In this document: positions 1 to 64,000 of the stretch, in pieces
How the letters are laid out: every line of letters starts with the position of its first letter
How positions within the stretch are numbered: position 1 is the first letter of the stretch
Sequence record: NC_016163.1
Length of the DNA stretch: 64,000 nucleotides
Strand: one strand, 5' to 3'
The notes under the pieces: model-generated
Databases searched by the model: none
Told to the model about the DNA's origin: nothing
The model's input: the letters and a program-made list of their open reading frames with translations, nothing else
Made by a program: the position numbers and the translations under genes

Positions 1-134
1 TTATTTTTCTATTTCTATCAGAATGTTAGTAAATTTAAATTTTAAATTTTTGATAAAAATTATTACATCTTTAAAAGATTTATTATTTAATACAAAATTT
101 TTAGATAATTAAAATTTTAAAATGATAATTAAAG

Positions 135-151
135 ACATATTATTTACTTGA
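135..151 (+). promoter_or_regulatory. Putative early phage promoter (ACATATTAT-N5-TGA variant)
   Basis: Same motif recurs upstream of small and early genes at 1409, 8059, 10819, 13808, 21178, 28275, 51802, 58027, 63063 (+) and 42457 (-). Confidence 0.6.
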
Positions 152-219
152 CTTAAGATAGTTATTAATCTATAATAATATTAATAACGAATTACAACCA
201 AAGGCGAGAAACGAAAGAT

Positions 220-1296
220 ATGCAACCTATTGAGGGTATTGACAAAGCTATTAAAGATCTTACCAGTCTAACTAAGTCATATCAACATCTACCAGTATCG
301 AATAATATACAAGTAGAAATTGCGAATCTTTTCAAACTTCGTGATCTTGTTAACTATAATTGTAGTCAGTTTCCAAGTCAAACTGAACTAGCTGCAATTT
401 ATCGTCGTATATCTGGTAATGTTACGTTTGAAAAGGCAGTTAATAAAGGTCGTAGAAATGTTAGTAATTTCAATCTACGATTTGCAACCACGAATAAACA
501 TAAGCTGAAAGAATTTCTAGAGTATGTAGAATCTGATCAGACTTATCAATGTATGTCTGCTTTCTTCAATGTAAGTGACAAAGTACTTGAAGAACTAGAC
601 GTACCAGAGACAGAAACTTCGTTTACTTATAATGCATTATTAAAATCTAATAAGTATTCTGAAAAGTATCTTGATTCTCTAATCATGTCTGAGGATTCAG
701 GCTTGATTGTACCTATTCTTGGATGTAACGTTCCAGGAGTAATTTCGGCTCGTTATGGTTTTCAAAATGAAGGCTTAGAACTGGCTGAAAACTTCCGTAA
801 GTATTATATTACAGAAACTACTATGACATCTAGTCAAAAGGAAGAATGTAATCGTTTACTAGATAACCGAGATATTCGAAATTGTGTAGTTATTCTATGT
901 TCCATTGTAGAAAAAGCTCAAAACGATTTAGAAAATAATTATCCAGCTATCCTTACTACAACTGCAGCTTTGTCATATCATGGAAAAGAAATCCGCAATG
1001 CAACTGGTACCTTAAATGGTATTATTAGTACTAGACTAATTAAGAGTCTTTTTAGTAATAGTATTGGCGTTAAAGATTTTCTATTAGCGCTTCGTGGTTT
1101 TGGTTACAATCCGATTTTCCAAATTTCGGAATCTTATATGCCTTATGATGACCACGGGGTATTATTCTCTGTAGCATCAACAGTAAGATTAGAAGATACG
1201 AAAGGTTATTTCAACCATCGTAGAAATGCATTTAACGCAGTTTTATTAAGTCTTATCAGTTCTGTAGTTTTACCTTCCAGCGAATTCGAAAGCTGA
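220..1296 (+). CDS. Hypothetical protein, 358 aa
   Basis: Long ORF behind an early-type motif; no recognisable domain. Confidence 0.85.
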   Translation: MQPIEGIDKAIKDLTSLTKSYQHLPVSNNIQVEIANLFKLRDLVNYNCSQFPSQTELAAIYRRISGNVTFEKAVNKGRRNVSNFNLRFATTNKHKLKEFLEYVESDQTYQCMSAFFNVSDKVLEELDVPETETSFTYNALLKSNKYSEKYLDSLIMSEDSGLIVPILGCNVPGVISARYGFQNEGLELAENFRKYYITETTMTSSQKEECNRLLDNRDIRNCVVILCSIVEKAQNDLENNYPAILTTTAALSYHGKEIRNATGTLNGIISTRLIKSLFSNSIGVKDFLLALRGFGYNPIFQISESYMPYDDHGVLFSVASTVRLEDTKGYFNHRRNAFNAVLLSLISSVVLPSSEFES

Positions 1297-1408
1297 AGGT
1301 AATCTATAGGGTTTATAAAAGATCTTCACCACATAACAGGTTTATGTGAGACTAGGATACCGACATCCTAAAAACCTACTTATTGAAAATTTAAAGCATA
1401 AATTGCTG

Positions 1409-1425
1409 ATATATTATTTTAGTGA
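1409..1425 (+). promoter_or_regulatory. Putative early promoter ATATATTAT-tttag-TGA
   Basis: Exact family motif upstream of the 1492 gene. Confidence 0.7.
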
Positions 1426-1491
1426 GTAGGATGACGTATTTGTCAATCACTTTATCATTTCAAACAAATCTCTAAACAAGGAATACTTATC

Positions 1492-2535
1492 ATGGCTAAA
1501 AAACCTGGCTTTCTGGACAAACTGAAAAAAGGCAAAACCGCTTCTAAAGAAGAAGAAACTCTGAAAAAGGGTAAAGCTGCTGTAGAAGACGATGAAGAGG
1601 AAGAAGAAGAGGAGGAAGAAGTTGCTCCTAAGAAATCTTCTAAAAAGCCTGTCCTGAAAAAAGGTAAGAAACCTGTCGTCGAAGAAGAAGAAGACGATGA
1701 GGAAGAAGAGGAAGATGATGCTGAAGAAGAAACCGAAGACGATGAGTCTGAGGAAGAATCTGATGATGAAGAGGAAGAAGAAGAAGAGGAGGAAGTAGCT
1801 CCTAAGAAATCTTCTAAGAAATCTCTTCCTGTTAAGAAAGGTAAAAAAGCTCCTGTCGTTGAAGACGACGAGGAAGAAGAAGAGGAAGACTCCGAAGAGG
1901 AGGAAGAAGATGATGAAGAGGAGGAAGTAGCTCCTAAGAAATCTTCTAAGAAAGTAGCTCCTAAAAAAGCTGCTGCTCCTGCTAAGAAAGCCGCTAAGAA
2001 ATCTAAAGCTTCCGATGATGAAGAGGAAGATGAAGAAGAATCTAACGGTGGTAAACCTCTCTTCGGCGGTAAAGCTAAGAAAGCTGCAACTCTGCGTACT
2101 CCGAAAGAAGGCGCAACAATGCCGCGTGAAAATATCATTTCCATGATCGCTGAAAAGCTGGATTGCACTAAAGCTGAAGCAAAAACTGCTCTGGTTGGTA
2201 TTGAAGAAGTCCTGAAAGAAGTTGGTGAACAATACTCCTTCCGCTTCATGGATTCCAACTTCCGTCGTCGTGTAGTTAATACTCGCGATTACAAAGGTGC
2301 AGGTGGTCTGACTGAACGTGTATCTAGCGATGTTGCTGCTATGACTACTCGTGTCGAATCCCACGTTTCCCTGAAAGGCGAAGTAACTTACGATCGTCGT
2401 ACCATTCGTGGTGTTGGCGAAGGTGATGACTTCCGTGAAGGTAACATGGTTAATGGTAAATTCGTAGCTGGTACCTGGGATGAAGAAGGTAACTTCACTC
2501 CATCTGAAAAGAAAGTCAAAAAAGCTAAAAAATAA
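1492..2535 (+). CDS. HU/IHF-like DNA-binding protein with ~200-aa acidic/basic disordered N-terminus
   Basis: AAGGA RBS; host-optimal codons; alternating E/D runs and APKKSSKK blocks, then MPRENIISMIAEKLDCTKAEAKTALVGIEEVLKE resembling HU helices 1-2. Confidence 0.7.
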   Translation: MAKKPGFLDKLKKGKTASKEEETLKKGKAAVEDDEEEEEEEEEVAPKKSSKKPVLKKGKKPVVEEEEDDEEEEEDDAEEETEDDESEEESDDEEEEEEEEEVAPKKSSKKSLPVKKGKKAPVVEDDEEEEEEDSEEEEEDDEEEEVAPKKSSKKVAPKKAAAPAKKAAKKSKASDDEEEDEEESNGGKPLFGGKAKKAATLRTPKEGATMPRENIISMIAEKLDCTKAEAKTALVGIEEVLKEVGEQYSFRFMDSNFRRRVVNTRDYKGAGGLTERVSSDVAAMTTRVESHVSLKGEVTYDRRTIRGVGEGDDFREGNMVNGKFVAGTWDEEGNFTPSEKKVKKAKK

Positions 2536-2633
2536 TATTGACTAATAGTTAATATTAGATAAAGATTCCCCATAACGTTTAAAAGCGTTATGGGGATCCT
2601 TCAATATTATTTTTATATAAGAGGCTAAGAGAA

Positions 2634-4445
2634 TTGGAAACTATAGATCTCAACTTCGTCAATAATAAGAATCCAGAAGAAGTTTTTGAAATCACTGACG
2701 GATTGATTGAAATCTTCCGTGATGATTGGCATAGAGCCTTTGAACAAGTAAAGATTAAAATTAAAAAAGAAACTAAGGTTATCAACCTTAACTCACTGTT
2801 CACTGGTCTTATCTATTCAACTACAAGATTCCCTTTAGATAGAGAACTGACAGTTGATGATTTAGTACTGGACTTAACATCTGGTGTAAATGAAAATATT
2901 GCTAACTATTTAGATGATACTATCTTAGAATTCACTAAGCAAGATGGTGATATTTCAGAGCTGTCATTATTCATTAGTAAGGCACTTTCCAGAGCAGCTA
3001 GTTATAGTTGGAATATTAACCACTTCCGTGGTAATACTATTAATATTTATGATCTCATTAAACTCATGCAAGAGAATCCTGATCTGCGTAAGATCATTAA
3101 CTTTGAGAGCAATGAGAATCTACAGTTCGCTGAAATTGAGTCAAGCGTAGAAGAGCAAACTAAAAAACTTGTAAAAATTCTACGTTCCAAAGAAGTTGAC
3201 TCATGTTTTAAAAATATCATTCCATCTGTATCTATCAAGCAGTTCCAACAGGTATTTGTCAATATTTCTCTTAAGCCAGACTTGTATGGTATCATTATTA
3301 GTAAACCAATTAATACAAGTTTCTTTAGAGGTATGCGTAATAGTACTGATTACTATATCAACGCTCAAGGTGCCCGTAAAGCGCTTGTAACTAACGCAAC
3401 AAGTGTTAGGTCTGCTGGTTATCTTGCTCGTAAGCTCATTCTTCTTTGTCTTGGTACTCAACTCGATAGAGAAGTGGAAGATTGCGGAACTAATAATCTC
3501 ATTGAACTTAAACTTGATAATAAAGATCAAGCTAAACGTTTTACAAATAGTTTCTATAAGCTTAAACCTAGTGATAAGAAATTGTCATTGGTTACTAATA
3601 AAAACTACATGGATATTGTAGGTAAAACAGTACACTTCCGCTCTCCAATTACATGTAAATTAGGGGATGGTAAAATCTGTAAAACCTGCTATGGACATTT
3701 GTCTCATACTAATAATTTCCATATTGGCATTTCAGCTATACTGGTTCTATGTAATCAACTTATTCAACGTCTACTGTCGTCTAAACACCTATTACAAGTC
3801 TCAACTGAAAAGATTGAACTTGATGAGACAATTAGCAAATACTTCTATGTAGATAAAGATATCTTAGTTGCAAAAGAGACTTTCAAATTGTCTCTTACTG
3901 AGGTAACTGAAGCTCATAACGCTAAGCAAGTTCATGGAATTAAAATTGTAGATGAGTCTGATGAGATATTAGATTATCAGTTCTTGGATATGGAAGTATT
4001 CGATTCTATCATTTCTGAGAATTTAGATAAAGACAATTCTATAGATGTTGAACCAAATCAGCCTATTTTCAAATTTAACGTTGAGAATACTGAGATTTCT
4101 GCTCCACTTAAAAAGCTATTATCTTTGATCGAATCTGAGGTAGAGCTTAACAAACGTTCTTCAGTTAATGAATTACTTAAAGATTTAATTGATCTCTTGA
4201 ACTTATCAGGTATTCGTTTATCTGCTACAGGTCTTCAGATTCTAGTTAAATCACTGGCTAGAGATCCTTCCAATATTATGGAAAGAACTACTGATTTGAA
4301 TGATGTATACTTCCTACGTGTTCATAATGCCATTCTTAACAGTAAATCATTGTCTATCGGTTTAGCATACGAACGTTTAAAACTTCAATTAGAATCGAAT
4401 ATCTTTGATAAGACAGAGTCTTCTGTCTTGGATGTACTTTTCTAA
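2634..4445 (+). CDS. Multisubunit RNA polymerase beta-prime C-terminal subunit (probably non-virion RNAP)
   Basis: Bridge helix YYINAQGARKAL...SAGYLARKL, EDCGT, Zn site RSPITC..KICKTCYG, trigger-loop region NQLIQRLLSSKH. Confidence 0.9.
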   Translation: METIDLNFVNNKNPEEVFEITDGLIEIFRDDWHRAFEQVKIKIKKETKVINLNSLFTGLIYSTTRFPLDRELTVDDLVLDLTSGVNENIANYLDDTILEFTKQDGDISELSLFISKALSRAASYSWNINHFRGNTINIYDLIKLMQENPDLRKIINFESNENLQFAEIESSVEEQTKKLVKILRSKEVDSCFKNIIPSVSIKQFQQVFVNISLKPDLYGIIISKPINTSFFRGMRNSTDYYINAQGARKALVTNATSVRSAGYLARKLILLCLGTQLDREVEDCGTNNLIELKLDNKDQAKRFTNSFYKLKPSDKKLSLVTNKNYMDIVGKTVHFRSPITCKLGDGKICKTCYGHLSHTNNFHIGISAILVLCNQLIQRLLSSKHLLQVSTEKIELDETISKYFYVDKDILVAKETFKLSLTEVTEAHNAKQVHGIKIVDESDEILDYQFLDMEVFDSIISENLDKDNSIDVEPNQPIFKFNVENTEISAPLKKLLSLIESEVELNKRSSVNELLKDLIDLLNLSGIRLSATGLQILVKSLARDPSNIMERTTDLNDVYFLRVHNAILNSKSLSIGLAYERLKLQLESNIFDKTESSVLDVLF

Positions 4446-4466
4446 ATAACTTTAATAGGGATCAAA

Positions 4467-4982
4467 ATGTCTAGTAATAACGAGTACGATATCGTAAAAA
4501 AGATGTTTGATCACGCTATTGTTGAAGCTAATGCGTCTCCAGATACTCGACAGAAAGTAGGTGCTGTTATTGCAACTGGTGATCTAAGTAATATTATCTC
4601 TACGGGGTGGAATGGTCGCCCCGTTGTAGATAAAGATTTCAATAAATGTGTGAATCCTAAAACATCATCATCTTTCCCACAACTGATTCATGCAGAAGAA
4701 CGTGCTATTATTAAAGCAGGTTTTGATAAGTGTAATGGCGCTACTATTTTTGTAACACATTGCCCTTGTTTAAGATGTGCTGCCAGAATTATTGAATCTG
4801 GTATTAAGCGTGTTTACTTCATGAAAGAACACGATGAACTGGAAGGAGCTGAATATCTTCTAGCCAACGGCATTGAAGTTAGTCAAGTACCTTTCTTAAG
4901 ACGAACTATTTCTCCCAACGATCAATTCTTAAGCGAATTGGTTCCTGGAGAAGTAAAGAGTTTAAAAGAAACTGGTAAGTAA
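4467..4982 (+). CDS. dCMP deaminase
   Basis: KVGAVI, TGWNG, HAEE and PCLRC zinc-deaminase motifs. Confidence 0.92.
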   Translation: MSSNNEYDIVKKMFDHAIVEANASPDTRQKVGAVIATGDLSNIISTGWNGRPVVDKDFNKCVNPKTSSSFPQLIHAEERAIIKAGFDKCNGATIFVTHCPCLRCAARIIESGIKRVYFMKEHDELEGAEYLLANGIEVSQVPFLRRTISPNDQFLSELVPGEVKSLKETGK

Positions 4983-4983
4983 T

Positions 4984-5211
4984 ATGTATAAAGTGACCGA
5001 AGTAATTAGTAACTCTGTAAATATTCATTTTAAAGCACAAGAAGATTTATTATTTAAATTTGGAAGAGGTTATGTGACAAGTCTCCAAATGGAAACTCTT
5101 TTCTTAGCTCAATCTAAATTTTATGCAAAATTGGATTTATGGAAAAGTAGTAGCTTCGATATGAGTGAGGTTATCTCTAGAGGTTCTACTATTCGAATTA
5201 CTGATAACTAG
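4984..5211 (+). CDS. Hypothetical protein, 75 aa
   Basis: Abuts previous stop; operon packing. Confidence 0.65.
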   Translation: MYKVTEVISNSVNIHFKAQEDLLFKFGRGYVTSLQMETLFLAQSKFYAKLDLWKSSSFDMSEVISRGSTIRITDN

Positions 5212-5219
5212 GTTACTTT

Positions 5220-5480
5220 ATGCTTACTTTAAGAATTCTCAAGGATGAGAAACGCCCTTTTCATTTTAATGGTACTTCATTTAAACATACTGTAGAAGTT
5301 TGGTTCAGTGAAAGTGTTAAATATATAGCTAATCCTTTAAACGGTATGATGAATTTTTCAGTCAAGTACAAATTTGTATTGGATTCTGAAAAATTTTATT
5401 CAAAGGTAAATTATTTTGCCATTCGTACTGGTTATCGTAATAAAGTATATGTATTAACTATTAGATCTACAGGCTTCTAA
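5220..5480 (+). CDS. Hypothetical protein, 86 aa
   Basis: Operon packing. Confidence 0.65.
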   Translation: MLTLRILKDEKRPFHFNGTSFKHTVEVWFSESVKYIANPLNGMMNFSVKYKFVLDSEKFYSKVNYFAIRTGYRNKVYVLTIRSTGF

Positions 5481-5491
5481 CAGAAAGTTAG
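5479..5491 (+). promoter_or_regulatory. Putative late promoter AACA-N6-TAG driving tRNA cluster 1
   Basis: AACA-GAAAGT-TAG. Same motif at 7459, 9138, 10051, 12195, 17547, 17836, 19205, 20627, 22066, 22830, 32279, 33919, 50210, 51852 (+) and 38403, 47777 (-). Matches the AR9 late consensus AACA-N6-T(A/G). Confidence 0.75.
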
Positions 5492-5617
5492 AAATGAAAG
5501 ACTAAAGCTTCCATTCCTGACTCATTTAGTAATTTCTTAGCCTTTTTATAGGGATAATAACTTTTCATTATCCCTTCTTTTCATAAAGTACTTACGAGTA
5601 TATTATGAAAAGAATTT

Positions 5618-5654
5618 CGGTGCATAGCTCAGTAGGATAGTAGCAACTGCATCA
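5618..5654 (+). pseudogene. Internally deleted tRNA remnant (acceptor stem plus D-arm only)
   Basis: CGGTGCA-TA-GCTCAGTAGGATAGTAGC then TGCATCA pairing back to GGTGCA; no anticodon or T arm. Confidence 0.55.
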
Positions 5655-5658
5655 AATT

Positions 5659-5735
5659 CGGGGTGTAGCATAATAGGATAATGCACCGACCTTCTAAGTC
5701 GGCTTACGTGGGTTCGACTCCCTCCGTCCCGACCA
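5659..5735 (+). tRNA. trnR: tRNA-Arg(UCU)
   Basis: Anticodon arm CCGAC-CTTCTAA-GTCGG, GTTCGA T-loop, encoded CCA. Confidence 0.93.
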
Positions 5736-5746
5736 AATTAATTTAT

Positions 5747-5828
5747 GCGAATGTGGCGAAATTGGTAGACGCCCCAGATTTAGGTTCTGGTATCGAAAGG
5801 TGTGTGGGTTCGACTCCCTCCATTCGCA
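5747..5828 (+). tRNA. trnL: tRNA-Leu(UAG)
   Basis: CCAGA-TTTAGGT-TCTGG, long variable arm, acceptor GCGAATG/CATTCGC, no encoded CCA. Confidence 0.93.
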
Positions 5829-5837
5829 ATCTATTCT

Positions 5838-5925
5838 GTCTGCTTGTCCAAATTGGTAAAGGAAGGAGACTTAAAATCTCCCGGCTGTAACAGCCTTATG
5901 GGTTCGACTCCCTTAGCAGATACCA
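5838..5925 (+). tRNA. trnL: tRNA-Leu(UAA)
   Basis: GGAGA-CTTAAAA-TCTCC, long variable arm, encoded CCA. Confidence 0.93.
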
Positions 5926-5942
5926 CTTATAGGAATTTCTGA

Positions 5943-6035
5943 GTGAAACAAGAAATCCCAATTGATTTAAAATCATATGAAAAAATGATTAGAGACCTAG
6001 TGAATTCTGCATTAAGTAGAACTTATCAAGGTTAA
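5943..6035 (+). CDS. Small ORF, 30 aa (VKQEIPIDLKSYEKMIRDLVNSALSRTYQG), below ORF-track cutoff
   Basis: GTG start with AGGAA upstream; fills the gap between two tRNAs. Confidence 0.45.
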   Translation: MKQEIPIDLKSYEKMIRDLVNSALSRTYQG

Positions 6036-6042
6036 GTATTAT

Positions 6043-6120
6043 GGGCCATTAGCATAGTGCTCTAATGCAGCCAGCTCATAACTGGAAGATCACCGGTTGG
6101 AATCGCGGTATGGCCCACCA
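6043..6120 (+). tRNA. tRNA with CAU anticodon, probably Ile2 (lysidine type) rather than Met
   Basis: GGGCCAT/ATGGCCC acceptor with C4-G69 and C5-G68 (TilS determinants), CTCATAA loop, encoded CCA; atypical D and T loops. Confidence 0.8.
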
Positions 6121-6222
6121 TTAAATAAAATTTCCCATATCCTTCGAAAGAGGGATATGGGAGTTTATTTCTTTTTTATTCATATATAATTATAATAGAA
6201 TATAACTTTATAGGAAAATATA

Positions 6223-6750
6223 ATGAAAGACAAGATGCAAAAAATTTTAGATAATATTAAAAAAGATGAAAATGGCTGTTGGATATGGCAAAGGTCTTTA
6301 ACTGGTTCAGGATATGGTCAAATATTTGCTGAAGGTAGAAATCATTCAGTACATAAATATGTATTTGAATTAATTAATGGTAAAGTTCCAAATAAATACG
6401 TAGTTCGTCATAAATGCCATAATCGTAAATGCTGTAATCCAGATCATCTACTATCTGGAACAAATAAAGATAACTATCATGATTCTATTGAAGTATTTAA
6501 AAAAATTCATAAAAGTAAAAGACTTAAATGGATTATAAACGATGTTTCTTATCCTAATTCAAGAATTTCGTCTAAGATAACTAAACTTTCTCAGAGTATA
6601 ATTTGTAAGCATATGGATAAAGAAACTAGAATATTTGATTATGATAGTTATGCTAAAGCGTGTAAAATAGCCAATGTTGAACCTAAGAAGTTACCAACTC
6701 TTAAGACTCTCACTAAAGAGCAGAAGAAACTCATTGAGGATAATATGTAA
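6223..6750 (+). CDS. HNH homing endonuclease (free-standing)
   Basis: GCWIW..GYG..HKYVFE..VRHKCHNRKCCNPDHL..GTNKDN. Confidence 0.9.
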   Translation: MKDKMQKILDNIKKDENGCWIWQRSLTGSGYGQIFAEGRNHSVHKYVFELINGKVPNKYVVRHKCHNRKCCNPDHLLSGTNKDNYHDSIEVFKKIHKSKRLKWIINDVSYPNSRISSKITKLSQSIICKHMDKETRIFDYDSYAKACKIANVEPKKLPTLKTLTKEQKKLIEDNM

Positions 6751-7037
6751 TGCTTAGAATCCATAGAAATGCTGCAATTTTCAGCATTTCAGAAATTGAT
6801 GAGTGTATGCTTTTTCTAGGTTTTATAAAGACCTTAAAACATGTAAAAGATTATACTAAGATAGATGATGAAGATGATTATAGAAAATCATTTTATATTA
6901 TTGGCCCTAATCCTGAAATGAAAGGTATGAATAGAGTTCAGGTAATAGAGCATAGTAACCCATTAAGGAAATCTCATACTTTCTTTTATTCCATAGAGAA
7001 AAAATATAATGCTAAAAGTATCTGGCTCAAGAAATAA
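6750..7037 (+). CDS. Hypothetical protein, 95 aa
   Basis: TAATG overlap with HNH stop. Confidence 0.7.
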   Translation: MLRIHRNAAIFSISEIDECMLFLGFIKTLKHVKDYTKIDDEDDYRKSFYIIGPNPEMKGMNRVQVIEHSNPLRKSHTFFYSIEKKYNAKSIWLKK

Positions 7038-7218
7038 ACTTATTACTTATTCCAGATATCATGAGTTTATTGCATATTTTGAGGATAACTTAGGTATTGA
7101 AAACTTAACTATAAAACGTATAATTTATCGTACCAAAAGGACTTATAATAATATAGAAACAATAAATTTCTGGTTTGCTGAAAATGTATTATGGAATAGT
7201 AAACTATGTTTATTATAG
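7009..7218 (+). CDS. Hypothetical protein, 69 aa
   Basis: Overlapping operon packing; start uncertain. Confidence 0.55.
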   Translation: MLKVSGSRNKLITYSRYHEFIAYFEDNLGIENLTIKRIIYRTKRTYNNIETINFWFAENVLWNSKLCLL

Positions 7219-7445
7219 GTTATGTAGTACCTAATAAAATTAATCACCATAGAACTTCTTTAGTTACTCATTCATTATTTAATGTAATGGGAGTAGATGA
7301 TGATTATGATATAGAAAATGATTACTTTTTAGAGATATTTATCGATTTAGAAAATGTACCTATTGATGATTCAAATAAAGTAGTAACTATACAGCATCAT
7401 GTAGGTCTATGTGAAAATAAATGGTTAGTATTTACTCCTTATTAA
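7206..7445 (+). CDS. Hypothetical protein, 79 aa
   Basis: Operon packing. Confidence 0.65.
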   Translation: MFIIGYVVPNKINHHRTSLVTHSLFNVMGVDDDYDIENDYFLEIFIDLENVPIDDSNKVVTIQHHVGLCENKWLVFTPY

Positions 7446-7530
7446 AGTACGAATAAGCAACAGTTTAGTAGTTAGTTGAGAAACACTAACTACAATAGAA
7501 ACTAGTACTCAGAAATAAGGAAGACATAAA

Positions 7531-7965
7531 ATGTCTATTACAGTAAAAATTATGAATGACACTCACCCTAGACGTGGTGACGATAATATTTCATCAAGAT
7601 TTAAGCTTGTGCATATTCCTGATGGTGGTTCTTTTCAGATTAACCGCCCTCAAGCAAGAGACCTTAATGAAGATCTTTCAATAGATTCCCCATTAGTTGG
7701 TAGACCGGATTTAGGATATTGTACGTTATCTGTATTTGGTAGTGATGGTTCCGATTTAGGTGCATTACATGTCATTAATGGTAATATGTATGTAATGGAT
7801 AATGGTAAAACCATCTCTACATTTTGGGGATGTTCTTATCCTATTGACGACCCTAAGCTATCAGACCTCGAACCAATGGAAGTTAAAGAAGATAAAGTTC
7901 TAGATAAAAATAAATCTTTCATTACTCCTCTAGAGCATCAAGAGATTTTAAGATCTCGATTATAA
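7531..7965 (+). CDS. Hypothetical protein, 144 aa
   Basis: AAGGAAG RBS; late-type motif at 7459; hairpin terminator at 7994. Confidence 0.8.
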   Translation: MSITVKIMNDTHPRRGDDNISSRFKLVHIPDGGSFQINRPQARDLNEDLSIDSPLVGRPDLGYCTLSVFGSDGSDLGALHVINGNMYVMDNGKTISTFWGCSYPIDDPKLSDLEPMEVKEDKVLDKNKSFITPLEHQEILRSRL

Positions 7966-8143
7966 GTATTAATATTTTAAATATTAAAAATAACCCATAT
8001 CCTTCCAAAGAGGGATATGGGAGTTTTATTACAAAATGTAGCGGCGGTATAAATAAGCATATATTATTACCATGAAGTAGCATAGGAAGCTGACATAATG
8101 ATTATTAATATCATTTAAACCGTACGGTAATGGGGTATATAAT

Positions 8144-8431
8144 ATGATCGCTGAAAATATATCTTTACTTGTGAACGATATGTATGCTGAATTAGTTAAC
8201 CATTTAGATGATAATTTATCTGGTAAGCCTAGCTACATAACCGAGTATAATTTAGAAGATTTGACTATAGAACAGCTGAATGACTTATCTGAATCATTAG
8301 TTGATAAACTGACTAATGAGCTAATAGAGAATCCTTTAGCTGCAAGAGTTGAAATATCTATCTCTATCACTAACAAATCTGAAATTTCAGTAGAGGAAAA
8401 TCTGATAGAACATGACAATCTACCAGAATAG
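8144..8431 (+). CDS. Hypothetical acidic protein, 95 aa
   Basis: Early motif at 8059; hairpin after stop. Confidence 0.75.
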   Translation: MIAENISLLVNDMYAELVNHLDDNLSGKPSYITEYNLEDLTIEQLNDLSESLVDKLTNELIENPLAARVEISISITNKSEISVEENLIEHDNLPE

Positions 8432-8482
8432 TAACTAATAAAGCCTACTTAGGTAGGCTTTATTTTTATATAAGGAATACAA

Positions 8483-8689
8483 TTGTATATTCACACTTAT
8501 AACAAAGAACTTCCAGATAGCTCTAATGAAAATATAAGATCGATTCTTATGGTCTATGCTTCATCTGCATATGCTGTTAATTCAGCTGTATCACTTGATA
8601 TAGTTCAGTGGTTTGTAAAATTACATGAAATAAAAGAATCGCAAATTCTAATAAGGGTACACAGTGAATATTTTAAGGTGGAGGGGTAG
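8483..8689 (+). CDS. Hypothetical protein, 68 aa (TTG start)
   Basis: AAGGAA RBS upstream. Confidence 0.65.
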   Translation: MYIHTYNKELPDSSNENIRSILMVYASSAYAVNSAVSLDIVQWFVKLHEIKESQILIRVHSEYFKVEG

Positions 8690-8873
8690 GCAACCTATTC
8701 AAGAAGTACAAGACACTCTTTCAGAAATTAATCAGAGAGAAATTTCACAATTGGTTCATGATATAGTTGTTGATCGTCTTCCAATGAGTAGTATAGCATA
8801 TGAAGAAAAGATGGTATTCAATGGTAGAACTAGCTATCCTTATATAAGATTATTATGGATTAGAAAATGTTAA
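8664..8873 (+). CDS. Hypothetical protein, 69 aa
   Basis: Overlap packing. Confidence 0.55.
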   Translation: MNILRWRGRQPIQEVQDTLSEINQREISQLVHDIVVDRLPMSSIAYEEKMVFNGRTSYPYIRLLWIRKC

Positions 8874-9133
8874 CTTTATTACGTATTAATAAATCTAGAG
8901 AGCATCGCTTAGAAATATTAGTAGAGTCTAAACGATTTTCTGCTTTAGCTGAAGCTGAGGTTCTATTATTACCTTTTTCTCGTAGATTTGAAACAGAATA
9001 TTTGTATTTCCATACTAGCTTTAAAAAATCTGAGAAACCTATAAGTCTTCGTTGCTCGCCAGAATTTGTAAATTTTTGTAACAAAAATACAGGATTCTAT
9101 GATTCTTCTTTAGAAGAACAAATTGTTTTCTAG
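8867..9133 (+). CDS. Hypothetical protein, 88 aa
   Basis: Overlap packing. Confidence 0.6.
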   Translation: MLTLLRINKSREHRLEILVESKRFSALAEAEVLLLPFSRRFETEYLYFHTSFKKSEKPISLRCSPEFVNFCNKNTGFYDSSLEEQIVF

Positions 9134-9137
9134 AGCT

Positions 9138-9150
9138 AACAAAAAAGTAG
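9138..9150 (+). promoter_or_regulatory. Putative late promoter for the ncRNA/tRNA island
   Basis: AACA-AAAAAG-TAG followed by AAATG. Confidence 0.75.
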
Positions 9151-9270
9151 AAATGAAACCTCCGGCTGTGAGCGCATCCCGATTCGGTTACTTTCTAGCT
9201 TCTTTCATATCCTTCTTATTGTTATGGTCTCTAGGAAGTGGGATAAATGGATTTTATCCCACTCCTATTT

Positions 9271-9390
9271 AGTATTTTTATTGTAGGGCAGGTACTTACT
9301 TTTAATCTACAGGAAAATCCTGGGGTTATCCACAGAGAGTATGCAACGTATTGGGCTATACATTGAAACTTGCCCTACAATAAAAATATT
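9271..9390 (+). ncRNA. Unassigned structured RNA B with 21-bp closing stem
   Basis: 9273-9293 pairs with 9368-9388 (one G-U); internal hairpin CAGGA-AAA-TCCTG. Confidence 0.65.
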
Positions 9391-9413
9391 TTATAACAAA
9401 AGAATTAGAAGAG

Positions 9414-9516
9414 TATTTAATGATACTGTATTAGGTTTTCCCTCTTCCTTTAAACCTAATTAAGCCTGGGTTGGTTAGCCGAAAGCAATAGTAACTAATA
9501 CAGTATCGATTAAGTA
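9414..9516 (+). ncRNA. Unassigned structured RNA C with pyrimidine-rich loop
   Basis: GATACTGTATTAG 9422-9434 pairs with 9495-9507; hairpin TTAGGTTT/AAACCTAA closes loop TCCCTCTTCCTTT. Confidence 0.65.
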
Positions 9517-9535
9517 TTTTTTTTTTAAGAATTTA

Positions 9536-9613
9536 GACTCGCTAGCTCAGTTGGTTAGTAGCGGATGACTGTTAATCATCAGGTCGCAGGTTCAAGCCCT
9601 GCGCGAGTCGCCA
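9536..9613 (+). tRNA. trnN: tRNA-Asn(GUU)
   Basis: GATGA-CTGTTAA-TCATC, acceptor GACTCGC/GCGAGTC, CCA. Confidence 0.95.
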
Positions 9614-9623
9614 TATTTATTAT

Positions 9624-9698
9624 TGTCCCTTAAATTAGTGGCTAGACAAATCCATTGTAAAATGGGCGGCACCAGTTCGATCCTGGTAGGGACAACCA
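9624..9698 (+). tRNA. Degenerate tRNA-like gene, anticodon ambiguous (GUA or UGU)
   Basis: Perfect acceptor TGTCCCT/AGGGACA plus ACCA and T arm ACCAG-TTCGATC-CTGGT, but unpaired D arm and 6- or 8-nt anticodon loop. Confidence 0.7.
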
Positions 9699-9699
9699 A

Positions 9700-10046
9700 A
9701 TTAGTCTTATTCCATTAAGACTTACAGACTTAGCTACCAGCTTGGTATCTGAGAGCCTTCTCCCAAGGTTTACCCATAGTTCTATTCGAATAAGGTGAAG
9801 AATAGTTCCGATATAATCACTTCTTAGGAAATGATTAGTGTCTCAGCAAACCGTATGAGACTGAAAGGGTTGAAATAAACGGTTCCTCTAAATTAATAAG
9901 ATTGAATATATCGATCTTAGTGCCAAAGTCGCCAGATACATACGGCATAAATAAAGAGGAGTAGACTAATCAACTACCCTTCTTTATATAAAAATTTCCT
10001 TGTTGAAATGGTAAGGAAGGTAGTTATGCCTGATTCGAAAGAATCT
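9700..10046 (+). ncRNA. Unassigned pseudoknotted RNA D
   Basis: Many short helices; H-type pseudoknot GTCTCA/TGAGAC with loop AACCGT pairing ACGGTT 9879-9884; long-range pairs TATCTG/CAGATA and GGCATAA/TTATGCC. Confidence 0.55.
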
Positions 10047-10060
10047 AAATAACAAAAAAA

Positions 10061-10305
10061 TAGAAGTCCTCGCTTCTAGATGACGGATCAATTTTTTGTT
10101 GTATAAGTCATTAAATTTGAGGTTTTGAGAAAAACTGAGGTTTTTGTCATTAGGCTCTTTACATTTTTGCCCTCACAATTTGTAATTACTTTGCCACTGC
10201 ATATCTTCTTTATGAAGAAAAAATCTACTGTCAGAAGTAGAAACATGAATTCCTTTCAGGCTGAAAGGTGGATGCCCTTATTTAGATAACTCTAGATAAG
10301 GGCAT
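10061..10305 (+). ncRNA. Unassigned hairpin-rich RNA E (own late promoter at 10051)
   Basis: Hairpins at 10061-78, 10080-111, 10113-181, 10252-68, 10272-305; no ORF. Confidence 0.45.
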
Positions 10306-10321
10306 TAACAACCCACGATTA

Positions 10322-10560
10322 CGGGGATGTAGTGTTTATTTTTCTAGGTAGTGAAAGCGTGCACCAGTAACTACCATGTTTACCTCCCACTAAAATGGTG
10401 AAGAGTTAGATCAACTCTTTACTAGGCTACATAGGTATGTAGGGTATTGGAGGTTAAACATTCTATAAATACCAAATGTTAAATTGGTGGAATGCCTATC
10501 CGAGATAACTATCAGATAGAATAGTTAAAAGGGCGTTAGAAAAATTTCACTGCATCCCCG
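10322..10560 (+). ncRNA. Unassigned multibranched RNA F (~240 nt)
   Basis: CGGGGATGTAGTG/CACTGCATCCCCG plus ATTTTTCTA/TAGAAAAAT closing helices; at least five internal helices. Confidence 0.7.
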
Positions 10561-10585
10561 TTCCCTAATTTATTAAGGAACGAAA

Positions 10586-10741
10586 ATGTCTGCTAGTAAA
10601 GAACTTGAAATTGATATCGATAGCGTAGTGTTTAATGAAGATGAGCTTCAAGAGTCCGTTAAACATAACGAAGAGAAAATTGATTCTCAAGAAGTAGTTG
10701 AAGCTTCCGATGAATGTGATGGCGGCGGCTGTAAGATTTAA
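10586..10741 (+). CDS. 51-aa acidic peptide ending DECDGGGCKI, like the ribonucleotide reductase alpha C-terminal redox tail (missed by ORF track)
   Basis: AAGGA RBS, ATG, in-frame TAA, family terminator at 10748; CxxxxCKI as in E. coli NrdA CESGACKI. Confidence 0.75.
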   Translation: MSASKELEIDIDSVVFNEDELQESVKHNEEKIDSQEVVEASDECDGGGCKI

Positions 10742-10909
10742 AAACTTCCCATATCCTCTATTAAGGGGATATGGGGTTTTCTTTCCTTCTTAAAAACGTA
10801 TTTGGTAAACCTTTAAGAATATATTATTTTAGTGATATTGGGTGTTAAAACTCAATGTTAAACAAAAACAAACACTAATTCTAATAAGCAATAAAAGGAA
10901 TACCACAAG

Positions 10910-11338
10910 ATGTCCGACAAACATGTAGTTTATTCTAAAATTGAAAACTTTTTCTCTAAAGTGGCTAACCGTGACTTTGAACCAGTGCTCAGTTCATTGT
11001 TCGGCGGTTTACGTAAACAAGTTCGGTGGGATGTAGTATTTGAAGAAATTCGTTCAATGGATGTGAACGCAATTCCACTTGACAAGTTTAAAGTGATGAG
11101 CAAGGGCGATGTCATTTCTATCTCTGATAATGGAGACACAATCTTTGTTGAAGATATGTTTAATGGTAAGTATACTCTTAAACGTAAACAAGGTATCATT
11201 GAAATGACTGTTGACGGCGAACATTTCACTTTTAAAGATAATAACGATGAAGCTGAATCTGCCAGCTTTGTTGCACCCGTTGATTTCCCTCCGGTGCCAA
11301 ACGGATTTATCGCTAATATCCGTAACCTATTAGCGTAA
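10910..11338 (+). CDS. Hypothetical early protein, 142 aa
   Basis: Early motif at 10819, AAGGA RBS. Confidence 0.85.
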   Translation: MSDKHVVYSKIENFFSKVANRDFEPVLSSLFGGLRKQVRWDVVFEEIRSMDVNAIPLDKFKVMSKGDVISISDNGDTIFVEDMFNGKYTLKRKQGIIEMTVDGEHFTFKDNNDEAESASFVAPVDFPPVPNGFIANIRNLLA

Positions 11339-11392
11339 CGTCATCCTCTTGTGCCCCCGAAAGGGGGTATAACTTTTATTGGAAAAACAAAA

Positions 11393-11722
11393 ATGAATCA
11401 ATACAGCGAATCTTACAAAAGTTCCATTATGGGTTACTTTAAAGATCGTTATTTAGTGCTAATTACTGAGCGCTTTAAAGATCTACCGCAGCTTACTTTT
11501 ATGAAGTTAAAAGTTAAATCTGTAGCAGTAATTAATAACTCTGAATGGGATGATGATTTACTTAAAGCTAATATCCGTTGCTTCTTCTCTCAAGAAATCA
11601 AAGATCATTCAAAATATGAAGATTGGATGACAAGACTTGATGAAGTATTTGAAGAATCCTGCCAGTATGCTAAAGATCAAACATTCATTAAAGCTATGGG
11701 TTCTTTGAGTTTGATTAACTAA
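11393..11722 (+). CDS. Hypothetical protein (probable start 11393; track start 11351 lies in a GAAA-loop hairpin)
   Basis: GGAAAA upstream of in-frame ATG 11393. Confidence 0.75.
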   Translation: MNQYSESYKSSIMGYFKDRYLVLITERFKDLPQLTFMKLKVKSVAVINNSEWDDDLLKANIRCFFSQEIKDHSKYEDWMTRLDEVFEESCQYAKDQTFIKAMGSLSLIN

Positions 11723-11736
11723 AAAAGGATTGTATA

Positions 11737-12111
11737 ATGACTACTATGTACAGAGCAGCCAATAATTTTAGAAGAAAAGTTACACGTTTCTATTCTAGAA
11801 TTGTTAGAAAAGAATTTGAAAAAGAAGTATCAATGCTAATAACTGATAAAGAATCAATAAATACTTTCTTTACCAGTTTAGAAAAATATGATTTTAATCC
11901 TAGACATCTAATTATGACTTGTTTCCCTGTTGGTAAATTAGAAGAAGGAAAAAAATTATTAAATAGTATTCAGAATAGAGGTATTGAGTTTGCTTTAAAT
12001 GAAATATCTTTAGAAGAAAAAAGACTTATTTTAACTGCTATGAATACACCTGATTTTTCTGAAATAATGAATAACCTTTCTGACTCTCTCCTACCAGAAA
12101 AAGTTATTTAA
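11737..12111 (+). CDS. Hypothetical protein, 124 aa
   Basis: AAGGA RBS; terminator follows. Confidence 0.8.
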   Translation: MTTMYRAANNFRRKVTRFYSRIVRKEFEKEVSMLITDKESINTFFTSLEKYDFNPRHLIMTCFPVGKLEEGKKLLNSIQNRGIEFALNEISLEEKRLILTAMNTPDFSEIMNNLSDSLLPEKVI

Positions 12112-12247
12112 TATTTTAATTTTAAAAAAAGACCTTATAAGGTCTTTTTTTTTTTCATGATGTACATTACTATTTAGAATTTATCTATTTTTTAAACAAA
12201 GAATTAGTGTCTTGCATGAAAAATAGATAAATTTTATAGGAGTTTTC

Positions 12248-13783
12248 ATGGCAACTATAATTCAAAGAAAAAGAATTCTGATTAAAGATTTTTATTCAGA
12301 TGATGAAATGAAGAAGTTTTTTAGATACATGTCTATGGATAAAACTAACATGTATGGGGCTGTTGAAAAGTCATGGATAGCTGGCTACGAAACAGAATTT
12401 GAAGGTGAGCATTATATTGCTGTACCTAGGCGTATAGATACTAAACTTTTAGAAGACTTAATAGATGCTGATGCTGGAGTAGATAAGCGTTTAATTCCAC
12501 CTATTCCTGTAAGAAAAAATGTCTTTAGCTGTTTTGCTGAGCCTAGAGATATTACTCAGCAAGTTATTTTAGATTTTATGATGGGTAGAAATAGTTATGA
12601 AAGTATAACTACTAAACAGCATAGAAAAGCATTATTTGCTCAAACTGGTAGTGGTAAAACATACTTAACTATCAAATTTTGTGCTGAAAATAATCTATTA
12701 CCTTTCATTAACTGTCCAGATAAGAAAGCAATTCTTACTTGGCAGCAAGAGTTCGGTAAGTTTACTGATATTAAACCTGAAGAAATATGTGTTATTATGG
12801 GTAAAGATTCAGTAATACGACTTATTAAAAAATTTGAGAAAAAACAATATAAAGTTATTCTCTGCTCATCTAAGACTATGACATCTCTTATTCTTTCTAA
12901 AGACTTTGCTCTTATAGAAGAATTATTTACGCATTTAGGCATTGGTCTGTTAGTACATGATGAAAGTCACTTGAATTTAATGGTTCTCTTTTACTTAGAA
13001 ATGATTTGTAATACTAGACATACTTTATTCTTAACTGCTACTCCTAGTAGACGTATGTATAAAGAAGATAGACTACTCAAATCGTTAATGCCTCCTGAAA
13101 AAGCGATATATGTAGAAGAAGCTGAACAGCGCTTTACTTATGTAAGGGGTTGTTATTTCTCTAATATGGATAAGAAAGCCTATGCAGGTATAGCCCTTCC
13201 AGCTGGTACTAATTTATCTAGATATTTTGATCAAGTATTGAATAAGAAAGAAAACTATGAGTTCTTTAGGGATGAAATTTTTGCACCAGTAGTGAATTAT
13301 GCATTGAGAAAAAGATCCAAAACTGATAAAGATGATTTTACTAAATTAGCTTTTTTATGTAACAGTAAAAAAGAGAATGAGTTCTTTTACAATATGTTGA
13401 AAGATCTTTACAAAGACAAATATTCTATCGGTATTTTTAATAGTGATATTGAGAATATGGATGAGCGATTTAAAGAAACTGAAAAAGAAATCATTATCAG
13501 CACTGATAAATCTTTTGCTGGTATTATAAACATACCTGGATTAGAGATAATCATAAACCTTTATCCATATAGTTCAGATTCCCATATTAAACAAGTAATG
13601 GGCCGTATTCGTAAAGAAAAAGGTAAAAAGAGTATATTTATTCAGATGGTAGATGCTTCTTTAAAACGATTCAAATCTGTTGAGTCTAGAGAAAGGTCAG
13701 CAGTAGCGGATATTTGCGCTAAAGTATTTATGAAAGAATTGAATACTCAGATATCTGTATTTAATAGTATAGAAGAAGACTAA
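12248..13783 (+). CDS. Superfamily 2 helicase
   Basis: Walker A AQTGSGKT, motif II HDESH, motif III TATP, motif VI QVMGRIRK. Confidence 0.9.
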   Translation: MATIIQRKRILIKDFYSDDEMKKFFRYMSMDKTNMYGAVEKSWIAGYETEFEGEHYIAVPRRIDTKLLEDLIDADAGVDKRLIPPIPVRKNVFSCFAEPRDITQQVILDFMMGRNSYESITTKQHRKALFAQTGSGKTYLTIKFCAENNLLPFINCPDKKAILTWQQEFGKFTDIKPEEICVIMGKDSVIRLIKKFEKKQYKVILCSSKTMTSLILSKDFALIEELFTHLGIGLLVHDESHLNLMVLFYLEMICNTRHTLFLTATPSRRMYKEDRLLKSLMPPEKAIYVEEAEQRFTYVRGCYFSNMDKKAYAGIALPAGTNLSRYFDQVLNKKENYEFFRDEIFAPVVNYALRKRSKTDKDDFTKLAFLCNSKKENEFFYNMLKDLYKDKYSIGIFNSDIENMDERFKETEKEIIISTDKSFAGIINIPGLEIIINLYPYSSDSHIKQVMGRIRKEKGKKSIFIQMVDASLKRFKSVESRERSAVADICAKVFMKELNTQISVFNSIEED

Positions 13784-13837
13784 ATAGCATTATAGTCTTT
13801 TTTATTGATATATTATTAAATTGATTGTTTTAAATAG

Positions 13838-14446
13838 GTGGGAATAATGATTAGTATTACGGAAAGACTTTTAAATATTGGTAAGTTACAATTGAGTGTT
13901 ACTGCTCGCCTAGGAAGTAAAGATAACCCTTATCATTTTTATGGTAAGGGTGACTATATTTCTATGAATAAAAGCTCATTTATCATTCTAGGCTTCCATG
14001 CTAAAGGAAAAGATAAGGAAGAAGTTTATATTTCTGTACTTGATTTTCCAAAGATAATGGAAGCTATAGAGACTATTGATTATCTGATGTTAAATTTGGA
14101 TGATCATACTGAGACTGTAGGAGAAGAAGGAACTCTCCGTTTTAAATCAGGCTCAAAGGTTTCTTATAGAATGCAAATGCGCTCTACTGGTGTGTGTCTG
14201 TTCTCTCCAGTAGTTTGGAATAGTAGGAAACATGGTGGTCAAATTATTGCAGTAAAAATACTTATTGGTGGCGATACTAATAAAGTAATGCTTGAACCGG
14301 AAAACTGGTTGGCTTTCTCCATGCAGTTGAAAAATTGTATGGAGAACTTTACTGCGATAACAAACTCTATTCTTACTTTAGGGCTACAGAATAAAAGGAA
14401 TACTCCTAGAGAAAGTATTAAGTTTAGTGAAATTGCTGAGGAGTAA
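13838..14446 (+). CDS. Hypothetical protein, 202 aa
   Basis: Early motif at 13808; start may be a few codons downstream. Confidence 0.8.
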   Translation: MGIMISITERLLNIGKLQLSVTARLGSKDNPYHFYGKGDYISMNKSSFIILGFHAKGKDKEEVYISVLDFPKIMEAIETIDYLMLNLDDHTETVGEEGTLRFKSGSKVSYRMQMRSTGVCLFSPVVWNSRKHGGQIIAVKILIGGDTNKVMLEPENWLAFSMQLKNCMENFTAITNSILTLGLQNKRNTPRESIKFSEIAEE

Positions 14447-15039
14447 TGATGAAACATAACGTTATTAAATATGGTGCTGCTATCATATTTCATTCCTTAG
14501 AAATTGATGAAAAAGTTTTACCTTATCTTTCTAGAGAACAGTTTTTAGTATTTTCTAGGGATGGTGAGGTTCCTAACAACAGCCAGTATGCCTGTAATGA
14601 AAATTCTCTTTTAGCATCAAACTCACGTTTAGCGGCACTAGTGTTAGGCTTACGTATAAATCTTCAAATTAAATCATTTGGGCAAGATCCAATTACTAAT
14701 GATTTAATTGATTCTTTATCAGGTAGCATAAAGAATCAATTGAAAGGAAAGATATACACGGTTAATTTAAAACTTATTAATGGGGATTTTATCTCAAGAG
14801 TTACATATCCTACACGTTTTTCTGAACTTGAGTTTGCATTAGGTTATAAAAGAGATTTGTCTGAAGAATCTAGTCAAAAAATCACCATTTGTAACGGATA
14901 TAATATATCATTTCTTAAAGAAGAATGGAGCTTTTATATTGAAGAAAATAATGCATTCAATGAAAGTGATTGGATTAATATCTTAACCTTTACCAATAAT
15001 AAAAATGAATATAAAATAATTGTAGTGGAAGAAATATGA
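14446..15039 (+). CDS. Hypothetical protein, 197 aa
   Basis: TAATG coupling. Confidence 0.8.
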   Translation: MMKHNVIKYGAAIIFHSLEIDEKVLPYLSREQFLVFSRDGEVPNNSQYACNENSLLASNSRLAALVLGLRINLQIKSFGQDPITNDLIDSLSGSIKNQLKGKIYTVNLKLINGDFISRVTYPTRFSELEFALGYKRDLSEESSQKITICNGYNISFLKEEWSFYIEENNAFNESDWINILTFTNNKNEYKIIVVEEI

Positions 15040-15226
15040 AAATAAAAAAGTAATACAGCGATTTCGTATTCTCTTTAAAAAGATTAAGAAATTGCTTAAA
15101 CAGTACAAAGAAGCTGGTAATGAACTTATCAGTGAAGAAATAATACCGTTCAAAAAGAAGCGTCATGGAGATAGTTTTCTCGAAACGCTTAAAGACAATC
15201 TGTTGGATGATAAAAAGGATAAATGA
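15036..15226 (+). CDS. 63-aa basic protein requiring a -1 frameshift at A-AAA-AAG (or a homopolymer error)
   Basis: ATGA overlap, slippery heptamer at 15044-15050 directly before TAA; -1 frame open to TGA abutting next ATG at 15227. Confidence 0.55.
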
Positions 15227-16012
15227 ATGTACAGCTATAAAATGACTGTTAAGGGTAGTATTCCATTCGGAATGTTTAAAACTATGGTAAACATGATTAA
15301 TCATGGACTTCGTTCTGGAACTAGCGATTTCGATTTAAAGAACAAGTTAAAAGGTTATTTGCCACCTAAAGAAATTTCTGGTTTCCTAACAGTAGTGAAG
15401 GAATACTATATGTTAGATAAGCTAAAAGGACGATACATTCTCCATCCAACTCATTCATTTATTGCTAATCAAATAAGTGAAAGACATGGTAAGAACGCTG
15501 TGGTGGAACATCTTTATGATTCATTTGAGGAAAATATTGTTGCAGATTCTTTAGTTATAAATGCCAATGACATTATAACTGCCAGTGCTCTTAATAATGC
15601 GGAAGTACGAACTGATATATTTGATAGAAAATGGATTGGTATGATCATGTCTAATTTATCAAATAATACTGTTCTTCCATTAACTTCTGGTACTGAACGT
15701 GGCATAGCTACCTTCCGTAATCCTTCTGATTCTAAGACTTCCTTTATAACAAGAAAATTCTTTACTAAAGAAGGCGAAGCAGGATGGACTGCAAGTACGG
15801 ATGTTACTACTTTTGATCTTGATGAGACCCCCGTTTCTCATATTAGTAAAAATAATATTTTCTGTTTCACTGAAGTAGATAAATATGGTTTCTATCAAGG
15901 TAATGACAAAGTGATAGAAACTATAGATTTTCATAGTATCATGAGAGCACCTAATTTAATTGATCTGATTTTAACCTTTATGAGTGATAAAGGATTTAAA
16001 ATTAAATTTTAA
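15227..16012 (+). CDS. Hypothetical protein, 261 aa
   Basis: Long ORF in operon. Confidence 0.85.
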   Translation: MYSYKMTVKGSIPFGMFKTMVNMINHGLRSGTSDFDLKNKLKGYLPPKEISGFLTVVKEYYMLDKLKGRYILHPTHSFIANQISERHGKNAVVEHLYDSFEENIVADSLVINANDIITASALNNAEVRTDIFDRKWIGMIMSNLSNNTVLPLTSGTERGIATFRNPSDSKTSFITRKFFTKEGEAGWTASTDVTTFDLDETPVSHISKNNIFCFTEVDKYGFYQGNDKVIETIDFHSIMRAPNLIDLILTFMSDKGFKIKF

Positions 16013-16027
16013 TATTCGTTAATTAGT

Positions 16028-17026
16028 ATGGTAAATATCATGTTAAAATTACAGTCAACCATTCAGTCATTTAGTTCCCGTATTACAACTACTGTTTACA
16101 AAACTTGTAGAAATACATTATTTGATAAACAGGAATTAAGTAGTTACGAGTATAATTTCTTTAAAGACGATGCTGAAGATTTTAAAGCAGACTTTTTACT
16201 TTCTGTCATTCCGGCAGAGTTAGGATCTATGGTTTTAGGTATTATTCTTAAAATAGATCGATTAACGAAGGAATCTAATCATTCATTAGATATAACAAAA
16301 GAAGTATATAAACTTTGGATAGTATACCATGATGTAGAAAATGGTATAAACGCTATTAATCAGGTAATTAATACTATGGTTAATAGTGAAGTGTCAATGG
16401 AATTAAATTCAGTAGCTTTTTCTATGATCCATGAATTACTTCCAGGAGTTATTTCTATACCTCGTTTAATTGGGGAGAGTAGTGATAAGGATGAGTTTTC
16501 CTATAGCTTTAATAGAAGCTCATGGAAAATGGATTCAGTATCCAAACATGGTAAATATGTAGAGTCATTACTCAATGAAGTTCCAATGATGATGCAATTT
16601 ATTGAAGTTGAAAATGGTAAAGGGGATGATGAAACTTTATATTCTAATACCATTTTAAATGGAGCCGTTGTTCTCTTAGGTGATATTTACAAAACTCTCC
16701 CATGTGATGATAGAGAGCATTTAAGAGTATACTTCAATATGTTGGTTGGCGGAAATATTCTTACTAATGGTTTTACTTCCAAAAGTACCAATATTAAATC
16801 TACTAAAGAACAATTTGTTATAAATGGTGCTGTCGCATATGACAAATATGACGATTCCGACCAATTTGAAGTTTTTACAGCTCTACCAACAGTAGGGTTC
16901 GCTGTATCTGGATGGTCAGTTAAAAGCAATCCAGTAAACCCACGTTATACTTCTTTAATGACATGGGTAAATCCTGAAGGTAATTTCAGGTATTTAAAAA
17001 TTAATAAATATTCAGAGGGAATGTAA
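16028..17026 (+). CDS. Hypothetical protein, 332 aa
   Basis: Long ORF in operon. Confidence 0.85.
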   Translation: MVNIMLKLQSTIQSFSSRITTTVYKTCRNTLFDKQELSSYEYNFFKDDAEDFKADFLLSVIPAELGSMVLGIILKIDRLTKESNHSLDITKEVYKLWIVYHDVENGINAINQVINTMVNSEVSMELNSVAFSMIHELLPGVISIPRLIGESSDKDEFSYSFNRSSWKMDSVSKHGKYVESLLNEVPMMMQFIEVENGKGDDETLYSNTILNGAVVLLGDIYKTLPCDDREHLRVYFNMLVGGNILTNGFTSKSTNIKSTKEQFVINGAVAYDKYDDSDQFEVFTALPTVGFAVSGWSVKSNPVNPRYTSLMTWVNPEGNFRYLKINKYSEGM

Positions 17027-17548
17027 GTGAAACGAGAAGAACTTGATTCTTTACTTCATTACTACAGGAATATTATGCTTAATAGGCATATTACTGAAGA
17101 TAGTAATGATGCAGTGTCCACTGACTATCTGAGTATGCTAAATGAGAATTATTCTATTTTAGAACTTCTTAGACAGCGCTTGGCTAGTGGTGAAGCAAGT
17201 AACTATAATTTTAATCAAAAAGTCATTGAAGCTTTATATCATGATACAATGGATAGAATCTTTCTCTTCCAATGCGAATGGAATTTGTCCTTTAGATTAT
17301 GGTATGACGGGTTTAAAGCTGATAAGAAAAACAGAGAAGAAATTCTCCGTGATGGACTTGAATCAGTCCAGTTAGCTTATCAGAATATGTATCCTTCAAT
17401 TACTGAGATAATGAATAATGCATCAAATATCAGTACTAGTATCAATACTAAACTTGATATAATTGATGAATACTTCAAAGTACATCCATTCAACTTTTTA
17501 AAAAGAAGACAAGTTTTAAGCAGACTCTTTTACGGTTCTGGCGGTTAA
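17027..17548 (+). CDS. Hypothetical protein, 173 aa (GTG start)
   Basis: Abuts previous stop; GAGGGA upstream. Confidence 0.8.
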   Translation: MKREELDSLLHYYRNIMLNRHITEDSNDAVSTDYLSMLNENYSILELLRQRLASGEASNYNFNQKVIEALYHDTMDRIFLFQCEWNLSFRLWYDGFKADKKNREEILRDGLESVQLAYQNMYPSITEIMNNASNISTSINTKLDIIDEYFKVHPFNFLKRRQVLSRLFYGSGG

Positions 17549-17583
17549 CATATAAATAGTTCAATAGAAAAAGGCTATTTGTT

Positions 17584-17754
17584 ATGTCAACTGTAAATGC
17601 TCAAGAAGTTGCTTCATCCAATATTCCTAATATTCCAGTGAATGATGGTTTCATTACCCTTAATGATACGGAAGCGGATAAAACCCAATTCCAAGAGAAT
17701 GATAATCCATCTATCGGAAAAGAGCATAAGTTTGCTGCTGTTCTTCATGGTTAA
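17584..17754 (+). CDS. Small late protein, 56 aa (missed by ORF track)
   Basis: Late motif at 17547, AAGG upstream of ATG, terminator at 17771. Confidence 0.65.
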   Translation: MSTVNAQEVASSNIPNIPVNDGFITLNDTEADKTQFQENDNPSIGKEHKFAAVLHG

Positions 17755-17876
17755 ATCATAAAATACTTTTACCCTATACGTACTTAGTTGCGTATAGGGT
17801 AGAATATTTTTTTTTATCTTTTTAATGAAGAATGAAACAACTCTTTAGTTTAATATAGAAAATTAAAGGCTTTCCT

Positions 17877-19199
17877 ATGGCTAAAGTAAAGAAAATACTT
17901 ACAACGGAAGAGCTAGTAAATCGTAACTTAGAACAGTTTACTAAAGATTCTACTGAAACCTATCCAGCGTTTCAGGAATCTACACCTGTATTCGTAACTT
18001 ATTATAATAAGTCTGCATATGCTAGTGATGCTGATATAAACTTTGAAAACTTCAATCAAGCTGTTGGGGTTGAATCACCTAATCTATTTTATGAAATTGC
18101 TAGCTTACCATTGTATGAGATGACTACTGCTGACTTCTCAACGGAAGAAACAGATAGTGGTAGAAAATCTAATATTACTGGTACATGTACTATTATTCCT
18201 GGAACGGTAACTCCTAGTGTAGAAGATCAGTTCCTTTTTGATTATCATTCTCAGAAGTATTTATTTGTAATCACTTCTATAGAGCCTGATAACTTCAATA
18301 ATAAGAAATATTATCGAGTATCTTATCAATTAAGTCCTAATACTTTAGATGAAATTAAGGCTCAAGTATATAAGGAAATGGTTGTAGATTACAATCTGAT
18401 TGGTAGAACGGATTCAGCACTAATTGAAAGAAAGTACTCTGATTATCTTAATATTATTAGAGCTGTCTTTGATGAGTTTAGAAAATCTTATAGATATTCT
18501 TACTATGAAGAAAATCAGTCATGCTTTGCCAATAAACGTACTGAAGTAATAGATCAGTTCATCAACTATTTTGCTGCTAATAACGATATTTTACCAGCAT
18601 TTGAGGATTATCGTAATACTTTAACTATACATAATAAGATAATTGATGATGTATCAAGACAGCAATATAAATTGTCTCCTTTCTTTGATCTGGAAAAACG
18701 TAGAGATCCCGTCTCTGTAGTATCCGTATTTGTAGAACCAGTAGATAGAACGCCTTATAAATTTGCATTCTTTTATAAGACTAAATATAACTTTACAAGA
18801 TATGTCAAGTATACTGATGAAGAAGTAGAGATTCCTAGTGCTGAAGAATTGGCACAAATGACTGAAGAAGAACAGTTGGCAGTCATGGATAGTATAGTTA
18901 AAGGAAAATACAACCTTCTTCCAGAACTTTTAGAACCTATTAATAGTAACGACCCATATAATCTGCAATTTATCAAGAAATATATTGCATTTTCTAAATT
19001 AAGGAAAACCCAAGATTATAAGAGTCAATTAATAGAATGCCTGGACATGGTAGAGGATTTAGAGGAATACTTCTGTGATGCTCTTTACATTAAGGGTGCG
19101 AGTGATTCTGATAAAAAAGAATACGACTTTAACTACTATATAGGTATGATAGTGCTTTTCGCACTTAAAGACCTATATTCGTTTATTACCAATTCATAA
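17877..19199 (+). CDS. Probable virion structural protein, 440 aa
   Basis: Late motif at 17836; no catalytic motif; product is an inference. Confidence 0.7.
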   Translation: MAKVKKILTTEELVNRNLEQFTKDSTETYPAFQESTPVFVTYYNKSAYASDADINFENFNQAVGVESPNLFYEIASLPLYEMTTADFSTEETDSGRKSNITGTCTIIPGTVTPSVEDQFLFDYHSQKYLFVITSIEPDNFNNKKYYRVSYQLSPNTLDEIKAQVYKEMVVDYNLIGRTDSALIERKYSDYLNIIRAVFDEFRKSYRYSYYEENQSCFANKRTEVIDQFINYFAANNDILPAFEDYRNTLTIHNKIIDDVSRQQYKLSPFFDLEKRRDPVSVVSVFVEPVDRTPYKFAFFYKTKYNFTRYVKYTDEEVEIPSAEELAQMTEEEQLAVMDSIVKGKYNLLPELLEPINSNDPYNLQFIKKYIAFSKLRKTQDYKSQLIECLDMVEDLEEYFCDALYIKGASDSDKKEYDFNYYIGMIVLFALKDLYSFITNS

Positions 19200-19242
19200 T
19201 TGCTAACACTTTAATAGCATTTAATCCTATAGGAATTGCATA

Positions 19243-19875
19243 ATGAAAGATTTAACTAACGAACTGCTTACTGGCGGTAATCTGCTGGCTGAGTCAGTTG
19301 ATCAGGTTGAAACCAATGTGGCTATTCAAGAAGAATTGCAGAACATGGCTAACCCTACTGCACTGCTGGCTGAAAGCATGGAAGACATGCTTTTTAGCGA
19401 AGATGCTCGTATTGATGGTAATAACATTGAAATGCCATCTGATGCAGGTATTGATTCACTTCAATTCTTCAATCAGGATAACGTAGGTCAAAGCGTAGCT
19501 GATTCTACCCTGACTGGTCTTGATCCTGATCGTCAAAATGATTTCGGTAATGCTGCATTTGCCTCGTCTAACCCTAAAGGTAAAGATATGGTTCAACTGC
19601 GTAGCGTTGGTGACAACGTAGCATTAGGTGAATCCGGTATTCCTTCTCTGTTCACCGAAGGTGGTGATGAAGAATGTGATGATACCGAAACTAAAGATAT
19701 TGCTAATGGCGTAGACGACCAAACTAATAGTATTGGTGATGATGCTGGCGATTCTCTGGAAGAAAGTCTGAAACTTTTTAAAGAAGATGATGACAACGAT
19801 GATTCTGAATCCGATGTCGAAGAAGACGATGAAGATGAGGATGACGACGAGTACGAAGATGAGTTAGGTCTGTAA
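19243..19875 (+). CDS. Acidic late protein, probable internal head/scaffold protein
   Basis: Late motif at 19205; repeated L-x-E-S motifs (LLAES twice, ALGES, SLEES). Confidence 0.65.
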   Translation: MKDLTNELLTGGNLLAESVDQVETNVAIQEELQNMANPTALLAESMEDMLFSEDARIDGNNIEMPSDAGIDSLQFFNQDNVGQSVADSTLTGLDPDRQNDFGNAAFASSNPKGKDMVQLRSVGDNVALGESGIPSLFTEGGDEECDDTETKDIANGVDDQTNSIGDDAGDSLEESLKLFKEDDDNDDSESDVEEDDEDEDDDEYEDELGL

Positions 19876-19946
19876 TCTAGTTCGTCTATGCAGTAAGAAT
19901 CTCTTATGGTTCTTACTGCATTTTATTTAATGGAAAAGGAGATACT

Positions 19947-20552
19947 ATGTCTAATTTAGACCCTGTATATTACGTTACCATTTCTACGGCTAGACAGATC
20001 CCATTTATCAATCGCCGTGGCCCAATCACTTCTAAAATTTCTATGAAGAAATCTACTATTGATACCCTTAAAGCTATGGGTTTTGATGTCAAGATTATTT
20101 CAGAAGTAAATTTGGATAAGAATGGTAAACAATATGCTGATGATGCATCTAAATTTGTACCAGCTGACAACCAAAGTGAATCAAATGTAGATGTTAATAT
20201 TGTTGATGCTATTAAACCTAATGACGAAGAGATTTTCTCTGGTTCTACAGAAGGCTTAGAAGCAAAAAAGGATGACCTTTCTCATTCTCAACAAGAAGAG
20301 GAAACACCTGAATCCGAAGAAGAAGTAGATGACACTCAGGAAAAACCTGCAGAAGAATCTACCGAGGAAGAAGAGGATGATGACTTTTCTCTAGAGTCCT
20401 ACGAGACTTATGAGAAATGGAATGCCACTAAACTGAAAGCTTATATTAGTGACACTATTATTCCTCGCTTGGAAGAAGAGGATGTACCTGATCCAATTCC
20501 TACAAGTAAGAAGGATTGTCTTGCTTTCCTAAAAACTCTCTTAGATGAATAA
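19947..20552 (+). CDS. Acidic protein, 201 aa, with small folded N- and C-terminal domains
   Basis: GGAG RBS; acidic linker; C-terminal helix-turn-helix-like segment. Confidence 0.8.
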   Translation: MSNLDPVYYVTISTARQIPFINRRGPITSKISMKKSTIDTLKAMGFDVKIISEVNLDKNGKQYADDASKFVPADNQSESNVDVNIVDAIKPNDEEIFSGSTEGLEAKKDDLSHSQQEEETPESEEEVDDTQEKPAEESTEEEEDDDFSLESYETYEKWNATKLKAYISDTIIPRLEEEDVPDPIPTSKKDCLAFLKTLLDE

Positions 20553-20728
20553 GAGAGACGAAAAGTAAAGAGTTCTTGGATTATCAAGAACTCTCCCTAT
20601 TTTTCAATATTAAAAAAATTTTTACTAACAAAAAAGTAGAAATCAGAAACGTTAAAGTTTAGAAACCGAAATCTAAATAGTTTCTGTTTTACCCCTAATC
20701 ATAAAATTACACATTAAGGAATACCATC

Positions 20729-21091
20729 ATGGCAACTGTAAATGATCTGCTGGCTCAAGTACAAACTAACCTGAAAGCTCAAGGCGTAGACTCTACTAAG
20801 AAAGAGTGTGGCGTTGCTCTGGAAGCCGTTCTGAATGCAATTCAGACTGTAGCTCTGGATCAGGGTTCTATCCGTACTGCAATCGGTACGTTTAAACGTA
20901 AAGAATGCGCAGCTCGTCAGGCACATAACCCTAAAACTGGTGATAAAGTTGATGTTCCAGCTAAAATCACCGTTAGCTTCAAATCCTATTACAATGAAGT
21001 AGTAGGCGAGAAAAAAGCTGCTAAGAAAGCCGCTCCAGCGAAAGCTGCAGCTCCGGCTGCTAAAAAAGTAGTTAAAAAAGGTAAAAAATAA
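20729..21091 (+). CDS. HU-family DNA-binding protein with Lys/Ala/Pro tail
   Basis: IGTFKRKECAARQAHNPKTGDKVDVPAKITVSFK arm motif; tail KKAAKKAAPAKAAAPAAKK; late motif at 20627. Confidence 0.9.
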   Translation: MATVNDLLAQVQTNLKAQGVDSTKKECGVALEAVLNAIQTVALDQGSIRTAIGTFKRKECAARQAHNPKTGDKVDVPAKITVSFKSYYNEVVGEKKAAKKAAPAKAAAPAAKKVVKKGKK

Positions 21092-21221
21092 TTTACCTTG
21101 AGTAAGTTATAATTCTTTCCCCATATCTCCTGAAAAGGTGATATGGGGTTTACTTTGCACTTAAATTCTTTTTATTGATATATAATCATATTGAATAATC
21201 ATAAAGTGAGGTTGTATAGAA

Positions 21222-21506
21222 ATGAATGTAATAAAGATAGCCTTAATAACAATATCTCTAGGCTTATCATCCAATTCTTTTGCTAAAGAGTTTGAAGCTG
21301 AATTAGTTGCATTAGACTCAGTCAAAGGTACATTCTATATTCATTCTATTGAGCACTTTTTCTCAGTACCCAATAAAGATTGTCCAGTTTTGGTTAATAC
21401 ATCATTACATAAGACATTTAAAGTCGAAGGTAAACCAGTAGAAGAAGGTTATTATACCTTCTATGGTGTTAAAGAAGAATTATGCAGGTCTATTAATCTT
21501 CTTTAA
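21222..21506 (+). CDS. Small exported protein, 94 aa
   Basis: Signal-peptide-like N-terminus ending SFA; early motif at 21178. Confidence 0.75.
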   Translation: MNVIKIALITISLGLSSNSFAKEFEAELVALDSVKGTFYIHSIEHFFSVPNKDCPVLVNTSLHKTFKVEGKPVEEGYYTFYGVKEELCRSINLL

Positions 21507-21553
21507 CTAAGCTAAGACCTCCATAGCGGGGTCTTTTTTTTTTTGAGGTTTTT

Positions 21554-22018
21554 ATGACTTTAATAGAACAGTTGTTGAATGACAAAAAAATTATTAGTGG
21601 TTTTCCTGGAATTGGTAAGTCTGAATTATTTAAAATTTATGGTGAAGCTAGAGTAAGCGATAGTGATTCAAGTAAATTCCCTAAAGATAGCTTCCCTGCA
21701 AATTATGTAGCTCATATTAAAGATTTAATAGTAAATAGTAATAAAAAATATATTTTGGTTAGTTCACATAAAGTAGTTCGTGATGCATTGGTTGCTGAAG
21801 GAATTCCTTTCTTCTTAGTGTATCCTAATGAAAATTGTAAAGATGAATATATCAATCGATACATTAAACGTGGCTCTCCAGAAGCATTTGTATCACTGCT
21901 TTCTAATAACTTTAACAACTTTGTACAAGAATGTAAGACTACTAATTCTCCTATTGCAACTCATATAGAATTGTCTGATGGACAATACCTAAGTGATGTA
22001 CTTTCTACAATTGGCTGA
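21554..22018 (+). CDS. Small P-loop NTPase/kinase-like protein
   Basis: IISGFPGIGKS Walker A. Confidence 0.8.
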   Translation: MTLIEQLLNDKKIISGFPGIGKSELFKIYGEARVSDSDSSKFPKDSFPANYVAHIKDLIVNSNKKYILVSSHKVVRDALVAEGIPFFLVYPNENCKDEYINRYIKRGSPEAFVSLLSNNFNNFVQECKTTNSPIATHIELSDGQYLSDVLSTIG

Positions 22019-22112
22019 ATGTTAAAATTAAGTGAAAACTCAATTAATATAAAATCCTAATAGCTAACATACTTTTAGAAATCAAGTTTAAGATACAGGA
22101 GCGTGTTATAGC

Positions 22113-22799
22113 ATGTCTGCTTTATTCCTAAGCACCTTACTTCAGGAAGACGAGGATTCAGCAGATGGTGGCGCAAAATCATCTGCTGATCTTGATCTTG
22201 GTACTGACAAAGGTGATTTAAAAGATCAAAAGGATGTAAAGTCTGATTCAGATGATTCTGATGAAGATAATACTAATGATGATAATGACGATGTATCAGA
22301 TGATAATTCTTCAGATACTGAAACAGATGATTCTTCTTCTCCAAATGACTCTTCAGATGACACTGAAGCAACAGATGATGACAATGACTCCGAAGAAGAT
22401 GATGAAGTTCTCAATCAAAAAGAATTGGAAGAGCAACGTAAGAAGCTTAACCGTTATAATCAGCTGAAATCTTTAGTTGTTACCTATAGAAATCTAGATG
22501 GTATCTATGACAAACTATTAAAGCTTGATTTGCCTGGAGGACTACCGAATACAATTCGAATGTTCAAAGACAAGATTGCCTATAATAGAGAATCATTAGA
22601 TAAATTGTTATTGGATCCAGTAATCTTTAATAACAATACTGTCTCTGAATTGACCGCGATTCATAATGTATATATGTCAGACTTAAGAGCTGTATCTACT
22701 AATTTAAAAGTACTTTATAACTCTTCTGTCTTGAACCATACAAAAGACAATCGTGCGATACTTAGCATAATCTCTAGGGATGCTGAAAATCGTCGCTAG
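22113..22799 (+). CDS. Acidic late protein upstream of capsid gene (head assembly candidate)
   Basis: Late motif at 22066; D/S-rich N-half after LLQE; helical C-half. Confidence 0.7.
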   Translation: MSALFLSTLLQEDEDSADGGAKSSADLDLGTDKGDLKDQKDVKSDSDDSDEDNTNDDNDDVSDDNSSDTETDDSSSPNDSSDDTEATDDDNDSEEDDEVLNQKELEEQRKKLNRYNQLKSLVVTYRNLDGIYDKLLKLDLPGGLPNTIRMFKDKIAYNRESLDKLLLDPVIFNNNTVSELTAIHNVYMSDLRAVSTNLKVLYNSSVLNHTKDNRAILSIISRDAENRR

Positions 22800-22829
22800 G
22801 TTTTAAATAAATTTTAAAACTGAGTGATC

Positions 22830-22842
22830 AACATTAAAATAG
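22830..22842 (+). promoter_or_regulatory. Late promoter of major capsid gene
   Basis: AACA-TTAAAA-TAG. Confidence 0.75.
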
Positions 22843-22900
22843 AAATCCGGTTGACCTAAAAAGTCATCTCTAGGTAATCACTTCATAAAGGAAATTAATA

Positions 22901-24457
22901 ATGTCTGTTGATTATGGCTTTGCTAATCTGCGTAGCAAAACGAAGCATAATTCTAAAGCTACTGCACATCTTAAAACTCTGGTAGAAGACTACAAAGGCG
23001 ACGAAGTAGATATTCTGTCAGAAGGCGTATATGACGTTGTACGTGACCAAGTTGCGTTCCAAGAATACGTTGAACGTCTTTCCGAAGGTACTTCAGAAGA
23101 AACTGGCGAACAGCTGGCTATTCTGTCTGAAAACACCCGTATGGTAATGCTTCAAGAAAGCATGATTGGTGGCGTTAACCCTATCGCTGCCCTGTCACTA
23201 CCTATGCTGCGTATCGGCTATCCGAAAATGGCTGTACGTGAAGGTCTACCTACTGAACCAGTAGAACAGCCGAAATTCAAAGTAACTACCAAACGTCCTT
23301 ATGTTCTGGATACCGCTACTGGTGAAAAACACTGGTTGCCTGGTGCTTTCCAGACTAAGAAAGAACTGTTTGGTTTACCACGTCTGCAACAGAATGATAT
23401 TACTGTTCCGGCTGGCGGTCTGATTGATTATGATATGCTAGCTCCAATCAGCAAAAATGCTCTGCTTGGTGACGAAATCGATCCACGTTTCACCGTTGTA
23501 GAAGTTACCGATTCTGCTGATGTTGCTATCTCTGTATCCTTCGAACTGGATACTAACCTGAACGCAATCGTTGGTTCTTTCGTTGATAGTACTAACGCTG
23601 CAGTACAGGTTCTGGGTAAAGTTGACCGTTCTAAAGGTCTTCTGACTCTGGTAACTGTTCCGGGCAATGCTATTAAGAAAGTAAAAATTCAGGGTTACGT
23701 TTCTTCTGAAATGAATAACGCTGCAACTCAGGTTGGTTTCGATATTGACGGTGTTGATATTACTATCGGTACTGGTCAGCCTATCGAATCCCCAATCAAT
23801 ATTCAGCAGATGACTGACGTCATGGCTATGTATAATGTAGATTCCACTCTGACTCACATGGAAACTATGTCTACTGCTCTGGCACAGTCTACTGACCTTG
23901 AAGGTGTTCAGTTTATCTATGATTGCTTCGACCGCAATACTAAGAAAATCCAAGAAACCTTCGACGCTATGCCTCCTTCTAACTTCCTGGCTGGCCCTGT
24001 TGAATGGCGTAAAAATATTCATCGTAACTTTGACCGTCTTGTGTCTCAGATGCAGACTGAATTCAACATCTATACTGGTCACGCAGTAGTATTCTGTCAC
24101 CCACTGGACGCTCAGGTTGTTGCTGATGTTCGTTGGATGTACACTAATACTGAACAGCCTAACGATGTTGCTGTTGACTTCCGTGTTGGTACTTACACCT
24201 CCGGTACTACTACTTATGTAGTCCTGCAGTCTCCGAACTTTGTTCAGGGTCATTACGAAATCGTATACATCCCGTCCGAAGCTGACTTTAAATCTCTGGT
24301 ATACTACCCGTATGCGTTCAACGTGATTCGTGGTGCTGCATCACCTAACACTCCGAACCTGCCAGCTATCCAGATGATTAAACGTTACCGCTTCCAGAAG
24401 TTCAACAACATGGTTGCACGTCTGAACATCGTTAATAACGGTGTTGGCGAAGTTTAA
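22901..24457 (+). CDS. Major capsid protein precursor, 518 aa
   Basis: Strongest codon bias in the window, strong RBS, late promoter and terminator; N-terminal region with LSE/LQE cleavage-type motifs; size typical of T4/AR9-type MCP. Confidence 0.8.
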   Translation: MSVDYGFANLRSKTKHNSKATAHLKTLVEDYKGDEVDILSEGVYDVVRDQVAFQEYVERLSEGTSEETGEQLAILSENTRMVMLQESMIGGVNPIAALSLPMLRIGYPKMAVREGLPTEPVEQPKFKVTTKRPYVLDTATGEKHWLPGAFQTKKELFGLPRLQQNDITVPAGGLIDYDMLAPISKNALLGDEIDPRFTVVEVTDSADVAISVSFELDTNLNAIVGSFVDSTNAAVQVLGKVDRSKGLLTLVTVPGNAIKKVKIQGYVSSEMNNAATQVGFDIDGVDITIGTGQPIESPINIQQMTDVMAMYNVDSTLTHMETMSTALAQSTDLEGVQFIYDCFDRNTKKIQETFDAMPPSNFLAGPVEWRKNIHRNFDRLVSQMQTEFNIYTGHAVVFCHPLDAQVVADVRWMYTNTEQPNDVAVDFRVGTYTSGTTTYVVLQSPNFVQGHYEIVYIPSEADFKSLVYYPYAFNVIRGAASPNTPNLPAIQMIKRYRFQKFNNMVARLNIVNNGVGEV

Positions 24458-24571
24458 TCTTTGCTAGTATAAAATACCCATATCCTCTATAAAGGGGATA
24501 TGGGGTTTTCTTTACAATTTTTTCATGCATATATTATAAGAAAGATATCAATATTAACATGAGACCTGATA

Positions 24572-25096
24572 ATGTTTATTAGAAAAATACTTACAGAAGA
24601 AACTCCTTTAGGGTTTGATATTAATCTAGTTATGGAAATGATAACTAGATCATATGAAATGGAGTTAAACGATTTTAAGAAAGGAACTATTGTTACATCA
24701 CTAATGCTAAGTAATCTACTTATGAGTAATTTTGATTTTCTAATCTACAATACTACAGATAACTACCTTGGGTTTGATGAAATTTTGATAAATGAATCTG
24801 AAGGGTCAGTTGTTTTAGGGCGAACTAAGCATAATTCTATAGAATTAAGTGTACCATCGCCATTTGAGGATGAAGGAACAGTTCCTATTCAAGATCTATA
24901 TAAAAATGGGCTTGATAAGTATACCATGTTTACTCATACTCAGATAAACTATTTTAGTATCCACATAAATGAAACTAGTGGAAGATCACATAAACCTCTT
25001 CCAAATGTAAAATATAGGGTGGCATTGAAGACTATGATGATAGATTTAATTACTAGCTTTAAGATGCGTTTTCCAAAAGTTATCAAAGATATATAA
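24572..25096 (+). CDS. Hypothetical protein, 174 aa
   Basis: Early-type motif at ~24529. Confidence 0.8.
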   Translation: MFIRKILTEETPLGFDINLVMEMITRSYEMELNDFKKGTIVTSLMLSNLLMSNFDFLIYNTTDNYLGFDEILINESEGSVVLGRTKHNSIELSVPSPFEDEGTVPIQDLYKNGLDKYTMFTHTQINYFSIHINETSGRSHKPLPNVKYRVALKTMMIDLITSFKMRFPKVIKDI

Positions 25097-25126
25097 TTTT
25101 ATTAGATAATTGGAGGGAGTTATTAA

Positions 25127-25552
25127 TTGATGGTTATTATAAGAAATTGTCTAGACACCAAAATACTACATTACGCCGCTACTTTTGGCAGTGAAATCTA
25201 TATTGAATTAACACAGATTCTTAGACAGGAAATATCAAAATCTTGCATTTCTTTGTTAAAGATAGGGGATATATGTAAACCCGATGCAGAATATGGTAAT
25301 ATAAAATATTATATGAATATAGGCCAAGTATATGGTCATAATTGTTTAAGTAATTTAGATTATACTAATATCCATGTACTAGATAAAGATTGCCCTATAT
25401 TCACTAAAAGAGAACATCAAGATTTAGTAGAATATATTCATGAAAATCTAGTCAATCAGTACACTAGTATGATGGCATATGAAGATATTCTTGATGTCTT
25501 CTCAAATATCTATTTTATCTTCAATAAAACAAATCAAGGTTCTTTCCTATGA
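25127..25552 (+). CDS. Hypothetical protein, 141 aa
   Basis: GGAGG RBS. Confidence 0.8.
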   Translation: MMVIIRNCLDTKILHYAATFGSEIYIELTQILRQEISKSCISLLKIGDICKPDAEYGNIKYYMNIGQVYGHNCLSNLDYTNIHVLDKDCPIFTKREHQDLVEYIHENLVNQYTSMMAYEDILDVFSNIYFIFNKTNQGSFL

Positions 25553-25962
25553 GAACTGTGCAAGCTAGATGGTTTCGCATCAAAGAAAAGGATGGTACAT
25601 TTAGGGAAGTAATTTTCTCTGATTCAACTATCAGAGATGCTTTGAGGCGTTTATATAAAAAACATATCAATATCCTGCTTCCGAGTAAAATTTCTTTAAA
25701 AATTGGCTTATTTGATCATCCACCAATAAAAACTTTATTCTTTGTTAATTCACCATACATAAATCTCAATTATATAAACACGCTTATTGTTCATCCATTA
25801 GACTTTAATGTAAAAGATCTAACTGGAAATGAACTTAGTGAATTGATCTCATTAAATCATGTTCTTCATGTTAGATTTTTCTCTGACGTAAATAGGGATC
25901 ATTCAGTGATATATAATTATTATGAAGGTTTTAATATTAATAAGAATCGGAGCAATTATTGA
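25549..25962 (+). CDS. Hypothetical protein, 137 aa
   Basis: ATGA coupling. Confidence 0.75.
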   Translation: MRTVQARWFRIKEKDGTFREVIFSDSTIRDALRRLYKKHINILLPSKISLKIGLFDHPPIKTLFFVNSPYINLNYINTLIVHPLDFNVKDLTGNELSELISLNHVLHVRFFSDVNRDHSVIYNYYEGFNINKNRSNY

Positions 25963-26360
25963 TGTTTGAGACACTAACTGGTCTAGTCGGTTATCATAAT
26001 AATTTACTTAAAGATAAAACCGACAAAGAAAAATCATATATAAAAAAAGTCGTCAAAAAGACGATGGTGGAAGACCTAAATTATGTCTCTTTTAAATTAT
26101 TCGTAAATAAACGTTCGCTAAATCGTTTTATCAATGATAATGGAATTTCTCCTCCAGATATCTTTGATTTAAATTTACTCTTAATGGAAAATTCTAAGGA
26201 TTTCTTAGAAAATATCATTAAGAAGGATTATAGTACATTAGTACTGGATGTGACTTCATGGAATTTACTATGTATTAATAAATCATTTCTTTATAATGAA
26301 AACCCCTATATAAAAATAAGAGCTACATATGCGTGTGATACAAGTAAAAATCCGGTATGA
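25959..26360 (+). CDS. Hypothetical protein, 133 aa
   Basis: Overlap coupling. Confidence 0.75.
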   Translation: MMFETLTGLVGYHNNLLKDKTDKEKSYIKKVVKKTMVEDLNYVSFKLFVNKRSLNRFINDNGISPPDIFDLNLLLMENSKDFLENIIKKDYSTLVLDVTSWNLLCINKSFLYNENPYIKIRATYACDTSKNPV

Positions 26361-26709
26361 ACTTCTGTCATATGGAATATATAGAGAAATCATTTCAGAT
26401 CACTATTTTAAAAATCATATAGAAGCATTTAATCTCCTTATTCCAAATAACCAACCATTTAAAGAAATCCCTAATCATTTCGGATTTACTAAAAGTATAC
26501 TTTCTCTTTCTGATCTAAAATATGAATACCATTTATTGGATTACGTTACAAATCGTAGTCCTCTTGATGAAAACAAAGTATTGAAACAAATGTATATGGT
26601 CGAATATACTAAATCTTCCCTAAAGCTTAGCAAATCTAGTTACCGATATATTCCTGTCATTAATTTAGACTATAATATTTCAATGATGATTCCACACTAC
26701 GCTATATAG
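26329..26709 (+). CDS. Hypothetical protein, 126 aa
   Basis: Overlap coupling; hairpin after stop. Confidence 0.75.
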   Translation: MRVIQVKIRYELLSYGIYREIISDHYFKNHIEAFNLLIPNNQPFKEIPNHFGFTKSILSLSDLKYEYHLLDYVTNRSPLDENKVLKQMYMVEYTKSSLKLSKSSYRYIPVINLDYNISMMIPHYAI

Positions 26710-26793
26710 GATACTAGGAGAAACTTTAAAGTTTCTCCTTTATATCTTTATTTTTATTGTACATTTTTTTAGTTAATTGAACAAAGGTGTATT

Positions 26794-27279
26794 ATGAATA
26801 TATCACAATTTAATAGTATAGATACTCCTACAATTGGTAGTTTAGATGATCATTATAAGACAACAGCCGTTAAACCTCTAGTAGTTGTACCTATAAAGAA
26901 ATCCCCCACCGAAATATCTGATGTACTTAGTATAAAAGATAATAAGCTAGTTATAGATTTAGAAATGTTAGATGGTATAGAAATTAAGGGTTCTAGCCCA
27001 AAAGTAATGAAATTTTTATCAACTCTTATTCTTGAATCTGATAAGAATATTTTCATCAATTCTAATTTTGATGATAAAGATAATCCTAAGAAGTATAAAG
27101 TATGGTTTAACACTGAAGACCCTAAAACTGGTAAACGTGTTGATAATGAAGATTTAGAAAATTATGCTGAATTACAGTATGCCTTAGAAAAAAATAGCAT
27201 ATCTGACTTTTCTTATAAAAATGAATGCTCATGTGGTAAATGTGGGGGTAATGATGCCAGCAGTAGTGAGGTTGGGTGA
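26794..27279 (+). CDS. Hypothetical late protein, 161 aa, C-terminal CxCxxC
   Basis: TACA-N6-TAG late variant at ~26760; AAGGTG RBS. Confidence 0.75.
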   Translation: MNISQFNSIDTPTIGSLDDHYKTTAVKPLVVVPIKKSPTEISDVLSIKDNKLVIDLEMLDGIEIKGSSPKVMKFLSTLILESDKNIFINSNFDDKDNPKKYKVWFNTEDPKTGKRVDNEDLENYAELQYALEKNSISDFSYKNECSCGKCGGNDASSSEVG

Positions 27280-36603: not shown

Positions 36604-38361
36604 CTATTTCAAAATCCATTTTCTTAGACCAGCATTATAAATACGATAATATCCATTGGCATGTGAATTTTCATATTCAGTTAAATTAGGATCAAAAATT
36701 TTTTTACATGTAGTAGGATCTTTAAATTTTTTAGCCTGATTACTTTTTTTCATAAATGATTTATGATAACGTCTTTCAGAGGCTTGATTGTTATTGGTAT
36801 TTATATAGTAATAATCTGGAGGGATTTCTTTTATCAAATCAAATCCCAACGCTCTATATAGATTACCATTACTAATTCTATTATCACTATAAGATACAAT
36901 AGATTCTATTTCGTTAATTCTCTCATCTTTACAGAATGCAGTAAGTAATTTAGAAGCACCGCCCACTACCTGCTTTGAAGATGCAAACCTTACCAACTCC
37001 CAATTTTTACCATCTGCTACAGAGCCTCTATTACTGGTAGTGAAGTTGAATAGCATAACTGCTAGTAATTCACTTGTATTTGTATCTAATAAACCATAAG
37101 CGTATTTATAAACACATCTGCCTTGAATATGAGTTGAATCAAGAAAACTATTTATAATATTTTTTGATAAACGTTCATCTGTATCATCAATTAATTTAGT
37201 TTTTCTTGCAAAAATTTTTTCTAAACCGATACTAGATTTAAGTAATATCATTTTCTTAATGATATCTAATTTATGCAAAATTTCATCTTCATAAAATTGT
37301 AATAATCTGATATCTTGTGATTCACATAAATTGAATTTTTCCTTCATATGGTTTTTCAGCCAGCTGTGCCTATTACGGTTACTAGGTAAAGCTTCACTAT
37401 GCCAGTAATTACCATGACATTCTATACCAAATTTATAATCAGGTAAATAAATATCAATTTCTTTACCATTTAGAATATTTCTGTCATGTTCTACAAAGTT
37501 GATTTTATTATCTCTAAGAAAATCTTTAATTACTACTTCTATAAATGGGTCTCTTTTAGCACATTTAATACATCTCTTACCAGAAAGATGCCCTTTAGGT
37601 AATTGCTCAAAATAACCATGTTCAGGGCATGATATCATTATCTTAGTATTACTATCTACATATTCCACTTTAGAATAGTCATAGAAGTCTCCATGCACTT
37701 TTTTAGCTTTTTTAATAAAACTATTAGTGGTATCTTTCTTAGCTTCAGCTGATGCAGTAATAAGTGGTATAGCACATTTAGGGCATCCATTACCTGCAAT
37801 ATGCCTATTAGGAGTTTGTTCGAAATCTCCATGTTTCTTACAGGTAATTATTACTTTAGTTTTATTATTTACGTAATGTACTTTATCATAATTATATTTG
37901 TTATTATGAATTTCCTTAGCTTTACTAATAAATAAGTGGCATCTACTAGGGTCATTATCTTTTTTAACCATAGCACATTTAGGACATCCAGCACCATGAG
38001 TATGACTATTAGGAGTCTGTTCAAAATCACCATGTATTTTACATGTAATAACTAATTTCGTATTAGTATTTACATATTCAGCAGATGTGTATAGGTATTT
38101 ATTACCATGTATTTTTTTAGCTTTTTTAATAAAAGACTTAGTATCAAAAACTTGATAACCTGATTTATTTCTTTTACATAAAGGACAGCCACCTCTATCT
38201 TTTCTTCTTATATAATGAGGAGTCTGTTCAAAATCACCATGTTCTTTACATGTAATAGTTACCTTAGTAGTATCATTTACATAGACAGTTTTATTATATA
38301 GATAATCCTCTTCTGGAAAACGCTCAGTTTTAAGTTTGTAAATAAATTCTTTAGTATCCAT
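36604..38361 (-). CDS. Hef-like free-standing endonuclease: four CxxHGxF Zn repeats, PD-(D/E)xK domain, Mom/GNAT-like C-terminus
   Basis: ITCKEHGDFEQTP-type repeats; EIDIYLPDYKFGIECHGNYWH; ELVRFAS..GGASKLL..SYSD..GNLYRALGF; late promoter at 38403. Confidence 0.8.
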   Translation of the reverse strand: MDTKEFIYKLKTERFPEEDYLYNKTVYVNDTTKVTITCKEHGDFEQTPHYIRRKDRGGCPLCKRNKSGYQVFDTKSFIKKAKKIHGNKYLYTSAEYVNTNTKLVITCKIHGDFEQTPNSHTHGAGCPKCAMVKKDNDPSRCHLFISKAKEIHNNKYNYDKVHYVNNKTKVIITCKKHGDFEQTPNRHIAGNGCPKCAIPLITASAEAKKDTTNSFIKKAKKVHGDFYDYSKVEYVDSNTKIMISCPEHGYFEQLPKGHLSGKRCIKCAKRDPFIEVVIKDFLRDNKINFVEHDRNILNGKEIDIYLPDYKFGIECHGNYWHSEALPSNRNRHSWLKNHMKEKFNLCESQDIRLLQFYEDEILHKLDIIKKMILLKSSIGLEKIFARKTKLIDDTDERLSKNIINSFLDSTHIQGRCVYKYAYGLLDTNTSELLAVMLFNFTTSNRGSVADGKNWELVRFASSKQVVGGASKLLTAFCKDERINEIESIVSYSDNRISNGNLYRALGFDLIKEIPPDYYYINTNNNQASERRYHKSFMKKSNQAKKFKDPTTCKKIFDPNLTEYENSHANGYYRIYNAGLRKWILK

Positions 38362-38451
38362 ATTTTTTATTACTGACCTATTTTAGTTAACTAAGAAAAT
38401 GTTAAAAAAATAAGAATAACCCATATCTCTTAAAGAGATATGGGCTTTTAC

Positions 38452-39537
38452 TTAAAGTTTAAATACTAATTGATTATCATTGCAGAGTTCTTCTACCATC
38501 AATGCTCTGAAATTTTCGCCATATCCAGTATATGCTTTCTTAAGCATATTATATAGAACAGGGTAAGTATTTGCTGAAATAATAATCTCAATGTTCCCAT
38601 AACTGTTAATCTCAATGTTTTCCCCACTATAGCTCTTTTGAAGACATATTAAATTAGCTTCTTTATCAATAAGAAGCTCATATTTGTGAGAGTGTGTACC
38701 ATTTACATAAATAGGGAATTGGCTATTATTAAAAAGTTCTAATAACCATTTATTTGATATTTTAGTAACAGATAGATATGATTCTTCTTTTTTAGCTCTT
38801 TCAAAATTAGGAGTAAATTTAGCTTGTTCAAAATTATTAGTAGATTGAATAGGAGTATTCTTAGACTTAAGTCTTTTCAACTTAGATAAAAAATCTAAAT
38901 CATTTCTATTAATTCTTCTACTTTTCTTTCTATTAATACTATCTTCATTATATGGATAACGTTTAATGAAATCATTTGTATTAGTTAGATCTACATGATA
39001 TGAAGAATCAGCTTCTTCCATAAAAAGACTGTTAAAGGTTAAAGAAAATTCTTTATACTTATCATGAGTATCAACTTCACCATCTCTTATTTTTTTAAGT
39101 AAAAATTGAGCTACTTCATTAGGGAAAATATCAAATAAATGATTAGGTTCGCCATTATTTATATTTTCTGGATGGAGAGGTATAGTCCATTGATTTAAAC
39201 GAGTAACCTTTTTAAGAATTTCGAATGCCGGATTTACTTCCAGCTTATCATTTCCAACATCTATATTCATTCTTGTAGTTTTTCTTCTTTCTAATACAAT
39301 TTTAAGTTTGCTTTCGATTTCATTATTATCACATAGAGAATTGCAATCTTTCATATAAAATGATAAGCCGTCTCCTTTATCCGTTGAAACATTTTTAATT
39401 ATTATTGGGAAAGTAAATGACCCTGGGGTTGATACAGGGATTTTATATGTTTTGATAATTAAGTCAGTGATATCTTTATTTAATATAATACTATCACCGG
39501 CAATGCGCATTAAAACTTTATGGCTAATTTCGAACAT
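38452..39537 (-). CDS. Hypothetical protein, 361 aa
   Basis: AAAGGAA RBS; early-type variant at ~39580. Confidence 0.85.
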   Translation of the reverse strand: MFEISHKVLMRIAGDSIILNKDITDLIIKTYKIPVSTPGSFTFPIIIKNVSTDKGDGLSFYMKDCNSLCDNNEIESKLKIVLERRKTTRMNIDVGNDKLEVNPAFEILKKVTRLNQWTIPLHPENINNGEPNHLFDIFPNEVAQFLLKKIRDGEVDTHDKYKEFSLTFNSLFMEEADSSYHVDLTNTNDFIKRYPYNEDSINRKKSRRINRNDLDFLSKLKRLKSKNTPIQSTNNFEQAKFTPNFERAKKEESYLSVTKISNKWLLELFNNSQFPIYVNGTHSHKYELLIDKEANLICLQKSYSGENIEINSYGNIEIIISANTYPVLYNMLKKAYTGYGENFRALMVEELCNDNQLVFKL

Positions 39538-39639
39538 TGTAAAATTCCTTTATATAGATTATTCACACTATAATTATATATACATGAAAAAATAATTAAA
39601 AATAATCCATATCCCTCAAAAGAAGGATATGGATATTTA

Positions 39640-39963
39640 TTAATATTTTCTTGAATCGTTAATAACTTTTACATCTTTAAGGAAAATATAAGATATTATT
39701 AGAGTAAATGGAATACTATACAAAACCGCTGATTCATGATGAGTAGCTTTAACTACTACTATATTAAGAATCAGTAGCATCATTATAGATAGAAATAATA
39801 CAAGTAAAATTCTAGATATATACGCTTGTTTCAGAGTTCTATACTTTGTATTATAAACCGTTACAGCTAAGGTACCGAAAGATAACACTGTATAAATAAT
39901 AAGTATAGTTGTTGAACTAAGATAATTACTTATAGTCAGTAAGTCTACCATAAAATTAATCAC
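39640..39963 (-). CDS. Small membrane protein (about three TM segments)
   Basis: Hydrophobic stretches. Confidence 0.7.
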   Translation of the reverse strand: MINFMVDLLTISNYLSSTTILIIYTVLSFGTLAVTVYNTKYRTLKQAYISRILLVLFLSIMMLLILNIVVVKATHHESAVLYSIPFTLIISYIFLKDVKVINDSRKY

Positions 39964-40678
39964 TGGAATTCCTCTTGTTAATTAGTTCAGGTAATTTACC
40001 TAAATCAGAAATCTCTTGTAAGCCTACTTTCAATGCAATATTTTGTGCATGACTACTAAGTTCATTCTTACCGTTTTCTACAATCTCTTCCATAACTTCT
40101 TCCATTACTTCCGTAGCAAAAGTTAAGTTTTTAGGAGTATTATTGATTGCATGTTTAAGACTTTTTACTTTTTCTTGAAGATCCTTACGATTTAGTTTAC
40201 TTCCACTTAAAGCAACTTCTAAATCTTTAAGTCTTTCTTGAAGTCCTTCAATTTGAGATGATACACTCTCTTCAAGAATTCGTCGTAAATGAGCGTTACT
40301 AGTTTCCGTTTCACCTATACTTCCTGGTGAAACAATATTACCATCGCGGTAATACGATATAGTGCATGGAGTACCTTCTCCCAGCCCAATACTGCTAACC
40401 ATAGCAGCCCATTGACTTTGAGTTAGATTAACTTCTATAAGACCCTTTCGACTATTAGGTCTAAATTTTTTAATACCATATGCTTCTACTTCTATACCCT
40501 GATCAATAGTTAACCGGATATAGTTATTGTGTCTAATTCCACTACCGAAAAATCTTTTACCAGCGCCACTTTGTACTCTAGAAATAGAGATATTGCCGAA
40601 TGCCGGATGAGATCTTTCTAGATGCCCTAAAGAATTTATTCTTTCTTCTATTAACACATCATTATTCTTTTTAGTCAT
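39956..40678 (-). CDS. Hypothetical protein, 240 aa
   Basis: GAGG RBS; C-terminal coiled coil. Confidence 0.85.
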   Translation of the reverse strand: MTKKNNDVLIEERINSLGHLERSHPAFGNISISRVQSGAGKRFFGSGIRHNNYIRLTIDQGIEVEAYGIKKFRPNSRKGLIEVNLTQSQWAAMVSSIGLGEGTPCTISYYRDGNIVSPGSIGETETSNAHLRRILEESVSSQIEGLQERLKDLEVALSGSKLNRKDLQEKVKSLKHAINNTPKNLTFATEVMEEVMEEIVENGKNELSSHAQNIALKVGLQEISDLGKLPELINKRNSSD

Positions 40679-40731
40679 GATTACCTCAAAAATAATTCCC
40701 TATACCTTCAAAAGAGGGTATAGGGGGTTTC

Positions 40732-40989
40732 TTAGATATGCTTTCGATACTTTATTACATATACCGTATGAATTATATGTAATACTGCAAGACAGATTAT
40801 AGTAGTATTAGTACTAAAGTTCCATCCAAGAACTACAGCGGTTAAAATTAATTGAAGACCCTTATCAGAAAAAATTCTAAAAATTTTCATTTTTAGCTTA
40901 TTTTCCGAAGGTACAGATATTGCGAATACTGCTAAGCCTATCATCAGTATTCCAACTACAGCAAATATTACTGGATAAGAGTAAATCAT
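40732..40989 (-). CDS. Small membrane protein, 85 aa
   Basis: Hydrophobic stretches. Confidence 0.7.
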   Translation of the reverse strand: MIYSYPVIFAVVGILMIGLAVFAISVPSENKLKMKIFRIFSDKGLQLILTAVVLGWNFSTNTTIICLAVLHIIHTVYVIKYRKHI

Positions 40990-40998
40990 ATGTATACC

Positions 40999-41445
40999 TT
41001 AAAAAATGTTAATTCTAAGCCCTATAGTATAACGTTTACCCTTGCCAACTTCTATAAAAAAGCTTTCTTTTAATCTTATCTTCATAACTATCTCCTTTTT
41101 GATCTTCTCAAAATCAATATCTTCCGTAACTATATAGTCATGAATTGCTTTCTCTAGAGAGTCAACAAAATCAGATAAACGCTTCTTCATTACACTACCT
41201 TTTATCCCATCAGGTAAAGGCATAATACACATTGCTGCGTTATCAAAAAATCTAATGTCGGCGTAATAAGTGTGTCTATGTCTATTATATTGTGAAAATT
41301 TTTGTACTGTTTCTCTGTCAACTTTCTCTACTAGACGTTCAAGAGGAGTAAATCTTCTATCAATATAATCTATTGCACCTACTACTAAAAGAAGAACTAA
41401 ACCAACACCAATTATAATAACTTTTACAGCCTCATCATGTGTCAT
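40999..41445 (-). CDS. Membrane-anchored protein, 148 aa
   Basis: N-terminal VIIIGVGLVLLLVVGAI. Confidence 0.75.
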   Translation of the reverse strand: MTHDEAVKVIIIGVGLVLLLVVGAIDYIDRRFTPLERLVEKVDRETVQKFSQYNRHRHTYYADIRFFDNAAMCIMPLPDGIKGSVMKKRLSDFVDSLEKAIHDYIVTEDIDFEKIKKEIVMKIRLKESFFIEVGKGKRYTIGLRINIF

Positions 41446-41714
41446 TATTTGAAAAGTTTCCTTATATAATATTTGATGGTTATACGAATTTCTTTACCTG
41501 TCTTCAAATAAATACAGGTGCTTTTATCTGGATCTACATTTCTATCATAACCTACACGTCTAATGGCATAGCGTATAAAAGTATTTTTAGAGCTATCAAA
41601 CTCACTCGCTATAACATATGGCGTATTAGTTCTATATTGAATTTTTCTCAATATAGGATTTACAATTCTTTTTAACCGAGTAGAGTGAACGGTATATGTA
41701 TTAGTTTCCACCAT
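41445..41714 (-). CDS. Hypothetical protein, ~89 aa (start probably 41714)
   Basis: In-frame ATG overlapping the end of the upstream gene. Confidence 0.65.
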   Translation of the reverse strand: MVETNTYTVHSTRLKRIVNPILRKIQYRTNTPYVIASEFDSSKNTFIRYAIRRVGYDRNVDPDKSTCIYLKTGKEIRITIKYYIRKLFK

Positions 41715-42057
41715 CGTCTCCGGAAGAATGATCATTGGTAGAGCCACGTAATTTAGATTTAGGAATAAGACCATTTTTAGTAGGTTCTAAATTACATTCT
41801 TTATAATACCATGAATATGTACCTTTGGTACCTAAAGAGTTAGCATACATAGTGCAGTCAATTGTTTCCCATAAAGGGCGATATGTAAAAATAGTTGTAG
41901 ATGCAATTGCTAATGCTACCAATTTAACGGTAATAATTCGACGTTTGCTATCTGTTACAATATCTAACCAATCTTCATCTTTTTTGTGAAGATAAAATGC
42001 AAATCCACCAATCAGAATTACAAGAATAGTTAAAAGTAACAGAAAATACCAGATCAT
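41701..42057 (-). CDS. Membrane protein, 118 aa
   Basis: GGAG RBS; two hydrophobic segments. Confidence 0.75.
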   Translation of the reverse strand: MIWYFLLLLTILVILIGGFAFYLHKKDEDWLDIVTDSKRRIITVKLVALAIASTTIFTYRPLWETIDCTMYANSLGTKGTYSWYYKECNLEPTKNGLIPKSKLRGSTNDHSSGDDGGN

Positions 42058-42068
42058 AAAATACTCCT

Positions 42069-42416
42069 TTAGAATTGACTAGAATCAACAGATTTAATTA
42101 AATCGATTTGTAACTGTAAATGTTTAATGGTTTCTCGTCTTAACGAGAGTGTTGCAGAATCTATATCTTTTTGGTGACAAATTAGGTAAGACTGATAAGT
42201 GCTTCCCATACTATCAAAATATACTTTTCCTATATCTTCTGACAGAATATTGAAAACTGAGCGTGTAATTAAGCGTACAGATTGGAAGCGGATTAAATCT
42301 GAACTACGTTTAGTATATGGTGATGGTTTGAGAATGTCAACTACATTAAGCTCTTTAGTATTAAGAATACCATTCTCAATAATTACCATATACAATTTAA
42401 TATCTTTAAGAATCAT
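42069..42416 (-). CDS. Hypothetical early protein, 115 aa
   Basis: Early motif at 42457-42441, AAAGGAA RBS. Confidence 0.8.
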   Translation of the reverse strand: MILKDIKLYMVIIENGILNTKELNVVDILKPSPYTKRSSDLIRFQSVRLITRSVFNILSEDIGKVYFDSMGSTYQSYLICHQKDIDSATLSLRRETIKHLQLQIDLIKSVDSSQF

Positions 42417-42511
42417 CTCATTTCCTTTAAATTAGCATTATCATTCTTATAATATATTTTTAAAAGTAAGAATAAAAATCCCCATACCTTTTTACAGGTA
42501 TGGGGTATTTA

Positions 42512-45148
42512 TTAGAAACCGCCACCTACATCTTCAGAACCTTCTTCGTTTTCTTCTTCTGAAGTAGAAATGGATTTCTCTACTTTCTCACCAGTGTATT
42601 CACGAACAATTTCATCCATAATAGAATCGAGTTCATCCCAATCTACGTTAGGTAAATTTTTCTTAGTGAAACGCATAATGAGTTTCTTCTTAAGTTTTTC
42701 CTGATCGTCTTGAGGAATGGTATCATCGAACGTCAAGTTTTCAGTAAGAGTAGTAACAAAGTTGTTAACATTACTGATTTGCTCACTTAAGTTGTTCATA
42801 TTCAGAGAAGCTGGAGAAGGGAACTTAACCGAGATATTATTAATATCAAAGTATTTAATAGCTGCTTTAGCCAAACTTTGAGTATCAGTATAGGACTTAG
42901 CATTTTTAGTCAAGATTTCATCTTTAGCTGGATCAGATTTATCATCTACTTCATTGGATTTGAAGTTTAAATTATAAATCTTACGAACTAATTCAGTATA
43001 ACCCTTACTAAGAATTACCTGATCACCGATAATATCACGAATAAAACGACTGTTTTGCATAGATAGGGTCTTAGCAAAATCTACGTTTTCTACTTCAGTT
43101 AGGTATGCTGAAGGGATTCCCATACCAGAGAAGATATTATTTGAGAGCCAATTAAGAAAATCGTCATCTAAACTCTTAGCATCTAATGCATCGATAGTTT
43201 CAAACGTAATAGGTTTTTCACCATCTACTACCGGAATGTAATAATCTTGGAATTCACCTACATAATTAATTATGGATTGCATATCCATATTAGTAATGGA
43301 GCTAATTTCTTTAGATTTTACATCACGAATAGCTTGTTGAGTAGCATTAGCAGGGTTATTATCTAAGCCTACTTCTACATATACTGCACGTTTAGGTGCT
43401 CCACGTAATACGTTTTGCATTAACAGAGTCAGTAGAGTAGTAATATAAATCTTAGCAAAGAAGAGAATATTATCAAAGATAGAATGGCCTCTATTGATCA
43501 TTACAACTTCTTCAGGCTTGAGATAAATAACACGTACTTTATCTTTACGAGTTAATTTACGGATAGATAAAGTATTGTAGATAGCTTGTTTAATTGTAGC
43601 AGATTTCTTAATAAGCTTTATATTAGACTCATCAGATAATCTGTTGGCAAAAGCTGCAGCAAGGAATTGTAAACGAGCATCATCAGCTACATCTAAACGT
43701 TGACCATTAGGGTTCTCAACATTCTTAGCGCCACTACTATGCCCACCATTACCATCAATAGGGATATCCTTACCAGAATACACCATATTTTGCAATACGT
43801 TGCCATTACCAACTGATTGGCTAGGCATAAAGGTGTAACCTTCATTACCATTGTCTACTTTATCTGAAGGCATTGTAGTACCGTCTGGATCAACCTCTAC
43901 GATATCAAGGTATAAGTAACCTAGAATATTATCTTCGAATGTAAGATCAACGATATTCCCTGGGGAGATTCGTTTAACTATAGCTTTTTCATTACCGCCA
44001 AGCTTAGTTTTAAGAATCTTTTCTTTTTCAGGGTCAGCAAGCTTTCTATTACTTCCTGGTTGAGTATTACCCTCACCAGTAGCATTGAATGGGCTTACAG
44101 CAGAACCAAAGAATCCAGAAATATTCATATCTTCACTAAGAAGTACATCTGAATATTCAGATAAAATATGACTACTATCACCAATAATAAAAGTATCTTT
44201 TAATGCTTCAGAGAACTTATCTAAAGCTGCGCCAACTTTAACGCCAGTAGCTTCTTTCTCTATACCAAATGCATCTTTAAACTCTTCTAAGAAGATAGAA
44301 CCTTGCTTAGAAAATGAAGCATTTTCACTAAGAAGTTGAGATTTATCAGCTGAATTAAGTAATCCTTCAGATAGGTTAAGAGTCTTATATGAATCAACTT
44401 TATCCAACTCTGATGCAGACTCAGAAAGCATTTGCTTAATTTCTTCGTTCATTGAAAGAACAAGATAAATTAATTTGCCGTCTCGTAAGTATGCAATTAC
44501 ATCATTCTGTAGCTTGGTATTGATATCATAATAAGTAATTAAACTTTCTACCCTATCTTTAATTTGTGCATGATCTTCTTCATTAACATTCTCTGAATCA
44601 ATCATAATATTAAGAGCGCATTTAGTAAAGTCGTCTGGAGAAATGATAGTGTTAGCTACCGTTTTCAAAGCAAGACGCATTTTAGGAATAATTCTTATAA
44701 TCAAATTATAAGTGGAAAGGTACTCCCAAAATCTACTTTTATTACTCTCTACTACATTACGAATTAGACTTTGTTGAGAAGTGGTAATTTCTTTCTTAAG
44801 CTCTTCTAATTCTTGCTTAATTTTCTTACCATTAGCTTTTCTTTTTTTACGTTCTTCTTTATCCTTTGGAGGATTAGCAAGATAGAACATTGAATCTACA
44901 GGCGGAGCTGCAGATTCAGTATTATTAGCATTAGATGCAAGTAAACGTCTAGCAACATTAGTAGCTAGTTTATCTATATCTGCATTAAGCTTATTTGTTT
45001 TAGCATTTAAATCTAGATCTTCTTTATCTAGATTATTTTGAATTTTTTCAATTCTATTATTGCTTCTTTCGAATCTTTCAGATATTTTATTCACTGCAGT
45101 CTTTGATACAGCGCCACTCAGGATATCTGGTTCTTTTTGCTTGGCCAT
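42512..45148 (-). CDS. Portal protein, 878 aa
   Basis: RGAPKRAVYVEVG, FQDYYIP, FSGMGIPSAYL, SMQNSRFIRDI match T4 gp20-type portal motifs. Confidence 0.85.
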   Translation of the reverse strand: MAKQKEPDILSGAVSKTAVNKISERFERSNNRIEKIQNNLDKEDLDLNAKTNKLNADIDKLATNVARRLLASNANNTESAAPPVDSMFYLANPPKDKEERKKRKANGKKIKQELEELKKEITTSQQSLIRNVVESNKSRFWEYLSTYNLIIRIIPKMRLALKTVANTIISPDDFTKCALNIMIDSENVNEEDHAQIKDRVESLITYYDINTKLQNDVIAYLRDGKLIYLVLSMNEEIKQMLSESASELDKVDSYKTLNLSEGLLNSADKSQLLSENASFSKQGSIFLEEFKDAFGIEKEATGVKVGAALDKFSEALKDTFIIGDSSHILSEYSDVLLSEDMNISGFFGSAVSPFNATGEGNTQPGSNRKLADPEKEKILKTKLGGNEKAIVKRISPGNIVDLTFEDNILGYLYLDIVEVDPDGTTMPSDKVDNGNEGYTFMPSQSVGNGNVLQNMVYSGKDIPIDGNGGHSSGAKNVENPNGQRLDVADDARLQFLAAAFANRLSDESNIKLIKKSATIKQAIYNTLSIRKLTRKDKVRVIYLKPEEVVMINRGHSIFDNILFFAKIYITTLLTLLMQNVLRGAPKRAVYVEVGLDNNPANATQQAIRDVKSKEISSITNMDMQSIINYVGEFQDYYIPVVDGEKPITFETIDALDAKSLDDDFLNWLSNNIFSGMGIPSAYLTEVENVDFAKTLSMQNSRFIRDIIGDQVILSKGYTELVRKIYNLNFKSNEVDDKSDPAKDEILTKNAKSYTDTQSLAKAAIKYFDINNISVKFPSPASLNMNNLSEQISNVNNFVTTLTENLTFDDTIPQDDQEKLKKKLIMRFTKKNLPNVDWDELDSIMDEIVREYTGEKVEKSISTSEEENEEGSEDVGGGF

Positions 45149-45150
45149 AA

Positions 45151-46203
45151 TTAATCCGTATTAACTAATAGATATTTATTGGTAGCAGACATAGTGAGAT
45201 CAAATACCTTCCTGATATCGGAAAAGAATTTTTCATATTCAGCTATAAGAGTTAAATCTGCGTTTAGTTTATTAATCAAAGAATTGTTTTCTGATGTAGC
45301 AGCTAATAGATATTCTTGAATATAGAACTTCATAGTTGCAAACATATCATCAAAAACAGGGTAGTTCTTTATTGATGATACTACATCAGAATATTTAGCT
45401 TCCATATAGGTTTCATCAGGGGCTTCTCCTAATGAGTTGATATGGAATATCTCATTAGTAACTAAAAATGATATAACCTTTGAAGAAGTCTTGTAGTTGA
45501 AAACATTATTGAATATTGCAGTAGATACACCAAATGCAGAATTAGAATCTGGTAGAGCTACAATATAATTAAATAACTTATCATTACTTAATTTGTTATT
45601 CAATGAATTCATTTGAGACGATATACCATTAACAAATTCTTTCATCTGGTCAGTACAATTAGTACTGTCTGGAGAGAATTGAAGTGTAGATATATCAGTA
45701 ACACTCATTCCTGTCAATATATCATTTAGAGCTTTCTCGTCAAAACTATGCTTGAAATCTGATAAGTTTGAATATAAACCCCCTACAGTAGCTTTATATG
45801 AAATATATGGTACCTTGTAGATAACTTTATCCAAAAGACCACTATTCTCTTTTTCATTATAATCTACTAGTAAATCTCTTACTGGAGAGCCTGAAGGTAT
45901 CAACCAATCAGCTGCCACAAAATCAGTTGTAGAACCATTAGATGGGAGTGGAAAATAATTTTTTTCATAGTTAGCAAGAAATTCACCTACGTATTGATCG
46001 TTTACAATAGGTAAATTTTCTACATCTGATAAAGATATTTCTTTTCTAGTAAGTAAACTAAAAATACCTTTATAATTATCTTTATCTTCAAGGTTAAAAA
46101 GTTTACTGAATGTACCAAAAGTACCTTCTTTTAAATATTTGGAAATAAATAACCTTAAGTCAGATTCATTTACTATATCAATCATACACCTACTCCTTGA
46201 CAT
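45151..46203 (-). CDS. Probable virion protein, 350 aa
   Basis: Late operon with portal. Confidence 0.75.
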   Translation of the reverse strand: MSRSRCMIDIVNESDLRLFISKYLKEGTFGTFSKLFNLEDKDNYKGIFSLLTRKEISLSDVENLPIVNDQYVGEFLANYEKNYFPLPSNGSTTDFVAADWLIPSGSPVRDLLVDYNEKENSGLLDKVIYKVPYISYKATVGGLYSNLSDFKHSFDEKALNDILTGMSVTDISTLQFSPDSTNCTDQMKEFVNGISSQMNSLNNKLSNDKLFNYIVALPDSNSAFGVSTAIFNNVFNYKTSSKVISFLVTNEIFHINSLGEAPDETYMEAKYSDVVSSIKNYPVFDDMFATMKFYIQEYLLAATSENNSLINKLNADLTLIAEYEKFFSDIRKVFDLTMSATNKYLLVNTD

Positions 46204-47204
46204 GCAGTTCTAATAGCTGTGCAATAAGTATACATATTATCAAATAAACTAATTATAGAGTCAAATTCTTCTTTAACTGTAGCAGTATCATTAAAGAAAG
46301 CACTACCATAGACTGTTGAGTACAAGTTGATTCGTACAAAAGTGGCATAGTTAAATTGACTTTCAAATAATGAACTTGAAAGAATGGTGGTATCAGTAAA
46401 AGAACTACTAAATGATACATTATTCTTTAATTGATTTACTGCATAAGAACCATCTTTAGTTTCATCAGCATCATAGTATAAAACCATCCCATTTAAAGCT
46501 GACATGAAATTTTCTATAAAACTGGTATATTTAGCTTGCTTAAATCCGCCTTTAGCTATATAAAATTCTAAATCAGTATAGTTAATTTTTAAACTAAGCG
46601 TATTATCAGTAGTAAAAATAAAGTAGTAATCTGAAATCTTTTTGAAGAAGTTGGTTACTAGATTATTCAGACGTCTATAACCATATTTAGTTTGGATAGC
46701 AGCGGCTTGAGAAATAATACTATTCTGTAGAGCTACCAATGAACTATCATTGATAATCTGAGTATATGCTGACATTAAAACTGTAACTGAACTTACTGAA
46801 CCATCAGTTATTCCTAATGGATCAATTACTTTGGATACAGCTATTCTGAATGGAGACAATGATGCAGTAGCAAATCTATCTGCAGTTTTACCATTCATTT
46901 CATTAATCAAATTAGTATAGGAGGCAAAGCTCTTGATCTTGGTTTTATACTGAGTAATAGCTGTTTTATTATCATTAAGATCATATATAACTAGCTTGTT
47001 TCTAATAGTAGTATTATTGATATTCATAGTGTATAAATCACTAATATCAAATACCCCATTTATCAAGAAATACACTAGTTGTTGCAATAAATTGCCATCA
47101 AGTAACTGGATAGCACCTAATACCTTTTGAACTCTTGTATCTGTTCCATCCAAAGTATTAACCCATTCTTGGATGTCAGAGTTAGAAATAGTACCTTCGT
47201 TCAT
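46182..47204 (-). CDS. Probable virion protein, 340 aa
   Basis: Late operon with portal; AAGGA RBS. Confidence 0.75.
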   Translation of the reverse strand: MNEGTISNSDIQEWVNTLDGTDTRVQKVLGAIQLLDGNLLQQLVYFLINGVFDISDLYTMNINNTTIRNKLVIYDLNDNKTAITQYKTKIKSFASYTNLINEMNGKTADRFATASLSPFRIAVSKVIDPLGITDGSVSSVTVLMSAYTQIINDSSLVALQNSIISQAAAIQTKYGYRRLNNLVTNFFKKISDYYFIFTTDNTLSLKINYTDLEFYIAKGGFKQAKYTSFIENFMSALNGMVLYYDADETKDGSYAVNQLKNNVSFSSSFTDTTILSSSLFESQFNYATFVRINLYSTVYGSAFFNDTATVKEEFDSIISLFDNMYTYCTAIRTACQGVGV

Positions 47205-47213
47205 TTTAAATCC

Positions 47214-47738
47214 TTACAATTTACTAATAGGTTTATAAGACATTTTGTTGGACATAAAAATTTGTGTTTCTTTATTTTGTCCATCAATATCTTCTAAGTT
47301 TAACTGTTGATAGTAAGTTTCCTGAACAACTACTAGAATACTATTAATTTCATCATCAGTTAATGTATTACCTGTCTGTGATTCATATTCTTTTGCAATA
47401 GCATACCTATAGTCATCTAGATTATTAAAGAATAATTGGTTCTCTTTAATAATATCTGAAGTATTCTCTCCAGTTAATCTAGCTATGAGATTTGATTTCA
47501 TTGTATCTACAATGTTTTCACTTAGGTTTCTATTAGTAGACGTTTTGTTACTAGAAGGGATAACGTTATTAAGGAGCTGACGCGTATCTTCAATATCCAA
47601 TCTACCATCTAGAATTTCTTGCATAAGGGGTTTGTAATCACTAATATCTAGTAATAATAATCTTTCATATAACACATAGTTCTTAGAATTTACATCTAAG
47701 CTACTAAATTTATCTTGTAATTCTTTAATATGGATCAT
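47214..47738 (-). CDS. Hypothetical late protein, 174 aa
   Basis: Late motif at 47777-47765 on the minus strand. Confidence 0.8.
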   Translation of the reverse strand: MIHIKELQDKFSSLDVNSKNYVLYERLLLLDISDYKPLMQEILDGRLDIEDTRQLLNNVIPSSNKTSTNRNLSENIVDTMKSNLIARLTGENTSDIIKENQLFFNNLDDYRYAIAKEYESQTGNTLTDDEINSILVVVQETYYQQLNLEDIDGQNKETQIFMSNKMSYKPISKL

Positions 47739-47848
47739 TAGTTATAATCCCTTTAATAATTCAACTAAAAAGATGTTACAACTATAGTTTTTATATAAAA
47801 AAAAAAGAATCCCCCTATACCCCTTTTATGAGGTATAGGGTTCTTACT

Positions 47849-48561
47849 TTAAACTGGAAGAATATTACTTACAGCTTTTCTTTTCTCACCATCAAATTGA
47901 ATTAAACTAAATCCAACAGATTCTAAGATAATATTACCTTTTTTGATAATACCATTGGTAATACTTTCAATATCTGCTAATTTTGCAAATTCGGTAGGAA
48001 ATTCCTCCCTACCAAATGGTATAGCCATAACGTCTACACCAAATCGCTCAATCATTTCAGGATGCTCATCTTTAAGAGCAAGAAGTTTGTCGTAGTACTC
48101 TTCAGGTAAGTAATCCTTAATATTATCAAATCCTACTTTCTTAAACTCAAGAATTTTCATTGATGAGTTTTCAGGAATAGTGTCTTTAGGGAATATAGCG
48201 TTCCAAACAGCCATTGCACGGAATGGCTGCATAGCATATTTATCTTTATATGCGCTAATATTCTTAATTACTCCAGGTTTAAGATATTCAGTGTTACCAC
48301 TTCGAATAGATTCAATAACTGAATATTCGAAGTTTTTAAAGTTTTTAAAGACTGTGAATGGTTTAATTTTCTCAGATAGAAGAATATTATGCTCAAGCTC
48401 ATGAGAATAGAATTCACGGGCTTTCTTAGGCGTACTTGTTTTACGAATTTGAAGACCTTTCATATCAAAGTCAGGATTATCGTAAACGTTACCTTCTTTC
48501 GCAAGTACAATACCTGTATAAGTCTTCTTGTTAGGCGTTAACATGATTCGTTTATAGTGAA
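47849..48561 (-). CDS. polB: Family-B DNA polymerase C-terminal subunit, exon 2
   Basis: KKTY and KGLQIRKTST motifs; frame joined by splicing as MKSE-F-HYKRIM. Confidence 0.88.
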
Positions 48562-48911
48562 CATTTACATTCATCATAGTTCGTTAATCTATGACCGCTT
48601 TTTAAGCTGCTATATATTGCTATATAGATTAGACTATATCTTAAGTACATAACCTATTATGTACCTCTCCCCATTTCGCTTTAAAGGATTTTATAATTGA
48701 AGCCATTCCACTTCAATAACCTACCACTTGGCGCTACTCTACTTGCTTATTCACTTAGATTTCGGTCTAAGCTATGCTTTCGATAGTCGTTGAACCTTAT
48801 TCAATAATTTTTATATTATTTTAAATAATATAAAAATTCTTAAATCTTGGATGCTGATTGTCTCAATGAGAGTTCCAGCAGTTAAAGGAGTTTATAGTGA
48901 GCATCAAGTTT
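48562..48911 (-). mobile_element. Group I intron (350 nt, no ORF) in polB
   Basis: P1 AGTGAGT/GCTCACT with U-G; TGCTGG..TCAGCA P4; TTCAACGACTA and AAGATATAGTC P7; terminal G 48562. Confidence 0.92.
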
Positions 48912-50172
48912 ACTCACTTTTCATATTAACTCTAGGGCGATCTTCTGGAAGTACACCAGCCGCCTTAGTTAACTTATAGAAAACATCACCGATGAAATTA
49001 GTAATAAAGTAAGTAATTACAGCACCGATACTTACACGTTTTTCTTTAGTTAATTTATCAGGGTCTTCACCTGTTGAATCACAAATGTACTCAATAAATG
49101 GACGAATGTACAAGAATGTTGAGTCAGTATCTGATAACAGTACTGTTTTTCTCATCATTGCTTTTACTTTAGTAGTTTTATTTGAGAATGGATAAGAATA
49201 GAATACGAATGCTTTCATCAATTCATTCAATTCTTGAAGACTTTCTTTAATATCTTCTGGCGGTTTCTCAAAATTAAAATAGTTTTCTACAATTAGATTA
49301 CTTGTTACAAATTCTTCAATAGAAGGTAATTTTAAAAACTCCATTAAGTTATTCTTATAATAGAGCATTTCTCTAACTGAGGCAGTTTGACTTTTAACCA
49401 CCTTAATTACCATGTTTCTAATTTCGTCTGTAACTAGGAAGGTACATTTACCAAGTAGATGCTCTACAACATCATTAGTTGTTAAATCATCATTTAAAGT
49501 AAATTCTGGATCTTCCTCAAGATTACAGATATTATACATATACTGAGTAAGTTCATGTTCAGTATCAAATGTAAAGTTACCAGACATAAAGGCTTCAAAG
49601 CCTAAAATAGCGGAAATGATAATTTGCTGTCCGGTATAAGTAATTGATGGGCCGAGGTCAGGGTTAAAGAATATGAATGAACTTGCCCCGAATGCACCAT
49701 AATAGCTGTTAGCTAGAATTTTAAAGATGAGCTGCTTGATGTCAAGGAAATTATAAAGAGATTTATCAACATCGTTGATATGTTGAAGCATTTCCTTTTT
49801 AGTTACTTTACGAGCTTTAAGTAGGAACTCAAGGAACATTCCTGGAAGGTTTTCTTTCTTATTACGGTTATAGAAAAGAGTATTAAAGCCAGTAATGATT
49901 AATCGTTTATCTTCTGGAAGAACTTTATTGTAGACGACAATATCGGCTACTGTTGCGTCCGAATAAGTTTCCTGAACGTTATTATAGACTACTCCGTTAC
50001 GATTCTTCCAATCCTGCAGATAATCGCTTTTTAGTCTATTCCAATCAACTTTTTTAGCTTTTTTTCTTCCTAATGATGTAAGTTTTTCCTTTAGATCATT
50101 AAAAAAGAAGTCAAACGCTTTCTTTTCATTTTTAGTTAAACTTTCATAAGTAATCAATGTTATACACCTCAT
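48912..50172 (-). CDS. polB: Family-B DNA polymerase C-terminal subunit, exon 1 (probable TTG start at 50157)
   Basis: Motif B KILANSYYG and motif C SDTDS. Confidence 0.92.
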
Positions 50173-50268
50173 TTAACTAGATTTATCTCTATAAAACTAG
50201 TTTTGAAATAACACTAAAATAGAAAGTGATCAATTTTCTATTTCGTTAAACCCTTATAAGGATTTCAT

Positions 50269-50748
50269 ATGAAAAATACTATTGTTGACGAACTCTTAGC
50301 AGAAACTTCTGTCACCACGAACGATTTAAAAAATAACGCCTCTGGTGATGGTGCTGAATTCGCCGATGCAACTAATGCTGCCCTGACTGATCCTGATCTG
50401 GACATTCATGCAGATGGTATTCCACTGGAAGAACAAGAAGCTTCTCTTGCTCAACTGGCAGAATTCTACAAAAGTATGGAAGGTGAAGGCGGTGTTCTTA
50501 CTGAAGCTGCGCGTAACATCGTCCGTCTTAACCGTCAAACTAAGCTGCTGAACCTGACCAACCGTTCTGCACTGGTTATGGCTGCACGTAAAGGTGATCC
50601 GCTGTTTGCTAAATATGCTAAATTTAACAAAATGCGTAAAGCTATTCGTGCTCAGATCGTACAGAAGTATGGTGCTAAAGCTACCTCTTATGCACGTAAG
50701 CTGATGACCCAAAGTGTTGATAACACTGGTGGCGGTAAAGCTAAATAA
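50269..50748 (+). CDS. Late protein, 159 aa, probable processed head protein
   Basis: Late motif at 50210; LLAET and VLTEA motifs; acidic N-half, basic C-half; strong codon bias. Confidence 0.75.
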   Translation: MKNTIVDELLAETSVTTNDLKNNASGDGAEFADATNAALTDPDLDIHADGIPLEEQEASLAQLAEFYKSMEGEGGVLTEAARNIVRLNRQTKLLNLTNRSALVMAARKGDPLFAKYAKFNKMRKAIRAQIVQKYGAKATSYARKLMTQSVDNTGGGKAK

Positions 50749-50827
50749 GTTTAAACCCCTATATCCCCTTTCGAGGGATATAGGGAGTTTTATTACTCTT
50801 TTTTATAATATATTTTTGAAGTAAGGT

Positions 50828-51733
50828 TTAATCATCGTCTTCTTCAACATTTGACTCATCAATGAGTTCTAATTGAAGTTTAATTACACTACTCATATAG
50901 ACGTTTTCTTCAACTTCTTCTAGCTCAAGTTCGTCTTCCGTAGCATATCTAACGATGTTCATTTCTTCATCAGTAATGATAAATCTTTCTTCCTCTTCAG
51001 AATAGAAGAGTCTATAACCGTTTTTAATAACTAGTTCATCAAGAGATTTATCCTGATTAATCATATCATCATCTTCCTCTTCCTTTAATCTCAATACATC
51101 TTCGTCAATTTCAGTATCAGATTCTTTATTTTTTATATGTTCCGGTTTAGTTTCGCCACTACTAATAGCTTTCACATCCAGCGCCTCTACACCTTCCTCT
51201 TTCAATCTTGAGTTAAGGATATCATCAATAGACTCACCCTCAACTTCAATTACTCTGCCGCCAGAATAACTTTCAGCGGCTTTGCCACCCGATTGAAGAA
51301 GTGACATAACAAATGCAGCTAATTGATCTGGTGGAACGCCGAGGTCAGCATCGTCTCCAGAGTGTTTAGCAATATTATTTAGAATTCTCAGACGTCTATC
51401 AAGTTCTTCTGAACGTAATTTAGCTAATTGATTAAATAGAGTAGACTTAAGGCCACCTAAAGAGACAACATTACTAATTTGTTGTGCTACATAAATACCA
51501 CTAGGTTTTTTCTTTTCTTTAGTACCCATTCGCTTAGGTTTAGAAGATTCATCTTCATCTTCCATAGCGGTTAGTAATTTATCAGCATGACTAATTAGCC
51601 TGTTCTGTAGGCTTTCAATTTTAGATATTTCACTTTCTACTTTACCAGATACGTCTTTGAATTGGTTTTCAGTAATAATACTTTCTAGACGTTCTAATAA
51701 GTCGTTTTTCTGATCGACAATTTCTTCACTCAT
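50828..51733 (-). CDS. Hypothetical acidic protein, 301 aa
   Basis: Long ORF, GGAA RBS. Confidence 0.8.
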   Translation of the reverse strand: MSEEIVDQKNDLLERLESIITENQFKDVSGKVESEISKIESLQNRLISHADKLLTAMEDEDESSKPKRMGTKEKKKPSGIYVAQQISNVVSLGGLKSTLFNQLAKLRSEELDRRLRILNNIAKHSGDDADLGVPPDQLAAFVMSLLQSGGKAAESYSGGRVIEVEGESIDDILNSRLKEEGVEALDVKAISSGETKPEHIKNKESDTEIDEDVLRLKEEEDDDMINQDKSLDELVIKNGYRLFYSEEEERFIITDEEMNIVRYATEDELELEEVEENVYMSSVIKLQLELIDESNVEEDDD

Positions 51734-51891
51734 AATAAAATTCCATAAGAGATAATGACTTATTAATACATTTCTATAATTCTATAAAAATTATTATAGA
51801 AATATATTATTAAAATGAAATTAATAAAGAACTAAAATTTTGTTTACATTAAACAAAAAGTTAGCTTTTATGAGAAAAATGGTAAATCATT

Positions 51892-53622
51892 ATGACAAAA
51901 CCGACAGTGACTAAACAGTTGATTTCGACTCAACTTGTTTATGACGAGAACTTTAATCCCAATCTAATAACGATTGAAAAAATTAAAGATCAAGTTACTG
52001 GTAAGATTAAAAAGAAGGCATCTTTCGATAGTGATCCTAAAATCACTTACTTCATAACTAAGCCGGAACATGAGCTTACTTATCCAGTAAAAGTAATCGA
52101 GAGAGATAAACTCATTCCAATCACGACTAGTTATAAAGATTTATTTAAATCTATAGCTAAAGCTCGTAAACGTATGAATGAGTACAACGAAGCTAAAAAT
52201 ACACGGAAACGTGGTAAATTTAGGTTCCTTCATAATGACTGTAACGTTTATGGTTCCGATGTAGATCTTGCAGATTATGCAATGATGGAATGGGAGAAAA
52301 ATACCCCTCCAGATGTACAAGATGCTTCATTACCTCTTGAAAAAGTCTTTTCAGATATCGAAGTTGACATTTATAATTACGAAGGCTTTCCAGTGGAAGA
52401 ACTTGCTCCCTGTGAGATTAACTTTGTATCATATGTCAACCCAAATAGAGGATCGTTAGTAAAAGTATGGGTGCTCTTTAATGAAGAGAACCATTCTATG
52501 GCAGAATTTATTGATAACTATGCAGATGGTAGCGCATTGTTATCTTCGGATGATAATGAATATGCTAAATACGTATTAGACGATTTTATCAATAATAATG
52601 ATACAGAAAAATTAAAATTTCATAAGTTTAAGACTCTCGAAATAGAATTCTTTGATGATGAGCTTGAACTAATCAAATCATATATGAATCAGGTTAAAAA
52701 AGATAAACCTGATTTTAATGCCTTATGGAATGCCCACTTCGATATTAGGACGTTCTATGAACGCATTCTTAAACTTGGCGGCGATCCAGTAGAAATCTTT
52801 TGTCCAGAAAATTTCCCCGTTAAAAAGTGTGAAATTCGTAAAGATGAAAGAGCTAAAGACGTAGCTGACCGTTCTCATACATTTGATATCAGCGGTTATA
52901 CACATTGGGTCGATTTACTTTACTTCTATGCAGCTAACCGTAAAGCTAAAGGTCAAAAGGAATCTTGGAAGTTACAGGATATTCTCTTGTCAGAGTTAGG
53001 AGAAGGTAAATTTGAATATGAAGGTGATATCAAAACTGCAGCATATGTGAATTTTGAATCATTCCTTAAATACTCAATTTACGACTCATATCGTATGTAT
53101 CAGCTTGAGACTAAATGTCGTGACATTGATGTGATGTATGCTAACTCACTAATGACATGTACACGTCTTAATAAAGTTCTTAAAAAGACCACTTCTATCA
53201 AGAATATTGCAAAAGTATTCTTGGAAAAAGAAGGATATATTCTCTCCAATAATCTTAATATATTTATTGAACGAGAGAAAAAGAAATTCCAAGGTGCTTT
53301 CGTACTCGATCCAACTATGATGCAAAAGGTGGGAACCTTCATCAACGGAAGGAGGACTGCGAATATATTTGAGGATACGATAGACGAAGACTTAAGTAGT
53401 ATGTATCCGTCAATTATTCTTGCATATGGTATCGATAACGAAACGCTTTTAGGTAAATTCCTTGTATTCCTAGATGAAGAAGAGGAAACCACAGATCCAT
53501 TGTTTGATTCATTCGGTGAAAAAATGATGGAAGATGATCCAGAAATTATTGCAACCACATATTTTAACCTCAAGCCAGCAGCTTATTATTTAGAGAGGTT
53601 AGATGATTTTATAGAGAAATAG
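51892..53622 (+). CDS. polB: Family-B DNA polymerase N-terminal subunit (3'-5' exonuclease plus motif A)
   Basis: ExoI DIEVD, ExoII WNAHFD, ExoIII YSIYDS, motif A DEDLSSMYPSII; both early (51802) and late (51852) motifs upstream. Confidence 0.9.
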   Translation: MTKPTVTKQLISTQLVYDENFNPNLITIEKIKDQVTGKIKKKASFDSDPKITYFITKPEHELTYPVKVIERDKLIPITTSYKDLFKSIAKARKRMNEYNEAKNTRKRGKFRFLHNDCNVYGSDVDLADYAMMEWEKNTPPDVQDASLPLEKVFSDIEVDIYNYEGFPVEELAPCEINFVSYVNPNRGSLVKVWVLFNEENHSMAEFIDNYADGSALLSSDDNEYAKYVLDDFINNNDTEKLKFHKFKTLEIEFFDDELELIKSYMNQVKKDKPDFNALWNAHFDIRTFYERILKLGGDPVEIFCPENFPVKKCEIRKDERAKDVADRSHTFDISGYTHWVDLLYFYAANRKAKGQKESWKLQDILLSELGEGKFEYEGDIKTAAYVNFESFLKYSIYDSYRMYQLETKCRDIDVMYANSLMTCTRLNKVLKKTTSIKNIAKVFLEKEGYILSNNLNIFIEREKKKFQGAFVLDPTMMQKVGTFINGRRTANIFEDTIDEDLSSMYPSIILAYGIDNETLLGKFLVFLDEEEETTDPLFDSFGEKMMEDDPEIIATTYFNLKPAAYYLERLDDFIEK

Positions 53623-53623
53623 T

Positions 53624-55309
53624 ATGGAACAAGATAAAGTGTATAAACTCTTTATCGGGAGAACGGAAGAAAAAGTAAAACGATTTAATTTTACTTTATT
53701 AAAGGTGGAAGAAATTCCACCTACTCCTGGAAAGAAAGACTTAGCGTCAAAGCATCTTTTAACTGTTAAATGTGATAAAGATCATATTACACAAGTTAAA
53801 GCCTGTAATTTTAAAGGTAAATGCCTAATCTGTTCTGGTAAGAACCAGAAAACTACGGAGCAATTTGCTAAAGAAGTTGATGATATAACTAATGGAGAAT
53901 ATAAATTAGTCAGTGATTATATTAATAAATCTACTAAAGTTGATATAAGCCATTTAGAATGTAATAGGGCTTTTAAAGTAACCCCTAATGATTTTTTGAA
54001 TAAAAGTAATAGATGTCCTTTCTGCAATACTAATAGAACTAAACAGTATTCTAAAGATGATATGGTTCTAGCTACAATAGACACTGTATCTGAGTATTTC
54101 AATTTAAATGTCATAGATGAGACTGATGATTATTGGATTGGAAGAGATTTATTAAATGATATCCAATTAATCTTTAAGAAGAAATATATCTCTCAATTAG
54201 CTATCCGTTCTAAAAATCAGCGACCTGTAACCAAATATGAGTTTGCAGATATATTAGAGAAAGATGGGTATGAATTTGTAGATATTAATAGCATTCCTAC
54301 ACTAATAGGTGACAAAGAGAAATATTTAATTAGACATAAAGATTGTGACCATGAATACTCTGTAAGATATAATCACTTCTATATCAATGAAAGGCGTTGC
54401 CCTAAATGCTCTAAAGGTAGAAAATTCTCTAATGGTGAAAAAGAAATATTATCATTTATTGAATCATTAGGTATAGAGTGTATTCCAAATTACAGACCTA
54501 AAGGTAAGGGTAAAGAATTAGATATTTTTATACCTAGTATTTCTTTAGGTATTGAGTATAATGGTCAGTATTGGCATTCTGAAAGAATGTCTAGTGATAA
54601 ATTAAATTTATTTAAGAAGACTGAATATTTTGCAGAGAATGGAATACGTACAATTCATATTCTTTCTAGCGAATGGGCTTCTAAATCTGAGATAGTAAAA
54701 AGTCGTATTAGATATTTGGTTGGAAAAATAGATATAAGAATTCCTGCTAGGAAAACTATCTTTAAAGAAATACCATCTAAAACGGCCAACAACTTCCTAG
54801 AAGCTAACCATATTCAAGGTAAAGATAGAAATATTTTTAAATCTTATGGGTTATTCTATAATAATGGCCTTGTATCAGTTATAACATATAATAAGCCTAG
54901 GATTATAACTAATAATAAAAATGATGGTAAAAGCTTAGAGATTGGTAGATTTGCTAGCATTTTAAATACTAATGTGATTTCAGGGTTTTCCAAATTACTT
55001 AAAAACTCATTAGAACGGTTAATGGATGAATATACATTTATTTATACATACGCTGATATGCGTTGGTCTACTGGAGGGGTATATGATGCCAGTGGATTTG
55101 ATTTTGATTCTGTAACTAAACCGTCATATTACTATTTTAGAAATGATAGTGAATTATTCCATCGCTCTAACTTTATGAAGCATAAGTTGGTAGGTAAGCT
55201 AGAGAAATTTGATGAAAATTTATCTGAATACCAGAATATGCTTAATAACGGCTATGATAGAATTTGGGATTGTGGTAATTTAAAATACATTCTAAATTTA
55301 GATGATTAG
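53624..55309 (+). CDS. Second Hef-like endonuclease (Zn ribbons, PD-(D/E)xK, Mom/GNAT-like C-terminus)
   Basis: ELDIFIPSISLGIEYNGQYWH; EIGRFAS..GFSKLL..YADMRWSTGGVYDASGF. Confidence 0.8.
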   Translation: MEQDKVYKLFIGRTEEKVKRFNFTLLKVEEIPPTPGKKDLASKHLLTVKCDKDHITQVKACNFKGKCLICSGKNQKTTEQFAKEVDDITNGEYKLVSDYINKSTKVDISHLECNRAFKVTPNDFLNKSNRCPFCNTNRTKQYSKDDMVLATIDTVSEYFNLNVIDETDDYWIGRDLLNDIQLIFKKKYISQLAIRSKNQRPVTKYEFADILEKDGYEFVDINSIPTLIGDKEKYLIRHKDCDHEYSVRYNHFYINERRCPKCSKGRKFSNGEKEILSFIESLGIECIPNYRPKGKGKELDIFIPSISLGIEYNGQYWHSERMSSDKLNLFKKTEYFAENGIRTIHILSSEWASKSEIVKSRIRYLVGKIDIRIPARKTIFKEIPSKTANNFLEANHIQGKDRNIFKSYGLFYNNGLVSVITYNKPRIITNNKNDGKSLEIGRFASILNTNVISGFSKLLKNSLERLMDEYTFIYTYADMRWSTGGVYDASGFDFDSVTKPSYYYFRNDSELFHRSNFMKHKLVGKLEKFDENLSEYQNMLNNGYDRIWDCGNLKYILNLDD

Positions 55310-55505
55310 GAGATTGAAAATGACTTATTTTGACATTACTGATGATATGATCTATGCGGCTGAACAGGAATTACTTAATACTCCTGGAGAAGGAATCATT
55401 GATGAATCACTTGCTCAGTCAAATGTATTTCGATTCATTAAAGCTGCATTGGAAGCAGCTAATGTTCAAGTAGTTGATTGCCGTATATCAACTTCTGACA
55501 ATTAA
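55302..55505 (+). CDS. Hypothetical protein, ~67 aa
   Basis: GGAG RBS favours the internal ATG at 55320. Confidence 0.65.
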   Translation: MIRRLKMTYFDITDDMIYAAEQELLNTPGEGIIDESLAQSNVFRFIKAALEAANVQVVDCRISTSDN

Positions 55506-55570
55506 TGTGTTTAGTTATGATTCATTGATATATAATTTTATTGTATCTTCTATATAAGGTTAATTAATAA

Positions 55571-56404
55571 ATGAAAGAAGATCTAGAGGATTATATAAAT
55601 AGAATAATAAATAAATCCGAAATTCCTATATATGGAATAACTATATGTGAAAGAGGTAAAGAAGTAGATACATTTTCTATTTCTAATGGTAAAGAAAAAA
55701 TCATCCGTAACTTTAAAATATACGATACTGATTATGGTACCGTTATGGAAAAAGTGGTTGACGGTAAATTAGGTAACGGTTTAGTTCTTCCAACCATGCC
55801 TCATGGCTACGTTATTTATAAACGTGCTAGAAAATCTCATATAGGTGGAGGTAGAGTAATTAGGGTTAATAAAGCATTTATCCGACTGTTTTTTAGTTCA
55901 GATATTTGTTTCCTATCCGGTGGTAGACGTTATCAGATAGAAGAAGCTGATCTTCGATTTAAGGAAAAGGTTAAGATGGCTAAGAAGGTCAAAGATATAA
56001 AGAAGGTAATGAAAGAACATGAAAATGCTACGCTACCTTTAAAAGTAAGAACTCTTTTAGAATTAATTGAAGAGCAGTTTACTGTAGAGCGAGCCGAGGT
56101 TTTCAATAAATTAAATATTAAGATTCAAGACGCAATATTCAATATTAGTAGTATTAAATCTGCAAGAAAACTTCTTGAAGAAGCATATACTATTAAACGT
56201 AGAAATTTATGGTTTGAAACTATAGATTTTGCAATTAAAGCTTTGGAAAAGAAAAGAGATAATATATTTGATAATATTATGAATGGCTTTGATTCTCCAA
56301 AGTATCCAAAGAAACTCACTCAAATTAATGAACGTTTATCATTAGTTAAAGAGTTGATGGAAAAAGTTAAAGAAGACAACCAAAATAATCTTAATTCATA
56401 TTAA
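55571..56404 (+). CDS. Hypothetical protein, 277 aa
   Basis: Early-type variant at ~55529. Confidence 0.8.
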   Translation: MKEDLEDYINRIINKSEIPIYGITICERGKEVDTFSISNGKEKIIRNFKIYDTDYGTVMEKVVDGKLGNGLVLPTMPHGYVIYKRARKSHIGGGRVIRVNKAFIRLFFSSDICFLSGGRRYQIEEADLRFKEKVKMAKKVKDIKKVMKEHENATLPLKVRTLLELIEEQFTVERAEVFNKLNIKIQDAIFNISSIKSARKLLEEAYTIKRRNLWFETIDFAIKALEKKRDNIFDNIMNGFDSPKYPKKLTQINERLSLVKELMEKVKEDNQNNLNSY

Positions 56405-56418
56405 TAAGGAAATAGTAA

Positions 56419-57198
56419 ATGTTTAATAACATCCCTCCTATCATTAAAATTGTTGGTAACTCTGAAACTCTCCAAGCTTTACGTGAAAAGCTTGCAACTT
56501 TTACTCCTGAACAAATTGAAGAAACCTTCCGTGGTGGCTACAGCGATAATGATTTCTTTAATCGTATTATTAATGAAGCTCGTAATAAAGATAAGAAACC
56601 TTCAGTTTTTGAAGATATTCTTACTGATCTTATTATTAAGGCTACTAAGAAAAAAGCTGAAACACCTAAGCCTACTGAAGAAGTACCTGAAGAAGTTCGT
56701 ATTGATCTTTTGAATATGTCTTCTGAAGATATTCAAAATCTTTCTAAAGAAGACCTTGAAAATATTCTTAAGTCTCTTGATGCTTATCATCATCGTATTC
56801 AATCTAGCCGTGACATGGTTTGGAATACAATTATGTTGCGTGAGCAAGAAGCTCATAATAGTCTGACTGAAATCAAATCAAATCTAAAAGATTTCATCCA
56901 GATTGTAAACTCTCTCGCTACTGATGTTAAAATTCAGCTTCCAGAAATAGATAAGGCTAAAAGTGTAGTTACTTGGATTATTAGTGATCGTTTACTAGTA
57001 ATTGAACAGAAAACTAAACAAGTTTTGAATGGTGCAAAAACAGTTGCTAAAGCTATTCAAAATGGTGACATGATTTGTGATAATCCAACTTTCTTCTCAG
57101 AGCAAGTTAAAGTTCTTGAAGATAAGATGCTTCGTATTGATCAAGCTAAACAGCTTGGTAAACAGCTTAACGAATTATTGTCTGCTGTAGGCTATTAA
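56419..57198 (+). CDS. Hypothetical coiled-coil protein, 259 aa
   Basis: AAGGA RBS; terminator follows. Confidence 0.85.
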   Translation: MFNNIPPIIKIVGNSETLQALREKLATFTPEQIEETFRGGYSDNDFFNRIINEARNKDKKPSVFEDILTDLIIKATKKKAETPKPTEEVPEEVRIDLLNMSSEDIQNLSKEDLENILKSLDAYHHRIQSSRDMVWNTIMLREQEAHNSLTEIKSNLKDFIQIVNSLATDVKIQLPEIDKAKSVVTWIISDRLLVIEQKTKQVLNGAKTVAKAIQNGDMICDNPTFFSEQVKVLEDKMLRIDQAKQLGKQLNELLSAVGY

Positions 57199-57262
57199 GA
57201 TTTAAAAAACTAAAAAGTCTCTAACTCTGTAATAGGGTTAGAGACCTTAAGGATTATTTTTT

Positions 57263-58006
57263 ATGGCTAAAGAACAAGACCCGATAAATGTAACTTTTTT
57301 AAAAGAGTTATATATCGTTAATCAGACAATGAAAATAACTGGTCGCTATTTTTATGATTTCCCCAACCAAAGATTCATTGGTAGGATAGATAATCGTTAT
57401 TTTTCATTAGTCCATGATACCTTCAATGAACTTATTGAAAAAATTGGAATACAGTATAGTTTTGCCATTAATGGTAAAGAATTCTTCGATATCTTTAAAG
57501 AGTGCAAGAAACCATCTTTTAATGTAAAGCATTGTGTTATCCGAACTGATGAAGGTGATTTGAGTCAACCTATTTATCGTCTTCATAAAAATAACTCAGG
57601 TGAATTTGAAGATAATAAATTCGCTAAAGATTTCGAAGATGAATCTAAAATAATTGAATTTGATATTGAGACTGTAGAAGGTATCAATCCTGTTGAAGAA
57701 GAGTTAACATTTCATGAAGTAATTCTTAATATCTATAAAGATAAAGAAACCTATTTCAGAAATATTGTCTTTAACAGAAAAAACAAAAGTATAGTACTCA
57801 AGAAGTTCGATGAACCATTGGAAAAGAGAATATTTTTGACAACGGATCAGAAGACTTTCCTTAAATATAAAACTTTGAAGAAAAACCTTCCTCATGAGTA
57901 TATGAAAGCGGCTGTAGATACTTCTAATTACGAATATCTCAGACTTGAGTACGGAAATGATATATGGCATTTCCAAATAGAAATGAACGGAATATTTAAA
58001 TATTAA
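57263..58006 (+). CDS. Hypothetical protein, 247 aa
   Basis: AAGGA RBS. Confidence 0.85.
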   Translation: MAKEQDPINVTFLKELYIVNQTMKITGRYFYDFPNQRFIGRIDNRYFSLVHDTFNELIEKIGIQYSFAINGKEFFDIFKECKKPSFNVKHCVIRTDEGDLSQPIYRLHKNNSGEFEDNKFAKDFEDESKIIEFDIETVEGINPVEEELTFHEVILNIYKDKETYFRNIVFNRKNKSIVLKKFDEPLEKRIFLTTDQKTFLKYKTLKKNLPHEYMKAAVDTSNYEYLRLEYGNDIWHFQIEMNGIFKY

Positions 58007-58094
58007 ATTTAAATCAAAATATGGTCATATATTATTTATATGACGAATTAAACTTAATTCCGTTGTAAACAATACAAATAAAGGATAAGCTATA

Positions 58095-64000: not shown

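What the first reader, a model, noticed from the sequence alone, without database searches (positions are those of the whole stretch)
1492..2535. HU-like domain fused to a 200-residue charge-block disordered region (nucleolin/histone-chaperone-like)
Seen: three EEEEEVAPKKSSKK-type units with long D/E runs alternating with K-rich blocks, then a segment resembling HU helices and arms, with strong RBS and codon bias. Known: blocky charge patterns drive condensates and nucleic-acid chaperoning in nucleolin and nucleoplasmin. Inference: an abundant early nucleoid-organising or replication-compartment protein, unusual for a phage.
Basis: partly seen in the sequence, partly recalled or inferred. Interest (0 to 1): 0.65.

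Follow-up and report, generated by a model that had tools for sequence, protein, structure and literature searches.

The report
Divergent HU protein with charge-block tail
Gene g101 of the giant Yersinia phage phiR1-37 encodes a very highly expressed protein that joins a long, unstructured tail of alternating acidic and basic blocks to a diverged copy of the bacterial DNA-packaging protein HU, and the same design is kept in the other giant uracil-DNA phages that lack a protein 'nucleus', so it is probably their own DNA-organising protein.

Summary
Window 1492-2535 is g101 of Yersinia jumbo phage phiR1-37.

- **N-terminal half (residues 1-200):** 80 D/E and 41 K, net charge -39. It holds three exact VAPKKSSKK units, its charge segregation is 16 sd above shuffles, and AlphaFold predicts it disordered.
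- **HU/IHF fold (residues about 209-305):** the model has pLDDT 87. All six PDB representatives with Z >= 5, out of 48,161, are HU/IHF-type. hhalign against HU gives 78% probability.
- **How it departs from HU:** it scores below the Pfam cut-off, the intercalating proline is replaced by a conserved G-x-G-G-L arm tip, and a beta-hairpin extension stands in place of helix 3.
- **Expression:** published RNA-seq classes g101 as LATE. It is the 7th most abundant of 367 phage genes late in infection, about 27 times the capsid gene in read count, and it is listed as a virion protein.
- **Relatives:** 22 metagenomic cluster representatives (two more hits are fragments) keep the same architecture, and the contexts I examined keep the synteny. 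Distant homologues exist in Bacillus phages AR9/PBS1/BpSp and Staphylococcus phage S6. All of these are RNA-polymerase-encoding jumbo phages; published work reports uracil DNA for phiR1-37 and AR9, presumes it for S6, and finds no chimallin in phiR1-37 and PBS1.

'Early' is not supported for phiR1-37, and the nucleolin likeness is compositional only. The most likely role is an abundant phage chromatin protein that is partly packaged. DNA binding, dimerisation and condensation are untested. The scan had noted acidic/basic disordered proteins in other jumbo phages, but not this HU fusion.

The parts
1405..1429 (+). Phage promoter annotated in AJ972879.2; its core GATATATTATTTTA matches the A/U-rich phage promoter consensus and the AR9 early-promoter core
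1478..1482 (+). Shine-Dalgarno AAGGA, 9 nt before the ATG
1492..2535 (+). g101 CDS, 347 aa (CCE26125.1), annotated 'phage structural protein'
1492..1536 (+). Conserved basic N-terminal motif (family consensus M-A-L-K-x-L-K-K-K; a short helix at residues 7-14 is predicted at low confidence); also present in AR9 g200
1537..2055 (+). Charge-block disordered region, residues 16-188: four D/E blocks alternating with K-rich blocks; pLDDT below 50 and no secondary structure
1616..1641 (+). Repeat unit 1 (26 nt, encodes EEVAPKKSS), 92% identical to the reference copy
1790..1815 (+). Repeat unit 2 (reference copy)
1922..1947 (+). Repeat unit 3 (100% identical to the reference copy)
2059..2067 (+). L-F-G motif, residues 190-192 (F191 nearly invariant in the family), just before the folded domain; function unknown
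2116..2406 (+). HU/IHF (DNABII)-fold domain, residues about 209-305: two helices followed by a beta-sheet with extended arms
2296..2343 (+). Arm tip, residues 269-284. The conserved G-x-G-G-L replaces the R-N-P-x-T-G of HU; the tip is about 10 residues longer than in HU and has lower model confidence
2407..2502 (+). C-terminal beta-hairpin extension, residues 306-337 (G-x-F-V-x-G repeats), in place of HU helix 3
2503..2532 (+). Lys-rich C-terminal tail (SEKKVKKAKK), similar in kind to the tail of the phage's canonical HU g131
2567..2596 (+). Stem-loop annotated as a Rho-independent terminator; together with the promoter it makes g101 a single-gene transcription unit
20729..21091 (+). g131, the phage's canonical HU (PF00216, 46 bits) with an AKKA-rich tail; also a virion protein. 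It is a comparator and a possible partner

Best explanation
g101 is a phage-encoded, highly diverged member of the HU/IHF (DNABII) fold class.

Proposed mechanism (all of this paragraph is inferred):
- The C-terminal domain, by analogy with HU, dimerises through its two helices.
- It grips DNA with two long basic beta-arms. The arm tip is remodelled: G-x-G-G-L takes the place of the intercalating proline.
- Each subunit carries about 190 residues of disordered chain with alternating Lys-rich and D/E-rich blocks. The Lys blocks add non-specific DNA contacts. The acidic blocks can pair with Lys blocks of neighbouring molecules, or fold back on the protein's own DNA-binding surface. Either would tune affinity and link coated DNA segments.

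The protein is made in rising, very large amounts through infection, in step with phage replication genes, and some of it ends up in virions together with the canonical HU g131.

Shown here or in published data: the architecture, the predicted fold, family conservation and synteny, expression level and timing, and virion detection.

Inferred only: dimerisation, DNA binding, any preference for uracil DNA, and the role of the disordered region.
For: **Fold**
- The AlphaFold2 model built on 21 sequences has pLDDT 87.
- About 50 of the top Foldseek PDB hits are HU/IHF, covering about 90 of 90-99 residues (TM 0.58-0.68).
- VIA gives Z 7.4 with 86 of 91 residues aligned.
- In the Foldseek-independent scan of 48,161 chains, only six reach Z >= 5, and all six are HU/IHF-type. 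The next hit has Z 4.6 over 42 residues.

**Sequence**
- hhalign of the family against an HU alignment gives 78.5% probability, E 1.7e-5, aligning G-x-F-K-R...R with the HU arm base.
- PF00216 scores E 0.036. The PDB profile hit to SPO1 TF1 has E 0.058.
- Basic arm residues are kept: FKR, and the nearly invariant R265.

**Abundance and timing**
- Mean reads are 2,930, 21,421 and 62,946 in the early, middle and late phases. That ranks 7th of 367 genes late, leads the LATE class by 3.7-fold, and is 27 times the capsid gene g135.
- Most replication genes share the LATE class.
- Codon optimisation is the highest in the window.
- g101 has its own promoter and terminator.

**Virion**
- g101 and the canonical HU g131 are both annotated as structural proteins.

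**Conservation**
- The representative search gave 24 hits at E <= 0.001. After setting aside two fragments, 22 cluster representatives remain, and the 20 I aligned share the architecture.
- The synteny Ham1 - g101-like - RNAP beta' - dCMP deaminase holds on three diverged contigs, one of 249 kb.
- Distant homologues are AR9 g200 (hhalign 86%; BFVD E 6.7e-6), BpSp gp258 and S6_0320 (68%).
- AR9 g200 is also among the most abundant transcripts at 5, 20 and 40 min.
Against: - No experiment shows DNA binding or dimerisation, and the homodimer prediction could not be run.
- The protein fails the Pfam HU threshold (12.4 vs 22.4 bits). It lacks the intercalating proline and helix 3. The structural Z of about 7 is middling in absolute terms.
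- The net charge of the whole protein is -36, which is odd for a DNA-coating protein and would oppose packaging next to DNA.
- The AR9 and BpSp homologues are not flagged as virion proteins, and AR9's disordered region is not blocky (z = 1). So neither virion residence nor charge blocks are universal in the wider family.
- Virion detection by sensitive mass spectrometry could reflect carry-over of a very abundant protein.
- RNA abundance is not protein abundance.
Confidence: 0.55

Rival explanations
1. g101 is primarily a packaged internal head or ejection protein. It is loaded into the prohead, possibly through the conserved N-terminal M-A-L-K-x-L-K-K motif, and perhaps trimmed by the T4 gp21-type prohead protease g079. 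It then travels with the DNA into the cell, where it shields the incoming uracil DNA from host uracil-DNA glycosylase, nucleases or restriction before phage genes are expressed.
For: - g101 is annotated as a virion structural protein and expressed late.
- The phage encodes a Peptidase_U9 prohead protease.
- The N-terminal motif is conserved even in AR9.
- No PF18880 Ugi is detectable in phiR1-37, so another means of protecting uracil DNA is needed.
- In BpSp the homologue sits next to Ugi.
Against: - Read count is 27 times that of the capsid gene, far more than a minor internal protein should need.
- The AR9 homologue is transcribed from an early promoter at 5 min and is not listed among AR9 virion proteins.
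- A chain with net charge -36 is an unlikely passenger in a DNA-filled head.
- No processing data were available to me.
Confidence: 0.2
2. g101 is a decoy or dominant-negative factor. The long D/E blocks would mimic DNA and soak up host DNA-binding proteins such as HU, H-NS, restriction enzymes or uracil-DNA glycosylase. Alternatively, the HU-fold domain would heterodimerise with host HU and poison it, decompacting or silencing the host nucleoid.
For: - The charge is extremely acidic, in long runs.
- An HU-type dimerisation body is predicted.
- From my own knowledge, not checked here: acidic DNA mimics such as Ocr and Ugi, and the SPO1 HU inhibitor Gp46, show that phages use such strategies.
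Against: - The basic arm residues are conserved, and Lys-rich blocks and tails are retained. Both argue for nucleic-acid contact rather than pure mimicry.
- Host-takeover factors are usually early and transient, whereas g101 rises 21-fold to a late peak.
- No interaction data exist.
Confidence: 0.1
3. [quoted passage not shown]
For: - The published label appears in Table S2.
- From my own knowledge: bacterial HU can bind RNA.
- The canonical arm tip is lost.
Against: - No RRM or PABP domain was found in Pfam, PHROGs or NCBIfam.
- The label is best explained by low-complexity matches, like the bias-driven nucleophosmin and RanGAP1 hits.
- In the wide PDB scan every match with Z >= 5 carries a DNA-binding name or solved complex: five HU/IHF-type proteins and one 'putative DNA binding protein'.
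Confidence: 0.07

Closest known systems
Bacterial and phage HU/IHF (DNABII, Pfam PF00216), including the phage's own g131 and SPO1 TF1
   Same: Predicted body of two helices plus a beta-sheet with extended arms, matched over about 90 residues. The G-x-F-K-R...R arm base aligns. Expression is high. TF1 likewise serves a phage with a replaced thymine (own knowledge).
   Different: g101 scores below the Pfam cut-off. G-x-G-G-L replaces N-P-x-T-G, so there is no intercalating proline. The arm tip is about 10 residues longer. Helix 3 is replaced by a beta-hairpin extension. A 190-residue net-acidic disordered region precedes the domain.
African swine fever virus pA104R
   Same: A viral HU-fold protein that the retrieved paper's title links to genome packaging. 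It is among the top structural matches (Foldseek rank 1; VIA Z 6.7). From my own knowledge it is late-expressed and found in the virion nucleoid.
   Different: pA104R is a compact protein of about 100 residues with no charge-block region, and it belongs to a eukaryotic virus.
HU proteins with Lys/Ala-rich extensions (mycobacterial HupB, Deinococcus HU; own knowledge) and g131 of this phage
   Same: An HU domain joined to a low-complexity, H1-like AKK-rich segment. g101 has such blocks at residues 146-172 and at its C-terminus.
   Different: Those extensions are uniformly basic. In g101 they alternate with long D/E runs and the net charge is strongly negative.
Nucleolin / nucleophosmin / nucleoplasmin and the HMGB1 acidic tail
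   Same: Long D/E tracts alternate with basic tracts beside a nucleic-acid-binding module. The family profile hits the acidic region of nucleophosmin (E 6.5e-7, but with 19 bits of compositional bias).
   Different: No homology: there is no nucleoplasmin core, RRM, GAR or HMG box. The likeness is one of composition and possibly of physical behaviour only.
AR9 g200 / PBS1 gene 90 / BpSp gp258 / Staphylococcus phage S6_0320 (all annotated hypothetical)
   Same: Distant homologues with the same order of parts. All have an E/K-rich disordered region followed by an HU-like domain. AR9 g200 also shares the MALKKK-type N-terminus, the beta extension and the Lys tail; S6_0320 starts differently and carries about 110 extra N-terminal residues. 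The AR9 gene is also among its phage's most abundant transcripts.
   Different: AR9's disordered region is mixed rather than blocky (z = 1). The AR9 gene has an early plus a late promoter and is not listed as a virion protein. The synteny with Ham1 and RNAP beta' is absent.

Membership tests
HU/IHF (DNABII, PF00216) | Sequence match to the family HMM above the curated threshold | tested here: not met
   PF00216 scores 12.4 bits (E 0.036) against a cut-off of 22.4, and only over model positions 1-34. There is no Pfam hit at default settings.
HU/IHF (DNABII, PF00216) | Profile-profile homology to bona fide HU proteins | tested here: inconclusive
   hhalign of A1 against A2 gives 78.5% probability, E 1.7e-5, over 63 columns that end at the arm base.
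HU/IHF (DNABII, PF00216) | Fold: helix-turn-helix body plus a three-stranded sheet with two-stranded protruding arm | tested here: met
   Predicted model only. pLDDT is 87. Foldseek's top hits (about 50) are all HU/IHF. VIA gives Z 7.4 over 86 of 91 residues. All six representatives with Z >= 5 out of 48,161 are HU/IHF-type.
HU/IHF (DNABII, PF00216) | Arm-tip motif R-N-P-x-T-G with the DNA-intercalating proline | tested here: not met
   The family consensus is R-x-Y-x-G-x-G-G-L. The proline-equivalent position is variable (A270 in g101), whereas the HU alignment A2 keeps N and P invariant.
HU/IHF (DNABII, PF00216) | Conserved basic residues along the arms | tested here: met
   F-K/R-R lies at the arm base and R265 is nearly invariant. 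K/R residues are present on the return strand.
HU/IHF (DNABII, PF00216) | C-terminal helix 3 packing on the body | tested here: not met
   The model shows beta strands at 307-337 and no helix after the arm.
HU/IHF (DNABII, PF00216) | Obligate dimer | not testable with these tools
HU/IHF (DNABII, PF00216) | Binds and bends double-stranded DNA | not testable with these tools
   This needs gel-shift, structural or in vivo data.
Nucleoplasmin/nucleophosmin or nucleolin histone chaperones | Nucleoplasmin pentameric core, or RRM plus GAR domains | tested here: not met
   No such domains were found in Pfam. The PDB hit to nucleophosmin lies in its acidic linker with 19.4 bits of bias.
Phage virion (internal) protein | Detected in purified particles | not tested
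   This is taken from the GenBank note and the published Table S2. The primary proteomics paper was not readable here.

The most novel reading that the evidence does not exclude
In the chimallin-less, uracil-DNA, RNA-polymerase-encoding jumbo phages (phiR1-37-like, AR9/PBS1-like, S6-like), this charge-patterned HU-fold protein would be the organiser of a membrane-less phage 'chromatin'. HU arms would anchor it on uracil DNA. Alternating acidic and basic blocks would drive multivalent self-association into a condensate. That condensate would segregate and shield phage DNA from host uracil-DNA glycosylase and nucleases, and a fraction would be delivered with the genome in the virion. This would make it a functional counterpart of the protein nucleus of Chimalliviridae.
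Probability: 0.15. Interest if true: 0.85.

Novelty: new variant of a known kind. Interest (0 to 1): 0.6.

Why it matters
Jumbo phages that encode their own multisubunit RNA polymerases but lack chimallin (phiR1-37, PBS1/AR9, the Staphylococcus jumbo phages) have no known way of organising or shielding their replicating genomes. Two points from this work bear on that:

- One of the most abundant phiR1-37 transcripts encodes an unrecognised HU-fold protein with a nucleolin-like charge-block tail.
- The design is kept across the three cultured lineages of this clade and in the metagenomic relatives examined.

Together these give a concrete candidate for the clade's DNA-organising factor and a simple set of experiments to test it.

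The work also corrects the published labels for g101 ('polyadenylate-binding protein; RNA-binding', or 'hypothetical'). It adds a structurally distinct branch to the DNABII fold class: a proline-less, glycine-rich extended arm and a beta extension instead of helix 3.

Tried and rejected
**Searches that gave nothing significant**
- Pfam, PHROGs and NCBIfam scans of the full protein and of the C-domain. The only relevant trace was phrog_379 'DNA binding protein' at E 0.034.
- phmmer of the C-domain against PDB sequences.
- The word-index protein search found only a fragment of g101 itself.
- tblastn of g101 and of two metagenomic homologues against 50,697 phage records found only phiR1-37.

**Hits set aside as spurious**
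- The A1 profile hit on AR9 g231 lies in the low-complexity part of the profile and was discarded.
- P0006 (1243 aa, repetitive) and P0015 (a repeat protein matching only the G-x-F-x-x-G-T-W hairpin) were judged spurious and left out of the alignments.
- Two further hits were also left out: P0002, a fragment of g101 itself, and P0011, a fragment of P0004.

**Weak leads**
- The ESM Atlas gave HU-family clusters at a score of only 0.83, a lead and no more.

**Steps I could not run or complete**
- The primary phiR1-37 proteome paper and the AR9 genome paper are not held. Virion status therefore rests on the GenBank notes and on Table S2.

**Distribution test with limited power**
- The A1 profile found no match in phiKZ, Goslar or Staphylococcus phage Machias. 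The positive control BpSp reached only E 2e-4 in the same search, so this absence is weak.

**Ideas considered but left unresolved**
- Possible prohead-protease sites in the disordered region: the region is so Glu-rich that x-x-E motifs carry no information.

Full report
**Identity of the window.** The window is bases 62001-126000 of Yersinia phage phiR1-37 (AJ972879.2, 262 kb), matched at 100% identity. The flagged ORF 1492-2535 is g101 (CCE26125.1). Upstream is g100, a Ham1-type NTP pyrophosphatase. Downstream are g102, an RNA polymerase beta' subunit (phrog_3015, E 8e-115), and g103, a dCMP deaminase. g101 has its own annotated promoter (window 1405-1429), an AAGGA ribosome-binding site and a terminator stem-loop (2567-2596), so it forms a single-gene unit.

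- The 347-aa product has VAPKKSSKK at residues 44, 102 and 146, each behind a D/E run.
- Residues 1-200 hold 80 acidic and 41 basic residues (net -39). Charge segregation is 16 sd above shuffles.
- The DNA shows that the region arose by internal duplication: 26-nt units are 92-100% identical and 110-nt units 62-77% identical.
- A full-length AlphaFold2 model on a 21-sequence alignment gives pLDDT below 50 and no secondary structure over most of residues 17-186.
- Codon usage is the most host-optimised of 63 ORFs in the window: Fop 0.75 against a median of 0.41. Leu is CTG in 10 of 12 codons and Arg is always CGT or CGC.
- The RBS is ordinary.

**Is the C-terminal part HU-like?** Direct family scans fail. 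Several independent lines nevertheless converge on HU/IHF.
- PF00216 touches residues 210-243 at E 0.036 in a whole-genome scan. The same scan finds the phage's true HU, g131, at 46 bits.
- An exhaustive phmmer search found 24 hits at E <= 0.001. After removing two spurious repeat proteins and two fragments, I aligned 20 of them with g101 (A1).
- The model built on A1 has pLDDT 87. It shows helices at domain residues 12-23 and 27-47, then strands with a protruding arm whose tip (69-84) is less confident, then four further strands.
- Foldseek against the PDB returns HU, IHF, Hbb and ASFV pA104R as about 50 of its top hits, covering the whole target chains (TM 0.58-0.68, best E 1.8e-3).
- VIA gives Z 7.4 with 86 of 91 residues aligned.
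- In the Foldseek-independent scan of 48,161 representatives, only six chains reach Z >= 5 and all six are HU/IHF-type. The next match has Z 4.6 over just the two helices.
- hhalign of A1 against an alignment of true HUs (A2) gives 78.5% probability, E 1.7e-5. It aligns the helices and the G-x-F-K-R...R arm base.

I conclude that the domain (residues about 209-305) has the DNABII fold and is probably a very diverged homologue.

It is not a canonical member. It falls below the Pfam cut-off. The invariant N-P of HU, which includes the intercalating proline, is replaced by a family-conserved G-x-G-G-L in a tip that is about 10 residues longer. Helix 3 is replaced by a beta-hairpin extension with G-x-F-V-x-G repeats.

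**Expression and location (published data).** Table S2 of Leskinen et al. 2016 (PMC4848604) lists g101 as a 'virion structural protein' in class LATE. Mean gene reads are 2,930 (2-5 min), 21,421 (10-21 min) and 62,946 (28-49 min).
- I read the whole table. g101 ranks 7th of 367 genes late in infection, after g304, g326, g144, g305, g332 and g283.
- It leads the LATE class by 3.7-fold and shows a 21-fold rise.
- It has 27 times the reads of the major capsid gene g135 and 95 times those of the canonical HU g131.
- In this data set most replication genes are also LATE, whereas most virion genes are constitutive. g101 therefore tracks DNA synthesis rather than particle assembly.
[quoted passage not shown] My own profile likewise hits the acidic linkers of nucleophosmin and RanGAP1 with heavy compositional bias.

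**A conserved family.**
- All 20 aligned relatives share the same order of parts: a basic N-terminus (consensus M-A-L-K-x-L-K-K-K); a disordered region of 90-217 residues with segregated charge blocks (z 5-15; net charge +9 to -42, mostly negative); an L-F-G motif; the HU-like domain; usually the beta extension; and often a Lys tail.
- Three diverged members sit in the same gene order, Ham1 - g101-like - RNAP beta' - dCMP deaminase. One lies on a 249-kb contig.
- Among 50,697 cultured phage records, BLAST finds only phiR1-37. Structure search of viral models, however, picks out AR9 g200 (E 6.7e-6, 145 columns) and BpSp gp258.
- AR9 g200 begins MALKKK, has an E/K-rich linker, an HU-like domain and a KKK tail. 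It aligns to the family profile at 86% probability.
- Staphylococcus phage S6_0320 aligns at 68%.
- By RNAP beta' similarity these phages are phiR1-37's nearest cultured relatives.
- phiR1-37, PBS1 and PALS_2 are the published examples of phages with multisubunit RNA polymerases but no chimallin (PMC10299810).
- The papers I read report deoxyuridine or uracil DNA for phiR1-37 and AR9, and presume it for the S6 group.
- AR9 g200 has both an early and a late mapped promoter. Its FPKM is 1,250, 5,708 and 8,701 at 5, 20 and 40 min, above the capsid gene at every time point. It is not flagged as a virion protein.
- With the same profile I found no match in phiKZ, Goslar or Machias. The sensitivity of that test was poor.

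**Interpretation.** The most economical reading is an abundant phage chromatin protein. An HU-type dimer would hold DNA with long basic arms, and each subunit would carry a polyampholyte chain. The Lys blocks resemble the H1-like tails of some HUs, including g131. The acidic blocks could pair with Lys blocks in trans, giving networking or condensation, or in cis, giving auto-inhibition as in HMGB1. Virion detection of both g101 and g131 fits co-packaging of DNA-bound protein. It could also reflect carry-over.

I hold this reading at about 0.55. Dimerisation, DNA binding and any preference for uracil DNA are untested, and the net charge of -36 sits awkwardly with a DNA-coating role.

The rivals are listed separately with their tests: a dedicated internal or ejected protein that protects incoming uracil DNA, a DNA-mimic or dominant-negative HU decoy, and an RNA-binding or purely structural role. 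The condensate idea is kept as the novel case, at about 0.15.

'Early' is wrong for phiR1-37, although the AR9 homologue is made early as well as late. 'Nucleolin-like' is analogy only.

**Novelty.** This is a new variant of a known kind: a DNABII-fold protein with a remodelled arm, a beta extension and a conserved net-acidic charge-block region. It is confined so far to one clade of jumbo phages, and I found no published description in the literature I could search.

Noticed in passing
window 20729-21091 (+), g131: The phage also encodes a canonical HU (PF00216, 46 bits) with an Ala/Lys-rich, H1-like tail ending in KKGKK. It too is annotated as a virion protein and has strong codon bias (Fop 0.72), but its read count is about 95 times lower than g101's late in infection. 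In AR9 the situation is reversed: the canonical HU g103 has the highest 40-min FPKM (52,105) in the part of the published table I read (g001-g141).
   Followed up: partly
window 19243-19875 (+), g129: Another virion protein with a long poly-D/E C-terminal tail and no basic blocks. Its published label 'RAN GTPase-activating protein 1' looks like a compositional artefact.
   Followed up: no
window 1405-1429 and AR9 record KU878088.1 near 164214-164233: The promoter core upstream of g101 (GATATATTATTTTA) is nearly the same as the mapped AR9 early-promoter core (AAATATATATTAT) upstream of the AR9 homologue g200. This suggests shared promoter recognition by the virion RNA polymerases of the two lineages.
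   Followed up: partly
L017:4788-5830 (BpSp gp258-gp259); AR9 record KU878088.1 82226-83092: The uracil-DNA glycosylase inhibitor Ugi (PF18880) lies directly after the g101-like gene in BpSp. In AR9 it lies beside the canonical HU. No PF18880 match exists in phiR1-37, so how this phage protects its uracil DNA from host glycosylase is open.
   Followed up: partly
phiR1-37 g079 (outside the window; published Table S2): The phage has a T4 gp21-type prohead protease (Peptidase_U9). Whether it trims the Glu-rich region of g101 is unknown; in T4, acidic internal peptides arise in this way (own knowledge).
   Followed up: no
window 220-1296, 2634-4445 and 4467-4982; loci L012, L015, L016: The gene order Ham1-like pyrophosphatase, g101-like, RNAP beta' and dCMP deaminase is conserved on metagenomic contigs whose g101 homologues are only 32-38% identical to g101. 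This is a stable module linking nucleotide-pool control, transcription and the HU-like protein.
   Followed up: partly
g101 residues 1-15 and 190-192 (window 1492-1536 and 2059-2067): Two short motifs are conserved across the family outside the folded domain: the basic N-terminus M-A-L-K-x-L-K-K-K (also in AR9 g200) and L-F-G about 17 residues before the HU-like domain. Their roles are unexplained; they could be a targeting signal, a docking peptide or a cleavage site.
   Followed up: no

Follow-up and report, generated by a model that had tools for sequence, protein, structure and literature searches.

The stretch of DNA analysed here (positions 62,001–126,000 of record NC_016163; 64 kb, called the window, whose numbering is used throughout) belongs to the deoxyuridine genome of the Yersinia jumbo phage phiR1-37. 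It contains an ORF-poor gap, whose elements are listed in Table 1. Between positions 9134 and 10909 (1776 nt) no open reading frame of at least 60 aa is present, and the next longest such gap in the 64-kb window measures 615 nt; the initial annotation, which had described the region as the sole long ORF-free stretch and as lower in AT content than its surroundings, was right on both points, since the GC content within the gap is 0.34–0.40, compared with 0.24–0.33 in most of the flanks.

Fourteen natural variants of the gap region were retrieved via the neighbouring gene g118. The frame of g116, a CDS annotated in GenBank inside the gap, carries stops or frameshifts in four of the variants and attracted essentially zero RNA-seq reads; g116 is a spurious gene. 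Open reading frames of 54 and 40 codons are likewise interrupted by stops or frameshifts in several variants, and every small ORF of the gap, g116 included, is disrupted somewhere among them. Comparison of the small ORFs with Pfam and PHROG gave no match. The gap is thus non-coding. A leaderless membrane peptide of 39 aa, encoded within domain D1, was also considered and is unlikely: its ATG is lost in variant L021, and the changes in this 39-codon frame are mostly non-synonymous.

Table 1. Elements of the gap and its downstream border (window numbering).
Feature	Position	Strand	Description	z-score
ORF-poor gap	9134–10585		record positions 71,134–72,585	
g116		minus	GenBank CDS, 52 aa, inside the gap	
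Motif copy 1	9137–9151	plus	TAACAAAAAAGTAGA; predicted start A at 9149 (AR9 rule AACA-N6-TA(+1))	
D1	9149–9280	plus	weak 5' fold, CU-rich linker, hairpin 9232–9266 with U-rich tail	-1.8
D2	9281–9383	plus	three-way junction, 13-bp closing helix	-4.0
Motif variant, N7 spacer	9394–9408	plus	TAACAAAAGAATTAG; weaker than the other copies	
D3	9407–9523	plus	long hairpin, almost perfect stem of about 28 bp (15+13 bp), internal branched tip, U10 tail	-5.4
tRNA-Asn(GUU)	9536–9613	plus	encoded CCA; RF00005, 58.5 bits (9536–9610); called by ARAGORN	
tRNA-like gene tl	9624–9698	plus	non-canonical; RF00005, 27.1 bits, under the gathering cut-off of 29	
D4	9700–10049	plus	run of conserved hairpins, about 330 nt; compensatory changes	
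tRNA-Ser(UGA) relic	9897–9921	plus	9-bp hairpin, collapsed acceptor stem by comparison with L023 and L024	
Motif copy 2	10050–10064	plus	TAACAAAAAAATAGA; predicted start 10062	
D5	10063–10181	plus	weak fold; tandem UGAGGUUUU repeat; 96–99% conserved	-1.2
D6	10182–10322	plus	four hairpins inside a 6–7-bp closing helix	-6.7
D7	10323–10559	plus	multi-branched, 237 nt, nine helices, closing helix of 12+9 bp	-6.2
Hairpin over g117 RBS	10560–10581	plus	small hairpin	
g117	10586–10741	plus	acidic peptide, 51 aa; terminator 10747–10776	

The gap sits within a 4.6-kb accessory island, whose borders are formed by repeated terminator cassettes. Two variants of one close, viable-looking lineage (L032 and L033) naturally miss the island, and at the matching site of distant relatives a deaminase gene stands directly beside a helicase gene, with no island. 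In these distant relatives, the helicases of which are 42–51% identical, neither homologues of g104–g120 nor tRNAs near the helicase were found. Some variants carry HNH homing endonuclease cassettes in the island, some an extra tRNA-Tyr, tRNA-Ser or another odd tRNA-like gene, and a truncated copy of tRNA-Asn occurs as well. Homologues are limited to one narrow clade with 90–99% identity; high identity by itself is no proof of selection there, since these genomes are mosaic. Judged from these comparisons, the island is accessory, mosaic and dispensable, a hotspot of tRNA gain and loss and of homing-endonuclease traffic, and the whole unit has been shaped by homing endonucleases.

The folded domains of the gap match no curated RNA family. 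A search with Rfam at the gathering threshold, covering the window and six variant loci, revealed no GOLLD, ROOL, OLE, HEARO or other large RNA. When the limit was relaxed to E values up to 10 for positions 8900–10900, no family beyond tRNA reached a meaningful score, the best non-tRNA scores being 14–28 bits against cut-offs of 37–101 bits. The gap yielded no match to tmRNA (Rfam, ARAGORN), RNase P RNA, SRP RNA, 6S RNA, small self-cleaving ribozymes or riboswitches. The earlier statement that hallmarks of tmRNA, RNase P, SRP and hammerhead RNAs were lacking is thus borne out by covariance models even at E values up to 10, and the Rfam scan, which had been proposed as a check on novelty, returned the tRNA-Asn and a sub-threshold tRNA-like element and no full family match. 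Group I introns (RF00028) were not found in the gap; one is present elsewhere in the window (48610–49009; 63.4 bits). Searches farther afield were equally negative: BLASTN against 50,697 phage records gave, outside phiR1-37, solely matches to the tRNA-Asn; a helicase search of IMG/VR and a pattern scan for D7 each recovered phiR1-37 itself only; no match to the closing helix of D7 was obtained in JGI metagenomes, and none to the D6 hairpin in GTDB genomes. A covariance model of D7 (R1) detected neither a paralogue in the window nor, in the 20-kb loci from distant relatives, a homologue. A 19-mer of D2 matched one sequence (L037), which had no further similarity and was taken as a chance match. 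A reading of the region as a CsrA sponge was discarded, GGA motifs being not enriched.

Where two tRNA genes had been reported, there is one canonical tRNA-Asn, of which the variants hold another allele (77–80% identical), and one non-canonical mimic, tl, which remains below the Rfam cut-off and is not called as a tRNA by ARAGORN in three lineages. Its acceptor stem of 7 bp, canonical T arm, A73 and encoded CCA are those of a tRNA; of the four D-stem pairs one is formed, and the anticodon loop UUGUAAAA is of 6 or 8 nt, not 7. The homologues in L022 and L025 retain the odd loop, with GCA instead of the GUA of phiR1-37. One pair of the acceptor stem changed from U-A to C-G, and 51 of 51 cells remain paired. 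Because of the odd loop, the near-absent D stem and the different triplets in close relatives, decoding by tl is doubtful.

Part of the gap "structure" is the wreckage of lost tRNA genes. At the position of the hairpin 9897–9921 a full tRNA-Ser is found in L023 (904–993 of that locus; 52.2 bits) and L024; phiR1-37 is without the tRNA-Tyr of its relatives, of which L021 holds a degenerate copy. One could therefore regard the gap altogether as functionless debris, consisting of decayed tRNA genes and scars of homing endonucleases, with folds that are left-over tRNA stems and terminators. The collapsed tRNA-Ser, the lost and degenerate tRNA-Tyr, the sub-standard tRNA-Met at 6043–6116, the HNH cassettes and truncated tRNA-Asn copies of the variants and the existence of two relatives without an island would all agree with such an origin. 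However, D2, D3, D6 and D7 gave no tRNA signal at E values up to 10, the gap has diverged no more than the adjacent coding genes, divergent patches occur solely in hairpins which remain able to fold, and the helices of D4 and D7 have been kept by compensatory changes (see below), so that we hold debris alone to be improbable.

A blind z-score scan with sliding windows of 150 nt gave a mean z of about -2.0 for the region versus -1.1 (sd 1.7) for the whole window. This modest mean, together with the strong values of single domains, indicates that the excess of structure resides in discrete domains and is not spread out. The separately closed domains that had been described from the sequence were found again at 9281–9383, 9407–9523, 10182–10322 and 10323–10559, with z from -4.0 to -6.7. 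The closing helix of D2 can be extended to an inverted repeat of 28 nt (9266–9293 with 9368–9395); D2 is nearly invariant among the variants, its one-sided changes are compatible with wobble pairing, and double changes are zero. D3 is nearly invariant as well, and a terminator scan did not flag it as a canonical terminator. D6 includes a perfect 16-bp hairpin at 10271–10306 and a small hairpin at 10223–10240, which exists in two alleles of different sequence that both fold; an A-run in a linker varies in length.

Compensatory changes were seen in D4 and D7. In D4, 6 pairs were changed on both sides and 96.4% of the cells are paired; in D7, 5 pairs across 3 helices were changed on both sides, and 99.3% of the cells are paired. 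For either domain 0 of 500 shuffles reached the score, and slid controls gave 0–1 pairs. Realignment of D4 with 7 sequences reproduced the same local helices, with different long-range pairs; a helix closing the whole of D4 shifted with the alignment boundaries, was not robust and was rejected. The local helices of D4 are supported by compensatory changes, and the long-range closing helices are model-dependent. Taken together, the helices of D4 and D7 have been maintained through compensatory changes, and their folds are real. The covariation among homologues which had been asked of a genuine structured RNA was therefore obtained for these two domains; it is thin, the homologues being restricted to very close relatives, and bears on D4 and D7 and not on the nearly invariant D1–D3, D5 and most of D6.

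The elements of the gap are read on the plus strand, as follows from the G-U pairs and from the virtual absence of reads for g116 on the minus strand; in D7, 41 G-U cells (about 7% of the paired cells) favour the plus strand. The same cells bear on a role of the inverted repeats at the level of DNA, as a replication origin, in packaging, or as sites of recombination or homing. The length of the non-coding stretch, its many inverted repeats and the frequent recombination in the region might suggest such a role, but the G-U cells of D7 would become mismatched if the opposite strand were read or if the DNA formed cruciforms, one-sided changes pass through G-U intermediates, there are neither iterons nor direct-repeat arrays, and the gap is richer in GC than its flanks; we consider this explanation very improbable indeed.

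Late promoters of the non-virion RNA polymerase of phage AR9 have the consensus AACA-N6-TA/G, with the last base as the start site and deoxyuridine in the template strand; the phage most closely related to AR9 is phiR1-37, and both have deoxyuridine genomes (PMC5312081, PMC9209446). The late motifs previously noticed (9138, 10051 and, with an N7 spacer, 9395) are all present: AACA-N6-TA occurs at 9138–9149 and 10051–10062, with the spacing of an AR9-type late promoter. With 57 occurrences against 74 expected, the short motif shows no enrichment, and the N7 pattern is about as frequent in the window as chance predicts (2 versus 1.6). Enrichment was obtained for the extended form TAACAAAAANNTAGA, a pattern defined after inspection of the data, with 4 exact copies versus 0.02 expected, all of them intergenic and on the plus strand. 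The two exact copies outside the island stand upstream of g131 and g147, both classed LATE, and the motif is associated with late genes. Copy 1 is unchanged in all variants, and an identical 21-nt form of it precedes tRNA-Tyr in L022 and L027; copy 2 is kept in all variants, with a sole change at an N position. As a by-product, TAACAAAAANNTAGA can be put forward as a late-promoter consensus candidate in phiR1-37; previous transcriptome work did not find one.

Among the ten new RNA species of the published phiR1-37 transcriptome, none is located in the gap. That study (GSE77068) used silica-column total RNA and standard libraries, in which RNAs of <200 nt are under-represented. SRR3110971–79 are presumably the runs of the nine time points after infection in GSE77068; contigs assembled from them match the phage at 100% identity and give continuous coverage across the whole stretch, with a break near the g118 promoter. 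The published mean read counts of g117 were 3.9, 1.5 and 1.2, i.e., they fell with time and did not rise late, compared with mean counts of 10^2–10^4 for its neighbours. The earlier reading of the gap as a new ncRNA operon is accordingly only partly upheld. Its non-coding nature, the unmatched folds, the covariation of D4 and D7 and a real motif stand; the island proved to be dispensable and mosaic and to consist in part of tRNA wreckage, and, with no RNA species in the gap and a near-silent g117, both an operon driven by late promoters and the processing into discrete RNAs are putative.

The hairpin 9232–9266 in D1 is annotated as the terminator which closes the upstream early operon g112–g115; D1 is therefore either the 3' UTR and terminator of that operon or a small RNA of about 125 nt reaching from promoter to terminator. 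At the other end, the 3' end of D7 lies 15 nt upstream of the g117 RBS, no terminator intervenes between D7 and g117, and the last 520 nt (D5–D7) may simply be the leader of g117, whose frame is intact in every variant and changes conservatively. The gap as a whole could then act in cis only, with D1–D3 serving g112–g115 as 3' UTR and as stacked terminators or insulators, D5–D7 as a structured g117 leader, and no RNA acting in trans. The annotated terminator, the position of D7 just in front of the hairpin that covers the g117 RBS, and a g117 frame that is conserved and intact yet near-silent, as expected of a repressed gene, are in keeping with this; start sites hidden in RNA helices are known from T4 (PMC3014915). 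On the other hand, copies of the motif precede D1 and D3 and not a coding gene, D4 covaries yet has no adjacent gene to regulate, D7 is followed by g117 without a terminator, and no known class of riboswitch was matched. The sole candidate for a helix between D7 and the start of g117 (10416–10432 with 10586–10602) was rejected, since the D7 arm changes in variants without compensation. Regulation in cis alone appears possible, though on the unlikely side.

With a confidence only somewhat above even, we favour the view that phiR1-37-type jumbo phages with deoxyuridine DNA possess a dispensable tRNA island subject to rapid reshuffling, that the gap forms its non-coding core, and that it works in a manner similar to the T4 tRNA cluster. 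The phage non-virion RNA polymerase would initiate at the AACA-N6-TA motifs (predicted at 9149 and 10062), and additional read-through into the gap could come from the upstream early operon. Multi-domain precursors would be processed by host RNase P and 3'-end enzymes, with cleavage at the tRNA and at the tRNA-like elements; these elements stand between the domains, which is the layout needed for tRNA punctuation. RNase III may cut the stems of 20–28 bp. The expected products would be tRNA-Asn, the mimic and a small number of stable, folded RNAs, and D5–D7 (520 nt behind copy 2) might act in addition in cis on g117. In this scheme, promoter use, cleavage sites, RNA stability and any function in trans are inferred. 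Several observations are at odds with the T4-like scheme: a transcript from 10062 should reach g117, yet counts for g117 are 1–4; all new RNA species of the published transcriptome lie outside the gap; directly upstream of tRNA-Asn there is no evident promoter; a viable-looking relative naturally lacks the island; and the long-range D4 helices depend on the alignment used.

Rather unlikely, in our opinion, is a further reading, in which D4 (about 330 nt), D6–D7 (about 380 nt) or the tRNA mimic would represent a new trans-acting phage RNA, either similar to GOLLD and ROOL or serving as decoy or substitute against host defences that target tRNAs. If it were true, the odd loop of the mimic and the switch from GCA to GUA in the sole lineage devoid of tRNA-Tyr would be functional and not accidental.

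To our knowledge, the purpose of the extra stable RNAs of phage tRNA clusters, known since T4, has never been explained, and the same holds for the function of GOLLD and ROOL beside tRNAs. The present locus offers a compact and tractable example, in a cultured phage grown on a laboratory strain of Yersinia enterocolitica O:3, with variants which differ domain by domain, and the natural deletion is a ready island-less comparison. Should the RNAs fail to accumulate, the locus would still be a clear case of tRNA genes decaying into hairpins.

The tRNA cluster of T4 is transcribed into multi-gene precursors, which are processed by host RNase P, and the homing endonuclease SegB resides inside the cluster. 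This cluster, with RNAC and RNAD (species 1 and 2), is the closest analogy for the gap, being also a dispensable phage tRNA region with structured small RNAs; the role of the two small RNAs from the T4 region is unexplained (PMC3014915). The domains in phiR1-37 exceed these in size (closed domains of up to 237 nt, and D4 of about 330 nt), a sequence relation is not expected, and the RNAs are predicted here; unlike those of T4, the promoters would be of the deoxyuridine-dependent AR9 type. With the late promoters of AR9 and PBS1, phiR1-37 shares the core motif and its spacing, but it conserves the longer form TAACAAAAANNTAGA, its starts are predicted only, and late expression of g117 from the copy at 10050 is not detectable. 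Non-canonical phage tRNAs and tRNA mimics resemble tl in their tRNA shape, intact acceptor/T-arm half, encoded CCA and location in a phage tRNA cluster, whereas tl has a loop of 6 or 8 nt, almost no D stem, and a triplet which varies among close relatives. GOLLD and ROOL, finally, are large, elaborately folded RNAs of phages and prophages, often found beside tRNA genes. The gap has in common with them large folds adjacent to tRNAs, and differs in that it matches no Rfam family, is divided by the promoter motif and the tRNAs into smaller independent domains and, unlike GOLLD and ROOL, is limited in its distribution to one narrow clade of phages.

By BLASTN, the window corresponds to record positions 62001-126000 of Yersinia phage phiR1-37 (NC_016163), and the stretch studied to 71,134-72,585. 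This phage is a 262-kb jumbo phage, in whose DNA deoxyuridine replaces thymidine. Three GenBank features fall within the stretch: one terminator, tRNA-Asn and the 52-aa minus-strand CDS g116. The initial annotation had described the gap between g115 and g117 as a long ORF-free region, less AT-rich than its surroundings, and both points were borne out: ORFs of at least 60 aa are absent across 9134-10909, the next longest gap of this kind in the 64-kb window being 615 nt, and the GC content is 0.34-0.40, compared with 0.24-0.33 in most flanks. The reading frame of g116 (10088-10246, minus strand) is broken by stops or frameshifts in four relatives (L025-L028), those of two further small ORFs in several variants, and none of the three matched a protein family; thus, the gap is truly non-coding. 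With practically no RNA-seq reads in the published phiR1-37 transcriptome, g116 is probably a spurious annotation. The ORF of g117, encoding a very acidic 51-aa peptide without a family match, is unbroken in every variant, with conservative substitutions and an invariant C-terminus (SDECDGGGCKI).

No resemblance to the region was found among phages of GenBank and IMG/VR. Helicase g121, encoded 1.7 kb downstream, has metagenomic relatives with 42-51% identity; in these distant loci a dCMP deaminase gene directly adjoins the helicase gene, and neither homologues of g104-g120 nor tRNAs were found. In a distant relative from a Proteus mirabilis assembly (L007), a radical-SAM gene (2297-3325) between deaminase and helicase occupies the site of the phiR1-37 island. 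Close relatives were reached via a 90%-identity cluster of g118 (12 members), whose contigs were retrieved, and one more contig came from an exact g117 look-up. The homologue collection suggested initially thus comprised 14 close loci, whose flanks share 83-99% identity with phiR1-37, and revealed paired changes in two segments of the gap, D4 and D7.

Positions of features in the window or, where a locus is named, on contigs of relatives
Feature	Position	Strand	Remark
g115	ends at 9133		borders gap upstream (GenBank)
g117	10586-10741	+	borders gap downstream (GenBank)
D2	9281-9383	+	closed domain, z -4.0
D3	9407-9523	+	closed domain, z -5.4
D6	10182-10322	+	closed domain, z -6.7
D7	10323-10559	+	closed domain, z -6.2
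tRNA-Asn(GUU)	9536-9613	+	canonical; ARAGORN and Rfam
tRNA-like element	9624-9698	+	27.1 bits (Rfam cut-off 29); no ARAGORN call
Second tRNA-like gene	L021 3683-3759; L023 359-435; L022 1775-1853
TAACAAAAANNTAGA, exact	20626-20640	+	upstream of g131
TAACAAAAANNTAGA, exact	32278-32292	+	upstream of g147
TAACAAAAANNTAGA, one mismatch	33918-33932		upstream of tail sheath g149
TAACAAAAANNTAGA, one mismatch	5478-5492		180 nt upstream of first tRNA cluster
Terminator cassette	6127-6170; 7987-8026; 10741-10784; 24468-24513; L032 2163-2206
HNH homing-endonuclease genes (PHROG 2081)	L022 2071-2790; L027 3904-4620; L021 91-813

At least five closed structured domains had been proposed. When compared with dinucleotide shuffles, D2, D3, D6 and D7 fold far beyond expectation, whereas D1, D5 and the tRNA-like element downstream of tRNA-Asn are unremarkable. 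A blind 150-nt sliding scan gave about -2.0 for the region against a window mean of -1.1 (sd 1.7); since this excess is modest, the folding signal sits in discrete domains. The genomes are mosaics, with identities to phiR1-37 from 74% (g113-g114) to 100% (g119), and therefore the high identity of the gap across variants (90-99%) is by itself no proof of selection; informative are divergent patches within it. Substitutions in D7 are concentrated in three hairpins. Five pairs, distributed over three helices, are altered on both sides and still paired, and four more are altered via G-U. Paired cells amount to 99.3%, the observed covariation was reached by none of 500 shuffles, a control with slid partners gave 0-1 doubly changed pairs, and the result was repeated with ten sequences. 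D4 has six pairs altered on both sides and 96.4% of cells paired, its score likewise being reached by 0/500 shuffles. The supported helices of D4 are local; the long-range closing helices vary between two alignments and were not relied on. One small hairpin of D6 occurs as two alleles, unlike at most positions, which both fold, and the A-runs of its linker vary in length. D1-D3 and D5 are almost invariant, so the variants neither support nor contradict their folds.

The best-supported reading of the gap is a phage tRNA island which also encodes conserved, folded, non-coding RNAs. The compensatory changes render pure debris unlikely for D4 and D7, although at least one hairpin is indeed debris. 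The presence of G-U pairs and the absence of iterons speak against a role at the DNA level. The G-U pairs of D7 (about 7% of paired cells), together with the near-zero g116 reads, favour the plus strand as the RNA strand.

Of the two tRNA genes claimed, tRNA-Asn is canonical, while the tRNA-like element scores below the Rfam cut-off. Otherwise, an Rfam check up to E = 10 yielded nothing noteworthy; the domains are in no curated family and unannotated. Homologues of the tRNA-like element in L022 and L025 keep its odd anticodon arm, show one compensatory acceptor pair and carry the triplet GCA, compared with GUA in phiR1-37. Variants possess extra genes for tRNA-Tyr(GUA) and tRNA-Ser(UGA) (the latter in L023 and L024), and a second non-canonical tRNA-like gene, absent from phiR1-37, with an 8-nt anticodon loop, in which ARAGORN reads an anticodon of four bases (ttaa or agca), or which it calls as tRNA-Leu with a 3-nt intron. 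At the exact site of tRNA-Ser, phiR1-37 has a 9-bp hairpin (9897-9921); its arms match the tRNA-Ser acceptor strands and 3' GCCA, and judged from these matches it is a tRNA-Ser relic. The downstream flank of the phiR1-37 tRNA-like element is that of tRNA-Tyr in relatives, which points to a likely loss of tRNA-Tyr by deletion. The annotated tRNA-Met (6043-6116, plus strand) reaches just 34.9 bits, with an irregular T loop and no ARAGORN call; its L025 counterpart is canonical (54.5 bits). This is a further sign of tRNA decay in phiR1-37.

The bare late promoter consensus of the related deoxyuridine phage AR9, AACA-N6-TA, shows no enrichment in the window, with 57 copies where 74 would be expected. 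Both gap copies share the longer form TAACAAAAANNTAGA, a pattern defined post hoc from data already seen, of which the window holds four exact copies against 0.02 expected, all intergenic and on the plus strand. Genes g131, g147 and g149 are classed LATE in the published transcriptome, and in L022 and L027 an identical 21-nt form precedes tRNA-Tyr. The AR9 non-virion polymerase recognises this motif on the template strand, with its deoxyuridine, and begins transcription at the last A (PMC5312081, PMC9209446), which predicts starts at 9149 and 10062. As noted in the AR9 study (PMC5312081), earlier work had not yielded a late consensus for phiR1-37; TAACAAAAANNTAGA is a candidate. The late motifs noted initially are thus candidate promoters, with LATE genes behind the outside copies of the extended form, but with g117, behind the copy at 10050, nearly silent.

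Logan assemblies of SRR3110971-79, putatively the nine infected samples of GSE77068, with which number, date range and transcript-like lengths agree, contain contigs that match the phage at 100% identity; these cover the entire gap, with a break located between the g117 terminator and g118. The published transcriptome (GSE77068) lists ten new RNA species, none in the gap, and mean counts for g117 of 3.9, 1.5 and 1.2, versus 110 for g115 and 34,486 for g118, which argues against strong expression. Either the copy at 10050 was weak under those conditions, or transcripts seldom reach g117. RNA had been column-purified and libraries were standard. Such purification and libraries disfavour structured RNAs of 100-240 nt. 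According to the main rival explanation, the elements act in cis alone, some as stacked terminators that close the early operon, others as a g117 leader.

Two relatives (L032, L033) lack all of 6170-10741 (about 4.6 kb), comprising HNH gene g107, g108-g117 and the entire non-coding region, which by this comparison lies in an accessory, dispensable island. The junction falls within a terminator cassette of about 44 nt (CCCATATCC...GGATATGGG), the copies at 6170 and 10741 being fused into one. Between tRNA-Asn and tRNA-Tyr, L022 and L027 encode an HNH endonuclease of 238 aa (PHROG 2081, E 1e-44 to 1e-52), and insertion sites of such genes differ among the tRNA islands of close relatives. Three loci (L022, L025 and L027) contain one tRNA-Asn allele truncated to a 5' piece, followed by a complete second allele (78% identical). 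A group I intron is present at 48610-49009 on the minus strand (RF00028, 63.4 bits, E 1e-13).

The significance is limited by the narrow clade, the dispensable island and the still putative RNAs, and the kind of feature is not new, since extra structured RNAs in phage tRNA clusters have long been known. By analogy, the phiR1-37 island, as a tRNA island encoding additional RNAs, would be organised and probably processed in the fashion of the T4 tRNA cluster; in this scheme, transcription would start at the motif copies, RNase P and RNase III would cut the transcripts, and the products would be stable and might act in trans. The repeated terminator cassette resembles the promoter/stem-loop cassettes which mediate module shuffling in T4-type phages. 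The T4 tRNA cluster produces two small RNAs without an assigned role (PMC3014915); extra structured RNAs beside tRNAs would be common to both.

Follow-up and report, generated by a model that had tools for sequence, protein, structure and literature searches.

RNA D, a conserved structured non-coding RNA next to tRNA 3′ ends in the tRNA island of phiR1-37-like jumbo phages

The genome of the Yersinia jumbo phage phiR1-37 (NC_016163) contains a genuine conserved structured non-coding element of approximately 350 nt, RNA D, which represents a new family. The element occupies positions 9699 to approximately 10050 on the plus strand of the window, i.e., the whole 64,000-nt stretch of record NC_016163.1 analysed here, in which each position equals the record position minus 62,000. 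It is embedded in a 1.45-kb stretch (9134-10585) lacking credible ORFs, for which the record annotates nothing but a predicted terminator, tRNA-Asn (9536-9613), a ribosome-binding site and g116, a 52-codon ORF on the strand opposite to RNA D. The plus-strand tRNA-Asn (GUU) of the record annotation was recovered by ARAGORN and scored 58.5 bits with the Rfam tRNA model. The neighbouring proteins gave no useful family match and no functional hint for RNA D. We consider it reasonably probable that RNA D is a tRNA-island non-coding RNA of phiR1-37-like jumbo phages, whose fold is under selection, which is released by means of tRNAs and which acts in trans as a scaffold, not as a ribozyme.

Protein searches of public assemblies with the small neighbour genes g117 and g118 led to metagenomic phage contigs of uncultured relatives, which carried 10 further distinct homologues of RNA D with 74-96% identity to the window. 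The homologues occupied the matching position, upstream of the g117/g118 homologues, and were aligned with the window to give a set of 11 sequences. The conservation of RNA D exceeded that of the third codon positions of g118 (0.91 versus 0.73 in L019 and 0.81 versus 0.77 in L048). RNA D is present in one copy in the phiR1-37 genome, and an nhmmer search with the RNA D profile against this genome and all the loci likewise indicated a single copy and no distant homologues. The DNA search of the phage collection returned only phiR1-37 itself, in addition to tRNA-Asn matches elsewhere, and no match to RNA D was present in E. coli genomes. For the IMG/VR scans, the queries were three invariant words of RNA D as well as the helicase and g117 proteins, and the outcome was chance matches or none. 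A metagenome scan with a loop-only pseudoknot pattern produced 14 chance matches, and the collection seems to be devoid of known JGI relatives. Covariance models built for the core of the first domain described below (R1) and for the second domain (R2) reached a best E value of 0.04 in the complete Machina, AR9 and PCH45 genomes, with partial hairpins matched. In L009-L012 (42-47% helicase identity), the examined region has a deaminase gene beside the helicase gene and no island between them. A repeated 8-mer, GUUGAAAU, was set aside, as its frequency was at chance level.

The plus strand of RNA D (352 nt) folded with a predicted energy of −90 kcal/mol and a z-score of −4.49, and none of 100 shuffled sequences folded as well. 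The minus strand yielded a z-score of −2.47, and conserved G-U pairs were found on the plus strand only. The structure was thus assigned to the plus-strand RNA on the basis of the G-U pairs and the asymmetry of the fold scores. The structure model, derived from RNAalifold and pair counts over the 11-sequence alignment, comprises 15 helices. Across the whole model, variant pair types were kept rather than broken at a ratio of 30:7, and 28 double-compensated cells were counted, compared with 0-7 when the partners were slid by 1-3 columns. RNA D seems to be composed of two domains that fold separately, D1 (9699 to approximately 9890) and D2 (9926 to approximately 10046). When folded separately, D2 had a z-score of −3.29 and D1, with a z-score of −1.18, was not unusually stable, the nested fold omitting the candidate pseudoknot stem S2. 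In the D1 core, 96.3% of the cells were paired and double changes occurred at six pairs; the covariation score was 0.161, against a mean of 0.083 for shuffled alignments (0 of 500 reached the observed value) and at most 0.067 with slid partners. For D2, 96.9% of the cells were paired, three pairs showed double changes, and the covariation score was 0.139 against a shuffled mean of 0.062 (0 of 500). The covariation counts rest on eight (D1) and seven (D2) distinct sequences of a single narrow clade; several of the compensations fall on one shared branch, and one contig, L048, contributes most of the remainder. On these comparative grounds, covariation supports the helices P1, P2, P4, P5, P6, P7, P9, P11 and S1. 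The compensatory changes, together with the invariant cores maintained across 20-26% divergence, indicate selection on RNA D.

In the proposed model, D1 begins with three 5′ hairpins, followed by a junction closed by P4 and containing P5, P6 and S1. The first hairpin, P1 (9703-9722; 9703-09/9716-22), carries three double-compensated pairs in L048, and in five relatives its loop holds an insert of ~95 nt with the stem kept. The second, P2 (9729-9753; 9729-33/9749-53 and 9735-39/9743-47), varies in L048 by one double change from U-A to C-G (in P2b), one change from U-G to U-A and one break. P3 (9754-9770), predicted by RNAalifold, has an invariant CUCCC loop and is almost invariant overall, with two mismatched cells in L021. 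The long-range helix P4 (9772-9870; 9772-75/9867-70), which was absent from the preliminary description, changes from C-G to U-A in four sequences and has all its cells paired. Within the junction, P5 (9782-9805; 9782-87/9800-05) presents a conserved 12-nt loop and double changes at two pairs, and a perfect 6-bp version of it is obtained in L048 after realignment by one column. In the case of P6 (9814-9837; 9814-19/9832-37), A-U is replaced by G-C in four sequences and the next pair, U-A, by G-C in two. P6 and P7 are cleanly missing from L048. Throughout the homologues, insertions and deletions extend or remove whole hairpins and respect the helices.

S1 (9840-9861; 9840-45/9856-61) has all its cells paired and encloses an invariant 10-nt loop. 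The stem, proposed as the first of a pseudoknot, is supported as a helix, with G-C replaced by A-U in four sequences and two further, wobble-compatible changes to U-G. The invariant loop may additionally pair with 9879-84, which would result in one H-type pseudoknot. The two strands of the candidate second stem, S2 (9849-9884; 9849-54/9879-84), are perfectly complementary over 6 bp and do not vary in any of the 11 sequences. When RNA D, which is AT-rich, was shuffled, 220 of 3000 sequences (~7%) contained an H-type pseudoknot in which both stems were perfect over 6 bp, so the pseudoknot by itself is not beyond chance.

In the model, D2 consists of four hairpins, with a GNRA loop at its end. 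Its 5′ segment (9926-9950) is almost invariant in the alignment and mostly unpaired in the model, with only a 3-bp helix predicted. P9 (9951-9987; 9951-56/9982-87 and 9959-64/9974-79) contains three pairs with two kinds of double change each, and L048 has a perfect 12-bp version of it made of different bases. P10 (9997-10017), predicted by RNAalifold, has an invariant 9-nt loop and shows no variation among the homologues. P11 (10018-10031; 10018-22/10027-31) changes from U-G to U-A in two sequences and from U-G to C-G in one. The terminal hairpin P12 (10032-10045; 10032-36/10041-45) keeps an invariant stem, and its loop is GAAA, GUAA or GCAA, i.e., always GNRA.

The two domains flank the hairpin P7 with the adjoining GCCA (9922-25), together spanning 9898-9925 (stem 9898-9904/9912-18) on the plus strand, which appears from sequence comparison to be a decayed tRNA-Ser (UGA). 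One double change was recorded in its stem. At the same position, L021 (3249-3338) and L051 (904-993) carry an intact tRNA-Ser (UGA), identified by ARAGORN and scoring 52.2 bits with the Rfam model. Three of their elements persist in the window, namely the first heptamer of the acceptor strand (AAGAUUG), AUCUU as its complement and the G-CCA tail, and P7 therefore looks like a collapsed tRNA-Ser. Like RNA D itself, D2 then starts right after a CCA.

The preliminary description had presented this region as a multiply pseudoknotted RNA of ~340 nt, ribozyme-like in complexity. The size and the complex fold were upheld, and the RNA proved to be conserved; the multiple pseudoknots were not borne out. 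All the complementary segments listed there are present in the sequence at the coordinates given; about half of the proposed pairings fail when examined in the homologues. The crossing long-range helices, which would join the 5′ and 3′ parts, show disruptions only: the end pair of GACTT/AAGTC (9727/9926) is broken in 6 of the 11 sequences with no compensation, and TATCTG/CAGATA (9746/9933) has three breaks, none of them compensated. The closure of the 3′ domain by GGCATAA/TTATGCC departs by mismatches only at four of its seven pairs and shows no double changes. The AACTACC/GGTAGTT pairing also lacks double changes, four of its seven pairs vary (two by mismatch only), and it competes with the hairpin P9b, which covaries strongly. 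The changes that break these last two pairings are those accommodated by P11 and P9b, and, judged from the alignment, P11 takes the place of the GGCATAA/TTATGCC closure. With these four pairings unsupported, the idea of one RNA knotted in several places falls, and S1/S2 is left as the single candidate pseudoknot.

RNA D was correctly noted at the outset to begin right after a CCA end, which lies at 9696-9698 in the window. This CCA terminates an unannotated tRNA-like element on the plus strand (9624-9698) with a 7-bp acceptor stem, a normal T arm, an ACCA end and, in place of the anticodon arm, a 5-bp stem with a GNRA tetraloop. As a tRNA, the element scored 27.1 bits, below the Rfam gathering score of 29; it is without a 7-nt anticodon loop and was not called by ARAGORN. 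In the relatives, the acceptor stem carries compensated changes (L013 and L021) and the tetraloop reads GUAA or GCAA. The tRNA-like element lies upstream of RNA D in phiR1-37 and L014, and most of the other copies are preceded by tRNA-Tyr (GUA), which occurs in two sequence forms, with a degenerate form in L050. The tRNA-Tyr called by ARAGORN ends on the base immediately before RNA D in six loci. In L048, a tRNA 3′ end with ACCA was read from the alignment at contig bases 1-29 and belongs to a tRNA different from the others. In all 10 copies with available upstream sequence, a tRNA or tRNA-like 3′ end is found directly before AAUUA, with CCA in nine and TTCA in L021. AAUUA, the first bases of RNA D (9699-9703), is invariant in all 11 sequences and is likely the site of the tRNA 3′ maturation nuclease.

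A promoter-like motif of the form AACA-N6-TA is located on the plus strand at 9138-9149, with A9149 as the would-be start site. A second copy (10051-10062, plus strand) directly follows RNA D, is invariant in all 11 sequences and marks the conserved 3′ limit. Against an expectation of 1.8 copies in the window and 7.4 in the genome, the extended motif AACA-N6-TAGAA was observed 10 and 18 times, respectively; one of the 18 genomic copies falls within a long ORF, and the other 17 mostly precede an ORF by 7-91 nt. The motif of phiR1-37 fits the late promoter consensus AACA-N6-TA/G of AR9, a related uracil-DNA phage (PMC5312081). L019, L021, L049 and L053 each have a copy of the 22-mer containing the 9138 motif ahead of tRNA-Tyr and RNA D; the start it implies in L019 follows a terminator-like hairpin and precedes tRNA-Tyr by 13 nt. 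No terminator was found after RNA D or between RNA D and g117.

We infer the transcription unit, processing, stability and function of RNA D as follows. RNA D would be transcribed from the plus strand jointly with the preceding tRNA or tRNA-like element, probably under the control of a promoter resembling the late ones of AR9 (AACA-N6-TA). The ordinary tRNA 3′ maturation of the host would generate the 5′ end of RNA D by cutting within AAUUA after the CCA, so that tRNAs would serve as punctuation releasing RNA D. The released RNA, presumably stable, may then act in trans as a scaffold for a protein or another RNA, in the same general manner as GOLLD, ROOL and the T4 RNAC and RNAD. Cut sites in long precursors are marked by tRNA folds in mitochondrial transcripts and in MALAT1, with its tRNA-like mascRNA. 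The likeness lies in the anticodon-less tRNA-like element (9624-9698), or the real tRNA ends, found where RNA D begins; unlike in those systems, the processing of RNA D is deduced from the position of the junction, and the enzymes would be those of the bacterial host.

The whole island is present in assembled contigs from RNA-seq libraries of infected cells, and metatranscriptomes contain a relative; in both cases, these are assembled contigs that carry no information on ends, strand or level. The published RNA-seq study of phiR1-37 reported 10 new RNAs, none of them at RNA D. According to the published gene table, the mean TGR values in the early, middle and late phases were 110, 101 and 36 for g115; 3.9, 1.5 and 1.2 for the flanking g117; and 34,486, 27,327 and 22,550 for g118. 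No aligned reads were reported for g116 (mean TGR of 0, 0.8 and 0.8), and g106, located within the other tRNA cluster, had a mean TGR of about 0. The value for g106 suggests that tRNA-island RNA may simply be poorly captured, and the expression data are compatible with either low expression of RNA D or poor capture of such RNA.

That no RNA was called at this place would also agree with a cis-acting role, in which RNA D is a trailer or spacer of the tRNA transcript, with a fold that guides or slows nucleases, protects the precursor or spaces the tRNAs and is then degraded. RNA D always adjoins a tRNA 3′ end, and the tRNA-Ser nested inside it in two relatives can be read in the same way. However, the preceding tRNA varies between the copies (the tRNA-like element, two forms of tRNA-Tyr and another tRNA in L048) and RNA D remains constant. 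Moreover, approximately 350 nt with at least 12 maintained helices and long invariant loops are far beyond the needs of a trailer, and we regard this explanation as unlikely.

Lower still is the likelihood that RNA D is one part of a larger unit, in which it would form, together with the next RNAs (10062-10563) and perhaps g117, an ornate RNA or leader of ~0.9 kb. In all the relatives, 9715-10584 forms an unbroken, co-inherited block, and in the close relative L057/L058, RNA D, the downstream RNAs and g117 are all missing together. The interval between RNA D and g117 without a terminator is consistent with such a unit, as is an RNAalifold pairing of 9882-89 with 10079-88. This pairing, however, shows no covariation and competes with S2, and the invariant promoter-like motif separates RNA D from the next RNA. 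The Rfam models of the large RNAs GOLLD and ROOL also gave no match to the island: both were absent from the cmscan of 8800-10900 (E values up to 10) and of four homologous loci (E values up to 0.5).

No Rfam family matched RNA D in the window or in four homologues. On our best reading, RNA D is closest in kind to other RNAs encoded in phage tRNA islands, which are comparable in setting: GOLLD and ROOL, large ornate RNAs of phages and prophages, and the T4 RNAC and RNAD. GOLLD and ROOL have been reported near phage tRNA islands, and the GOLLD linker sometimes contains tRNAs; RNAC and RNAD are small stable RNAs from the T4 tRNA region and are classed as late. RNA D resembles GOLLD and ROOL in being phage-encoded beside tRNA genes, with a predicted complex fold and a candidate pseudoknot, and it resembles GOLLD in its nested tRNA (the tRNA-Ser in L021 and L051). 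It differs from both in its length (~350 nt versus about 580 and over 800), in lacking an Rfam match and in being restricted to a narrow clade. The likeness to RNAC and RNAD appears to be one of setting, namely the origin from a phage tRNA region, with no sequence relation, as RNA D matched only phiR1-37 in the phage collection. At about 120-140 nt, the two T4 RNAs are also much smaller than RNA D.

RNA D shares two 9-mers (9845-53 and 9862-70) with E. coli rnpB, where they fall in the conserved specificity-domain joints J11/12 and J12/13; their order is the same in both RNAs, and two shared 9-mers have a chance probability of about 0.06. The RNase P RNA model (RF00010) gave no match across the whole phage genome at E values up to 10, and the controls were matched. 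Unlike in RNase P RNA, the second 9-mer sits in the loop closed by S2, so the topology differs. An RNase P RNA identity was rejected given the silence of the model across the genome and the level of chance of the two shared words. These joints hold the tRNA elbow in RNase P, and the copies of them in the S1 loop and the post-S1 stretch form the basis of a further reading, in which D1 is a tRNA-docking RNA. The invariant S1 loop and the stretch following S1 would clamp tRNAs or their anticodon-less mimics in the island, and an ACCA 3′ end could pair with UGGU, an invariant sequence of the P10 loop in D2. The tRNAs would thereby be shielded from host anticodon nucleases or gathered in an RNA-only assembly of the GOLLD/ROOL type. 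We consider this reading speculative and its probability small.

About as little credence can be given to the view that RNA D is functionless debris of decayed tRNA genes, which we disfavour. P7 apparently is a collapsed tRNA-Ser, and GACUU (9727) with AAGUC-GCCA (9926) resembles an acceptor stem with a CCA tail. Nevertheless, local alignments of nine tRNAs to RNA D did not clearly beat those to shuffled sequences (seven with P > 0.1, the best two with uncorrected P values of 0.04 and 0.06), and the Rfam tRNA model found nothing within 9699-10050. As the alignments were not significant, a tRNA-gene origin of RNA D, P7 excepted, was rejected. The selection evident from the compensatory changes and invariant cores likewise stands against debris.

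The preliminary description likened RNA D to a ribozyme in complexity, but no Rfam ribozyme family matches and nothing supports catalysis. A self-cleaving ribozyme that cuts its own 5′ edge in an HDV-like or hatchet manner, freeing the 3′ end of the tRNA, would fit the complex fold with a candidate pseudoknot and the exact and conserved CCA junction. The HDV-like, hatchet, pistol, twister and hammerhead families were, however, absent from the cmscan of 8800-10900 and of four homologous loci, permissive thresholds included. The AAUUA start precedes a plain hairpin, and the junction in L021 is TTCA, not CCA. Self-cleavage of the HDV-like or hatchet type leaves a cyclic phosphate, which would block the charging of the tRNA. 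Ordinary tRNA 3′ processing accounts for the conserved junction after CCA more simply than catalysis does, and we regard self-cleavage as highly improbable.

The adjoining tRNA-like element, the candidate pseudoknot and a short frame starting with GCA AAC are reminiscent of tmRNA, the tag of E. coli tmRNA starting with GCA AAC. This identity was rejected: ARAGORN detected no tmRNA, the element at 9624-9698 is a closed cloverleaf without a G3-U70 pair, and the one replacement in the candidate frame is a structural compensation within a helix. A small peptide could be encoded, e.g., by a 15-codon frame that runs from 9831 through the pseudoknot, and a short frame is open in most copies. This reading can be dismissed almost with certainty, since the frame has no ribosome-binding site, its start is lost in L048, its sole core replacement (GGG to GAG) has an exact compensating change in helix P4, 94 nt upstream, and invariant bases occur at all codon positions.

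To our knowledge, bacteria and phages rarely encode large folded RNAs without an assigned role, and the few examples, GOLLD and ROOL, proved to build RNA-only cages that had no precedent. An unrelated and smaller family, RNA D, now joins GOLLD and ROOL with the same genomic habit: it resides in a phage tRNA island and can have a tRNA nested inside it. As phiR1-37 is culturable and transcriptome data for it already exist, the role of such RNAs becomes experimentally approachable. The exact abutment of RNA D to tRNA and tRNA-like ends also suggests that tRNA folds serve jumbo phages as punctuation for freeing other RNAs.

The tRNA island of phiR1-37 and its relatives contains RNA D, the conserved structured non-coding element at window 9699 to approximately 10050 (plus strand), but not every relative carries it. 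In the close relative represented by contigs L057 / L058, the homologue of g118 comes directly after the first tRNA cluster, and RNA D, the RNAs downstream of it and g117 are missing as a single block. Three other relatives carry an extra ORF of 238-239 codons (L019:2240-2959, L049:923-1642 and L053:904-1620), located after tRNA-Asn and before the promoter-tRNA-Tyr-RNA D unit, which is not present in phiR1-37. In Erwinia phage Machina too, approximately 300 nt are unannotated between tRNA-Tyr and the next tRNA (L063 4200-4501); this stretch gave no match to the covariance models of the two RNA D domains.

An unannotated tRNA-like gene was identified at window 9624-9698, with an ACCA end and a GNRA-capped hairpin in place of the anticodon arm. 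The gene is kept in relatives, where changes in its acceptor stem are compensated. In the islands of relatives, ARAGORN also called tRNA-like genes whose anticodons are four bases long (agca, ttaa), at L049:627-705, L050:1448-1524 and L051:359-435. Within RNA D, two 9-mers (9845-9853 and 9862-9870) are identical to the joints J11/12 and J12/13 of E. coli RNase P RNA and follow the same order as in E. coli, with a chance level of approximately 0.06. A match to a group I intron was recorded elsewhere in the window (48610-49009, minus strand), scoring 63.4 bits versus a gathering score of 50.

The motif AACA-N6-TAGAA was enriched, with 18 sites genome-wide, 10 of them in the window, namely 9138-9152, 10051-10065 and eight further sites. 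Nearly all of the sites are intergenic, and most are located 7-91 nt 5' of ORFs. The motif fits the late promoter consensus of the related uracil-DNA phage AR9 (PMC5312081); according to the AR9 paper, no such consensus had been obtained for phiR1-37.

Among the annotated genes beside RNA D, g116 (window 10088-10246, minus strand) lies on the opposite strand within the conserved RNA region. It had zero aligned reads in the published RNA-seq data, and it is probably not a real gene. In the published expression table, g117 (10586-10741) reached only 1-4 units versus more than 22,000 for the neighbouring g118; under laboratory conditions, g117 may be kept off by the structured RNA immediately upstream.

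Follow-up and report, generated by a model that had tools for sequence, protein, structure and literature searches.

Few large, well-folded RNAs of unknown function occur in bacteria and phages. In phage T4, species 1 and 2 (rnaC/rnaD) are structured RNAs that lie in or at the end of the tRNA cluster and are released from a common precursor, and in the tufB-type operon of E. coli (thrU-tyrU-glyT-thrT-tufB) the tRNA genes are co-transcribed with a downstream protein gene. The phage RNAs GOLLD and ROOL have been described as "often near tRNA islands" and as held together by conserved kissing loops (10.1101/2024.12.08.627333; PMC5737381). Both are multi-junction RNAs of ∼580 to 800 nt, possibly co-transcribed with tRNAs, whose conserved loops kiss intermolecularly; GOLLD has a conserved 3' region, and ROOL is reportedly as abundant as 16S rRNA.

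Here we analyze a window of 64,000 nucleotides, by which we mean the whole stretch of DNA under study, and describe a structured RNA, RNA F, that is encoded on its plus strand. Positions 9000-12200 of the window are 100% identical to Yersinia phage phiR1-37, NC_016163.1 (blastn), and a position in that record equals the window position plus 62000. phiR1-37, which carries the element, is a 262-kb jumbo phage of the phiKZ-like kind; it infects Enterobacteria, contains uracil in its DNA, and has RNA polymerases of its own.

Like GOLLD and ROOL, RNA F is phage encoded and lies beside a tRNA island, and in the manner of the conserved 3' region of GOLLD it forms the well-defined 3' domain of a stretch of ∼860 nt. 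In contrast to these RNAs, whose Rfam models match nothing here at an E value of ≤10, RNA F alone measures 239 nt (the criterion for a large RNA being >500 nt), is fused directly to the ribosome-binding hairpin of an ORF, and lies in a locus that was almost silent in a single RNA-seq study. The only hint of oligomerization is an invariant loop palindrome, which has a chance probability of 0.20 and may or may not act in this way. RNA F resembles GOLLD and ROOL in context and style only.

Like the T4 stable RNAs, RNA F is a structured RNA located at the tail of a cluster of phage tRNA genes, but it is larger, shows no sequence similarity to them (blastn, E ≤ 10), and its co-transcription and processing are hypothetical. 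As in a tufB-type operon, an ORF ends a tRNA array of the same orientation and is followed by a terminator, but here ∼860 nt of structured non-coding RNA separate the tRNAs from an ORF of 51 codons, and an internal promoter-like motif may uncouple this ORF, g117, from the tRNAs. Finally, RNA F resembles riboswitch and protein-binding leaders in lying directly 5' of an ORF with an SD hairpin, probably on one transcript; unlike for riboswitch leaders, neither an aptamer match nor a mutually exclusive pairing was found for it, and occlusion of the SD is independent of it in silico.

RESULTS

A structured region between the second tRNA island and g117

In the annotation of NC_016163.1, positions 10322-10560 are blank, and between tRNA-Asn (annotated there at window positions 9536-9610) and g117 the record holds only a short antisense CDS, g116. 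The features that we assign to this part of the window are as follows.

9138..9150, plus strand: AACA-N6-TAG, second copy of the motif, directly behind g115 and ahead of the second tRNA island
9536..9613, plus strand: tRNA-Asn (GUU), which opens the second tRNA island; annotated, and found by ARAGORN and Rfam
9624..9695, plus strand: degenerate tRNA-like sequence, occupying the tRNA-Tyr slot of relatives
9697..10050, plus strand: structured non-coding sequence, conserved, downstream of the tRNA genes
10051..10063, plus strand: AACA-N6-TAG, putative late promoter by motif match, ∼260 nt upstream of RNA F
10062..10321, plus strand: structured segment leading from the putative start to RNA F, mostly invariant among relatives
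10252-10268, plus strand: hairpin within 10062..10321
10271-10306, plus strand: hairpin of 16 bp, −24.3 kcal/mol
10322..10560, plus strand: RNA F, a 239-nt multibranched domain (MFE folds and covariance model)
10560..10581, plus strand: SD-sequestering hairpin GUUCC.UAA/UUA.GGAAC, −6.0 kcal/mol, z score of −3.9
10586..10741, plus strand: g117, annotated, an acidic ORF of 51 codons with a conserved C-x4-C-K-I tail
10747..10776, plus strand: intrinsic terminator, CCCATATCC...GGATATGGG, of the kind usual in this phage, repeat family D4

The tRNA-like sequence at 9624..9695 scored 27.1 bits against the Rfam tRNA model, under the gathering score of 29, was not called as a tRNA by ARAGORN, and aligns to the tRNA-Tyr of relatives through its 3' part only. 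In the relatives the second tRNA island likewise lies upstream and in every case contains tRNA-Asn and tRNA-Tyr, to which one of them (L011) adds Phe and Ser; another (L010) holds an odd tRNA-like gene, and an HNH endonuclease gene is inserted in the island of L009 and others.

A structured non-coding region of ∼860 nt (9697-10560) follows the tRNA genes of the second island, and RNA F is its last and most clearly defined domain. The ∼620 nt upstream of it (9697-10321) fold at −170.3 kcal/mol with a z score of −7.0 (20 shuffles) and share 75 to 100% identity with relatives. RNAalifold on five sequences gave 164 pairs for this stretch, 17 of which were changed on both sides, and 6 pairs changed on both sides were found for the segment 10062..10321. 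Coding was considered for the region and rejected: a 54-codon plus-strand ORF (10125-10289) and the antisense g116 are both crossed by indels of 2, 3, and 5 nt in relatives, and the region is therefore non-coding. As a single RNA, the ∼860-nt region is putative.

Fold and P3 loop of RNA F

The MFE fold of 10322-10560 consists of the following elements.

10322-10334 / 10548-10560, plus strand: P1, 13 bp
10338-10346 / 10537-10545, plus strand: P2, 9 bp
10347-10352 / 10370-10375, plus strand: P3, a hairpin
10347..10375, plus strand: the whole P3 hairpin, with a 17-nt loop at 10353-10369, GAAAGCGUGCACCAGUA
10376-10387 / 10449-10461, plus strand: P4, 12 bp with a bulge
10376..10461, plus strand: the P4-P5-P6 arm
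10396-10407 / 10413-10424, plus strand: P5, a 12-bp hairpin
10427-10432 / 10437-10442, plus strand: P6, a 6-bp hairpin with a variable loop
10470-10475 / 10484-10489, plus strand: P7, hairpin 10470-10489
10492-10497 / 10531-10536, plus strand: P8, base of the P8-P9 arm (10492-10536)
10506-10512 / 10521-10527, plus strand: P9, in the P8-P9 arm

The stack of P1 and P2 (22 bp) closes a five-way junction that carries P3, the P4-P5-P6 arm, P7, and the P8-P9 arm, and the RNA has a three-way junction in addition. A first-pass annotation, made from the letters and their reading frames, had proposed a multibranched RNA at this place; all helices that it listed are present in the MFE fold, which contains three more (P7, P8, and P9) that it had not listed. 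It also overlooked that conserved structure extends far upstream of RNA F, which is only the end domain of this longer region at the end of a tRNA island.

RNA F folds at −82.5 kcal/mol, compared to −52.1 ± 4.6 kcal/mol for 200 dinucleotide shuffles, none of which was as good (z score of −6.6). It was the most stable of 531 plus-strand windows of 239 nt across the 64 kb, a scan that was registered on 10322 and thereby gave it a slight advantage, and with correction for GC content it lay −28 kcal/mol (−3.9 standard deviations) off the regression fit. The structure was unchanged when folded within a context of 1.47 kb, and RNAalifold placed 73 pairs in it. The reverse complement folded at −73.1 kcal/mol (z score of −7.0), so that the plus strand is the more stable by 9.4 kcal/mol; the minus-strand fold misses P8, part of P5, and one pair of P1, because seven pairs are G-U on the plus strand. 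No pseudoknot was supported in RNA F; judged by eye, L013, the most divergent homologue, supported neither UGGUG (at P5 or P7) as an intramolecular partner of the P3 loop nor a partner for CCCAC. We likewise found, by eye and by partition function, no conserved pairing that would rival the 13- plus 9-bp closing stack. One competitor for the 5' strand of P1, CACUGCAU at 10194-10201, was rejected as unconserved among relatives.

The P3 loop contains GUGCAC (10359-10364), the sole unpaired self-complementary hexamer of RNA F. The loop was the same in 14 of the 15 distinct homologues, with a single C-to-U change, outside the hexamer, in the remaining one; at P5, P6, and P9 the loops differ from homologue to homologue in sequence as well as in length. 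A loop-loop duplex of P3 was calculated at −10.1 kcal/mol, and the chance that a random 17-mer holds such a palindrome is 0.20. No complement of the P3 loop was found elsewhere in the window at up to 3 mismatches.

Compensatory changes among phiR1-37-like phages

The gene that follows g117 is g118, and a search with it in a large protein collection yielded three clusters at 75 to 78% identity, the contigs of which are syntenic with phiR1-37, and many more contigs were reached by searching with g117 and listing the g117 cluster. A covariance model built from the first five sequences detected 28 full-length copies on the plus strand (222 to 285 bits), all in metagenomic contigs of phiR1-37-like phages, and three further copies clipped by contig ends; on the minus strand the model reached 25 to 31 bits. 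Each copy stops 25 to 26 nt short of the g117 homologue.

Pairs were counted on the 15 distinct sequences from the 28 contigs. Standard pairs made up 97.0% of the pair cells, and 12 pairs were changed on both sides. Column shuffles gave 4.3 ± 1.4 such pairs, with none of 500 reaching 12, and sliding the partners by 1 to 3 columns gave 0 to 2. Seven of eight helices have such pairs, P6 being invariant, with four in P5, two in P4, and one each in P7, P8, and P9; in the P3 stem the pair 10348/10374 covaries as GC, AU, and GU. One-sided changes on the plus strand followed the path from GC through GU to AU, and P7 and P9 are shorter in L013. The homologues are close (∼89% column identity), and the flanking coding DNA is conserved to a similar degree; the evidence for structure is thus the pattern of substitution, not conservation itself. 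Since all homologues are close relatives, neither the unvarying loop nor the linkage to g117 can be given much weight. RNA F was intact in all 28 contigs, amid neighboring tRNA genes and a homing-endonuclease gene that are present in some and missing in others. We conclude that RNA F is a genuine, selectively maintained RNA structure of the plus strand, and the multibranched RNA of the first-pass annotation is borne out.

Outside phiR1-37, blastn of 10300-10585 against 50,697 phage records (E ≤ 10) found no RNA F. In IMG/VR, single-protein pattern searches with g121 and g118 and a gapped pattern based on P1 returned phiR1-37 alone, and loop-based patterns had no matches in metagenome_contigs and genome_contigs. 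The exact 17-nt loop pattern gave 13 other matches in IMG/VR, which we dismissed as chance, the covariance model matching the loop alone at 11.5 bits. The same model detected no paralogue in the whole window, no homologue near distant g117 homologues or the misc_4 region, and, with filters off, none in the tRNA islands of three other jumbo phages; its best matches in those searches were short hairpins of at most 13.5 bits. As far as the collections searched show, RNA F is confined to the phiR1-37 clade.

An Rfam search, which the first-pass annotation had suggested and which covered riboswitches, leaders, ribozymes, GOLLD, ROOL, tmRNA, RNase P, 6S, and Y RNA among others, came back without a family for RNA F at either level. 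At gathering thresholds nothing fell on 10322-10560, the matches in the window being tRNAs and a group I intron elsewhere, and at an E value of ≤10 nothing overlapped RNA F or its counterparts in L011 and L013. ARAGORN called no tRNA or tmRNA within 10322-10560. A tRNA- or tmRNA-like identity was considered, since P1 starts with GGGG and ends with CCCC, and rejected, since P1 is a continuous 13-bp helix without a T-arm. RNA F was tested for membership in named families and belongs to none by these tests; it is a previously undescribed, unannotated, and unclassified structured RNA.

g117 and the hairpin over its SD

Homologues of g117 occur in the phiR1-37 clade and in jumbo phages of Klebsiella, Erwinia, and Salmonella, with an invariant C-terminal Cys pair, and g117 is a real gene. 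No long leader precedes the homologues from the Klebsiella, Erwinia, and Salmonella phages; in these distant phages g117 overlaps or closely trails upstream genes or a terminator, and its upstream regions are short and ordinary. The first-pass annotation had taken the product for a peptide resembling the tail of ribonucleotide reductase. We could not confirm this label: searches of Pfam, PHROGs, and PDB with the single sequence and with a profile revealed no likeness of g117 to ribonucleotide reductase, and the top PDB profile matches were insignificant and unrelated. The likeness to NrdA, the large subunit of the class Ia reductase, is presumably limited to the last eight residues.

The hairpin at 10560-10581 is conserved in all relatives, with a calculated stability of −6.6 kcal/mol for the L011 variant. 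Its first base, G10560, is at the same time the last base of P1 and forms the sole overlap between the two. By partition function, the GG of the SD is paired with a probability of 0.94 to 0.99 in the full leader, with RNA F only, or without RNA F. The proposal that TTCC(C)T/AGGAA hides the SD of the ORF at 10586 is thus confirmed in silico.

Transcription signals

The late-promoter consensus of phage AR9, the closest relative studied, is AACA-(6N)-TA/G, and no late consensus for phiR1-37 came from the transcriptome study (PMC5312081). AACA-N6-TAG has 19 matches on the sense strand in the window. Of these, 13 are found no more than 120 nt ahead of a gene start, in stretches that amount to a territory of 12% (binomial P value of 2e-8). 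Three of the six remaining matches precede RNA genes (5479, before the first tRNA cluster, 9138, and 10051), and the genes downstream of matches include the late-class g111, g129, and g131. AACA-N6-TAG is therefore a candidate late-promoter consensus for phiR1-37. The motif at 10051 was retained in 13 of 13 relatives, and the start predicted from it at ∼10062 opens straight into a 5'-terminal hairpin at 10061-10078. We found no sigma-70-type promoter on the plus strand between 9400 and 10900, no AT-rich early-promoter core (TATATTAT) between 8079 and 10815, and no terminator-like site between the 10051 motif and the terminator at 10747-10776.

These signals would delimit a unit of ∼715 nt that starts with ∼260 nt of structured RNA, continues through RNA F and the SD hairpin into g117, and ends with the terminator. 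Since the 10051 motif is conserved, no terminator precedes 10747, and the linkage is seen in 28 of 28 contigs, RNA F and g117 probably share one transcription unit.

Public expression data

The transcriptome of phiR1-37 was determined from column-purified, rRNA-depleted RNA at nine time points (PMC4848604), and strand-specific reads of the infection are public as GSE77068. Total gene reads in these data were 3.9, 1.5, and 1.2 for g117 and ∼0 for g116, with 36 to 110 for g115 and >22,000 for g118 (PMC4848604). The RNA F region is absent from the ten new RNA species reported for phiR1-37, and a 297-nt intergenic RNA, misc_4, was detected at record positions 61640-61936, just left of the window (PMC4848604). 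Column purification loses some small RNA, but an RNA of 239 nt should largely survive it. The locus is thus nearly silent under those conditions, or its products were uncaptured. This argues against an abundant, stable RNA, and no less against an active mRNA of g117.

DISCUSSION

By analogy with other RNAs of phage tRNA islands, we tentatively favor a reading in which RNA F is a self-contained module that binds a partner and belongs to a long structured transcript. It would be a folding module at the 3' end of a transcript from the tail of the second tRNA island. Its 17-nt P3 loop, which is invariant, would be the surface contacted by a macromolecular partner; this could be a protein, a different RNA, or RNA F itself in another copy, with contact between copies possibly mediated by the GUGCAC palindrome. 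As for GOLLD, ROOL, and the T4 stable RNAs, the role might be that of a scaffold, decoy, or assembly module, and RNA F would not sense a metabolite. The 22-bp stack of P1 and P2 could be a rigid stalk or a double-strand processing site at which the module is cut from its flanks, and translation of g117 would be repressed by the SD hairpin alone, independently of RNA F. We call the module self-contained because it is closed by 13 plus 9 bp, because SD occlusion is unchanged without it, and because distant phages have g117 without RNA F. Around the structure itself, we infer the transcription unit, the partner-binding role, and the processing. Several observations speak against a partner-binding module: g117, 25 nt downstream, is nearly without reads, and RNA F is unlisted in PMC4848604; a palindrome of the GUGCAC type is expected by chance in one case out of five, the promoter is deduced from a motif, and the partner is hypothetical; and the covariance model found nothing alike at the tRNA islands of three other jumbo phages. 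In a bolder form, which we consider unlikely, RNA F with or without the ∼620 nt upstream would found a new class of "ornate" tRNA-island RNA that self-associates through the P3 loop into an RNA-only assembly, with g117 riding along.

A cis-acting leader is also quite possible, though on balance doubtful. RNA F would then be the sensor of a 5' UTR of ∼520 nt that sets the translation or stability of the g117 mRNA, by binding a protein or a ligand or by stacking of P1 on the SD hairpin to reinforce occlusion of the RBS. One predicted unit with a conserved 10051 motif and no terminator before 10747 would suit this reading, as would the gap of zero nt between P1 and the SD hairpin, conserved in 28 of 28 contigs, and an SD pairing probability above 0.94; a structured UTR of 520 nt before a 51-codon ORF is, moreover, hard to explain without regulation. 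The very low RNA-seq signal of g117 fits a repressed or unstable mRNA, but read counts reflect the abundance of RNA and not its translation. However, known riboswitch and leader families give no match, the SD hairpin is predicted equally without RNA F, and typical switching helices fall far short of the stability of the P1 and P2 stack (22 bp, with a GC-rich base), whose sole candidate competitor, at 10194-10201, is unconserved. Distant g117 homologues, furthermore, have short, ordinary upstream regions. The first-pass annotation had offered a riboswitch-like or protein-binding leader or an independent noncoding RNA. What stands of this is a plus-strand RNA upstream of a sequestered SD, probably in a shared unit; the riboswitch does not, given the empty Rfam result at E ≤ 10, an SD hairpin independent of RNA F, the lack of a conserved alternative pairing, and leaderless g117 in distant phages. 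Since distant g117 genes lack the leader, SD pairing is independent of RNA F, and P1 has no conserved alternative, a ligand-driven switch appears unlikely, whereas an effect on g117 or on the stability of its mRNA that is mediated by a protein or by stacking is possible.

Inverted repeats acting in single-stranded or extruded DNA, for example as a replication or recombination site with no functional RNA, would account for folding of both strands far beyond shuffles (z scores of −6.6 and −7.0), and the near-zero RNA-seq signal of g117 fits a silent locus. Yet seven G-U pairs, several of them invariant, exist on the plus strand only, one-sided changes pass through plus-strand G-U and not through the A-C that marks selection on the minus strand or the duplex, the plus strand is 9.4 kcal/mol more stable, and the orientation agrees with the flanking promoter-like motif, tRNA genes, and terminator, which together make a DNA-level element quite improbable. 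Many UG/DRT reverse transcriptases use a dedicated structured noncoding RNA closed by terminal inverted repeats, and the known RNAs of this kind adjoin the genes of their enzymes. RNA F, to which no other role is assigned and whose ends pair in a terminal helix of 13 bp, might in principle be the template or cofactor RNA of the phage reverse transcriptase g096 (record 54169-56241), the only one found. This protein passes the RVT_1 cut-off (43.8 bits versus 29.6) and matches UG21, AbiP2, and Drt3b-like families, its likeness to defense-type UG/DRT enzymes being weak, and it is expressed late and strongly. We nevertheless regard such a partnership as very unlikely: the gene lies ∼16 kb from RNA F, not beside it as in retrons and DRT systems, misc_4 (record 61640-61936) is nearer and was detected, no cDNA-like repeat or template feature was seen, and RNA F is almost unexpressed while g096 is abundant. 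A chance structure in an AT-rich spacer, or a functionless decaying remnant, would agree with the narrow distribution in one phage clade, with a locus that has no expression support, and with the loss or degradation of tRNA genes in that island of phiR1-37. This is disfavored as extremely improbable by the z score of −6.6 and the position of RNA F as the top outlier of 531 windows, by compensatory changes far above the shuffled and slid controls, and by a domain that is intact in 28 of 28 contigs despite gene turnover nearby.

An alignment, a covariance model, and a public RNA-seq set are now ready for RNA F. GOLLD and ROOL, which come from the same genomic niche, build unprecedented RNA-only cages, and a stand-alone RNA F would add to the RNAs known from phage tRNA islands. 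Should RNA F instead be a leader, the 51-residue peptide, which is conserved across jumbo phages, would be controlled by a structured 5' UTR of unusual size.

Turnover of the tRNA island and conservation of the RNA behind it

The second tRNA island of phiR1-37 contains a degenerate tRNA-like sequence (window 9624-9695, plus strand) that scores 27.1 bits, under the tRNA threshold; every relative has an intact tRNA-Tyr at this site. The presence of tRNA-Phe, tRNA-Ser and an odd tRNA with a four-base anticodon also differs among the relatives' islands, some of which have an inserted HNH endonuclease gene. The content of the island turns over, and the structured RNA behind it is kept. Elsewhere in the window, the tRNA-Met (CAU) annotated in the record at window 6043-6117 (plus strand) was reported neither by ARAGORN nor by Rfam at the gathering score, and ARAGORN did find a tRNA-Met at the matching place in two relatives (L009 and L011).

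From the island to RNA F, the conserved structured RNA at its 3' end, approximately 620 nt (window 9697-10321, plus strand) are non-coding, conserved and strongly structured (z -7.0), and this stretch may hold further RNA domains. It includes the following features:

9994-10090, plus strand: invariant block
10271-10306, plus strand: 16-bp perfect hairpin

The antisense CDS annotated here, g116 (window 10088-10246, minus strand), is probably not a real gene: its RNA-seq reads are zero, and indels of 2, 3 and 5 nt cut across it in close relatives. Downstream of RNA F, g117 (window 10586-10741, plus strand) encodes an acidic 51-residue peptide with an invariant C-terminal C-x4-C-K-I tail. The peptide is conserved in phiR1-37-like phages and also in jumbo phages of Klebsiella, Erwinia and Salmonella, and it matched no family or structure.

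Other RNA-related elements

Immediately 3' of a tRNA cluster in the Klebsiella jumbo phage KpLz-2_45, 1.1 kb of unannotated sequence (locus L058, 4175-5297) contains a T-arm-like segment and matched no Rfam family; a further unclassified tRNA-island RNA may lie here. Within the window, a group I intron (RF00028, 63.4 bits; 48610-49009, minus strand) lies between ORFs 47849-48577 and 48910-50172 of a minus-strand block. Outside it, g096 (record 54169-56241; locus L059, 2670-4742), annotated as hypothetical, encodes a reverse-transcriptase-like protein of 690 residues that scores 43.8 bits on RVT_1 and also gives UG21, AbiP2 and Drt3b-like matches, all of them weak; its expression is late and high in the published RNA-seq (PMC4848604).

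A candidate late promoter

The motif AACA-N6-TAG, often followed by AAAT, was found in the window at these positions:

5479, 7459, 9138, 10051, 12195, 17836, 19205, 20627, 22066, 22830, 32279, 33142, 33919, 51852, plus strand
38403, 47777, 51844, minus strand

It is strongly enriched directly upstream of gene starts (≤120 nt in 13 of the 19 sense matches; p = 2e-8), and both tRNA clusters have it upstream. According to an earlier comparison (PMC5312081), no late-promoter consensus came out of the transcriptome study of phiR1-37. AACA-N6-TAG agrees with the consensus of AR9 late promoters and may be the phiR1-37 consensus which the transcriptome study missed.

Follow-up and report, generated by a model that had tools for sequence, protein, structure and literature searches.

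The small gene g117 of the Yersinia phage phiR1-37 encodes a peptide whose last ~11–17 residues match the redox tail of the enterobacterial class Ia ribonucleotide reductase (RNR) alpha subunit, including the positions of Cys754 and Cys759 in E. coli R1, a likeness that is confirmed by sequence comparison. The peptide is best read as a trans-acting tail that host glutaredoxin or thioredoxin could recharge and whose target is probably the host RNR. No description of a natural gene encoding only the RNR alpha tail was found in the literature searched. A conserved tail gene in an RNR-less phage, found again in many jumbo phages and in Neisseria, suggests that the thiol electron relay of the cell is tapped in a manner not yet described. 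In its broadest form the proposal is that the RNR alpha tail serves phages and some bacteria as a portable, genetically encoded dithiol arm rechargeable by redoxins, which may be free, fused to one of several unrelated carrier domains or placed in the isc operon of Neisseriaceae, and that these arms represent a previously unrecognised class of small proteins plugging into host thiol relays, with the phiR1-37 copy controlled by a new ornate RNA of ~850 nt that masks the ribosome-binding site (RBS). Taken as a whole this is possible, if on balance doubtful.

Gene g117 and its product

The window, meaning the whole 64,000-nucleotide stretch of DNA that was analysed, corresponds with 100% identity to bases 62001–126000 of phiR1-37, a jumbo phage of Y. 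enterocolitica with a genome of 262,391 bp. An earlier sequence-only reading had picked out an open reading frame with its own RBS and terminator and had described it as unannotated. The frame and both signals are present (Table 1), but GenBank/RefSeq does hold an entry for it, g117 (YP_004934351.1), under the name 'hypothetical protein'. The record places the Rho-independent terminator of g117 at 10748–10775, and the terminator scan recovered the same structure.

The g117 product ends in ...ASDECDGGGCKI and contains 16 Asp and Glu residues against four Lys and Arg, with a pI of 4.05. The acidic and probably disordered character that had been assigned to it agrees with this composition and with an AlphaFold2 model based on a 48-sequence alignment (A2), in which residues 35–51 form a low-confidence tail (pLDDT 57–59) behind the single helix. 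g117 encodes a genuine small protein, made up on this modelling of a short acidic helix and a predicted disordered C-terminal arm. Across the family the helical part is only loosely conserved. A Pfam scan of g117 at E<=10 matched no family and, because the tail is too short, searches of PDB, Pfam and PHROGs with the peptide or with alignment A1 returned no usable match.

Table 1. Positions of g117, its parts and its flanking signals in the window
Feature	Position	Strand	Basis
Candidate structured non-coding RNA, possible leader or regulator of g117 (bounds approximate)	9730..10585	+	Conservation and covariation
g117 Shine-Dalgarno sequence (RBS)	10574-10579	+	Annotated in record
g117, stop codon included (ATG start; 51-aa acidic peptide)	10586..10741	+	ORF list, GenBank CDS
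g117 codons 18-34, single predicted alpha-helix, acidic/amphipathic part	10637..10687	+	AlphaFold2, pLDDT 80-87
g117 codons 35-51, flexible tail with Cys44 and Cys49	10688..10738	+	Match to class Ia RNR alpha C-terminal tail
Intrinsic terminator 3' of g117	10747-10776	+	Terminator scan: 13-pair stem, 6 GC pairs, T-run

Likeness to the class Ia RNR alpha tail

The tail of the RNR alpha subunit is the textbook 'swinging arm'. The PDB chains of E. coli R1 (e.g. 2xaz_A, 761 aa) end in ...DDGCESGACKI, where the cysteines are residues 754 and 759, and the NrdA of Y. pestis (L036:2093-4378) ends in ...DDDCEGGACKI. The latter is identified as NrdA by its Pfam domains, namely the ATP-cone (PF03477), the all-alpha domain (PF00317) and the barrel (PF02867), the last of which finishes at residue 731. 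The g117 family shares with the E. coli tail a CX4C pair whose second cysteine is third from the end, the terminal Lys-Ile, an acidic run ahead of the first cysteine and flexibility; in g117 itself the pair is Cys44 and Cys49 of 51 residues, flanked in the enterobacterial manner by the acidic run, a loop glycine and Lys-Ile. Unlike the NrdA tail, g117 has no RNR body attached, possesses its own start codon, carries a helix of unrelated sequence and resides in an RNR-less genome. With 51 residues, its own ATG and no Pfam match, it contains none of the ATP-cone, all-alpha and barrel domains of an RNR polypeptide. As g117 has the sequence features of the alpha tail but is not an RNR polypeptide, it is filed as something that works like or is derived from the alpha tail rather than as a member of the RNR proteins.

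Several comparisons lead to NrdA, as the sequence-only reading had supposed. A degenerate DNA pattern drawn from family members, encoding Cys-Glu-x-Gly-Ala-Cys-Lys-Ile-stop, was run against bacterial genomes, one for each species, and matched at least 120 loci; among the matches listed, ~100 are the 3' ends of ORFs of ~760 aa from Enterobacterales, Shewanella, Vibrio and others. A profile built from the phage tails alone aligns with NrdA C-termini over 11–17 positions, and with 17 of 19 positions at the ends of the NrdA type found in Proteus, Providencia and Photorhabdus. With tblastn, NrdA residues 744–762 land on 10682–10738, at the end of g117. When a Neisseria member of the family was compared by phmmer with all PDB sequences, the best 13 matches were all R1 C-termini. 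Single E-values for the tail match are weak because the match is short, and the likeness is made secure by the way the matches sit end to end and by their exclusivity. The ending is also rarer than chance would readily supply: within the window C-x4-C-x-x occurs at the end of two of 737 frames of at least 30 aa, one being g117 and the other an unrelated frame.

Heading the PDB matches of the Neisseria protein is 1qfn_B, a separate chain formed by a free peptide of 25 residues from the R1 C-terminus. We take 1qfn to be the mixed-disulfide complex of this peptide with glutaredoxin 1, so that a free peptide of such sequence would be a redoxin substrate. Like the members of the family, 1qfn chain B is a free peptide with an RNR tail, and as such a studied object; it is, however, a laboratory fragment in which one cysteine has been replaced, whereas g117 and its relatives are natural genes.

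Free-standing and fused copies

The search for orthologues by tblastn that had been suggested for g117 finds 66 phage records, all of them jumbo phages (of Erwinia, Klebsiella, Serratia, Salmonella, Escherichia and others). A profile search of a 5.8-billion-protein collection gives 54 proteins of 43–64 aa; when 1.84 billion representatives were searched exhaustively with a profile, 52 cluster representatives passed E<=1e-3. The family consists mostly of free-standing genes of 42–94 aa in jumbo phages, and its members are all named 'hypothetical protein' in the databases. The cysteine pair on which the earlier reading had relied is kept throughout: Cys44, Gly47 and Cys49 are invariant in 48 aligned sequences, with Glu39, Lys50 and Ile51 conserved in at least 90%. 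Among 60 members the last eight residues are CEGGACKI in 23, which is exactly the ending of Yersinia NrdA, CEGGGCKI in 15, CDGGGCKI in seven, CESGACKI in five, which is exactly that of E. coli R1, and CEGGACKL in four, with six singletons.

The tail is not confined to small proteins. Ten of the 52 representatives are longer, at 115–360 aa, and end in the complete ~45-residue module, which is preceded by one or other of two unrelated N-terminal domains of unknown function. In a 163-aa ORF of Salmonella phage SA002 (L002:3614-4105), a member of a fusion family, the module makes up the C-terminal third; since P0055, P0059 and P0060 share the same type of fusion, this is a conserved family and not an annotation error. 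For one carrier domain (A3) the AlphaFold model has a mean pLDDT of 62, and a Foldseek comparison with PDB and BFVD gave nothing significant. A slightly broader tail pattern, scanned over IMG/VR, gave 84 loci. Here the tail is found on phage NrdA proteins of ~750–940 aa, in several further subfamilies of free 40–70-aa peptides, on N4 Gp49-like proteins (PF13876, 123–164 aa) encoded on viral contigs of ~70 kb, and on unrelated proteins of 123, 263, 296 and 360 aa. Examples of the N4 Gp49-like carriers with an RNR-type tail are L205:5689-6108 (-) and L223:1193-1582 (+).

Free homologues of 42–48 aa, all annotated as hypothetical, also occur in Neisseria, Eikenella and Moraxella. Those of Neisseria (L009, L083, L100, L172) and Eikenella follow iscR and have iscS on one side and iscU on the other, and the Moraxella homologue is located elsewhere, away from isc genes. 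Locus L254 is a further one listed for the isc-operon homologue of Neisseria and Eikenella, and in Neisseria L083 (homologue at 5063-5191) there is an extra ~800 bp between the tail homologue and iscS.

These placements suggest that the partner of the tail may not be RNR. The peptide could instead be a general, portable dithiol arm, a two-cysteine shuttle that redoxins recharge and that is not specific to RNR, working with Fe-S cluster assembly (IscS/IscU), as the Neisseriaceae position suggests, or with the carrier domains to which it is fused. It is mainly the isc-operon position in Neisseria and Eikenella that keeps such a partner in consideration, along with the occurrence of the tail on N4 Gp49-like proteins and at least four other unrelated proteins and of the whole 45-residue module behind two unrelated N-terminal domains. 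Yet the Moraxella homologue has no isc neighbours, the phage copies share no conserved neighbouring gene in the four phage lineages compared, and NrdA is the only protein of known function with this tail, so that a general arm of this kind appears somewhat unlikely. Nor is g117 itself of the thioredoxin, glutaredoxin or NrdH type, which is characterised by a thioredoxin fold and a CXXC motif: it is predicted to consist of one helix plus coil, has CX4C and matches nothing in Pfam.

RNR content of the carrier phages

The complete phiR1-37 genome was searched by tblastn with the NrdA, NrdB and YfaE of Y. pestis. The earlier observation that the window lacks nrdA holds and extends to the whole 262-kb genome, in which the only NrdA-related alignment is g117 itself. 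The whole genome of pEa_SNUABM_32, an unrelated carrier phage, likewise has no match to NrdA, NrdB or YfaE besides the peptide gene. Neither the phiR1-37 record nor its authors' table contains a reductase or redoxin annotation, and pEa_SNUABM_32 has no annotated reductase. The tblastn test addresses class I RNR, other RNR classes being judged by annotation alone, and the absence applies to these two phages among the carrier lineages, which also include FBKp24, Miami and SA002. No homologue of NrdA, NrdB or YfaE was found near the tail in the 52 viral loci (402 kb in all) whose tail-bearing protein is not an RNR. The Yersinia host NrdA has a complete tail of its own.

These results bear on the first suggestion of the sequence-only reading, in which the phage was thought to have a split RNR with its swinging arm encoded separately, so that a phage NrdA lacking the terminal CxxxxC would be completed by g117. 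Apart from the tail likeness nothing speaks for this arrangement. There is no nrdA anywhere in phiR1-37, with or without its tail, neither carrier phage has an NrdA or NrdB homologue or an annotated reductase, and the host tail is intact. For class I enzymes in phiR1-37 and pEa_SNUABM_32 the split enzyme is thus refuted, and as a general explanation it has become barely credible. RNR genes in pieces do exist: in the T4-like phage Aeh1 nrdA is split by a homing endonuclease and the two pieces reassemble. The resemblance lies in having RNR parts as separate phage genes, but in Aeh1 both pieces are present, whereas phiR1-37 and pEa_SNUABM_32 have no other piece.

Selection and expression of g117

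The g117 ORF is kept at the same place in five metagenomic relatives of phiR1-37, between the blocks g112–g115 and g118–g121. Pairwise dN/dS against these relatives is 0.07–0.31, with synonymous change saturated, a pattern that clearly indicates purifying selection on the protein. Expression is very low. In the published infection transcriptome the mean total gene reads of g117 are 3.9, 1.5 and 1.2 in the early, middle and late phases, compared with 110 reads for g115 and 34,486 for g118 on either side (PMC4848604, Table S2). With so few reads, g117 must be regarded as almost silent in laboratory infection.

The low counts would suit a view of g117 as an untranslated ORF or as a captured nrdA 3' end in the course of decay. 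The tail itself probably derives from an nrdA 3' end, given its 17-position match to NrdA tails of the kind seen in Proteus, Providencia and Photorhabdus, and this too would fit a remnant. A blastn search of E. coli genomes with the 3' end of a phage homologue gave no nrdA match, so that there is no DNA-level trace of recent capture. Decay is nevertheless difficult to reconcile with the dN/dS values and saturated synonymous change, with the gene's own start, RBS and terminator, and with a family that spans unrelated jumbo phages and has an invariant cysteine pair. Consequently, a remnant or untranslated frame is very improbable.

The structured RNA upstream of g117

Between the tRNA-Asn region and the g117 start lie ~850 nt (9730-10585) that hold no credible ORF and yet are more strongly conserved among the five phiR1-37 relatives (0.9–0.97) than the g117 ORF (0.83–0.88). 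RNAalifold predicts 226 pairs in this element, 29 of them with double compensatory changes. In a column-shuffle control the consensus energy of -185.5 stands against -91.3 +/- 6.1 (z = -15.5), and the 29 compensatory pairs compare with 7.6 on average and at most 13 in the shuffles. Scanning of 9400–10900 with Rfam 15 (cmscan, E<=10) gave only tRNA-Asn, a weak tRNA-like match and matches at chance level. Exact-word scans for further copies of the RNA returned phiR1-37 itself only from IMG/VR, and none or only chance 18-mers from the metagenome collection.

At its 3' end the element runs directly into the translation start. A hairpin that pairs 10559–10564 with 10577–10582 has the g117 RBS in its 3' arm, and the AUG is also paired; its free energy is -9.7 kcal/mol (z -2.35) and its sequence is conserved in six of six relatives. 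A long-range alternative pairing is also predicted by RNAalifold. The sequence-only reading had remarked in passing that the peptide might be regulated by RNA, and a covarying RNA that is situated directly upstream and is predicted to pair with the RBS and start codon lends support to that remark. Sequestration of the RBS and AUG could account for the low expression of g117 in standard infections.

Large ornate phage-associated RNAs are known from GOLLD and ROOL, which are found next to tRNA genes. The element upstream of g117 resembles them in being several hundred nucleotides long, rich in helices, adjacent to a tRNA and encoded by a phage. It differs in having no Rfam match at E<=10 and in abutting the start of a small ORF with which it pairs. 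It is a candidate for a new ornate RNA, and may represent a new class of large structured RNA tied to translational control. The published phiR1-37 transcriptome reports no RNA species at this position (PMC4848604).

Two annotations overlap or adjoin the element. The annotated gene g116 (10088-10246, -) is antisense within it, has zero published RNA-seq reads and is probably not a gene. Directly after the tRNA-Asn, at 9624-9695 (+), is a degenerate tRNA-like sequence that scores 27.1 bits against an Rfam threshold of 29 and is not called by ARAGORN.

Proposed role on the host thiol relay

Since phiR1-37 encodes no RNR and the tail of the host enzyme is intact, the peptide would have to act in trans on components of the host relay, in which electrons pass from thioredoxin or glutaredoxin to the NrdA tail and then to the active-site disulfide. 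The cysteine pair of the peptide would be reduced by host glutaredoxin 1 or thioredoxin, in the manner of the free R1 fragment, and the free arm, once reduced, could reach the site in which the NrdA tail is normally accommodated. In this way the peptide may supplement or modulate the re-reduction of the host RNR, a tentative proposal that we rank above the alternatives while giving it less than even odds. Blocking is thought less likely. In phiR1-37 the translation of g117 would probably be gated by the upstream structured RNA through sequestration of its RBS and AUG.

The sequence-only reading had offered, as an alternative to a split enzyme, a mimic that boosts or hijacks the host RNR or redoxins. 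This is consistent with all the findings and is preferred; binding, electron transfer and the sign of the effect are each steps that we infer. Action on the host RNR is favoured by the identity of the tail with NrdA ends and its invariant Cys44, Gly47 and Cys49, by purifying selection, by the predicted disordered tail after a single helix and by the lack of NrdA and NrdB in both carrier phages and near the tail in the viral loci. Moreover, the carrier phages infect Enterobacterales, in which NrdA has the same terminal motif, and the best PDB matches of a family member, 1qfn_B included, are exclusively R1 C-termini.

Set against these points are the near silence of g117 in the published RNA-seq and a difference in sequence: of the four residues enclosed by the cysteine pair, two in the phiR1-37 clade are not those of Yersinia NrdA. 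In addition, a free peptide should lose the competition for the active site to the tethered tail of the host enzyme. The isc-operon location and the fusions to unrelated carriers, which allow for a partner other than RNR, also weigh on this side. The N-terminal acidic part was considered separately as a mimic of the NrdB C-terminal tail that docks on NrdA, and this candidate was rejected as its profile matched no NrdB ends among 20,534 ORFs from nrdB-containing loci.

A free tail might equally act as a decoy or inhibitor, which soaks up host glutaredoxin and thioredoxin or plugs the site on NrdA that receives the tail, and so damps the host RNR or other thiol-dependent processes of the host. 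Functionally this would be comparable to Sml1 of budding yeast and Spd1 of fission yeast, small disordered proteins that act at the RNR large subunit and interfere with the work of its tail. The tail likeness serves this explanation as well as it does the preferred one, the protein is small, acidic and predicted to be largely disordered, and the bulky carrier domains fused to some tails could deliver a block to the docking site. Sml1 and Spd1 are, like g117, small and disordered (in g117 by prediction), but they do not copy the tail itself and show no sequence similarity to g117 (Pfam at E<=10, PDB sequences); no sequence relation to known regulators was found in Pfam. Both carrier phages examined lack an RNR of their own and, with a genome of ~260 kb, a phage would suffer from inhibition of its only source of dNTPs. 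This dependence on the host RNR favours a role in supplementing or modulating re-reduction, and a decoy or inhibitor is unlikely.

If the peptide does work in trans on the host relay, it would show how RNR-less jumbo phages handle the dNTP bottleneck, and the re-reduction step of class Ia RNR could be dissected with a naturally occurring tool. For several proteins of unknown function, testable leads come from the N4 Gp49-like carriers and from the isc-operon copies of Neisseria and Eikenella.

Other features of the window

A tRNA-Met (CAU) is annotated at 6043-6117 (+), yet ARAGORN reports no tRNA there, and nor does the Rfam tRNA model at gathering score. A group I intron (RF00028, 63.4 bits) is located at 48610-49009 (-), between the DNA polymerase pieces g164 and g167, and the tiny annotated ORFs g165 and g166, which lie inside or next to the intron, are without RNA-seq reads. 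At 27545-31543 (+) the terminase large subunit is annotated as g143 (210 aa) and g145 (469 aa) with g144 (526 aa) between them, and g144 may be an insertion in the terminase gene.
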